From positions 1-35,466 of the IMG/VR virus record IMGVR_UViG_3300011336_000299: a stretch of DNA of 35,466 nucleotides; one strand, 5' to 3'. Below are positions 1-35,466 of the stretch, in pieces. Within the stretch, counting starts at the first letter, position 1. The number at the start of each line of letters is the position of its first letter. The stretch is from a virus (Duplodnaviria > Caudoviricetes). The translations under genes were made by a program, and so were the position numbers. A model generated the notes under the pieces. It was not told where the DNA came from, did not search any database, and saw nothing but the letters and a program-made list of their open reading frames with translations.

Positions 1-1
1 T

Positions 2-154
2 GAAGGCGGAATAAAATTTACCAATCTTACTACTGGAGTAAGTGGCGAAATTGCCAACTCAAAAGACCATTTGATAATATCCAAACGATTAACCGAACTG
101 CCAGAGATGGCAAAAAAAATGATAGAATTATGCAACTTAGAATTAATCAAATAA
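2..154 (+). CDS. 3' fragment of a hypothetical protein (truncated by window start)
   Basis: Open frame read by hand (EGGIKFTNL...CNLELIK*), stop TAA 152-154, overlapping the helicase start; not in ORF track. Confidence 0.55.
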   Translation, partial: EGGIKFTNLTTGVSGEIANSKDHLIISKRLTELPEMAKKMIELCNLELIK

Positions 155-1353
155 AGGCAAGCAGTGATGTAGCTGCAATAATACTTAAATATAAATTAGC
201 TTACCTAGCAGGCGAAGTTAGAAGCGGCAAGACATTATGTGCCTTAAATGTAGCGCACCTACTACAATATAACAATGTGCTATTTATAACTAAAAAGAAA
301 GCTATTGGCAGCATCCAAAAAGACTTTGAAGCCATGCAGTACAAATATAATCTATATGTGATTAACTACGAAAGTATGCACCTATTGGATAATATTTACT
401 TTGATTTTGTTATACTGGATGAAGCGCATAGTTTAGGCAGTTTTCCAAAGCCGAATAATAAAGTAAAGTATATTAAAGAAAAATTTGCACACCTGCCAAT
501 GTTGCTAATGAGTGGAACACCAACGCCTGAAAGTTACAGTCAACTATTCCATCAATTATATTGCAGTAATGCTAGTCCATTTGCACAATTAAAAAACTTT
601 TATAATTGGTCGAAACAATATGTAACAATTACACAAATGGATTATGGCTTTGGTAAAGTTGCAGATTACAGCAATGCGAATAAGGCAATGATTGATAGCG
701 AAACCAAACACCTATTTGTCTATACAACACAGCAAGATGCAGGCTTTAAATGCGTGGTAAATGAGCATGTGCACTATGTAAAGATGTCCGATGCAACTTA
801 TGCAGTAATAAAAAAACTAAAAGCAGATAAGGTAATTGAAAGCAAAAGCGGTATTATACTTGCAGATACAGCAGTTAAGGAGATGCAGAAAGTACATCAG
901 CTTTGTAGTGGCACTATAAAGTTTGAAGATGGAAGTAGTAAAGCATTTGATTATTCTAAGGCGTATTACATTAGAGGAACATTCAATGGTAAGATAGCTA
1001 TATTTTATAAATTTAAGGCTGAATATGAGGCGTTAAAATCGGTTTATGGTGATATGCTAACAGATAACCTAGAAGACTTTTATAATACCAATAAAAGCAT
1101 AGCTTTGCAGATAGTAAGTGGTAGGGAAGGAGTAAATTTAAGTGCGGCAAATTGCCTAGTATTTTACAATATTGATTTTAGCGCAGTTAGTTATTTCCAG
1201 GCGCGTGATAGAATGAGCATTGCCAGCCGAACAGAAAATAATGTGCATTGGATCTTTGCTAAGGATGGGATAGAAGATAGCATTTATAAGGTGGTAAAAT
1301 CAAAAAAGAATTATACAGCAAAGTACTATGAAGGAGCAACAAATACAAAGTAA
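130..1353 (+). CDS. SNF2-like superfamily 2 helicase
   Basis: Walker A-like GEVRSGKT, DEAH box (ILDEAH), motif III SGTP, GREGVNL motif V, QARDR motif VI; followed by VRR-NUC as is typical in phages. Confidence 0.85.
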   Translation: MQLRINQIKASSDVAAIILKYKLAYLAGEVRSGKTLCALNVAHLLQYNNVLFITKKKAIGSIQKDFEAMQYKYNLYVINYESMHLLDNIYFDFVILDEAHSLGSFPKPNNKVKYIKEKFAHLPMLLMSGTPTPESYSQLFHQLYCSNASPFAQLKNFYNWSKQYVTITQMDYGFGKVADYSNANKAMIDSETKHLFVYTTQQDAGFKCVVNEHVHYVKMSDATYAVIKKLKADKVIESKSGIILADTAVKEMQKVHQLCSGTIKFEDGSSKAFDYSKAYYIRGTFNGKIAIFYKFKAEYEALKSVYGDMLTDNLEDFYNTNKSIALQIVSGREGVNLSAANCLVFYNIDFSAVSYFQARDRMSIASRTENNVHWIFAKDGIEDSIYKVVKSKKNYTAKYYEGATNTK

Positions 1354-1579
1354 GGTAATCAAAAAGATGGAAGCTAACGGATATTATGTTTTGAAATTAT
1401 CCAAGACTAATAAGCAGGGCATCCCTGATTTGCTTTGTTTAAAAAAAGATGAGCCTGCATTCTTTATTGAAGTAAAAACAGATAAGGGCGTAGTAAGTCC
1501 ATTGCAGTTATACCGACAAAAGGAATTACGAGAATTAGGGTTTAAAAGTATTATTGTAAAAAATATTTTGGAGATATAA
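1328..1579 (+). CDS. VRR-NUC domain nuclease (intact copy)
   Basis: MKEQQIQ N-terminal helix, GIPDL, FIEVK, SPLQ motifs of the PD-(D/E)xK VRR-NUC family. Confidence 0.85.
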   Translation: MKEQQIQSKVIKKMEANGYYVLKLSKTNKQGIPDLLCLKKDEPAFFIEVKTDKGVVSPLQLYRQKELRELGFKSIIVKNILEI

Positions 1580-1597
1580 AAAGTATTATTATATTTG
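1567..1597 (+). promoter_or_regulatory. Bacteroidota sigma70-type promoter
   Basis: TTTG (1567-1570), 19-nt spacer, TATATTTG (1590-1597) = -33/-7 consensus TTTG/TAnnTTTG. Confidence 0.75.
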
Positions 1598-1697
1598 CTA
1601 TCAAATCGGATTGCACCCGAGTTAAAAAAATTGAAGCCACAATGATTAAAGTAGTGCAATTGCTTTTTTCACTTGTGGCTTTGCTATTTAAAAAATT
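1571..1697. repeat. 127-bp exact direct repeat of window end (35340-35466)
   Basis: Base-by-base identity from 1571 to 1697; first mismatch at 1570 (G) vs 35339 (A); diverged homology continues upstream through the VRR-NUC gene. Confidence 0.95.
1604..1685 (+). ncRNA. Two-hairpin leader RNA with complementary loops (kissing-loop candidate A)
   Basis: Hairpin TCGG-[ATTGCAC]-CCGA (1606-1620); hairpin AAGCCACAA(1634-1642)...[GTGCAAT 1654-1660]...TTGTGGCTT(1673-1681); the loops are exact reverse complements. Confidence 0.6.
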
Positions 1698-1901
1698 ATG
1701 AAAACATCAACAGAATGGCTTTTCGAGAAACTATGGGATGAGCCAAAAGACAAATTAACATGGTATGCTTTATTAGCACAAGCAAAAGAAATTGAGAAGC
1801 AACAGATAATAATTACATTTAAAGATGCGCAAGCTAATCATGCAATGAGTAATGAATTAAGAGCAGAACAATACTACAACGAAACCTTTAAAAATAAATA
1901 A
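1698..1901 (+). CDS. Hypothetical phage protein
   Basis: ORF with A-rich leader; KTSTEWL...AKEIEKQQI...AEQYYNETF pattern resembles small Bacteroidota-phage proteins. Confidence 0.75.
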   Translation: MKTSTEWLFEKLWDEPKDKLTWYALLAQAKEIEKQQIIITFKDAQANHAMSNELRAEQYYNETFKNK

Positions 1902-1902
1902 G

Positions 1903-2181
1903 ATGACAGCAAAAGAAAAAGCAAAAGAGCTATATGATAAATACTATCTATTAGCTGAATTAATAGAATGGACAGACAAAGAAACAAGTATGAAAGCTGA
2001 AAAATTCAATCATGAATTAGGAAGCGATGTTTTAAAATACTGGAATAAATTAGCTAAACAATGCGCAATTATAGCAGTAGATGAGATAATAAAAGAAACC
2101 GATACTTACTATGATACTCTTATTGCTTCAGAAAGGAAATTATATTGGGAACAAGTAAAAACAGAAATTGAAAACTTATGA
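1903..2181 (+). CDS. Hypothetical phage protein
   Basis: ORF, MTAKEKAKEL...AKQCAIIAVDEI...YWEQVKTEIENL; tightly packed with neighbours. Confidence 0.75.
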   Translation: MTAKEKAKELYDKYYLLAELIEWTDKETSMKAEKFNHELGSDVLKYWNKLAKQCAIIAVDEIIKETDTYYDTLIASERKLYWEQVKTEIENL

Positions 2182-2342
2182 AAATTACAGTAACAAATAT
2201 CAAAAAAATACTTGAAAAAGAGTATGGGTGGTTTCATCTGGATTCAGAAACTTATCAATGGCTTGTTGATGAGTTGATTAAAGACACTCTAAAAATTATT
2301 GATGATAAACTAAAGTACCATAAAAATATATCAATAAAATGA
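2178..2342 (+). CDS. Small hypothetical protein (54 aa)
   Basis: Read by hand: MKITVTNIKKILEKEYGWF...KNISIK*; ATGA overlaps with both neighbours; below ORF-track cutoff. Confidence 0.65.
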   Translation: MKITVTNIKKILEKEYGWFHLDSETYQWLVDELIKDTLKIIDDKLKYHKNISIK

Positions 2343-2434
2343 GAACACATAGAACAGCAATAATAATTGCCATAGCATTGCTACTATTAGCAGCTTGTAG
2401 CCATATCATCAGCATTAACTTAAATATAAACTAA
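2339..2434 (+). CDS. 31-aa putative micro-lipoprotein
   Basis: MRTHRTAIIIAIALLLLAAC-SHIISINLNIN*: basic N-region, hydrophobic core, LAAC lipobox; ATGA-coupled upstream and abuts next ATG. Confidence 0.55.
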   Translation: MRTHRTAIIIAIALLLLAACSHIISINLNIN

Positions 2435-2626
2435 ATGAGAAAGCATAAGATAAAATTATCAATAAAATCGGATAAGGATCTTGAGAAAATAACAAGCTGT
2501 AATATTTGCCCTAATAAAGTGCCTTATGGTAAGCTTTATTTCTATGTAGATGAAAGCAATATTGCAATAACAAACAATGCAAAAGGTATTTGTAAAGAAT
2601 GCTATGAAATCAACTTGACAAAATAA
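2435..2626 (+). CDS. Small zinc-finger-like protein
   Basis: CNIC and CKEC pairs (CxxC...CxxC). Confidence 0.6.
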   Translation: MRKHKIKLSIKSDKDLEKITSCNICPNKVPYGKLYFYVDESNIAITNNAKGICKECYEINLTK

Positions 2627-2656
2627 TTAAAAAAGTAAAAATATAACTTGACAAAA

Positions 2657-2750
2657 TATAACGTTTGGTGGCTTGGCGAAGTACCGCCTTGAAGAATGTT
2701 CAAATTTAGTACAAAGGCTTGTGGCGGTATTTTGCCAAACCACTGTTATA
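2657..2750. repeat. attC-like imperfect palindrome
   Basis: TATAAC(2657-2662)-GTTTG-GTGGCTTGGCGAAGTACCGCC pairs with GGCGGTATTTTGCCAAACCAC-T-GTTATA(2745-2750); AAC/GTT cores at both ends, asymmetric unpaired spacer, variable central loop. Confidence 0.7.
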
Positions 2751-3132
2751 AGCCGTTTTTTTCTTGGTTTGGTGTAACAATTTAATTTAAAAACAATGGT
2801 ATTCAGAAAATTAAAAAGAGTATGGTCGCATAATGATATGAACTACATACCAAAATTCAGAGAAACATTCCCCGAACTAAACAAAGTATCAAGCGAAGAA
2901 ATGTGTGATAGGTGGATTTCACTTGGTATTGATTTTTACACAGAAGAAAAAACAGAAGTAAAAGGTTGGATTAGATTAACACTTCCTTTCGCATTGATAC
3001 TTTTTGTTCTAATGTTTATCGGACTTCCTTTTGCTTTTATCATTACTGGTAAATGGTCTTATGGTAGTGGCGATAAAAGTCGAATATTAAATTGGTTTCG
3101 TCAATTACGGTTGGTCTAAAATGGCTTATAAC
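2663..3132. mobile_element. Putative integron-like single-gene cassette (470 bp)
   Basis: Bounded by direct TATAAC copies (2657-2662, 3127-3132); ORF flanked by 14/15 inverted repeats GTTATAAGCCGTTTT (2745-2759) and AAAATGGCTTATAAC (3118-3132). Confidence 0.6.
2796..3119 (+). CDS. Membrane protein carried in the putative cassette
   Basis: 107 aa with long hydrophobic segment WIRLTLPFALILFVLMFIGLPFAFIITG; stop codon overlaps the cassette inverted repeat. Confidence 0.75.
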   Translation: MVFRKLKRVWSHNDMNYIPKFRETFPELNKVSSEEMCDRWISLGIDFYTEEKTEVKGWIRLTLPFALILFVLMFIGLPFAFIITGKWSYGSGDKSRILNWFRQLRLV

Positions 3133-3168
3133 TCACTTATAGACGCAATAAAATAAACACAACTAACT

Positions 3169-3366
3169 ATGTATCAATTTGTAAAGATAACCATTGATGA
3201 CCGTATCTATTTTTTTAGTAAACCGCATCATTTATACCACGAAGGCAAATTTTATAAAGCATTTGTACATGGTAGCCAATTAGCATGGAAAGTAAAAAAT
3301 AAATTAATCACTTATAAAAAACTAAAAAATGATAACAATAGAAAAAATAACAGAGATAGTTGCTAA
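3169..3366 (+). CDS. Hypothetical protein
   Basis: 65-aa ORF with A-rich leader, fills gap in operon. Confidence 0.55.
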   Translation: MYQFVKITIDDRIYFFSKPHHLYHEGKFYKAFVHGSQLAWKVKNKLITYKKLKNDNNRKNNRDSC

Positions 3367-3691
3367 GACAGCTAACACACCAATTGAGCAAATATTAGGG
3401 AAAAGTAGGAAGCGCGAATTTGTGCAACCTAGATTTGTAGCAATGAAGTTGGCAAAAGAATACACCAAAGATAGCCTAGTTAAGATTGGTAATTATTTTG
3501 GTGGTAGAGACCATACAACAACCATTCATGCCATTCAAACTATTAATGATTATATTGATATTAGAGCCAACCAACCATTAGAAAGTGAACTATACTTTAC
3601 TGCAAAGGATAATCTGCATAAATACCTGCTAGCTACTAATGGCATTTCACAAAGCGTTATTTTTTCACCACATCAAGTACCTGTATGTTAG
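3329..3691 (+). CDS. Stand-alone DnaA C-terminal (domain IV) DNA-binding protein
   Basis: ITIEKITEIVA...ILGKSRKREFVQPRFVAMKLAKEYTKDSLVKIGNYFGGRDHTTTIHA closely follows the DnaA domain IV signature (SLxxIGxxFGGRDHTTV); no AAA+ domain. Confidence 0.9.
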   Translation: MITIEKITEIVAKTANTPIEQILGKSRKREFVQPRFVAMKLAKEYTKDSLVKIGNYFGGRDHTTTIHAIQTINDYIDIRANQPLESELYFTAKDNLHKYLLATNGISQSVIFSPHQVPVC

Positions 3692-4065
3692 AACGGAAAA
3701 CAGCAAATGGAAAGAACTTTGACTATATATTGTTAAATGCACTATTCCAATTGATAGAGTGCGGCCAGGCACTAGATGAACTTAAAGATACTTCTTTTTA
3801 CAAGCATGAGAAAAAACAAAGGATAAATAAAGTGATTGCAGATATAGAAGATACAGTTAAAATATACCATCCAATTTGGAGTATAGACGATGCAGCTATA
3901 TTACAATTAACGAAAGCGCAAAAAGAATGGAGTGAAATGATGATAGATATACAGCCAGAGAAACGAGTGCAAATATTAGAGATGGCAAAATTAGCTAAAG
4001 AAAACCCAGCGCAATTTAACACTATTGCCGTAGCAATGGGATGTGGAATAATTACCGTAAAGTAA
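3685..4065 (+). CDS. Hypothetical protein
   Basis: 126-aa ORF overlapping upstream stop; helical composition. Confidence 0.7.
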   Translation: MLERKTANGKNFDYILLNALFQLIECGQALDELKDTSFYKHEKKQRINKVIADIEDTVKIYHPIWSIDDAAILQLTKAQKEWSEMMIDIQPEKRVQILEMAKLAKENPAQFNTIAVAMGCGIITVK

Positions 4066-4066
4066 C

Positions 4067-4074
4067 TACCTTTG
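4067..4074 (+). promoter_or_regulatory. Possible -7 promoter element for a leaderless mRNA
   Basis: TACCTTTG matches TAnnTTTG, 5 nt before ATG at 4080; only a weak -33 (TGTG 4042-4045). Confidence 0.4.
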
Positions 4075-4079
4075 CAAAA

Positions 4080-4487
4080 ATGATAAGACATTTATACACC
4101 GATGCTAATTACGAATATACATTAGAAATAATGTTTACAGATAATGTAAAAAAAGCATTTAAGGCATTGTTAAAAAGGTGGAAGATGCAAGATGAGGCAG
4201 TAGATGCGGAAGGATTTACAGTTAGGTGTAAAGATGACATCACTAAATATGCTTTGATATTTGACTTCGATAAACTAACCGATAACCTTATTAGCCATGA
4301 AGTGCTGCATGTATCTTGCTTTATATTGGATGATAGAACGATTGACCTTGCAGGTGGTAATGATGATTACGAGAACCTAGCTTGGCTTAATGGGCATTTA
4401 AATGATATGGTAAGGCAAATAATAGAAAAGGAAAATATTACAATGCATTCAACTTTAATCAAATCAAAAACTAAGAAACTTGGGTAA
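4080..4487 (+). CDS. Putative HExxH zinc metallopeptidase-like protein
   Basis: LISHEVLHV motif with downstream E (DYENLAW); start placed at ATG 4080 rather than 4041 (which overlaps upstream gene). Confidence 0.6.
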   Translation: MIRHLYTDANYEYTLEIMFTDNVKKAFKALLKRWKMQDEAVDAEGFTVRCKDDITKYALIFDFDKLTDNLISHEVLHVSCFILDDRTIDLAGGNDDYENLAWLNGHLNDMVRQIIEKENITMHSTLIKSKTKKLG

Positions 4488-5637
4488 ATGGACTGAATAT
4501 AATAGCGAGATAATTGCACTACTGCAAGCCAATGAAAGCATGAGCAATCATCTTGCAGCGCAGACAATTTTAAAAACGGATAAGTCAAAAGATGATAGTT
4601 TAGATGTTGCTAGTTTAACCCAGCACATCAGAAGGCATAGAGCAGAATTACTAGATAAAAACGAAGGCATATATAATGCAACAGAAGAACTTGATGTCCC
4701 AAATAGTAAAGTAAAACACCTTTGGTTAAAAAATAAAAGTGCATCTTTATTTGTAAAGAACCCTGATTATGTTGATACCGAAGAAAATGATTATTCTGAA
4801 TTAAGAGCAAAGTTACTAGAAGAAATAAAAGGCTATGCACCAGAGATAAGCAAAATAGATAGAACAAAACAAAAAGACGAGCATTTATTAATACTAGATC
4901 CAAGCGATATACACATAGGCAAATTATGTTCATCTTTTGAAACTAAGGAAGAATATAACTCGCAGATAGCAGTAAAGAGAGTAAAGGATGGAGTTAATGG
5001 ATTAATTAACAAATCTATTTCATGGAATATTGACAAGATAATATTTGTTGGTGGTAATGATATTCTGCACGTTGATAATCCAAAAAATACAACTACTAGC
5101 GGAACGCATCAAGATACAGATGGAATGTGGTATGATAATTTTGTTATAGCTAAAAAATTATACATTGATATATTAACTTTACTAATGCAGGTAGCAGATG
5201 TACATTTTACTTATAATCCTTCTAATCATGATTTTTCAAATGGTTTTTTTCTTTGCCAAGCAATAGAGGCTTATTTTTCTAAGTGTGAAAATATTACATT
5301 TAGTATAGATATGAGCCATAGAAAATATAGCGTGTATGGTTCAAACTTAATAGGTACTACGCATGGGGATGGTGCTAAAATACCAGACCTGCCATTATTA
5401 ATGGCGCATGAAAGCAAAGAATGGAGTACCTGCAAGCATAGATATATTTATACGCACCATATACACCATAAAATGAGTAAAGATTATATGAGTGTTTGCG
5501 TAGAGAGTTTAAGAAGCCCAAGCGGTGCGGATGGGTGGCATCATAGAAACGGATATCAACATGCGCCAAAAGCAATAGAGGCATTTATTCATCATAAAGA
5601 ACATGGTCAAGTAGCTAAATTAGTACACATTTTTTAA
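4480..5637 (+). CDS. Calcineurin-like metallophosphoesterase
   Basis: Motifs SDIHIG, GNDILHVD, SNHD, THGD, HHIHH in the canonical order. Confidence 0.85.
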   Translation: MGKWTEYNSEIIALLQANESMSNHLAAQTILKTDKSKDDSLDVASLTQHIRRHRAELLDKNEGIYNATEELDVPNSKVKHLWLKNKSASLFVKNPDYVDTEENDYSELRAKLLEEIKGYAPEISKIDRTKQKDEHLLILDPSDIHIGKLCSSFETKEEYNSQIAVKRVKDGVNGLINKSISWNIDKIIFVGGNDILHVDNPKNTTTSGTHQDTDGMWYDNFVIAKKLYIDILTLLMQVADVHFTYNPSNHDFSNGFFLCQAIEAYFSKCENITFSIDMSHRKYSVYGSNLIGTTHGDGAKIPDLPLLMAHESKEWSTCKHRYIYTHHIHHKMSKDYMSVCVESLRSPSGADGWHHRNGYQHAPKAIEAFIHHKEHGQVAKLVHIF

Positions 5638-5638
5638 T

Positions 5639-5836
5639 ATGACACAGATAACATTTACAACAGATTGCAAAGATGAAGCTAAGGTATTTATACATGCAGT
5701 AGAAAAGGCAATAGCAGTATCTGAACTAAAACAAAAACTAAGATATGGGTTAAAAGAAATTGACTTTGGCGAAAACCAAAGTTATATTCAGCAGTTATAC
5801 AGTTTAATTTGCGAGATTGATAGCATTGGAGAATAA
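5639..5836 (+). CDS. Hypothetical protein
   Basis: 65-aa ORF, last gene before terminator. Confidence 0.65.
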   Translation: MTQITFTTDCKDEAKVFIHAVEKAIAVSELKQKLRYGLKEIDFGENQSYIQQLYSLICEIDSIGE

Positions 5837-5864
5837 AAAAAGCACTTAATTAAAAGTGCCTTTT
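5835..5864. terminator. Probable bidirectional intrinsic terminator
   Basis: A-run, GCACTT(5842-5847)/AAGTGC(5854-5859) stem, CTTTT. Confidence 0.6.
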
Positions 5865-5897
5865 CCTGCATAAGTATTTATTAACCCGATAAAAACT

Positions 5898-5928
5898 ATT
5901 GCAAATATATAAAAATAGTTTAATTTTG
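5898..5928 (+). promoter_or_regulatory. Promoter upstream of terminase small subunit
   Basis: ATTG (5898-5901), 19-nt spacer, TAATTTTG (5921-5928). Confidence 0.55.
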
Positions 5929-5943
5929 TACCAAATATAAATC

Positions 5944-6366
5944 ATGGCAAGACCAAAAGGAACAAAGTATATTGAAACACCAGAAAAGATGTGGCAATTA
6001 TTTGAAGATTATAGAAGCGAAGTAAAGAACAACCCTAGAATAGTGAATGTATTTGGTGGTAAAGACTTTGAAGAAAGGCAAAACAGACTTGAAAGACCAT
6101 TGACATTTGAAGGATTTTATAATTATTGCTATAAAGTAATAGGATGTATAGACCAATACTTTGAGAATAGAGATAATAGATATACAGATTATATTGCCAT
6201 CTGTCGCGCAATTAAGCTAGAAATTAAGCAGGACCAGATAGAGGGCGGCATGGTAGGGCAATACAATCCATCTATAACACAGCGTTTAAATGGATTAACT
6301 GAAAGAGTTGAGCAAAAAACAGAGGGCGAAGTGAAACACGATGTAATTGTAACGCTAAATTTATGA
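5944..6366 (+). CDS. terS: Terminase small subunit (P22 gp3-like DNA packaging protein)
   Basis: MARPK...ETPEKMWQLFEDY, RPLTFEGF, DQIEGGMVGQYNPSITQRLNGL motifs; lies upstream of TerL. Confidence 0.8.
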   Translation: MARPKGTKYIETPEKMWQLFEDYRSEVKNNPRIVNVFGGKDFEERQNRLERPLTFEGFYNYCYKVIGCIDQYFENRDNRYTDYIAICRAIKLEIKQDQIEGGMVGQYNPSITQRLNGLTERVEQKTEGEVKHDVIVTLNL

Positions 6367-6959
6367 TAAATAAAATACTTTTACTACTCGAAAATTCAGC
6401 ATCCTTCAATAAGTATATTGATAGTGTGCATCCATCGGATTTACAGCAAGACCTTAAAAGCGAAGTGTATTTAATACTTGCAGATAAAAAAGTAGAAGTA
6501 TTGGAGCAGTTAGTAAAGGATAATAAAGTTGAGCAGTTTGCAGTGGCTATTGCCAAAACGCAAATACAAAGTACTAGCAGTCCATTTTACGTTAAGTATC
6601 GCAAAGCACTACCAGTTCAAAAGCAATTGGATAGCGTTGATGAATTGGATGTTAGTACACTTAGGGCGGTGGATAGTGAATTGATTAATGCACTAGTTAA
6701 TACAGGGGGGAGTGTAAAAAAGCTAAGTGATAACACAGGAATATACTACAAGGCACTACTAGATATGACCAAAGAAATAGCTGAAAAGAATAGGATTAAT
6801 AAGCAAGGTGTTACAACATCAATAACTATCAAAGTGGAGTTGAAAGTAGCAGACCAGAACCGAAGTATAACATCAATTAAATCAGATGTGAATAAAATAT
6901 TGAATAACCAACTCAAAGGGGTTAAGGTAAAAGATGTACTTTTGTCACACTTTAGTTAA
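6363..6959 (+). CDS. Putative sigma-factor-like / HTH transcription regulator
   Basis: DLQQDLKSEVYLIL resembles sigma region 2; GSVKKLSDNTGIYYKAL resembles an HTH. Confidence 0.45.
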   Translation: MINKILLLLENSASFNKYIDSVHPSDLQQDLKSEVYLILADKKVEVLEQLVKDNKVEQFAVAIAKTQIQSTSSPFYVKYRKALPVQKQLDSVDELDVSTLRAVDSELINALVNTGGSVKKLSDNTGIYYKALLDMTKEIAEKNRINKQGVTTSITIKVELKVADQNRSITSIKSDVNKILNNQLKGVKVKDVLLSHFS

Positions 6960-7120
6960 TGATTATTTTGATTAGCGAAATAGACCAAGATGATTTGTAT
7001 TTACATCTAAGTACAATCAATGATAAGACTTTATTAGACTTATACAAGAGTTTAATAAAGAATGAGCAATACGAGTATTGCCAAAAAGTATTAGACGAAA
7101 TAAATAAAAGAAATTTATGA
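6959..7120 (+). CDS. Small hypothetical protein (53 aa), UVR-like C-terminal motif
   Basis: Read by hand: MIILISEID...LIKNEQYEYCQKVLDEINKRNL*; TAATG and ATGA coupling to both neighbours. Confidence 0.6.
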   Translation: MIILISEIDQDDLYLHLSTINDKTLLDLYKSLIKNEQYEYCQKVLDEINKRNL

Positions 7121-7371
7121 TAGAGCATTTTATAGCAACAATATTACTAACTGCTGGCATACTTATCTATTGGTTCGATGTAGCTAAACTACATTTAACA
7201 TTTTGGGTTAAGCCGTTTAATTGCCAATCATGCCTTGCTTTTTGGGTGGGGTTAATTAGCTATGGCCTACCTATCGAATACCAATTACCTTTAATTTGTG
7301 CCACTTATAGCATATTTGTATATATATTTTTAAAAGATAGATATAATGGCAATACAACTAACAGCAACTGA
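7117..7371 (+). CDS. Small membrane protein with CxxC motif
   Basis: Three hydrophobic segments, KPFNCQSCLAFW. Confidence 0.65.
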   Translation: MIEHFIATILLTAGILIYWFDVAKLHLTFWVKPFNCQSCLAFWVGLISYGLPIEYQLPLICATYSIFVYIFLKDRYNGNTTNSN

Positions 7372-7639
7372 GATAGTTTTTCTTTACGAAAAGATGGTAG
7401 ATAACATCACTTATATAAAGGTTCGTGAAGTGCAAGCACCAACAAAAGCAGACAAAGAAATGTACAGCTCAATATACACTACCCACATAGCAAGCCATAA
7501 GGAAATAGATTGGAATTGTGCTAGTTGTGTAGTGGATGCAGTAACACAGATATACAGAGAAACAGCACCATTTGCAGATAAATTAAAAGAGGCTAAAGCT
7601 GAATTGAAAGCTGCAACGAGTGCAAAAAAAGCAAAGTAA
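7346..7639 (+). CDS. Hypothetical protein with CxxC motif
   Basis: WNCASCV; abuts TerL start. Confidence 0.7.
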   Translation: MAIQLTATEIVFLYEKMVDNITYIKVREVQAPTKADKEMYSSIYTTHIASHKEIDWNCASCVVDAVTQIYRETAPFADKLKEAKAELKAATSAKKAK

Positions 7640-8833
7640 TTGCCAATCAATATAGTTTATAACAGGCCGCATCTATACGACTACCAAACAAGTATAATTG
7701 ATAGCCCTGCAAGATATACGGTTACATCAGCATCTACCAAAGTAGGTAAGACAGCGAGCCATGTAGTTTGGTTGCATGAGCAAGCCTTGCAGGGTAAACT
7801 AGGTTATAACTATTGGTGGGTAGCACCTGTTTATAAACAAGCCGATATTGCATTTACTAGGCTTAAAAACCAACTAAGCGCAAAGGAATTATACAAGTTT
7901 AATAATTCTAACTTAACTATCACTACTCCAGTAGGTAGTGTAATACACTTTAAGAGTGGCGAGAAGCCTGATAACCTATATGGCGAAGATGTGTATGGTG
8001 CAGTTATGGATGAGTTTACAAGGATGCGAGAGGCGGCCTGGTATGCCATGCGTAGTACATTAACTAAAACAAAAGGTAAGTGTAAATTTATTGGTAATGC
8101 AAGGGGCAAAGGATGGGGTTACAAGTTAGGTGAAAGGGCAAAGAATGATGATAGTGGTATATGGGAGTTCTTTAAAATAACAGCATACGATGCAGTTGAT
8201 GCTGGCTTACTAGACATTGCAGAGATAGAAGATGCACAAAGGACTTTACCTAAAGAGGTATTTGATGAATTATACTTGGCAATCCCTAGTGATAACGGTA
8301 CTAATCCTTTTGGAGTGCCTGCAATCCGCAATTGCATTAAGCCAATCAGTAATAAGCCTGCATCATGCTACGGCATTGACCTTGCAAAGTCATTTGATTA
8401 TACTGTAATAGTTGGACTAGATGATGATTGTAATGTTTGTTACTTCGATAGGTTCCAGGCGGATTGGAGTGTAACGAAAAACAAGATTATGCAACTACCA
8501 AAAGGCATTGAAAAGAATATTGATGCTACTGGTGTAGGTGATCCGATAGTAGAGGAATTGCAAAGATTAGGTAGTAATGTTTACGGCTTCAAATATAGCA
8601 GCCAAAGTAAGCAGCAGTTAATGATAGGTTTGCAAAATGCTATACAACTTGGCGAAGTATCAATATTAGAAGGAGTGATGCAGGATGAAATGGAAAGCTT
8701 TGAGTTTGAATATACTCGGTCAGGTGTAAAGTATAATGCACCAGTTGGGATGCATGATGATACGGTTAATGCTTTAGCATTGGCCAGGAACATTTGGAAA
8801 AAACGAGGAACAGGAATATATAATATTATTTAA
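7640..8833 (+). CDS. terL: Terminase large subunit
   Basis: TTG start; Walker A-like ASTKVGKT, WWVAP, Walker B AVMDE, RNase H-like nuclease GIDLAKSFD, DATGVG, HDDTVNALALA. Confidence 0.95.
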   Translation: MPINIVYNRPHLYDYQTSIIDSPARYTVTSASTKVGKTASHVVWLHEQALQGKLGYNYWWVAPVYKQADIAFTRLKNQLSAKELYKFNNSNLTITTPVGSVIHFKSGEKPDNLYGEDVYGAVMDEFTRMREAAWYAMRSTLTKTKGKCKFIGNARGKGWGYKLGERAKNDDSGIWEFFKITAYDAVDAGLLDIAEIEDAQRTLPKEVFDELYLAIPSDNGTNPFGVPAIRNCIKPISNKPASCYGIDLAKSFDYTVIVGLDDDCNVCYFDRFQADWSVTKNKIMQLPKGIEKNIDATGVGDPIVEELQRLGSNVYGFKYSSQSKQQLMIGLQNAIQLGEVSILEGVMQDEMESFEFEYTRSGVKYNAPVGMHDDTVNALALARNIWKKRGTGIYNII

Positions 8834-8835
8834 TT

Positions 8836-9486
8836 ATGAATTGGAAAGATTTAACCGTACAGCAGTTTCAACAACTGAATGAAATTGACAAAGATTTCGA
8901 GGCATTAGACAAAGCCTATCACACCGTATCTATCTGTAAAAAGATAGATATTGAAGAATTGGATGCTATGCCTATATCGGAGTTTAATAGACTATCAAAT
9001 GATTGCCTATTTGTAGTTAAACAACCTATGCAGGATGTAACCGTTAAGCGTTTTGGTAGGTTTAAGTTTATTCATGATATACGCAAGATTAAGAGTGCAG
9101 TAGCAAGGTATATTGAGGTGAAACACTTTGCGCAAGACTACATCCCAAATATGCATTTGATACTTGCATCTATGGTGCAACCACAAAAAAAGAATTGGCT
9201 TGGGATGTGGGTTGATGTGCCTTATGATAGTAAGGAGTACGAAACTTATGCAGCCGAGTTGCAACAAGTACCGATTACGGTGGCTATGGGATGGATTGGT
9301 TTTTTTTTTCGAGTATTAGAGCAATTGAAAGTGGTTTCCCTTCAATCTTCCCAACAGAAATTACAGAACCAAAAGATGAAGCTGATATGGAAGATGATGT
9401 TGAAGCACAGGATGCCAAAGAAAGAAGTGGAGAAAATAGTGGAACCTTTATGGCAAAATATGGTTGGCTCTACCAAATTGACCTAG
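8836..9486 (+). CDS. Probable tail assembly chaperone (gpG-like, zero-frame product)
   Basis: Contains T10 slippery run at 9300-9309 with an overlapping -1 frame ORF. Confidence 0.65.
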   Translation: MNWKDLTVQQFQQLNEIDKDFEALDKAYHTVSICKKIDIEELDAMPISEFNRLSNDCLFVVKQPMQDVTVKRFGRFKFIHDIRKIKSAVARYIEVKHFAQDYIPNMHLILASMVQPQKKNWLGMWVDVPYDSKEYETYAAELQQVPITVAMGWIGFFFRVLEQLKVVSLQSSQQKLQNQKMKLIWKMMLKHRMPKKEVEKIVEPLWQNMVGSTKLT

Positions 9487-9620
9487 TTGCTGAATTAGAA
9501 CGAGTTAAGAGAGAGGATGTATTCAACATGGATTTAATACCATTCTTAGCTGATTTACTCTATATAAAAGAGAAAGCAGAGTTTGTAAATGAAATCAATC
9601 GCCAAGTCGCAAGCAGATAA
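9300..9620 (+). CDS. -1 frameshift extension of tail assembly chaperone (gpT-like)
   Basis: ORF 9291-9620 is in the -1 frame relative to 8836, begins at the slippery run and bridges to the next gene; fusion ~261 aa. Confidence 0.6.
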   Translation, partial: FFFSSIRAIESGFPSIFPTEITEPKDEADMEDDVEAQDAKERSGENSGTFMAKYGWLYQIDLVAELERVKREDVFNMDLIPFLADLLYIKEKAEFVNEINRQVASR

Positions 9621-10245
9621 TATTGACTTCCTACCAAATGTAGGGAGTGATAAAGGAAGCTATACGCCTGCAGCAAAAAATTACTTAACAGATACGATAA
9701 ATTCATTTGTAACCGAAGCGCAAAACATCATCAATAGAAATGGGAGTGTAAGCAAAGGTAATCTATCGGATATAGTTAATACAGTTACTCAAGCTGGTAG
9801 TAAGATAGTTGTATCAATTGGTTATGATAAAAAAAATCCTGCAAATAAATATTACGATTTTATAAACAAGGGAGTAAATGGTACATTAGTAAAGCATGGT
9901 AGTGAATATTCATTTAAGAATATTGGAGTTAGTAAAGCATTCCTGAAAAGTTTAATGGGGTGGAAGAAATTTAATGTAAGGGCAAATAAAAATGAAGACC
10001 AGACTAAAGGTAAAAGTGGATTGCAAAAGAAACGCCAAAGCGCAACGGATGCAAAGGAAAGTAGTGCGTATGGTTTAGGGGTTTACATTAAAAGAAACGG
10101 CATTAAGCCAATACACTTTTTTGATAAGCCTGCAGCAAAATACTTTGGTAAAACATTTGCAAGGCAATTGAGTAAGGAGTTAGGTAAAGACTTAAAGATA
10201 AATATTAAAAATGATTTTTTAAATGGCAATAACAGTAATAAATAG
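9589..10245 (+). CDS. Putative tail completion / neck protein
   Basis: Basic protein, YYDFINKGVNG and IKRNGIKPIHFF motifs; position in morphogenesis cluster. Confidence 0.55.
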   Translation: MKSIAKSQADNIDFLPNVGSDKGSYTPAAKNYLTDTINSFVTEAQNIINRNGSVSKGNLSDIVNTVTQAGSKIVVSIGYDKKNPANKYYDFINKGVNGTLVKHGSEYSFKNIGVSKAFLKSLMGWKKFNVRANKNEDQTKGKSGLQKKRQSATDAKESSAYGLGVYIKRNGIKPIHFFDKPAAKYFGKTFARQLSKELGKDLKINIKNDFLNGNNSNK

Positions 10246-11533
10246 CGGTAGTGAATTTAATTTAAATAAGTTCAAAAGCGCATTAGTAAGGCAGAATATA
10301 ATAGTAGATAGCACGAACAAGGCAGTAGCTAATTTTAGGTATGTATTTCGTATAACGGTGCAATCAAGTACATTAAATGCAGGTTTGCAAAGTGATTATA
10401 TTGGTGAGTTCCAAGTGCGACCACAAGGCGCGAATAATTACGGCTACTTTGATATTGCAGAAGTTGCAAAGAATTGTTTTAGAAGTAGTGATTTTTTGAA
10501 TGGCTTTAAGAATAGTGCAAATGATATTTGCGTTACTGATGACCAATCGCCAATACTTTACTTTACTGCAGATTTAAGAGAGTTTGATGGCGTGAATGTT
10601 AGCGGAATATTAGGCTATGTTACAGGCTACCTATATAATGGCTATCCATTAATAACAGATTACCTAGCTAATGGCTTAGAAGATACAATTGCAACTAATC
10701 AAGATACTTTTGCAATGACTAAGCTAAACGGTAGCTTCAAAAAGATGTATTGGAGTGCAACAAGTGCAACCATAATTCCTACATGGGCAATCTATAATGC
10801 AGGTGGTACTGCAGTAAGCACTAACATAAGCGTAGAGCCTACCAATGCAGATGGCTTGGTAATTGGTTCAGCCGTTACAAGTACGTTTAAATATGTGGCT
10901 AATAGAGGCATAGCGTATATAGGTGGAAATGCTAACTATCGTTTCGCAAGATTTACAAGTGGTGGAGCTGGTAACTTAGGTAGTACTTATAAATTAACTC
11001 ATTCTTACACCGGCAATCCTACGCAATCTATTTATGCAATAGATAGTTGCAAGCCGTTTATTGAATTATACTTTAAAAATAGACTAGGTGCATTTGAACA
11101 ATTTGTATTTACTCATTATAGGCAAACAAATGACATTGAAAAAGTAAAGTATAAGGCAATGGATAGCACAGCTAAATTTATTGACAGCATGGCTAGCTAT
11201 TCAATTAATGGTGGTGGCTTTGTTGGCTATAAGCAGACTAGCGAAAGTGATAAGCAATATAGCACTACTATCAATCCAAAGTTTGATTTGGCAAAAACAA
11301 TAATTGACTATAACGAGTATAATGCCTTTGTTGAGTTGATGCAAAGCAATGAGGTGTATTTAGCAGTACCAATATTAAATAATCCTGCATCAGATCCACT
11401 TATTTATACGCATAAATTCATACCAATATCAGTAACGAATAATAGCATAGGTATTTGGAAGCCAAACATTGACAAAGCAACGGTAGCAAAATGCACTATC
11501 ACATTACCTAACTTCAAAAGCCAAGCTAACTAA
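10223..11533 (+). CDS. Tail structural protein (distal tail-like)
   Basis: Beta-rich 436 aa; C-terminal LYFKNRLGAFEQFVF and ELMQSNEVY motifs; precedes tail tip gene. Confidence 0.6.
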   Translation: MAITVINSGSEFNLNKFKSALVRQNIIVDSTNKAVANFRYVFRITVQSSTLNAGLQSDYIGEFQVRPQGANNYGYFDIAEVAKNCFRSSDFLNGFKNSANDICVTDDQSPILYFTADLREFDGVNVSGILGYVTGYLYNGYPLITDYLANGLEDTIATNQDTFAMTKLNGSFKKMYWSATSATIIPTWAIYNAGGTAVSTNISVEPTNADGLVIGSAVTSTFKYVANRGIAYIGGNANYRFARFTSGGAGNLGSTYKLTHSYTGNPTQSIYAIDSCKPFIELYFKNRLGAFEQFVFTHYRQTNDIEKVKYKAMDSTAKFIDSMASYSINGGGFVGYKQTSESDKQYSTTINPKFDLAKTIIDYNEYNAFVELMQSNEVYLAVPILNNPASDPLIYTHKFIPISVTNNSIGIWKPNIDKATVAKCTITLPNFKSQAN

Positions 11534-13635
11534 TGATTGAGATAATAGCAGGGCAATATAAGTTTGATGTAACGAATGATGTGGGTATTCCATTGACTTA
11601 TCAGATAGATGATATTAAGGACATTGGCAGTCGTAATACTTCATTCAGCAAGACAATTACATTGCCCGGTACTGATAATAACAATAAATTATTTGGGATG
11701 TTTTTCAGTCCGCAAAAGTTTATTGATAAGAACCTTAGTTTATCACAACCTGATGCCAATGTAGGTACTTACTTTAATCCTAATATTAGCACCGACATAC
11801 AACTTTTCAAAGATGGTATGCAAATATTCACAGGCACGATGAAGCTATTGCAGGTCAATAAAACCGAAGGAGTATTTGAGTATGAGGTAGCTTTATTTGG
11901 CGAGTTAGGTGGCTTATATTTTGCTATTAAAAATTTCAATGGTAAGCGTTTAAGATTAGAAGATTTAGGATGGAACCCAACTACATTAGATACTTATGAT
12001 GATACTAGAATAACAACATGGTCGCAAATTGGAGTGATAGGAAACGAAGAAGTAGTTTATCCTTATATCAATTATGCAAATCAAATTAGTCCAGATATAT
12101 CGGTAAGAAACTACCGACCTGCCTATCCATTATTTGGAGCATTCAAAAAGATGTTTGCGAAGTTAGGCTATACAATTACAGGCGGATGGTTCGATACGGA
12201 TGCCATGCAGAACAGCATATTCATTCCTAACAATAATGAAAAGTTGTTGATGTACACTAATGAGTATATAACAGCAACTGATATGGTTGGTAGTTTAACA
12301 AATAATGTTAGCAATAAATTATCAATTAGTGGTGGGGTGTTAAGTACCGATATAACTTATAATAGTACTACAGGAGAATATACTTATAATGGTGCAAATA
12401 ATTTACAAATAAATATTTCTGCATCAATAGAATTTGATTTTACCACAAGTGGTGGTACATTTATTGCAGCAGGTTTTGATTTAAATATTTTTAAAAATAG
12501 TACAATATTACAGCAAACATATCCTGTTGTAATTAATAAGCATGTAAAGGGTAATGTATCCGTAAATAATATACCATTACAAACAGGTGATAAAATTTCT
12601 ATATTATTAGTTCCACAAGTAATATCTGCGAGTATTACAACACTTACTTTATCTAATCGAGTATTAAATATTAAGGCAATATCTACAGAAGCTACCACAA
12701 CAGAGCAACAATATAACCAACCTATTGATTACGATTTGAATTGCCCACGTAATGTTTACATGGATGAACTTTTCACTTCATTCTGTAAGCTATTTAATCT
12801 ATACATTACCGAAAGTAAGTACAACAAAAAAGAGTTGAATATTAGACCTTATATTGAGTTTTACAATGGCAATACTACTCTAAATTGGAGTGATAAGTTT
12901 GATAAAGACAATTATAAGATATTGCCAATTAGCGAGATTACACCGAATAGCTATAATTTCAAATGGAAGCCTGACAAAGACTATTTAAATGAAAAATACG
13001 ATAAGCAATATGGGCAAACAATGGCAGACTATATCGAAACTAGCGGATTTGAAAGCGCAAAGGGAGAAGAAAAGATAGAGTTAATGTTCAGCCCTTCGCA
13101 TATCTACGGCATTGGTGGAGATGATAAGGTAACCACAGGCATTTTTAAGCGTGATGCAGGTGGTGATTTGCCAATAAATAGCAATATTAGGCTAGTTTTT
13201 TTAAAGGTTTTAGCTTGTGATACTTACAAAATATTTGACGGTGCTACTGATTTGGGTTCATTAACTGAATATTGCTATGCAGGTATGACAGATGATCCGT
13301 TTAATGGTGGGTTTTTAGTCAGTGGAGATAGATTAAACTTAGGATTTGCAAGTCCTGCAGAGGTGTATTATGACTTGCCAAGTGGTAGCGGTGTATCAAC
13401 TAGCTTTTACAGCATCTATTGGAGTCCTTACATTGGTGAAATGATAGATAGTAGCAATTTGATGCTCAATTGCAGATTGAATTTAGACACAGTGGATTTG
13501 TTCAGATTAAACTTTGCAAATTATATTAATATTCATGGCATAGATTATAAATTGAATGCCATAAAGGATATAGATGTAAATCAAAACGAAATGGCACAAG
13601 TTGAGTTAATAAAGGTAGTTGATTATATATATTAG
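11533..13635 (+). CDS. Tail tip / baseplate hub-like protein
   Basis: 700 aa, N-terminal DIKDIGSRNTSFSKTITLPGT motif; immediately upstream of tape measure. Confidence 0.65.
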   Translation: MIEIIAGQYKFDVTNDVGIPLTYQIDDIKDIGSRNTSFSKTITLPGTDNNNKLFGMFFSPQKFIDKNLSLSQPDANVGTYFNPNISTDIQLFKDGMQIFTGTMKLLQVNKTEGVFEYEVALFGELGGLYFAIKNFNGKRLRLEDLGWNPTTLDTYDDTRITTWSQIGVIGNEEVVYPYINYANQISPDISVRNYRPAYPLFGAFKKMFAKLGYTITGGWFDTDAMQNSIFIPNNNEKLLMYTNEYITATDMVGSLTNNVSNKLSISGGVLSTDITYNSTTGEYTYNGANNLQINISASIEFDFTTSGGTFIAAGFDLNIFKNSTILQQTYPVVINKHVKGNVSVNNIPLQTGDKISILLVPQVISASITTLTLSNRVLNIKAISTEATTTEQQYNQPIDYDLNCPRNVYMDELFTSFCKLFNLYITESKYNKKELNIRPYIEFYNGNTTLNWSDKFDKDNYKILPISEITPNSYNFKWKPDKDYLNEKYDKQYGQTMADYIETSGFESAKGEEKIELMFSPSHIYGIGGDDKVTTGIFKRDAGGDLPINSNIRLVFLKVLACDTYKIFDGATDLGSLTEYCYAGMTDDPFNGGFLVSGDRLNLGFASPAEVYYDLPSGSGVSTSFYSIYWSPYIGEMIDSSNLMLNCRLNLDTVDLFRLNFANYINIHGIDYKLNAIKDIDVNQNEMAQVELIKVVDYIY

Positions 13636-13637
13636 AA

Positions 13638-15920
13638 ATGGCAGAAGAAATAATTGGGTTAAAAGTCGAACTAGATACTAGTGGTGCGAGTGCGCCAATG
13701 GCATCTTTGAAATCACAAATCAAAGAGGCTACTAATGAACTAGTACATTTTACAGATAAGTTTGGTGCAACATCAAAGGAAGCTATCAATGCAGCTAAGC
13801 GAGTAGCGGAGATGAAGGATAGATTGGGTGATGCTAGGCAAATGGTTGATGCATTTAATCCAGATGCAAAGTTTAATGCATTAACACAAGCTATACAAGG
13901 TGCAGCAGGTGCATTTTCAGCAGTGCAGGGTGCAATGGGTTTATTTGGAGTGGAAAGTGCGAATACTGAAAAGGCATTATTAAGGGTGCAAAGTGCAATG
14001 GCATTTTCGCAAGGGTTAAGTAGTTTTTTGGATGATGGTATAGAAGGATTTAAAAACTTATATAGGCAAATTAGTGGGCCAGTAGTTGAGTCATTTAGTA
14101 CTTTAAAGGGTGCATTAATTAGCACAGGTATTGGTGCATTAGTTGTATTATTAGGTTTGGCTATTGCAAACTTTGACCAATTAAGTGTAGCTATTGGATT
14201 AACAACCGAAGCCGAGCAAGCATTGAAAAGCATTAGTAAGGATGTAACTAAAGGCATGGAAGATGTTTACAAAAATGTAAATAGTGTAAACGATGCAATG
14301 GTTAAAGCTAAGGCAGGGGTTATATCTAAAAAAGATGCATTAAAGATTTATAATGAAACATTAGGGGATAGTTTAGGGCATACTAATAATTTTAACCTAG
14401 CTGAAAAGAATTTAAGAGATAAAACACCAGCCTATCTTGCAGCTATGCAAGCTAGGATTACAATGCAAGTTGCTATGGCTAAGATTGCAGAATTGCAAGC
14501 TAAAATAGCAACTAATAAAGGTAATGATTTAGGTTTTGTTGATACAAGTGTAAAAACTATTTTAAGTTTATTTGGTAAAGTAGGAACTGAACAAGCCTAT
14601 ACATTAGGTGCTATTAAAGACCAAAACGAAGGATATAATACTCAAATTATAGCATTAAAAAAAATAGCTGAACAAAAAGCAAAGGAAGCCGAAGCCGAAG
14701 ATAAAAGAGCAGGGATAAATACAAATGCAACTACAAATGCAACACCAGAACAAAAGAAAAAAACTGCAGAAAAGAAAGGCAAAACAGATATTGAAATACT
14801 AAAAGAACAATATGCAAATGAATTATTAGCAGCGCAAACATTTCATTTAACTAATATTGAAAAAGAAGAAGATTATGAAAAGAAAAAGTTAGCAATTACC
14901 GAAAAATATTTAAAAACTAAATTAGGAACTAATAACCAAACACATGTTGAATTATTAAATGCTCAAAAAGATATCAATGCAAAACTTAGAGAATTAGATA
15001 AACAAGTAGAAGAAGAACCGCCTGCTCAAGATCCAAAAGTATTAAAAGCTAAAGAAGTAGTACAATTATTGCTAGATACTGAAGGAAATTACATAGCAGA
15101 AAAAGACGATTTATATTATCAAGATAGGCAAAAATCAATACTTTCTGCAACTAAACAGCTAGAAATTATAAGAGATTTAAGAATAAAAACTTTTGATAAT
15201 GAAGTACTAAAAATAAAACAAGAACATAATGTTAAGTTTGAAATTATTAAAGGCAATAAAGCAGCGGAGATAGCATTAGAAGAAGAAACAGCTGCAAAAA
15301 TTGCTGCATTAAGGCAATCTGTAATTAATCAAAATATTGATGCTTACATGGAAGCCGCTAGTTCTATCAATGGTATTTTATCCAAATCTAATGCTAATCA
15401 ATTAGCAGATTTGGAAGCAAATTCACAGGCTAGAATTGCAGCAGCAGGTGGAAACAAAGAGGCTATTTTAGCTATTGAAAACGAAACAGCTATTGAAAAA
15501 AATAGGTTACAAAATGAGCAAGTAAAACGAGATAAATTATTTGCTATTGCAGAGGCTATTATTAATACCTATAAGGCAGCCGCACAAGTATTTGCTGCTC
15601 CTGTTCCTGGTGTTGCTCCTGTTTCTTTAGGTATAAAGATAGCAACAATGATTGCAGCAGTTTCAAGTGGACTTGCAAATGTAATGGCTATTAGAAAAGT
15701 ACCATTGCCATCAGGTGGTGGCGCAGGTGGTGGCGATGTATCAGGTGGTTCAGCACCTAATTCGCCAATGGGTACGGTATTCAATACCATAACAAAATTA
15801 AATAAAGATAGCATTGATAAGATTAACGACAAAGCAGTAAAGGCTTATGTAGTTGAAACCGATATTAACAATGGTCAAAAAAGAATAGAACGAATATTAA
15901 TAAATACAAAATTTAAATAA
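13638..15920 (+). CDS. Tail tape measure protein
   Basis: 760 aa, Ala/Lys/Glu-rich coiled coil, GAAGAFSAVQGAMGLFG and ALISTGIGALVVLLG hydrophobic segments, C-terminal KAYVVETDI. Confidence 0.9.
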   Translation: MAEEIIGLKVELDTSGASAPMASLKSQIKEATNELVHFTDKFGATSKEAINAAKRVAEMKDRLGDARQMVDAFNPDAKFNALTQAIQGAAGAFSAVQGAMGLFGVESANTEKALLRVQSAMAFSQGLSSFLDDGIEGFKNLYRQISGPVVESFSTLKGALISTGIGALVVLLGLAIANFDQLSVAIGLTTEAEQALKSISKDVTKGMEDVYKNVNSVNDAMVKAKAGVISKKDALKIYNETLGDSLGHTNNFNLAEKNLRDKTPAYLAAMQARITMQVAMAKIAELQAKIATNKGNDLGFVDTSVKTILSLFGKVGTEQAYTLGAIKDQNEGYNTQIIALKKIAEQKAKEAEAEDKRAGINTNATTNATPEQKKKTAEKKGKTDIEILKEQYANELLAAQTFHLTNIEKEEDYEKKKLAITEKYLKTKLGTNNQTHVELLNAQKDINAKLRELDKQVEEEPPAQDPKVLKAKEVVQLLLDTEGNYIAEKDDLYYQDRQKSILSATKQLEIIRDLRIKTFDNEVLKIKQEHNVKFEIIKGNKAAEIALEEETAAKIAALRQSVINQNIDAYMEAASSINGILSKSNANQLADLEANSQARIAAAGGNKEAILAIENETAIEKNRLQNEQVKRDKLFAIAEAIINTYKAAAQVFAAPVPGVAPVSLGIKIATMIAAVSSGLANVMAIRKVPLPSGGGAGGGDVSGGSAPNSPMGTVFNTITKLNKDSIDKINDKAVKAYVVETDINNGQKRIERILINTKFK

Positions 15921-16510
15921 TGGAAAAAGTATTACCGCTTTATGAATTAAAGCTAGACGAGAATAAAGAATTACTAGGAATTAAAATCCTTAGTTTGGTA
16001 GATAGTCCTGCAATAGAGGAAACCTATGTAATGTTTGAAAGCCAAAAAGTAGAATGGACTACCAATAACGAAAGGATGATTGTTAGTGGGCCAGCAATGA
16101 TACCAGATAAGTTAATTTATAGGTTCGATAAAGAATTAGGAGAGTATAACACGGTTATTAGTAAAAATACTATTGAAGCTATTGTACTTAGATACATGCA
16201 AGAGGGAAATCAATCCAATGTTAATCTAATGCATGGCATAGATGTAAACGATGTTTTTGTTTATGAATCATTTATTAGTGATAGCCAACGTGGCATTTTA
16301 CCTATGAAGGGATATGAATATTTACCCGATGGGACTTGGTTTGTTTCTATGAAAGTAAAAAATCCTGCAGTATGGCAGCAAGTGAAGGAAGGCAAGCTAA
16401 AAGGATTTAGTATTGAGGGTAGATTAGATATGGAGAAGAAAGAATTGAAAGCTGAAATGTCTATTGATAGGGCATTTGATGAGATATTACAGCTAGTAAA
16501 GGAAATCTAA
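15920..16510 (+). CDS. Prohead serine protease (XkdF-like)
   Basis: SLVDSPAIE, GPAMIPD, NLMH, GTWFVSMKV, VKEGKLKGFSIEG motifs. Confidence 0.85.
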   Translation: MEKVLPLYELKLDENKELLGIKILSLVDSPAIEETYVMFESQKVEWTTNNERMIVSGPAMIPDKLIYRFDKELGEYNTVISKNTIEAIVLRYMQEGNQSNVNLMHGIDVNDVFVYESFISDSQRGILPMKGYEYLPDGTWFVSMKVKNPAVWQQVKEGKLKGFSIEGRLDMEKKELKAEMSIDRAFDEILQLVKEI

Positions 16511-16545
16511 CAAACTTTTTATATATATAATAAAGCAAAAATAAA

Positions 16546-17109
16546 ATGAGTGAAAATAAAGCAAATATTTTGCAACAAATAAAGAGCATTTTAACTAATG
16601 TTAAATTCGATGCTCAACCAATTAGCGAAGAAAGCGCACCAATAGAATTAATGAAAGTTGTTGATGCAAGTGGTAACGAGTACGAAGTTGAAGCATTAGA
16701 AATTGGTAAGATAATGACAATGGGCGGTGTTCCCGTTCCTGCAGGTGAGTACATAGTAGCGGAAGGTGCAACAGTTGTAACAGTTGGCGAAGGTGGTGCA
16801 ATTACAGAAATTAGCGAAGCTAAAAGCGAAGTGATTGAAGAAGAACCAATTGCAGAAGTTGCGCACTTATCTATTGAAAAAGTAGAACACATGATTGCAG
16901 AAGCAGCAAAGCAATATCAAAAGCAAATTGATGATTTACAAAAATCAACAGCGCAAGCATTTGCATCTACTAAGCAAGCTATTGAAGTATTGGCAGATAT
17001 GCCAACTGCAGAGCCTATCCATGTAGAGCATAACAAAATAAACAAATCAGATAAGGAGCAACGCAGAGAATTATTAGGCGAGGCTTTTACAAACTTTTTA
17101 AAAAAATAA
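16546..17109 (+). CDS. Putative capsid scaffolding protein
   Basis: Acidic; PVPAGEY...VTVGEGGAITEI motif and C-terminal coiled coil; between protease and capsid. Confidence 0.65.
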   Translation: MSENKANILQQIKSILTNVKFDAQPISEESAPIELMKVVDASGNEYEVEALEIGKIMTMGGVPVPAGEYIVAEGATVVTVGEGGAITEISEAKSEVIEEEPIAEVAHLSIEKVEHMIAEAAKQYQKQIDDLQKSTAQAFASTKQAIEVLADMPTAEPIHVEHNKINKSDKEQRRELLGEAFTNFLKK

Positions 17110-17133
17110 ATAAAAAAAAACAAATAACATACA

Positions 17134-18090
17134 ATGGCAACAGTAGTATCAGGATTAACTAATTATGTACCTCAAAACGTCAACGAGGTAATATTAGCAG
17201 CCACATTTGGCACAAGATTTTTAACCGAAGCAGCAAGCAAAGCAACGGTTCAAGCGGGAGTAAAAACAGCAGCAAATGTTTTGTTGTTGGATGGCCCAGT
17301 AACATTACAATCAGGCAATAACTGCACATGGAACGCTAGCGGTTCTGCAACTATTACAGATAAAATTGTAACAGTAGCACCAATTAGCATCATGGAAGAA
17401 ATATGCTATGATGATGTAAGAGCAAAATATACTCAATTAGCTATGATGAAAGGTAGCAAAAACTTCGATGAAGTTGCTTTTGCTCAATCTATCGTAGATA
17501 TGAAAGTTAAACGTATTGCAGAAGCTAACGAAAACTTAGTTTTCAAAGGTGATACTGCAGGTGCTGGTAACTTAGTATTTTTAGATGGTTTATTAAAACA
17601 AGTACAAACAGGTGGTGTAAACTCTAATGTAGCTTTATATACAACAGGTGGGCCAATTGCAACTGCAACAGGTATCACAGTAGCAAATGTAATTGCAATA
17701 TTCAACGGTATTGAAAATGCAACTCCAATTGAATTAGCTACTTCACAAGATAGAGTAGTTTTATGTGGTGCTGATACAGCGCGCAAATTTGCACAAGCAT
17801 TAACTACAGCTAACTTGTTTAGCTATACAGTTACTCAAGATGGTGTAAGCGAATTTGTTATTCCTGGTACTGCAACAAGAGTAATACCTGTAAATGGTAT
17901 GAACGGTAGCAACATGATTTTATCTTTCGCATGGCCTAACATGGTATTGGCAATTGATGGCGAAGGTGAGCATGAAGTAGTTGAGTTGAAGTATGACGAG
18001 TATTCAATGAAAACAAGATTACTTTGCAAATACAAATTAGGTGTAACATTTGCAAGAACAACAGAAGTAGCTTACTTCAAATTAGCATAA
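17134..18090 (+). CDS. Major capsid protein
   Basis: 318 aa after protease and scaffold, biased high-expression codon use, followed by strong terminator. Confidence 0.85.
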   Translation: MATVVSGLTNYVPQNVNEVILAATFGTRFLTEAASKATVQAGVKTAANVLLLDGPVTLQSGNNCTWNASGSATITDKIVTVAPISIMEEICYDDVRAKYTQLAMMKGSKNFDEVAFAQSIVDMKVKRIAEANENLVFKGDTAGAGNLVFLDGLLKQVQTGGVNSNVALYTTGGPIATATGITVANVIAIFNGIENATPIELATSQDRVVLCGADTARKFAQALTTANLFSYTVTQDGVSEFVIPGTATRVIPVNGMNGSNMILSFAWPNMVLAIDGEGEHEVVELKYDEYSMKTRLLCKYKLGVTFARTTEVAYFKLA

Positions 18091-18099
18091 TTAAATTAG

Positions 18100-18132
18100 T
18101 AAGGAGTGGGTAAACTACCTACTCCTTATTTT
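18100..18132 (+). terminator. Intrinsic terminator after capsid gene
   Basis: TAAGGAGTGGGT / ACCTACTCCTTA stem followed by TTTT. Confidence 0.8.
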
Positions 18133-18162
18133 AATATCATTCAAAAAAAACAATAAATAAAT

Positions 18163-18675
18163 ATGCCTTGTAATTTAACAGCAGGATTTACTTTAGACGC
18201 ATGTAAAGATTTACATGGCGGCGCGAAATCCTTAAGAATAACAGAACTTGCAAATGTTTCATCTATCACAGAAACAGCAGGTGTAATTACCGCTATCACA
18301 ATGGTAGCTACTAAGAAATTTTATAACTTCATTTTCAAAAAAGAAGTGATTAACTTCAAAGAAACTGAAAATGTAGATGAAGAAAACGACACTGCAGAAT
18401 ATGTGATAGAAGTAACTGCAAAAAAGAATGCACTAACTACAACCACTAGAAACACATTATTATTATTAGCACAAAATACACTATGTATTATTGCAGAAGA
18501 TAACAATGGTAAGTATTGGTTATTGGGTGAAAAATATGGTTTGACAAAATCAGGAAGCCGCGAAAGTGGTACTAAGTTTGCAGACTTCAATGGTTCAATG
18601 CTTAGCTTTAAAGGAAAAGAAATAGCACCATTTAAGGAAGTAGATAGTTCAATCATTGCAGCATTAACTGCTTAA
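18163..18675 (+). CDS. Major tail (tube) protein
   Basis: 170 aa, MPCNLTAGFTLDACKD..GG, IAEDNNGKYWLLG, GTKFADFNGSMLSFKG pattern; own terminator. Confidence 0.7.
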   Translation: MPCNLTAGFTLDACKDLHGGAKSLRITELANVSSITETAGVITAITMVATKKFYNFIFKKEVINFKETENVDEENDTAEYVIEVTAKKNALTTTTRNTLLLLAQNTLCIIAEDNNGKYWLLGEKYGLTKSGSRESGTKFADFNGSMLSFKGKEIAPFKEVDSSIIAALTA

Positions 18676-18694
18676 TTTTTAAAATAAAACAATT

Positions 18695-18728
18695 AAAAAA
18701 GGTATGCTGATAAGGTGTACCTTTTTTT
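18695..18728 (+). terminator. Intrinsic terminator after tail tube gene
   Basis: AAAAAAGGTATGC / GTGTACCTTTTTT stem with T-tract. Confidence 0.8.
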
Positions 18729-18736
18729 ATAACAAT

Positions 18737-20602
18737 ATGGAAGGATTTAATATAAAACTAGCAGAGGCATTAAAGCCGTATAATCCATTATTTAAAATTG
18801 GATCGGAAGAAAAACCATTGTTATATACAGGCGGTGGCAATTTAAATTATAATGAGTACTTAATGTACCTTTTCCAAAATTCACCAAAGCATGGTAGCTT
18901 GGTAAAAGGTAAGGCTAAGTATATTTACGGCAAAGGATATGCTTATAATCCGAAGGTAAGCGCAACAGATACGCTAAATGACTTAGCAAAAAAGTGTATA
19001 TTAAATTATGAGATTTTTAATGCATTTTATATTGAGGTTATAAGAAATAAAAAGGGCAAAGTAGCTAGCTTGCATCCAATACCAAATAGAAACATTGCGC
19101 GTAATTACGATGGTACTAAGTATTGGTATATAATCAATCCACAATTGACATCTGTTGGTGCAAATAATTTAGTTGAATTTGCAATTTATGGCGAACCAAA
19201 TCCAGATGGATTAAGAGAATTATTTTTTTATGCAGAAAATGAAAATCCTGCAAATGTATATCCAACTCCTAATTATTTTCAAGGGTTAAATTATATTGCT
19301 GCAGATGTTGAGGTAAGTAAACACACATACACTAATAGCAAGCAAGGGTTTAAAGCTACTAAGCATGTAACGCTAGTAAATGGCGAACCTACCGAAGAAA
19401 TTAAGTCAAGAATTAAAAAGAAATTCAGCGACACTTACACAGGCGAAGGTGGCGAAAGTATTATTTTAGATTTCGTTTCGGATATCAACCGAAAGACAAT
19501 TATAGACGATTTAGGAGTATCGGATTTAGTTAAAGAAAATTATAGTGCTATTGATGAACTAATTAGAAATAATATTTTTTCATGCCATGAGGTTACAAGT
19601 CCAGAATTATTTGGGATTAGTGTGCCGGGCAAATTAGGTGGCACAAATAATCTTAAAGAAAGCTATCAAATATTCAATAATACTTATGTGTATTATCGTA
19701 GGGATGCAGTGCATCAGGAATTAATGAAGTTGGTAAAGGATTTGAATGATACTTTAGACACTTCTGTTATGGGCATGATGCCAACAGATCCAATTGGCGT
19801 ATTGTTAGATAGCACTTCTATATCAATGATACTTACCAAAGATGAACAAAGGGAGTTAATAGGTTATGAACCTTCAGATGGGGAAGCTACAAATAATAAT
19901 GATGTAATAAATGCCTTAAATTCACTATCTCCATTAGTGGCAACTAAGGTATTGGAAACAATGACACCAAATGAGATAAGAACATTGGCAAAATTACCAA
20001 TAAAAGCAGATGGCAATGAATTACCACAAGCTATTGGTACACCTATTGCACAATCCAAGCATGATGATATATTGGCAATATTTAGCGAATTTGGCGCAAA
20101 TAAAGCCGATTATAGCCATTTTGTAAGGCATATAGCACTAAGTGTAACAAAGGCAGATATAAGCGATATTTACGGCATTTTAGCCGTTAATCCTGATGCT
20201 ACAATAGAAAGCATAGCGAATGACATGGATTTGAGCCAAAAAGACGTAGAAAGTGCCTTAAATCAACTAGAAAAACAAGGTAAAATAAGCATTGGAACTA
20301 GTGGAATTGAAGTAATTGAAGCACCAACAAGCACTGATTATCGTGTAATGTTTAGCTATGAGTGGAAGGATGAGATACCTGTAAGCGAAAGAGATACTCC
20401 AGAGCATCCAAGCCGACCATTTTGCCAAAGATTAATGAGCCTAGATAGGTATTACAGTCGTAAAGATATTGAAAGTATTAGCGCAAGATTAGGTTATAGC
20501 GTATTTGACCGAGCTGGTGGATGGTGGAATGATGGGAGTGGCACGCCTTCGCCAAGTTGCAGACATAGATGGGTAGGTAATTTAGTAACAAAAAATAAAT
20601 AG
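18737..20602 (+). CDS. Portal protein with C-terminal winged-HTH-like and Cys-motif (MuF-like) extensions
   Basis: SPKHGSLVKGK, YPTPNY, IFSCHEVTSPELFGI portal-type motifs; start moved to 18737 because ATG 18704 lies inside the terminator. Confidence 0.8.
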   Translation: MEGFNIKLAEALKPYNPLFKIGSEEKPLLYTGGGNLNYNEYLMYLFQNSPKHGSLVKGKAKYIYGKGYAYNPKVSATDTLNDLAKKCILNYEIFNAFYIEVIRNKKGKVASLHPIPNRNIARNYDGTKYWYIINPQLTSVGANNLVEFAIYGEPNPDGLRELFFYAENENPANVYPTPNYFQGLNYIAADVEVSKHTYTNSKQGFKATKHVTLVNGEPTEEIKSRIKKKFSDTYTGEGGESIILDFVSDINRKTIIDDLGVSDLVKENYSAIDELIRNNIFSCHEVTSPELFGISVPGKLGGTNNLKESYQIFNNTYVYYRRDAVHQELMKLVKDLNDTLDTSVMGMMPTDPIGVLLDSTSISMILTKDEQRELIGYEPSDGEATNNNDVINALNSLSPLVATKVLETMTPNEIRTLAKLPIKADGNELPQAIGTPIAQSKHDDILAIFSEFGANKADYSHFVRHIALSVTKADISDIYGILAVNPDATIESIANDMDLSQKDVESALNQLEKQGKISIGTSGIEVIEAPTSTDYRVMFSYEWKDEIPVSERDTPEHPSRPFCQRLMSLDRYYSRKDIESISARLGYSVFDRAGGWWNDGSGTPSPSCRHRWVGNLVTKNK

Positions 20603-20604
20603 CT

Positions 20605-21138
20605 ATGATAAACAGCCAAGTAAAATTAATTAATGAGCAGGTTTTTAAAGACCGTAACTTAGTACATGCAAATGTGCCATTAGAATTGCTAACTCCTTCA
20701 ATTTGCGCAGTGCAAGATTTACACTTGCATCCAATATTGGGAGATACACTTTACTATAAAATAAAAGCGGATAAAAAAGCTAATACACTTGCAGGCGTAT
20801 ATTTAAATTTAGTCAATGATTATATTTTAGATGTAATTATTTACGGAGTATTGAGTGATTATGTAATTGATAGCACCTACCAAAACTATACCAAAGGAAT
20901 TACAAAAAAGCGTGATGAATTTGCCGACATGGCAAGCTATGACGAATTAGAAAAGATTAGTGATAGGCATCGTAATAAAATGGATAGCTATTTGCAAAGA
21001 TTGGTTTCGTATTTGCAAAATAATAAAACATTATTCCCAGAATACACTACCGAAAGCACAGATGTGAATGCAACTACAAATACCTATTCACCTTCGATTT
21101 ATTTGAATGATGATAAAAAGGATTGTGGATGGAGATAA
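20605..21138 (+). CDS. Putative head-tail adaptor
   Basis: AVQDLHLHPILGDTLY...RLVSYLQNNKTLFPEY, helical, directly after portal. Confidence 0.6.
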   Translation: MINSQVKLINEQVFKDRNLVHANVPLELLTPSICAVQDLHLHPILGDTLYYKIKADKKANTLAGVYLNLVNDYILDVIIYGVLSDYVIDSTYQNYTKGITKKRDEFADMASYDELEKISDRHRNKMDSYLQRLVSYLQNNKTLFPEYTTESTDVNATTNTYSPSIYLNDDKKDCGWR

Positions 21139-21177
21139 AAAAAGAAAAAGATATTTTAATAAAGTTAAAAAAATTCA

Positions 21178-21600
21178 ATGCAAACACTAAGCCAAATATA
21201 TCAAGTAATAACGGATGCTGTAAAGTTGCTACCAACAATATACAACATAGTACAGCTTCCAATCCAAAATCTACTAGATGAAACATTCAATGCCAAATAT
21301 CCACTAGCTAATATTGAGTACATAAGTAGTAACAATAATGGCAACGAGGTAATAAGGACATTTAGAGTGCATTTACTAAAAGTGCAAAAGCAAAGTGATG
21401 CAGATTTAAATAATGTATTGGATGAATGCGAGATAGATGGCTTAACGGTTATAAAGCAATTGGACTACACAAGCCAAACAAGCCTTTACAATATTGAAGC
21501 AGGTAGCTTAACACCAGTTAGGCAATTTACTGCAGATTATACTGCAGGCGTTTACTTCGATGTAAATGTAACAGAGTTGAATAATATTGATTTGTGCTAA
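21178..21600 (+). CDS. Putative tail terminator protein
   Basis: 140 aa acidic, KYPLANIE...TPVRQFTADYTAGVYFDV; position after adaptor. Confidence 0.55.
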   Translation: MQTLSQIYQVITDAVKLLPTIYNIVQLPIQNLLDETFNAKYPLANIEYISSNNNGNEVIRTFRVHLLKVQKQSDADLNNVLDECEIDGLTVIKQLDYTSQTSLYNIEAGSLTPVRQFTADYTAGVYFDVNVTELNNIDLC

Positions 21601-21629
21601 TAAAGATAAAAAAAAATATATAATATAAA

Positions 21630-21956
21630 ATGGCTACTTATTTACCAAAGCAAGAATACACAATTACACGAATGGAAGGTAACGATTGCGACTTTGTCGT
21701 AGTTGTTCCTAATCTATTTCCATTAGCAGGAATTACAGCGTGTGAATTTAAAGTCGAAGGTAGCAATGATGAATTGATATTCAGCAAAACAATGCCAACA
21801 ATAACTATTGCATCCCAAACTATAACTATACCTATTGCTGCATCTAATACTGCAAATAAGAATGGTACTTACAGATGGGAATTGCAAACTACTATTGGTG
21901 GTAAAATTACAACCATTGGCATTGGCGATTTTATAATATTAAACAAGGTTATTTAA
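21630..21956 (+). CDS. BppU-N-like baseplate / fibre-attachment protein
   Basis: EGND...ITIPI...GTYRWELQ...TIGIGDFII beta-sandwich pattern upstream of tail fibre. Confidence 0.55.
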   Translation: MATYLPKQEYTITRMEGNDCDFVVVVPNLFPLAGITACEFKVEGSNDELIFSKTMPTITIASQTITIPIAASNTANKNGTYRWELQTTIGGKITTIGIGDFIILNKVI

Positions 21957-24334
21957 TGGCGGATTTAATACTTGAATTACTAGTTGAGCAATCGGTACTT
22001 TTAGAATTAGGAGTAAGCGAACAAGTATTTTTAAATGCCGAAGCTAGCTATGTAACAGTGCCTGGACCTACTGGTCCTACTGGCCCACAAGGTGCGCAGG
22101 GTATTCAAGGAATACAAGGCATTCAAGGTAATCAAGGAGATAGCGCATATCAAGTTGCAGTTAGTCATGGGTTTAGTGGCACAGAGCAGGATTGGTTAGA
22201 TAGTTTAATTGGTGCAGATGGTAATACTATACTATTTGGCAACATTGCACCTATTAATTCACAAGGCGTTGATGATAATTTTTATATTGACTTAATTACA
22301 TGGAATTTCTATCAAAAGAAAACAGGTAGTTGGGCGTTACAAGGCAAGATTAAAGGAGATACAGGTGCAACAGGGCCAGCAGGTGCAAATGGAACTAATG
22401 GAACTAACGGAACTAACGGAGTTGGGATAGTATCAATAGTTAGGACTAGTGGAACAGGTGCAGCAGGAACTACCGACACTTACACAATTACATACACAAA
22501 TGCAACCACATCAACATTCAATGTGTATAATGGTGCGAATGGTGCAACAGGCGCAACAGGCGCAACAGGTGCGGCAGGTGTTGGTGTTCCAACAGGTGGC
22601 ACAGCAGGGCAAATACTTACTAAAATAGATGCTACTGATTATAATACTTATTGGCAAGATAATTTTGCAGATTGGACTAGTCAAGTAAAACATACTGTAA
22701 AGAATAATGGATTAGCAGGAACGATTAGCAAAGGAACGGCTGTATATGTAACGGGTTCAGATGGTACTAATATGCTAGTTGGTAAAGCATCTAATACAAG
22801 CGAAGCCACAAGTAGTAAGACAATGGGACTTATGCAGTCCGACATTACGACAACAGGCGGAACGCAAACAGGATTTGTAATTACAGAGGGCTTATTGAGT
22901 GGCTTAAATACAGCAGGGCAAACAGCAGGCGACCCAGTTTGGTTAGGGGTAAATGGTGCGCTAATTTATGGACTTGCAAATAAACCTTATGCACCAGCGC
23001 ATTTAGTATTTATAGGAATAGTTACAAAAGTAAGCGCAGGAAGTGGTGAGATATTTGTAAAAGTACAAAACGGATTTGAACTCAAAGAGATACACGATGT
23101 GGATTTAATTACTACAACTCCAACTAACAACCAATTATTATCTTATAATAGTACGACAGGTTTATGGGCAAATAAAAGTGTAACAACTGCGGATATTGCA
23201 GCAAGTACCAATAAGAATTACGTTACTGATGCACAATCTATTGTTATTGGCAATACAAGCGGAACGAATAGCGGTGATAATGCAGTAAATAGCCTATATA
23301 GTGGACTTGCTACAAGTAAGCAAGATACATTAGTAAGTGGCACAAATATAAAGACAGTTGAAGGGCAATCTATACTTGGAACAGGTAATATAGATATTAC
23401 AAAGACAGATGTTGGATTAGGTTCAGTAGATAATACAAGTGATGCTAATAAACCTGTAAGTACAGCACAAGCTACTGCAATTGCATTAAAGCAAGATACA
23501 TTAACATTAACAACAACAGGAACAAGTGGTGCGGCTACATTGGTTGGTAGTACTTTGAACATCCCACAATATACAGGTGGTGGTGCTGCAAGTGATTACC
23601 TTAGCGTATTAACAGCGGCTGAAATAGCAATTACAACAACTGCAACTGCGACAATAAATAGACAGCATTTAATTAGCGGGACATCGGTAGATTATACAGT
23701 TACTTTGCCAGCTGCAAGTGGTAATACAGGTAAATTTGTTGGTGTAAGAATATCAACAAGTGCAACAAGATTATTCACTATCAAAGGCAATGCAAGTGAG
23801 TTGATAGATGGGTTAAACACTCGTATAATGTGGAAAGGCGAAACAGCAATTTTATATTGTGATGGTACTGGATGGAAGAAGATAGCAGGTGTAAGTAATC
23901 CAATGATTTGTCAAAGGTCTTTAACTGCAATTAATACAACTTTATTCACCACAGCTACTGCGGTAAAAGTTCCATTAGATAGAACTGATTTAGACAATAC
24001 AGGGTTAATGGCAGACGCTGCTAATAATAGAATAAAATTCAATAGAAACGGAACATATATTATAAGCGGCGCGGTTGTGTTTAATGGATTTACAGCAGTT
24101 GCAAGTAGAGTAATTACACAATTGTACGTAGATACTTTACCACAATGTAATAGCGAAGTAAGTGCAGTAGTAGGAGCATATACTACGCCTTTTGCTACAA
24201 CTCCAAGAAGTTTCACCACATCCAATACAATTAGTCTATATGGCTATCAAAATAGCGGTGCAACACAGGGCTGTTTTGGGCAAAGTCCAAATGTAACTAC
24301 ATTCCTTTCAGCAGTAGAACTTCCTAACTGGTAA
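21956..24334 (+). CDS. Tail fibre / receptor-binding protein with collagen-like repeats
   Basis: GPT/GIQ, GTN and GAT triplet repeats, GDSAYQVAV...GTEQDWLDSL, KQDTLVSGTNIKT, DVGLGSVDNTSDANKPVSTAQ fibre modules; Thr/Gly-rich. Confidence 0.85.
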   Translation: MADLILELLVEQSVLLELGVSEQVFLNAEASYVTVPGPTGPTGPQGAQGIQGIQGIQGNQGDSAYQVAVSHGFSGTEQDWLDSLIGADGNTILFGNIAPINSQGVDDNFYIDLITWNFYQKKTGSWALQGKIKGDTGATGPAGANGTNGTNGTNGVGIVSIVRTSGTGAAGTTDTYTITYTNATTSTFNVYNGANGATGATGATGAAGVGVPTGGTAGQILTKIDATDYNTYWQDNFADWTSQVKHTVKNNGLAGTISKGTAVYVTGSDGTNMLVGKASNTSEATSSKTMGLMQSDITTTGGTQTGFVITEGLLSGLNTAGQTAGDPVWLGVNGALIYGLANKPYAPAHLVFIGIVTKVSAGSGEIFVKVQNGFELKEIHDVDLITTTPTNNQLLSYNSTTGLWANKSVTTADIAASTNKNYVTDAQSIVIGNTSGTNSGDNAVNSLYSGLATSKQDTLVSGTNIKTVEGQSILGTGNIDITKTDVGLGSVDNTSDANKPVSTAQATAIALKQDTLTLTTTGTSGAATLVGSTLNIPQYTGGGAASDYLSVLTAAEIAITTTATATINRQHLISGTSVDYTVTLPAASGNTGKFVGVRISTSATRLFTIKGNASELIDGLNTRIMWKGETAILYCDGTGWKKIAGVSNPMICQRSLTAINTTLFTTATAVKVPLDRTDLDNTGLMADAANNRIKFNRNGTYIISGAVVFNGFTAVASRVITQLYVDTLPQCNSEVSAVVGAYTTPFATTPRSFTTSNTISLYGYQNSGATQGCFGQSPNVTTFLSAVELPNW

Positions 24335-24344
24335 TTAATAAAAT

Positions 24345-24626
24345 ATGGCAAAATATACACAAATACAATCAATAACAATACCTACTAAGGGCATAGGTCA
24401 ATATATTACAATTGATGCACAATCATTTACATTGGGTGCAGATGCAGTTAATTTGCAATGGAGAATATTAGATAATGTAGATTTAAATAGCGCACCACCA
24501 TTAGAAGGTAAAGAATTATTAAATGGTACTTTATTAATGGCAAATAACGATTTGCAAAGTTGGGGCGCAGATGACAATGTGGCTATTGATTGGGTAATTA
24601 ACGAATTAAATCTAACTAAAAAATAA
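24345..24626 (+). CDS. Hypothetical protein, possible fibre-associated chaperone
   Basis: 93 aa right after the fibre gene; WGADDNVAIDWV. Confidence 0.55.
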   Translation: MAKYTQIQSITIPTKGIGQYITIDAQSFTLGADAVNLQWRILDNVDLNSAPPLEGKELLNGTLLMANNDLQSWGADDNVAIDWVINELNLTKK

Positions 24627-24627
24627 A

Positions 24628-24900
24628 ATGAAAACACAAAAACATTTCATGCAATCCAAGACCATAATATTTAACTTCATATTCCTAGCCTTAGCAATGT
24701 TCGACAGGTCATTCTTTGAAACGCTAGGAGTAGGTGCTGAGGCAATCCCAAAGATAGAAGTTATATTGGTTAAAATATGCGCAATAGGTAACTTAGCATT
24801 GCGTTATTTTGGTGATGGTACTCAAATAAAAAAAATTACAGGCGATGACCAAGAAACTAAATCTTTAGTAATGGTTATGGCTTTTATATTAGCACTTTAA
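24628..24900 (+). CDS. Putative holin
   Basis: KHFMQSKTIIFN start, two hydrophobic helices, NLALRY motif; upstream of endolysin. Confidence 0.6.
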   Translation: MKTQKHFMQSKTIIFNFIFLALAMFDRSFFETLGVGAEAIPKIEVILVKICAIGNLALRYFGDGTQIKKITGDDQETKSLVMVMAFILAL

Positions 24901-24901
24901 T

Positions 24902-25165
24902 ATGAATACATTAGAAATAAACAACGCGGCTATTGACGCAATTGGGGCGCAATACACCGACAAAGAATTATTTGATAAGCATTTCAACATTGCTTTGCAT
25001 AGAGTGCCAAAAAATGCGCCTAAAGATGTAATAATAGGCATCGTAGTAACATATATGCAAAGTATGCTAAATGATTACGCTAATACAACTGCTAAGACTA
25101 AAGGCGGTAAGGTAGCAAGGTTCTTTGCAAAGTTCAATATAATACTTTCAATATTTAAGAAATGA
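24902..25165 (+). CDS. Lysis-region hypothetical protein
   Basis: 87 aa with cationic amphipathic C-terminus KGGKVARFFAKFNIILSIFKK. Confidence 0.6.
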   Translation: MNTLEINNAAIDAIGAQYTDKELFDKHFNIALHRVPKNAPKDVIIGIVVTYMQSMLNDYANTTAKTKGGKVARFFAKFNIILSIFKK

Positions 25166-25668
25166 TTAAAACAACAACACCAGCGCAGCCGCCACTATTC
25201 ACATTGGTAGATAAACCTTCAATGGATAAGATTAATAAACTGCATCCATTTGTACGCACTGAGGTAAAGACTATCATTCAAGAGTGCAATACTTTATTAA
25301 CAGGTAGAGCAAAGGTAAGAATAGCACAAGGATTTAGAACATTTGCAGAGCAGGATGCTTTGTTTGCTCAAAAGCCTAAAGTAACCAATGCTAAAGGTGG
25401 GCAATCAATACATAATTACGGCTTTGCAGTTGATATAGTACTTATCATTGATGGTAAGGAAGCAAGTTGGGATGTAAAGACTGATTGGGATGGAGATAAG
25501 AAAAGCGATTGGATGGAGTGTGTTAGTGTATTTAAAAAGCATGGTTGGAACTGGGGCGGAGATTGGCAATCATTTAAAGACATGCCACATTTTGATAAAG
25601 CAGGATTTAGTGATTGGAAAGCATTGAGTAAATATAGACGAGATGCAAATGGGTATGTAATTTTTTAG
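25162..25668 (+). CDS. Endolysin, M15 family (L-Ala-D-Glu peptidase-like)
   Basis: GFRTFAEQDALFA, VTNAKGGQSIHNYGFAVD (SxHxxGxAxD), WGGDW, DMPHF. Confidence 0.92.
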   Translation: MIKTTTPAQPPLFTLVDKPSMDKINKLHPFVRTEVKTIIQECNTLLTGRAKVRIAQGFRTFAEQDALFAQKPKVTNAKGGQSIHNYGFAVDIVLIIDGKEASWDVKTDWDGDKKSDWMECVSVFKKHGWNWGGDWQSFKDMPHFDKAGFSDWKALSKYRRDANGYVIF

Positions 25669-25699
25669 TTAGGTTAGTATTTTTCATAGTTTATAAGAC

Positions 25700-25735
25700 A
25701 AAGGGGCGCGCCAATTGGTGCGCTTTTTTGTTTTT
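25700..25735 (+). terminator. Intrinsic terminator ending the late operon
   Basis: GGGCGCGCC-AATT-GGTGCGCTT followed by T-tracts. Confidence 0.85.
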
Positions 25736-25812
25736 ATTTAAAAATTAATAGCCTTGCTAGCAAAGGGTTTCAGCGTATTTTCAAAAATATTTTAAAAAAA
25801 GTTGGTAAAATA

Positions 25813-25845
25813 TTTGGATTTACTAATTATATAATTGTATATTTG
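25813..25845 (+). promoter_or_regulatory. Bacteroidota-type early promoter
   Basis: TTTG (25813-25816), 21-nt spacer, TATATTTG (25838-25845). Confidence 0.8.
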
Positions 25846-25873
25846 CATATCAATAAAAAGAAAAGAAAAAATC

Positions 25874-26071
25874 ATGACAAACGAAATTCAAAAAACAGAA
25901 CAAAAAAATTACTACAATGTAGTTGATAGCATGGGCAGACCAACAGATATTTATTATACTGCATCTAATATTAATGATGCTTATAAATTATTTAAAGGTG
26001 ATAAAATTAATTTTCAAAAACATTATTATGGAAAATTAAAAAGAGGCTATAACGGAGGAGTAAGAGGATAA
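25874..26071 (+). CDS. Early hypothetical protein
   Basis: Start reassigned to ATG 25874 (AAAAATCATGAC context, downstream of promoter). Confidence 0.7.
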   Translation: MTNEIQKTEQKNYYNVVDSMGRPTDIYYTASNINDAYKLFKGDKINFQKHYYGKLKRGYNGGVRG

Positions 26072-26130
26072 AATATAAAAGGGGTGCGACTTTAACGCAC
26101 AATTTTATAAACCTTAAAAAAAATCAAATC

Positions 26131-26349
26131 ATGACAAACACAATTCAAACAGGAACAACTTTAACAGCAACATCTATTGGAGATAGCAATTGCATCTGGA
26201 CCGCAACAGTAATTGAAAGAAAAGGTAATTTTATTACAGCTATAATAAATGGCAAAGTAGTACGCAAAAAAGTAAATGTTTACAATGGCGAAGAATTTGT
26301 TTACCTATTAGGTAAGTATTCTATGGCTCCAACATTTAGAGCAAAATAA
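26131..26349 (+). CDS. Early hypothetical protein (small beta-barrel-like)
   Basis: 72 aa, SIGDSNC...VIERKG...LGKYSMAP; AAATCAAATCATGAC start context. Confidence 0.75.
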   Translation: MTNTIQTGTTLTATSIGDSNCIWTATVIERKGNFITAIINGKVVRKKVNVYNGEEFVYLLGKYSMAPTFRAK

Positions 26350-26350
26350 A

Positions 26351-26382
26351 TTTGTTTAATTAATTATATAAGTATATATTTG
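26351..26382 (+). promoter_or_regulatory. Bacteroidota-type promoter
   Basis: TTTG (26351-26354), 20-nt spacer, TATATTTG (26375-26382). Confidence 0.8.
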
Positions 26383-26396
26383 TAAAAAATAAAAGT

Positions 26397-26528
26397 ATGA
26401 ATAAAAAAGTAGGCAGACCGCCAAAGTATAACAAGAAACTAATACAGGTTACATTGCAAGTTCCTGAAGGTTCTAAAGAAAAAATACAACTTGCAGCAAA
26501 AAAACTTCGAGAAATAAATTTAAAATAA
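26397..26528 (+). CDS. 43-aa basic DNA-binding protein (AT-hook + ribbon-helix-like)
   Basis: Read by hand: MNKKVGRPPKYNKKLIQVTLQVPEGSKEKIQLAAKKLREINLK*; first gene after the promoter. Confidence 0.6.
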   Translation: MNKKVGRPPKYNKKLIQVTLQVPEGSKEKIQLAAKKLREINLK

Positions 26529-26550
26529 ACAATCAAAAAAAAATCAAATC

Positions 26551-26889
26551 ATGACAAAAGCAATCCAACAACAAAAAGAATTATTAACAACAGCACTAAG
26601 TACATTAGAAGCTATTGAAAGACGCGAAACACTTTACAAAGCTGCAACTATACCATCACTAAAAGCAAGCTATAAATGTTTATTAGAGATTAGCCAAATA
26701 CAATATGCTGAAACTATGGCTACTATACACTGTATTACCAATCAATTTGCAGATGTAGATGCACCTACTAATGATGCGGATTTATTAAATAATTTAGATG
26801 CCTATATGCTATCTTTGCCTACATACACGCAAAGTAAAGAGGGATTTATTCAAGACGCTAAAATGTTTTTTGAAGCTGAAAACAGATAA
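26551..26889 (+). CDS. Early hypothetical protein
   Basis: 112 aa; AAATCAAATCATGAC start context. Confidence 0.7.
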   Translation: MTKAIQQQKELLTTALSTLEAIERRETLYKAATIPSLKASYKCLLEISQIQYAETMATIHCITNQFADVDAPTNDADLLNNLDAYMLSLPTYTQSKEGFIQDAKMFFEAENR

Positions 26890-26949
26890 ATAAAAATAGG
26901 TGCGGTAATCACTCCGCACCTAAAAAAATCATGCGCTCATGACAGCGCA
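26888..26949 (-). ncRNA. Putative minus-strand small RNA with two hairpins (kissing-loop candidate C)
   Basis: Minus-strand -7 element TACTTTTG (26960-26953); hairpin TGCGCT-[GTCATG]-AGCGCA; hairpin TAGGTGCGG-[AGTGATTA]-CCGCACCTA followed by T-tract. Confidence 0.5.
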
Positions 26950-26982
26950 CTGCAAAAGTACAACTAAAAATCAATTTACAAC

Positions 26983-27261
26983 ATGCTAAATATAACATCA
27001 GCAACAGACCACATCAAAAGTTGGGTTAAGAGTTGCGAAACTAACGAGCAAATCGAAACCTGCAAGAATGTATTAGGTTCATTCATTACGCAAAAGCTAT
27101 ACAACATCAGCGAGTTTCAATGCACAGCTATTAAGTGCGAGATAAATGACTTAATTAACATCCAATCGGTATTAATTGCAAGCCGAACAACTAAGCAAGC
27201 ACCTAAGCAAAGACCGCCAAGCGATGACGAACAGCAATTTTTTCAACAAATATTTTCATAA
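26983..27261 (+). CDS. Hypothetical protein
   Basis: 92 aa, WVKSCETNEQIETC. Confidence 0.65.
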   Translation: MLNITSATDHIKSWVKSCETNEQIETCKNVLGSFITQKLYNISEFQCTAIKCEINDLINIQSVLIASRTTKQAPKQRPPSDDEQQFFQQIFS

Positions 27262-27280
27262 CTAAAAAATCAACAAGATC

Positions 27281-27850
27281 ATGACACTTTACAAAAAATT
27301 ACTAGAAATCCAAAAGAAAGTAAATGGATTTAAAAAAGACAAAAAATCATTCGGCTACGATTACGTTAGCGGTTCTAAAGTACTAGAATATATTAAGCCT
27401 TTAATGAATGAATACGGCTTGATTTTAAAGCAAGAAATAACAAGTATAGAGAATACTAGGCAAGACTATCTAAGTGCCAAAGGCGCGCAAAAAAATGAGA
27501 TATTAAGTAAGGTTATGATGCGCTTTACTTGGATAGATTGCGAAACAGAGGAAAAGGATATTAATGAGTTTGGGGCGAATGGTCAGAATGACTGGGAGAA
27601 GGGATTAGGCTCGGCACTTACTTATGCTGAAAGATACTTTTTATTAAAGTTTTTCCATATTGCAACTGATGAAGATGATATAGACAATGCGGACAGAAAA
27701 ACAAGCGCAGGCGTACCTTTAGAAACTGCAATACGACAAGCTGAAACACTTGCAGATTTAACAAAAATATATAATAAATATAAGCCAACTGATAAAAATC
27801 TATTAGACTTAATGAGCGCAAAAAAATTAGAATTCACTTTAAACAAATAA
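27281..27850 (+). CDS. erf: ERF-family single-strand annealing protein
   Basis: LYKKLLEIQ...GYDY...GSALTYAERYFLLKFFHIATDEDDID ERF signature. Confidence 0.9.
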   Translation: MTLYKKLLEIQKKVNGFKKDKKSFGYDYVSGSKVLEYIKPLMNEYGLILKQEITSIENTRQDYLSAKGAQKNEILSKVMMRFTWIDCETEEKDINEFGANGQNDWEKGLGSALTYAERYFLLKFFHIATDEDDIDNADRKTSAGVPLETAIRQAETLADLTKIYNKYKPTDKNLLDLMSAKKLEFTLNK

Positions 27851-27855
27851 ATAAA

Positions 27856-28134
27856 ATGCAAAAAACACAACCAACAACCACAGACAACAACATGATTGCA
27901 GGCGTGAGATTATTCGCCAAGCATCCAAATGCACCAGAATTTGTAATAGCAGATTTGGTACTTACACTTGATGACCTTTACGCTTGGGCAAAAAGTAATC
28001 CTGATACTGTAAGCGAGTATCAAGGTAAGAAGCAGGTTAAGTTGCAGATCCTTCGTAGTAAGGATGGCGCACCTTATGCTAAGTTGAACACCTACAAGCC
28101 AAAGCAAGACACTGCCGAAAGCGTGCCATTCTAA
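27856..28134 (+). CDS. Putative single-stranded DNA-binding protein
   Basis: Follows ERF; small beta-rich, ends in SSB-like tail ...ESVPF. Confidence 0.55.
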   Translation: MQKTQPTTTDNNMIAGVRLFAKHPNAPEFVIADLVLTLDDLYAWAKSNPDTVSEYQGKKQVKLQILRSKDGAPYAKLNTYKPKQDTAESVPF

Positions 28135-28141
28135 AAAAAGT

Positions 28142-28176
28142 TATTCAGTAGCCTAGTTTATCTCGGCTACTGAATA
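28142..28176. terminator. Perfect 12-bp stem-loop (terminator or processing stem)
   Basis: TATTCAGTAGCC / GGCTACTGAATA; A-run upstream would give a T-tract on the minus strand only. Confidence 0.5.
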
Positions 28177-28219
28177 GCTAATATATTAATATACATTTAC
28201 ATTTTAAAAATCAAAAATC

Positions 28220-29353
28220 ATGACAGAAAAAATAATTAAAGACATAGTAGACCATTTGCAAGGAATGGATACTATAAAAAAAATCACAGCTATAAACGAA
28301 TTAAGAGAAGCTATACATAAACAATCACCATTTAAAAATGAGCCAGTTGATTTTGTAAAGTGGGTAAAATCTGAAAATATAGTTGCAAATGACTATAATC
28401 CAAATAAAGTAGCACCACCTGAAATGGAGTTATTAGAAATATCTATTATGAATGATGGATATACTCAGCCAATAGTAACTTGGGAAAATGATGATAAAGG
28501 TAAAATTGAAGTTATTGATGGATTCCATAGAAATAGAGTAGGTAAAGAGTCTAAAATAGTTAGTAAAAGAATAATGGGGTTTTTACCAGTTGTAAATATT
28601 AGGACTGAGCAATCAAATAAAAATGATAGGATTGCATCTACAATTAGACATAATAGAGCAAGAGGTAAACATCAAGTAGATGCTATGAGTGAAATTGTCA
28701 TTGAGTTAAAAAATAGAAATTGGACAAACCAAAGAATAGCTAAACAACTTGGAATGGATGAAGAAGAAGTTTTAAGACTTTGCCAAATATCTGGATTAGA
28801 ACATTTATTTACAGATAGTGATTTTAGCAAATCTTGGGAAAGCTCAGATTATGAAGATGAATTTGAAGTATTAACTGATAATATTAGTAATGATGAAATG
28901 AATATTTATAAAATACCAAATGAGGCAGATGCAAATAGGATTTTTCATACTTATGATAAATGGGAATGCCACAAAGCAGGTTTTTATAACAATAAAAAAG
29001 AAGGTTGGACAGATGAAATGTGCCAAAATGAATATGTAAGAATATTATCTGATACAGAATTATTTTCAGAAATATTAGATAAACTTATAAAAGAATGGAA
29101 GTATTCATGTGAACATTATTTAACAAATAAAAGTATGAATAGAATAGCATGGCTAGGACAAGCTTCTGTATGTTTTTATTCTGGAGTACCTTCAATTTAT
29201 AGCAGTGCATGGAATAAACTTACTGATCAACAGCAATTAAAAGCTAATTTAACTGCTGAAAAGTATTTAAATAAATGGCTTGCTATAAATGGAAGAAATG
29301 AAGTGGACTTAAATGAAGCTTTGCAAATTGGTAGACAAATAGAATTATATTAA
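28220..29353 (+). CDS. ybdM: YbdM/IbrB-like ParB/Srx-domain protein with extra C-terminal domain
   Basis: EPVDFVKWV, NDYNPNKVAPPE, DGYTQPIV, VIDGFHR, STIRHNRARGKH, LGMDEEEVLRL; ~170 aa extension (RIFHTYDKWECHKAGFY...CEHYLTNKSMNRIAWLGQA). Confidence 0.85.
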   Translation: MTEKIIKDIVDHLQGMDTIKKITAINELREAIHKQSPFKNEPVDFVKWVKSENIVANDYNPNKVAPPEMELLEISIMNDGYTQPIVTWENDDKGKIEVIDGFHRNRVGKESKIVSKRIMGFLPVVNIRTEQSNKNDRIASTIRHNRARGKHQVDAMSEIVIELKNRNWTNQRIAKQLGMDEEEVLRLCQISGLEHLFTDSDFSKSWESSDYEDEFEVLTDNISNDEMNIYKIPNEADANRIFHTYDKWECHKAGFYNNKKEGWTDEMCQNEYVRILSDTELFSEILDKLIKEWKYSCEHYLTNKSMNRIAWLGQASVCFYSGVPSIYSSAWNKLTDQQQLKANLTAEKYLNKWLAINGRNEVDLNEALQIGRQIELY

Positions 29354-29371
29354 CCTTTAAATTATAATAAA

Positions 29372-30583
29372 ATGGCAACAAAAAAATATTTAGATATAAA
29401 TGTATTAGAAGCTTCTAAAAATAGAATAAGTAAAGTTTTTGATAGTTTTGAAAATATATACATAAGTTTTAGTGGTGGTAAGGATTCAACAGTAATGACT
29501 CATTTAGTTATGGCTGAAGCTATAAAAAGAAATAGAAAAGTAGCTATATTAATTATAGACCTTGAGGCTCAGTATAAGCAAACAATTGACCATATTAGAG
29601 AAATAGTATCACTTTACAAAGATAATATAGAGTTACATTGGTTTTGTGGAGAATTGCTTTTGAGAAATGCAGTAAGTGATTTCCAACCAAAGTGGGTATG
29701 TTGGGATGAAGATAATAAAAATATTTGGGTTAGGCAAAAGCCAGAGGAAGCCTCAGATTTAAGCCAGTACGATTTTTATTTACCTAAAATGGAATTTGAA
29801 GAATTTATGGTGTTATTTGGTAAATGGTATTCAAAAGGGAAATTAACTGCTGGGTTTATAGGAATTAGAGCAGATGAAAGTTTACACAGATACAGAGCAA
29901 TTGTATCAAATAAGAAAGGTTTAATGTTTAATGGGCATAAATGGAGTACAAAAGTAAGTACTAATTTATTTAATATTTATCCTATATACGATTGGAGAAC
30001 TGAAGATATTTGGATATTCCACTCAAAAAATAAACATCTTTGTCATAATACAATTTATGATATGATGACAATGGCAGGTGTTAAGTTAAGCAATCAAAGG
30101 CTTTGCCAACCATTTGGGGATGACCAAAAAAGAGGATTATGGCTTTACCACATATTAGAAAGTGATACATGGTACAAGTTATTAAACAGAGTATCAGGTG
30201 TAAATTCAGGCACGTTATATATTCAAGAGAGAGGTAGCATAAATGGGTATAATAATATTGATAAACCAAATAATCACACTTGGGAAAGCTATGTAAACTA
30301 CCTTTTAAAATCCCTACCAAACACAATGCGCAAACATTACAAAGAAAGATTTGTAAAGTTTATAGTTGGTTGGAAAAAAAGAGGATATCAGGTAATACCA
30401 GACGAAGCTCCACATGAACTAGAAGTAAAATGTTGGGCTCCATCTTGGAAGAGAATGGCAAGATGTATTTTGCGAAATGATTATTATTGCAAAGGATTAG
30501 GACAAACACAGCCAAAATCAGAAGCTTACGAAAAATATAAATCTATTAAAGAAAAAAGAAAAATAGCATTACAATTAAATTAA
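29372..30583 (+). CDS. ybdN: YbdN/IbrA-like PAPS-reductase-family protein (DUF3440-type)
   Basis: PP-loop ISFSGGKDS, IDLEAQY, GIRADESLHR, YPIYDW, QRLCQPFGDDQ, PSWKRMARCILRNDYYCKGL. Confidence 0.88.
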   Translation: MATKKYLDINVLEASKNRISKVFDSFENIYISFSGGKDSTVMTHLVMAEAIKRNRKVAILIIDLEAQYKQTIDHIREIVSLYKDNIELHWFCGELLLRNAVSDFQPKWVCWDEDNKNIWVRQKPEEASDLSQYDFYLPKMEFEEFMVLFGKWYSKGKLTAGFIGIRADESLHRYRAIVSNKKGLMFNGHKWSTKVSTNLFNIYPIYDWRTEDIWIFHSKNKHLCHNTIYDMMTMAGVKLSNQRLCQPFGDDQKRGLWLYHILESDTWYKLLNRVSGVNSGTLYIQERGSINGYNNIDKPNNHTWESYVNYLLKSLPNTMRKHYKERFVKFIVGWKKRGYQVIPDEAPHELEVKCWAPSWKRMARCILRNDYYCKGLGQTQPKSEAYEKYKSIKEKRKIALQLN

Positions 30584-30585
30584 CT

Positions 30586-30738
30586 ATGTACAAAGAATTA
30601 AAACTAAGCCAAGAAAAAAAGCGAAAGTTACGCATATACAAAAATAAGGTAGTGGATTATCAAATTGAGAGAGTGCCACATCCAACTTTGAAAAATACAT
30701 GGATTGAGAGGCGAAAAGAAAGTGTAAAGTGTAAATAA
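30586..30738 (+). CDS. Small basic hypothetical protein (50 aa)
   Basis: Read by hand: MYKELKLSQEKKRKL...RVPHPTLKNTWIERRKESVKCK*. Confidence 0.55.
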   Translation: MYKELKLSQEKKRKLRIYKNKVVDYQIERVPHPTLKNTWIERRKESVKCK

Positions 30739-30745
30739 AAAGTTG

Positions 30746-30753
30746 TATATTTG
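30746..30753 (+). promoter_or_regulatory. -7 promoter element upstream of primase
   Basis: TATATTTG; no clear TTTG -33. Confidence 0.6.
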
Positions 30754-30757
30754 CAAC

Positions 30758-30845
30758 GTATCTGGTCCATACATAAACAATAATTTTATTGCCCCCATTT
30801 TTAAAGTGAAAGGACCAGCTACACTTTTAATTTGGGGGTTTTTTT
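30758..30845 (+). ncRNA. Two-hairpin leader RNA with complementary loops (kissing-loop candidate B)
   Basis: GTAT-[CTGGTCC 30762-30768]-ATAC; GCCCCCA...AAAGTG-[..GGACCAG 30812-30818..]-CACTTT...TGGGGGT followed by T-tract. Confidence 0.6.
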
Positions 30846-30852
30846 ACTTAAT

Positions 30853-32973
30853 ATGAAGATAAATTTATTTAAAGCAGGAAACCAATCATCAAAACCTATT
30901 CAAGAAATAGAATTTGAAAACTATTTATCCAATGTAAAAAATGGACTTTGGCAAGATGATGTACTTGCATACAGAACAGGTAATTTACAAAAAGAAAAAT
31001 TACCATGTATTACTACAAGTGGCATATTTTCTGAAAGGAAAGAAGATAAAATATTAGAACATTCTGGGTTTATCTGTATTGATTTGGATGCAAAGGACCA
31101 AATAGTTAAGTTTGATATTGATAAAATAAAACAAGATAGCTATGTGTATGCAGTCCATCAATCGGTAAGCGGTTTTGGATATGCAGTATTCTTTAAAATC
31201 AATCCTGAAAAACATAAAGAAAGTTATTTTGGATTAGAAAAGTATTTTTTAGATAATTATAAGTTGATAGTTGATCCTGCACCTAAAAATGTTTGTTCAC
31301 TTAGATTTGTTTCTTATGATCCTGATTTATACCAAAACGAAAAGGCTAAAGTATTTAAACAATACCTAAAAAAAGAAAGTAAAAAAGATATATTCACTTA
31401 TTATCCAACTACGCAAAATGATTTTGACGAAATAGTTAGAGAGGTAACCAATAGAGGTTTAAATTTATGTGATGATTACGAAAATTGGGTAAACTTTTCT
31501 TTTGCATTAGTATCTGAATTTGGGGCAAATGGTAGGAATTATTATCATGCTTTTTCTTGTGCTAGTCAAAAATATACATCGGAGTCCACAGATAAGATGT
31601 ATGATATTGCATTAAAAAGGAATAAAAGTGGAATTTCAATTAAAACAATATACTACCATTGTAAGAATGCAGGTGTTAATATTGTATCTGAAAAAACAAA
31701 GCAAATTGCAACCATTACAAAACTATCAACCACTAAAGAAGAAGCCAAAATTAAGCTGAAAGAATTAGGGATTGATGATAATGGATTAGTTGATAAAATA
31801 AAAAGTGAGGAAAAGGAAAAAACTATACTTGATGAAGTTGTGGACCTTATAAAATTGACAAACATTAAATTTAACGAGATAACTCGTAACTATGAATTTA
31901 ATGGCGAGCAAATGACCGATAGAGTACTGGCTAAATTTTATACTAAAGCATGGAAGTTAATAGATGAAGATATTAGTAAGGATAAAATATTTACATTAAT
32001 TGAAAATCCTGAAAATACAATTACCTACAATCCAATCAAAAACTTTTTTGTAAAAAATGAGCATTTGAAGCCTAAAGGTAATTTTGAATTACTTTGCTCA
32101 TGCTTTGAAGTTGAACACCGAATGATACACGAAAAGCAATCTGTATTAGTACTTGATTACTTAGAGATATTCCTTAAAAAATGGCTATTATCTATTATTG
32201 GTTCAGCACATGGTACGTATTCATTGATGATATTGGTGTTAAATGGTAAGCAAGGGATTAGCAAAACAGAGTTTTTTAGGGGTTTATTGCCCGATGAACT
32301 TCGAGAATATTATGCCGAGTCAAACCTAGATGAAGGGAAAGATAGTGAAATATTGATGACTAAAAAATTACTTATTGTAGATGATGAATTTGGTGGGAAA
32401 AGTAAAAAAGATGCTACCAAATTAAAAAGATTATCAAGCCAGCAAACATTTTCAATTAGAAGACCATACGGTAAAGTAAGCGAAGACTTAAACAGATTGG
32501 CTGTATTAGGTGGAACATCTAATGAAAGTGAGGTAATTAATGACCATACAGGTAACAGGCGTATAATACCCGTAAATGTAGTTAATTTTGATTTGGTTAA
32601 ATATAGATCAATTGATAAAACAGAATTGTTTATGGAGCTTTACCACGAATGGCAAATGGACCGTACATCATGGTTTTTAACTGCAACTGAAATTGAAAAC
32701 TTAAATCTATCTACTATCAATAATCAAGAGGTAATGACAGAAGAAGAAATTATCAATAAAATATTAGTTTTTGATAAATTCCACGAGATGACAAATACAG
32801 AAATACGAATTGCAATCGAAAATAAATATCCATCTGTAAGAACCAGCTCCAAAAGAATTGGAATGGCTTTGAAAAAATGTGGATTTAATCAAGAGGTAAA
32901 ATATGCAGATGGGATTACAAAAAGAGTTTATAATTTAAAGGTAAAAACAGACGATATTCAACCAATTTTTTAA
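30853..32973 (+). CDS. Primase-helicase: BT4734-like N-terminal, PriCT-2 and VirE/VapE-type ATPase domains
   Basis: KEKLPCITTSGIF, HSGFICIDLD, SVSGFG, RFVSYDPD; DYENWVNFSFAL; Walker A-like GKQGISKT, LIVDDE, RRPYG, TGNRR; start moved to ATG 30853 after the leader hairpin. Confidence 0.9.
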   Translation: MKINLFKAGNQSSKPIQEIEFENYLSNVKNGLWQDDVLAYRTGNLQKEKLPCITTSGIFSERKEDKILEHSGFICIDLDAKDQIVKFDIDKIKQDSYVYAVHQSVSGFGYAVFFKINPEKHKESYFGLEKYFLDNYKLIVDPAPKNVCSLRFVSYDPDLYQNEKAKVFKQYLKKESKKDIFTYYPTTQNDFDEIVREVTNRGLNLCDDYENWVNFSFALVSEFGANGRNYYHAFSCASQKYTSESTDKMYDIALKRNKSGISIKTIYYHCKNAGVNIVSEKTKQIATITKLSTTKEEAKIKLKELGIDDNGLVDKIKSEEKEKTILDEVVDLIKLTNIKFNEITRNYEFNGEQMTDRVLAKFYTKAWKLIDEDISKDKIFTLIENPENTITYNPIKNFFVKNEHLKPKGNFELLCSCFEVEHRMIHEKQSVLVLDYLEIFLKKWLLSIIGSAHGTYSLMILVLNGKQGISKTEFFRGLLPDELREYYAESNLDEGKDSEILMTKKLLIVDDEFGGKSKKDATKLKRLSSQQTFSIRRPYGKVSEDLNRLAVLGGTSNESEVINDHTGNRRIIPVNVVNFDLVKYRSIDKTELFMELYHEWQMDRTSWFLTATEIENLNLSTINNQEVMTEEEIINKILVFDKFHEMTNTEIRIAIENKYPSVRTSSKRIGMALKKCGFNQEVKYADGITKRVYNLKVKTDDIQPIF

Positions 32974-33288
32974 ATAATTGATAATCAACATAATACATAT
33001 TACAAACATTACACATCATTACAGATTATTACAGATTAAAAAAAATCTGTAAGACGCACTACCATTGACTATTAGCTATATTATTACACATATTACACAT
33101 TTATACATAATTATAACTTAGTATAGAAAAAAATAAAAAAAAAATAAAAAAAAATTATTTACGTAGTAGGTTTCAAATATTGTAAAATAATCTGTAATCT
33201 GTAAGAAATACATAAAAAAATCAACCAAACCCAATACCACACTGCATTACAGATTATTACAGATTATTACAGATAAAAATTATAAAAA
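32974..33288. other. Putative replication origin with ATTACA(GATT) iterons
   Basis: ATTACA at 32999, 33008, 33018, 33028, 33083, 33092, 33246, 33256, 33266; inverted AATCTGTAA at 33044, 33189, 33196; central A-tract 33127-33154; between primase and helicase. Confidence 0.7.
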
Positions 33289-34791
33289 ATGCTTAGAAAT
33301 TACCAAATAGAAATAAAAAACAAGGTTCAAAACATTGAATTTAGGAAAAACATTTTACAGATGCCAACTGGTAGCGGTAAGACTTTTACATTTATTGAGA
33401 TTGCAAAGGACCATTTCACAGAAACGACAGAAAGGATTTTAATATTGGTCCATCGTACAGAATTATTGGAGCAAGCCAGAAAATCATTAGGCGAAAAATG
33501 CTTTATTATTAGTGCAGGGGTTAAAACCATTCCACATAATTTCGATTATTATATTGGGATGATAGAAACAACGTATAAACGTATCAAAATGCTACCAAAA
33601 TTTGGGTTAATTATAATAGATGAATGCCACTTTGGTTCATTTAAAAAATTGCCTTATTTTGGCTTAGAATACGAAGAAAAAATATTAGGAGTTACAGCAA
33701 CACCAATTGCAGAAACACCACTGGCTAATTATTACGATAACTTGATATTAGGTCCAAGTGTAGAAACTTTAATAAATGATGAATATCTATTGAATTGTGA
33801 TGTTTACGGTTTTGCATCTGATTTAGTAAGTAAAGAAAAATGGAAAGTAAAGAAAGGTGAATTTGATGAAAAGCAAATGGAAGATTTTTATTCATCTGAA
33901 AAAATGGTTAAGAATGTTGTAAATGCATATTGGGAAAAGTCAGCAGGTAAAAAAACATTGATATTCAATGTAAATCTAAAACATAATGAATGTGTAAGGA
34001 ATGCATTTGAACTTGAAGGATTAGAGGTTAGAACAATATCAAGCGAAACAGATAAAAACGAAAGAAAAGAAACAATAAATTGGTTCAAAACAAATAAACA
34101 TGCTATACTGTGCAATGTTGGAGTATTGACTACTGGATTTGATGAGCCAAGTATAGAAACAATAATTTTAAATAGAGCTACCAAAAGCCTATCATTATAT
34201 TTGCAAATGGTGGGGCGTGGTTCGAGATTATATGAAGGTAAAGAAAAGTTTTTGGTATTAGATTTAGGAAAAAATACCACTAGGCATGGAGCTTATACAG
34301 ATTACTTTGATTGGGAAAATTATTTTAAACATGGCGCAAAATTAAATGATGGTAAAAAAGGTTCTGGGGTAGCACCTGTTAAAGAATGCCCTGAATGCCA
34401 TTATTTGCAACACACTAGAAAATTAGTTTGCGCAAGTTGTGGGCATGACTTTGAGGATGAACAAAAAAAGCAAGAACAAGAAGAAAAGGAACAAAAGTTA
34501 GTATTATTAATAAGCACAAAACCTATTGAATTGCCAATAGATAGATTATTGACTATGGCAAAAGATAGAAATTGGAAGCCATTTGCAGTACTGCATAAAA
34601 TTGCAGAACATCTGGTTAATTATTATACTAAACATAATCAAATAGATGGATTAAAAGACCTTATTTATTTAGAAATGACAAAAGAAACTGAAAAATGGTG
34701 TAAAGAATACAACAAACAATTTAACACATGGATGAAAAATATATCCATTGAAATTTTAGAAGGTAAATTAAAATTTATTACAAATGAATAG
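33289..34791 (+). CDS. SF2 DExH helicase (RadD/YejH-like) with zinc ribbon
   Basis: MLRNYQ, MPTGSGKT, IIDECH, TATP, LTTGFD, QMVGRGSR, KECPEC...CASC. Confidence 0.92.
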   Translation: MLRNYQIEIKNKVQNIEFRKNILQMPTGSGKTFTFIEIAKDHFTETTERILILVHRTELLEQARKSLGEKCFIISAGVKTIPHNFDYYIGMIETTYKRIKMLPKFGLIIIDECHFGSFKKLPYFGLEYEEKILGVTATPIAETPLANYYDNLILGPSVETLINDEYLLNCDVYGFASDLVSKEKWKVKKGEFDEKQMEDFYSSEKMVKNVVNAYWEKSAGKKTLIFNVNLKHNECVRNAFELEGLEVRTISSETDKNERKETINWFKTNKHAILCNVGVLTTGFDEPSIETIILNRATKSLSLYLQMVGRGSRLYEGKEKFLVLDLGKNTTRHGAYTDYFDWENYFKHGAKLNDGKKGSGVAPVKECPECHYLQHTRKLVCASCGHDFEDEQKKQEQEEKEQKLVLLISTKPIELPIDRLLTMAKDRNWKPFAVLHKIAEHLVNYYTKHNQIDGLKDLIYLEMTKETEKWCKEYNKQFNTWMKNISIEILEGKLKFITNE

Positions 34792-35122
34792 AGAAGAAGA
34801 TATTTTGCAAGCCGAGATAGTAACATGGTATTCTTTAGAATATGGAAAAGCACACAATAAATGTTTGTTCCATTGCAACAACAAAGCAAAGAATGCTATT
34901 GAAGGAAATAGGATGAAAGCTATGGGTGTTAAGACTGGCGTTTCGGACCTTATATTAGTTGCAAAAGGTAATGTTATATTTGTGGAATTAAAAACGCAAA
35001 AAGGCAAACAAGATCCTGAGCAGGTTATATTTGAAAATCAAGTGAAAGCATTAGGCAATACTTATGTAATTATTAGAAGTTTAGATGAATTTAAAAGTAT
35101 TTGTAAAAAGTATTATGAATGA
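34784..35122 (+). CDS. VRR-NUC domain nuclease
   Basis: EDILQ, MGVKTGVSDLI, FVELK, QDPEQ, IIRSLDEF. Confidence 0.85.
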   Translation: MNREEDILQAEIVTWYSLEYGKAHNKCLFHCNNKAKNAIEGNRMKAMGVKTGVSDLILVAKGNVIFVELKTQKGKQDPEQVIFENQVKALGNTYVIIRSLDEFKSICKKYYE

Positions 35123-35348
35123 GCTTATCAAAAAAATGGAAGCTAACGGCTACTATGTTATAAAATTGGCTAAAACTAATAAAGCTGGAATAGGTGATTT
35201 GCTTTGCTTAAAAAAGGATGAGCCACCATTTTTTATTGAAGTGAAAACTGATAAGGGCGTAGTAAGTCCATTGCAGTTATACCGACAAAAGGAATTACGA
35301 GAATTAGGCTTTAAAAGTATTATTGTAAAAAATATTTTAGAGATATAA
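35115..35348 (+). CDS. Second VRR-NUC, 5'-altered and possibly degenerate paralogue of 1328-1579
   Basis: MNELIKKMEANG replaces MKEQQIQSKVIKKMEANG; GIGDL replaces GIPDL; 3' half protein-identical. Confidence 0.65.
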   Translation: MNELIKKMEANGYYVIKLAKTNKAGIGDLLCLKKDEPPFFIEVKTDKGVVSPLQLYRQKELRELGFKSIIVKNILEI

Positions 35349-35466
35349 AAAGTATTATTATATTTGCTATCAAATCGGATTGCACCCGAGTTAAAAAAAT
35401 TGAAGCCACAATGATTAAAGTAGTGCAATTGCTTTTTTCACTTGTGGCTTTGCTATTTAAAAAATT
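35340..35466. repeat. 127-bp exact repeat of 1571-1697 (circularisation overlap)
   Basis: Exact match ending at the last base of the window. Confidence 0.95.

Follow-up and report, generated by a model that had tools for sequence, protein, structure and literature searches.

The cassette locus

The window, a whole virus record of 35,466 bp (completeness 96%, CheckV), comes from a tailed phage with genes that include those for a helicase, terminase, portal protein, endolysin and an Erf-like protein (27281–27850), and its relatives suggest that its host belongs to the Bacteroidota. A gene with a hairpin in front of it is located here among small plus-strand genes, with a helicase/endonuclease pair on one side and a DnaA-C helix-turn-helix gene on the other (Table 1). 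A first-pass annotation had proposed that this is an integron-like single-gene cassette in a phage genome devoid of an integrase. As to the latter point, the record indeed had 0 matches to PF00589, no tyrosine-recombinase catalytic motif was found in any reading frame of the window, and the fetched flanks of its relatives did not contain a recombinase either. A sigma-70 promoter scan, which does not cover promoters of the Bacteroidota, found fewer sites than in shuffled sequences and was, like the terminator scan of the window, uninformative.

Table 1. Features of the cassette locus; positions are those of the window.
Feature	Position	Strand	Remarks
Left remnant	2645..2662	+	far array end; differs among relatives
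attC-like hairpin	2657..2750	+	AAC 2660-2662 pairs with GTT 2745-2747; 4-nt bulge in the 5' arm
Cassette unit	2660..3129	.	470 bp, from AAC of the hairpin left arm to the base preceding the AAC of the terminal site
Left end of the cassette itself	2745..2759	+	corresponds to the inverse core when read on the minus strand
Cargo gene	2796..3119	+	107 aa; one predicted membrane segment; PHROG 36118
Right end of the cassette itself	3118..3132	+	overlaps the stop codon; holds the crossover AAC 3130-3132
Terminal attI-like docking site	3130..3149	-	fixed while upstream units change; conserved in 11 related contigs
Small gene	3169..3366	+	begins 39 nt downstream of the terminal AAC; weak match to a 74-aa family

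The product of the cargo gene had been taken for a membrane protein, and this is supported by a single strongly hydrophobic segment (Kyte-Doolittle 19-mer maximum of 2.89). The gene is under purifying selection (pN/pS of about 0.09–0.18), the protein matches no Pfam family, its 260 relatives are all without a name, and BLAST searches of annotated phages with the protein or with the hairpin gave nothing useful. Eleven viral genes are related to the cargo over its full length, of which three form complete cassettes (L001, L005, L007), two have the right end only (L006, L011), and six are ordinary phage genes. As homologues occur both as cassettes and as ordinary genes, the cargo stems from the phage gene pool.

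Ends and hairpin of the cassette unit

The 94-bp imperfect palindrome with TATAAC/GTTATA ends is present as had been described, and as DNA it folds with −21.7 kcal/mol on the plus strand and −18.8 kcal/mol on the minus strand. It is the sole such hairpin in the window, save for one weak match in a repeat region near position 33,000. The two ends of the cassette itself form an inverted match at 14 of 15 positions, the runner-up anywhere in the window reaching 12 of 15, and TATAAC is directly repeated at 2657 and 3127 with a spacing of 470 bp. When the unit was circularized in silico, the stem gained the 9 predicted pairs, one of them G:T, and folded with −31.7 kcal/mol. Deletion of the unit does leave the sequence that had been put forward as a compact inverted-repeat empty site, but the inverted repeat comprises just 5 bp and folds with −0.6 kcal/mol; the right half of this site (3130–3149) is conserved among relatives, whereas its left TATAA arm is not kept in L014 and L016, the two relatives that have the left flank of the window. 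A symmetrical inverted-repeat target was ruled out since the left arm is not conserved, and the apparent symmetry is partly incidental.

Read on the minus strand, the order is target site, cassette and hairpin with the ORF inverted in comparison to classical cassettes, as had been suggested. As in attC sites, the core of the unit is complementary to its own inverse core and the crossover lies in AAC. The box geometry is non-canonical, as also noted earlier: a bulge lies beside the crossover, the core of the window is GTTATAA, and the RYYYAAC/GTTRRRY cores and the extrahelical bases near the L box that characterize attC sites are lacking.

Gain, loss and exchange of units at the terminal site

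Eleven related contigs, six viral and five metagenomic, were compared at this locus. The viral contigs were obtained via the gene behind the cassette, and a junction pattern retrieved the same six. In metagenomes the junction pattern gave 8 loci, namely the 5 relatives, an unrelated phage with an identical site (L219) and two chance matches (L215, L216), which were discarded as they showed no flanking similarity. From AAC 3130 onwards the sequence is conserved in all 11 relatives; immediately upstream of this AAC they differ. Eight other units abut the terminal site among these contigs, the arrays being one to four or more units long, and only in L222 did the hairpin scanner see no hairpin. 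The first-pass annotation had named as evidence against a cassette that relatives always carry this ORF, and had expected either alternative cassettes or empty sites; other units do occur at the same junction, but empty alleles were found in none of the 11 contigs, for which the terminal-site pattern was used in the viral and metagenome collections together with the upstream flank gene.

Four differences between near-identical relatives are cut exactly at AAC. L013 differs from the window by an additional methylase unit of 926 bp at the terminal site, L220 exceeds L015 by 812 bp, and L014 has, compared to L016, 333 bp more on one side and 877 bp more on the other. Removal from AAC to AAC restores the shorter allele at 118/120, 120/120, 118/120 and 114/120 positions. 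The unit of the window is also present in an unrelated phage (L001), with 94.8% identity over 2659–3133 and with similarity ending at both AAC triplets. In addition, one Logan contig from another study (X17 record 27) matches 2659–3132 and is unlike the window beyond both ends. The exact cuts at AAC and the copy in L001 indicate that the hairpin moves together with its downstream gene and that the crossover lies within AAC, which substantiates the proposal of a mobile cassette with matching ends of its own.

Imprecise junctions were found as well, with half a hairpin fused to the start of a phage gene in L016 and L018, from which it follows that homology-driven exchange acts at this locus too. 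L016 (3150–3910) and also L218 contain a second copy of the terminal site, which came with a methylase cassette; the hairpin of this cassette is cut and, at a short common stretch, joined to the beginning of the DnaA-C gene. Circle or deletion joints at 2660/3130 were not detected in 8 sequencing runs searched as Logan contigs, which drop rare forms.

A family of hairpins with conserved structure and, in phages, inverted gene orientation

The first-pass annotation had proposed to look for the hairpin in genomes and phages of the Bacteroidota, and in both, arrays of hairpins as well as linked tyrosine recombinases were found. A 20-base hairpin pattern occurs at no fewer than 125 viral loci (>=125), of which 79 are long enough to map and hold 250 hairpins. 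With a hand-made hairpin scanner, 40 loci gave 129 matches on the seed strand compared to 6 on the opposite strand and 6 in the reversed sequence. In 156 units between neighboring hairpins the two ends of the same unit agree at 6.8 of 10 bases, compared to 3.8 of 10 across one hairpin and 4.0 of 10 for shuffled pairs (maximum of 4.3 in 1000).

In an alignment of 29 diverse hairpins of 83–91 nt, 94.4% of cells are paired and compensatory changes occur in 12 of 18 pairs. Double changes number 99, compared to 31.6 in shuffled and at most 22 in slid alignments. Paired cells, double changes and covariation score exceed all 500 shuffles and all slid controls, the latter being lenient controls as the structure was derived from the same sequences, whereas the count of 12 covarying pairs was reached by 44 of 500 shuffles. 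The bulge in the 5' arm next to the crossover has 2–5 nt, and 4 nt in most cases, the inner stem is free of single bulges, and the G:T pair next to AAC, which is invariant, forms on just one of the two strands. In circle form, 77 of 79 hairpins are more stable as the gene-sense strand, so that an imperfect hairpin with conserved structure and one more stable strand is shared with attC sites. In classical attC sites it is the better-folding, AAC-bearing strand that is recombined (PMC5027507), and by this analogy the recombined strand is likely the gene-sense strand.

Of 95 phage units, 91 are hairpin-first, 1 is classical and 3 are without an ORF, so the gene upstream of its own attC, as found in classical cassettes, is not a feature of the phage units. 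The 30 host units (3 loci in 2 genomes) comprise 17 classical ones, 1 hairpin-first unit and 12 without an ORF of at least 50 aa.

The terminal docking site

A matrix was derived from other phages (34 array ends, of which a few may be missed hairpins), and with this matrix position 3130 ranks 1 of 1159 AAC positions in the window. One host docking site scores 12.5 bits with the same matrix compared to 11.1 bits for the site of the window itself. Of the host sites, which were picked by eye, 10 of 11 score in the top 6% of the AAC positions of the window and one scores poorly. The combination of a conserved site with variable units is what would be expected from a fixed docking site of the attI type. 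The equivalent of the integrase sits behind the attI-like site in other phages but not in the window.

Short and long recombinases linked to the arrays

In five phage loci (L041, L058, L060, L091, L161) a tyrosine recombinase of 265–285 aa starts 55–71 nt behind the equivalent AAC, and in the cultured Polaribacter phage Leef_1 a short recombinase likewise follows the terminal site. In Leef_1 (L231) all three elements, hairpin-first cassettes, terminal site and short recombinase, lie at 4400–6864. Read on the minus strand, the layout is the classical one, with the integrase directed away from attI and array, and only the genes are turned round. In a genome collection 48 loci were found; a hairpin was detected upstream in 12 of 16 with the short form, and all 11 units at short-form loci are hairpin-first. 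On Bacteroidota chromosomes a long form of 350–580 aa is followed by a similar site and then by arrays of the same hairpins, and in three Bacteroidota genomes long forms precede such arrays.

The short enzyme has the domains Phage_int_SAM_4 and PF00589, remains below every curated NCBIfam cut-off and scores best with the archaeal XerA model. The linked enzymes from phages and hosts reach 145–167 bits with TIGR02249, whose cut-off is 265, and are about 40 residues short at the I2 position of VchIntIA and IntI2. The expectation of a linked tyrosine recombinase was thus borne out for other phages and for Bacteroidota chromosomes, but the enzyme is not a classical IntI and lacks the I2 insert. A quick tree was calculated (54 rows, SH-aLRT only, one IntI on a long branch, Leef_1 left out) in which short forms group with a support of 99 and most long forms with 95, and in which XerC/XerD of the hosts form a separate branch (SH-aLRT 99). 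Neither the curated cut-offs nor this tree indicate orthology to host XerC/XerD.

Similar short recombinases from Woesearchaeota and Gammaproteobacteria bins (L205, L211, L195, L199) group with IntI2 in the quick tree, and no hairpins of the family were detected beside them. At three host loci (L187, L191, L194) a gene is located just downstream of the long recombinase, between it and the docking site, and its product resembles a single-stranded DNA-binding protein, which at that place would suit a single-strand reaction.

A small gene in place of the recombinase

Behind 34 array ends, a recombinase was found in 3 cases, a gene that clearly belongs to a 74-aa family in 4, and other genes at the rest, so that most array ends carry neither of the two. 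A search with the 74-aa family gave 21 loci, namely 5 seeds, one that was cut off and dropped, and 15 new ones; because many of these have one site in common, they represent about 7 lineages. All 15 new genes lie 35–58 nt behind TAAC, an upstream cassette was detected at 13 of them, and no recombinase motif was found within 2.5 kb at any of the 15. The family comprises at least 207 clusters and is under purifying selection. ORF 3169–3366 of the window matches it with an E value of 0.09, close relatives of this ORF reach down to 0.012 (4878 ORFs), and profile comparison with the family gave a probability of 13%.

The 74-aa family has no Pfam match and no Foldseek match in the PDB at E 0.001. 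Its structural model (pLDDT 88.6) aligns with the N-terminal domain of I-HmuI (PDB 1u3e) with Z 5.5 and an rmsd of 2.5 Å over 57 residues, the next row having 2.3, and for the family, not for the gene of the window, there are many weak viral HNH/NUMOD4 rows and an Atlas lead of 0.86. The fold of the family is therefore predicted to resemble NUMOD4, with a modest Z score and with the window gene itself as a weak member. The family is alike in predicted fold to the NUMOD4 of the HNH endonuclease I-HmuI but stands alone, without a nuclease domain. A stand-alone NUMOD4-like gene in the recombinase slot of some integrase-less phages, weakly including the window, would be new. The product of ORF 3169–3366 may be an accessory factor or DNA-binding helper for the terminal site; alternatively, the slot gene might be a decayed endonuclease passenger.

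Relationship to integrons and phage CALINs

Classical integrons (PMC5027507; VchIntIA, PDB 2a3v) likewise possess cassettes of a single gene whose two ends match each other, a crossover in a conserved AAC triplet, a hairpin with one better-folding strand and a fixed docking site that is not a hairpin, and the recombinase of the other phages has an IntI-type N-terminal domain and is directed away from the docking site. In contrast to classical integrons, the phage genes lie behind their hairpin and not ahead of it, a bulge of 2–5 nt lies by the crossover, the inner stem has no single extrahelical bases, the cores are not strictly GTTRRRY, and the recombinase is about 40 residues short at I2 and absent from the window. 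Of what defines a complete integron, intI in cis is missing in the window and the I2/intI_Cterm insertion in the linked enzymes elsewhere. A CALIN has at least two attC sites without an integrase; the window has one hairpin and its relatives have one to four or more. The system works in the manner of an integron, but the missing I2, the geometry of the attC-like hairpin, the orientation of the genes and the lack of an integrase in cis set it apart from true integrons.

Qi et al. (2023) listed Polaribacter phage P12002L as carrying a CALIN whose attC sites are 'divergent' (PMC9892861). Their P12002L_attC1 is a hairpin of the family studied here, their 'attC2' corresponds, in reverse complement, to the terminal site of the P12002L array, and the phage has hairpin-first arrays of methylase genes without an integrase, as in the system of the window. 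These sites were treated there as ordinary attC sites that point in divergent directions; inverted genes, the own-end rule, allele swaps and a recombinase without I2 do not appear in the available text of that study. P12002L (L149) contains two methylase-rich hairpin-first arrays (29,200–32,300 and 36,950–39,700) with the same terminal site each, and no integrase is annotated; gene 0052, which belongs to the 74-aa family (E 1e-9), lies behind the terminal site of one array. P12002L without and Leef_1 with the enzyme provide both states in culture on one host genus. Cassette methylases likely serve against host restriction.

As in the inverted-integrase integrons of Treponema (PMC4889954), the chromosomal recombinase of Bacteroidota lies upstream of and in line with the array. 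The Treponema enzymes are IntI proteins, however, whereas the one described here is devoid of I2, and in the phage form it is the genes that are inverted, not the integrase. XerC/XerD and archaeal XerA are similar in length and catalytic core and give the best NCBIfam and PDB scores, all under curated cut-offs, but host XerC/XerD branch apart and the substrates are hairpin-bounded cassettes instead of dif. Cury et al. (2016) judged recombinases without I2 near attC sites not to be IntI (PMC4889954). Néron et al. (2022) name one complete integron in Bacteroidetes proper (PMC9024848), to which the accessible part of PMC8618304 adds nothing further. In full-text literature, from which most subscription journals are absent, descriptions of inverted cassettes or of an I2-less enzyme were not found, and the system appears as an integron-like variant little described in print.

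Proposed mechanism and alternatives

Taken together, we consider it likely that the 470-bp unit is a mobile one-gene cassette at an attI-like site of an integron-like system, which is probably served in trans by a short IntI-like recombinase. The excised unit would be a circle in which the joined ends complete the hairpin (from −21.7 to −31.7 kcal/mol in the model). The gene-sense strand would fold and be recombined, and a crossover at AAC with the double-stranded terminal site would place the newest cassette next to this site, which one allele pair fits (L013). As none is present in the genome of the window, the recombinase would act in trans; it might be supplied by the host chromosome in the long form or by a co-infecting phage or prophage in the short form. 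The genes, inverted relative to the hairpin, are thereby in line with the phage operon and could be expressed by read-through from upstream phage promoters without the need for an integron promoter; as they point towards the terminal site, a Pc on the attI side would be antisense. At the weakest step of this scheme, the slot gene behind the terminal site may serve as DNA-binding helper.

The insertion of the I2 helix is held to have made the chemistry of integrons possible, and with the present system hairpin-site recombination can be tested for an enzyme that has no such helix. In IntI this helix docks extrahelical bases and blocks a lethal second strand exchange (PMC7790495), and its lack counts against the proposed reaction; the bulge beside AAC is the candidate for a role in resolving the junction. 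The window represents a minimal form, with one site and one cassette, in which natural alleles map the crossover, and the system offers a site-specific route to some of the mosaicism seen in phages of the Bacteroidota. A more far-reaching version, according to which Bacteroidota phages have a mirror-image pool of cassettes to themselves, based on a second integron chemistry independent of I2, and integrase-less phages such as that of the window retain just the docking site and borrow the recombinase of the host, recruited or steered by a dedicated stand-alone NUMOD4-like protein from the recombinase slot, appears doubtful as a whole.

It is unlikely that the terminal site is a passive relic in a lineage that lost the enzyme, with cassettes made and ordered in recombinase-bearing phages and blocks of the array now swapping by homologous or microhomology recombination. 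Such a history would be in line with the lack of a PF00589 match, the Erf-like annealing protein encoded at 27281–27850, the left flanks that vary among relatives, the imprecise junctions with a duplicated terminal site in L016 and L218, and the half cassette in L018. However, the four exact AAC-to-AAC differences between near-identical relatives argue against it, one of them at the terminal site, which has only AAC in common with the hairpin arm, and this site is conserved and is the best match in the genome to the matrix of the family.

We regard it as very unlikely that a classical IntI or XerC/XerD of the host recombines these sites and that the adjoining short recombinase is a passenger. 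IntI1 did recombine 'attC2' of P12002L, that is, the terminal site, with attI1 (PMC9892861), and the short enzyme has its best score with the archaeal XerA model, but P12002L_attC1, the one true hairpin of the family tested there, gave no verified IntI1 product in the reported data. Complete integrons are rare in Bacteroidetes according to the survey of PMC9024848, XerC/XerD of the same hosts branch apart (99% SH-aLRT, quick tree), and the distance of the short enzyme to the site is fixed across unrelated phages.

Least probable of all is that the hairpin is an RNA element for processing, attenuation or translation start, the matching ends of the unit being shared joints that guide homologous exchange only. 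In phages the better-folding strand is indeed the transcribed one, and some ORFs begin inside the hairpin. In host arrays, however, this hairpin with its asymmetry is located on the opposite strand from the genes, so that its polarity goes with the AAC arm instead of the transcript; moreover, pairing is strongest only after circularization, and no Rfam family matches the hairpins of the window or of 13 phage and host loci.

Additional observations in the window and on a resistance plasmid

A 300-nt repeat with 91% identity (1353–1652 and 35122–35421) carries a duplicated gene for a small endonuclease, and the two ends of the window contain two different helicases (130–1353 and 33289–34791); the repeat possibly reflects a chimeric assembly from two strains or a genuine duplication. 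The non-coding gap from primase to helicase (33007–33280) contains short tandem repeats with ATTACAG units and is origin-like. Between 25858 and 26592 three small genes have a motif in their start regions, AAAATCATGACAAA, in common (repeat families D8 and D9).

On a plasmid of Acinetobacter indicus (NZ_CP041297.1, L241, 119–2300) a truncated recombinase, placed by the quick tree within the long Bacteroidota enzymes, is located upstream of tet(X3), which has partly matching ends on both sides and is followed by half of a hairpin in host polarity. The same family appears to have captured tet(X3), which may bear on the origin of this resistance gene.
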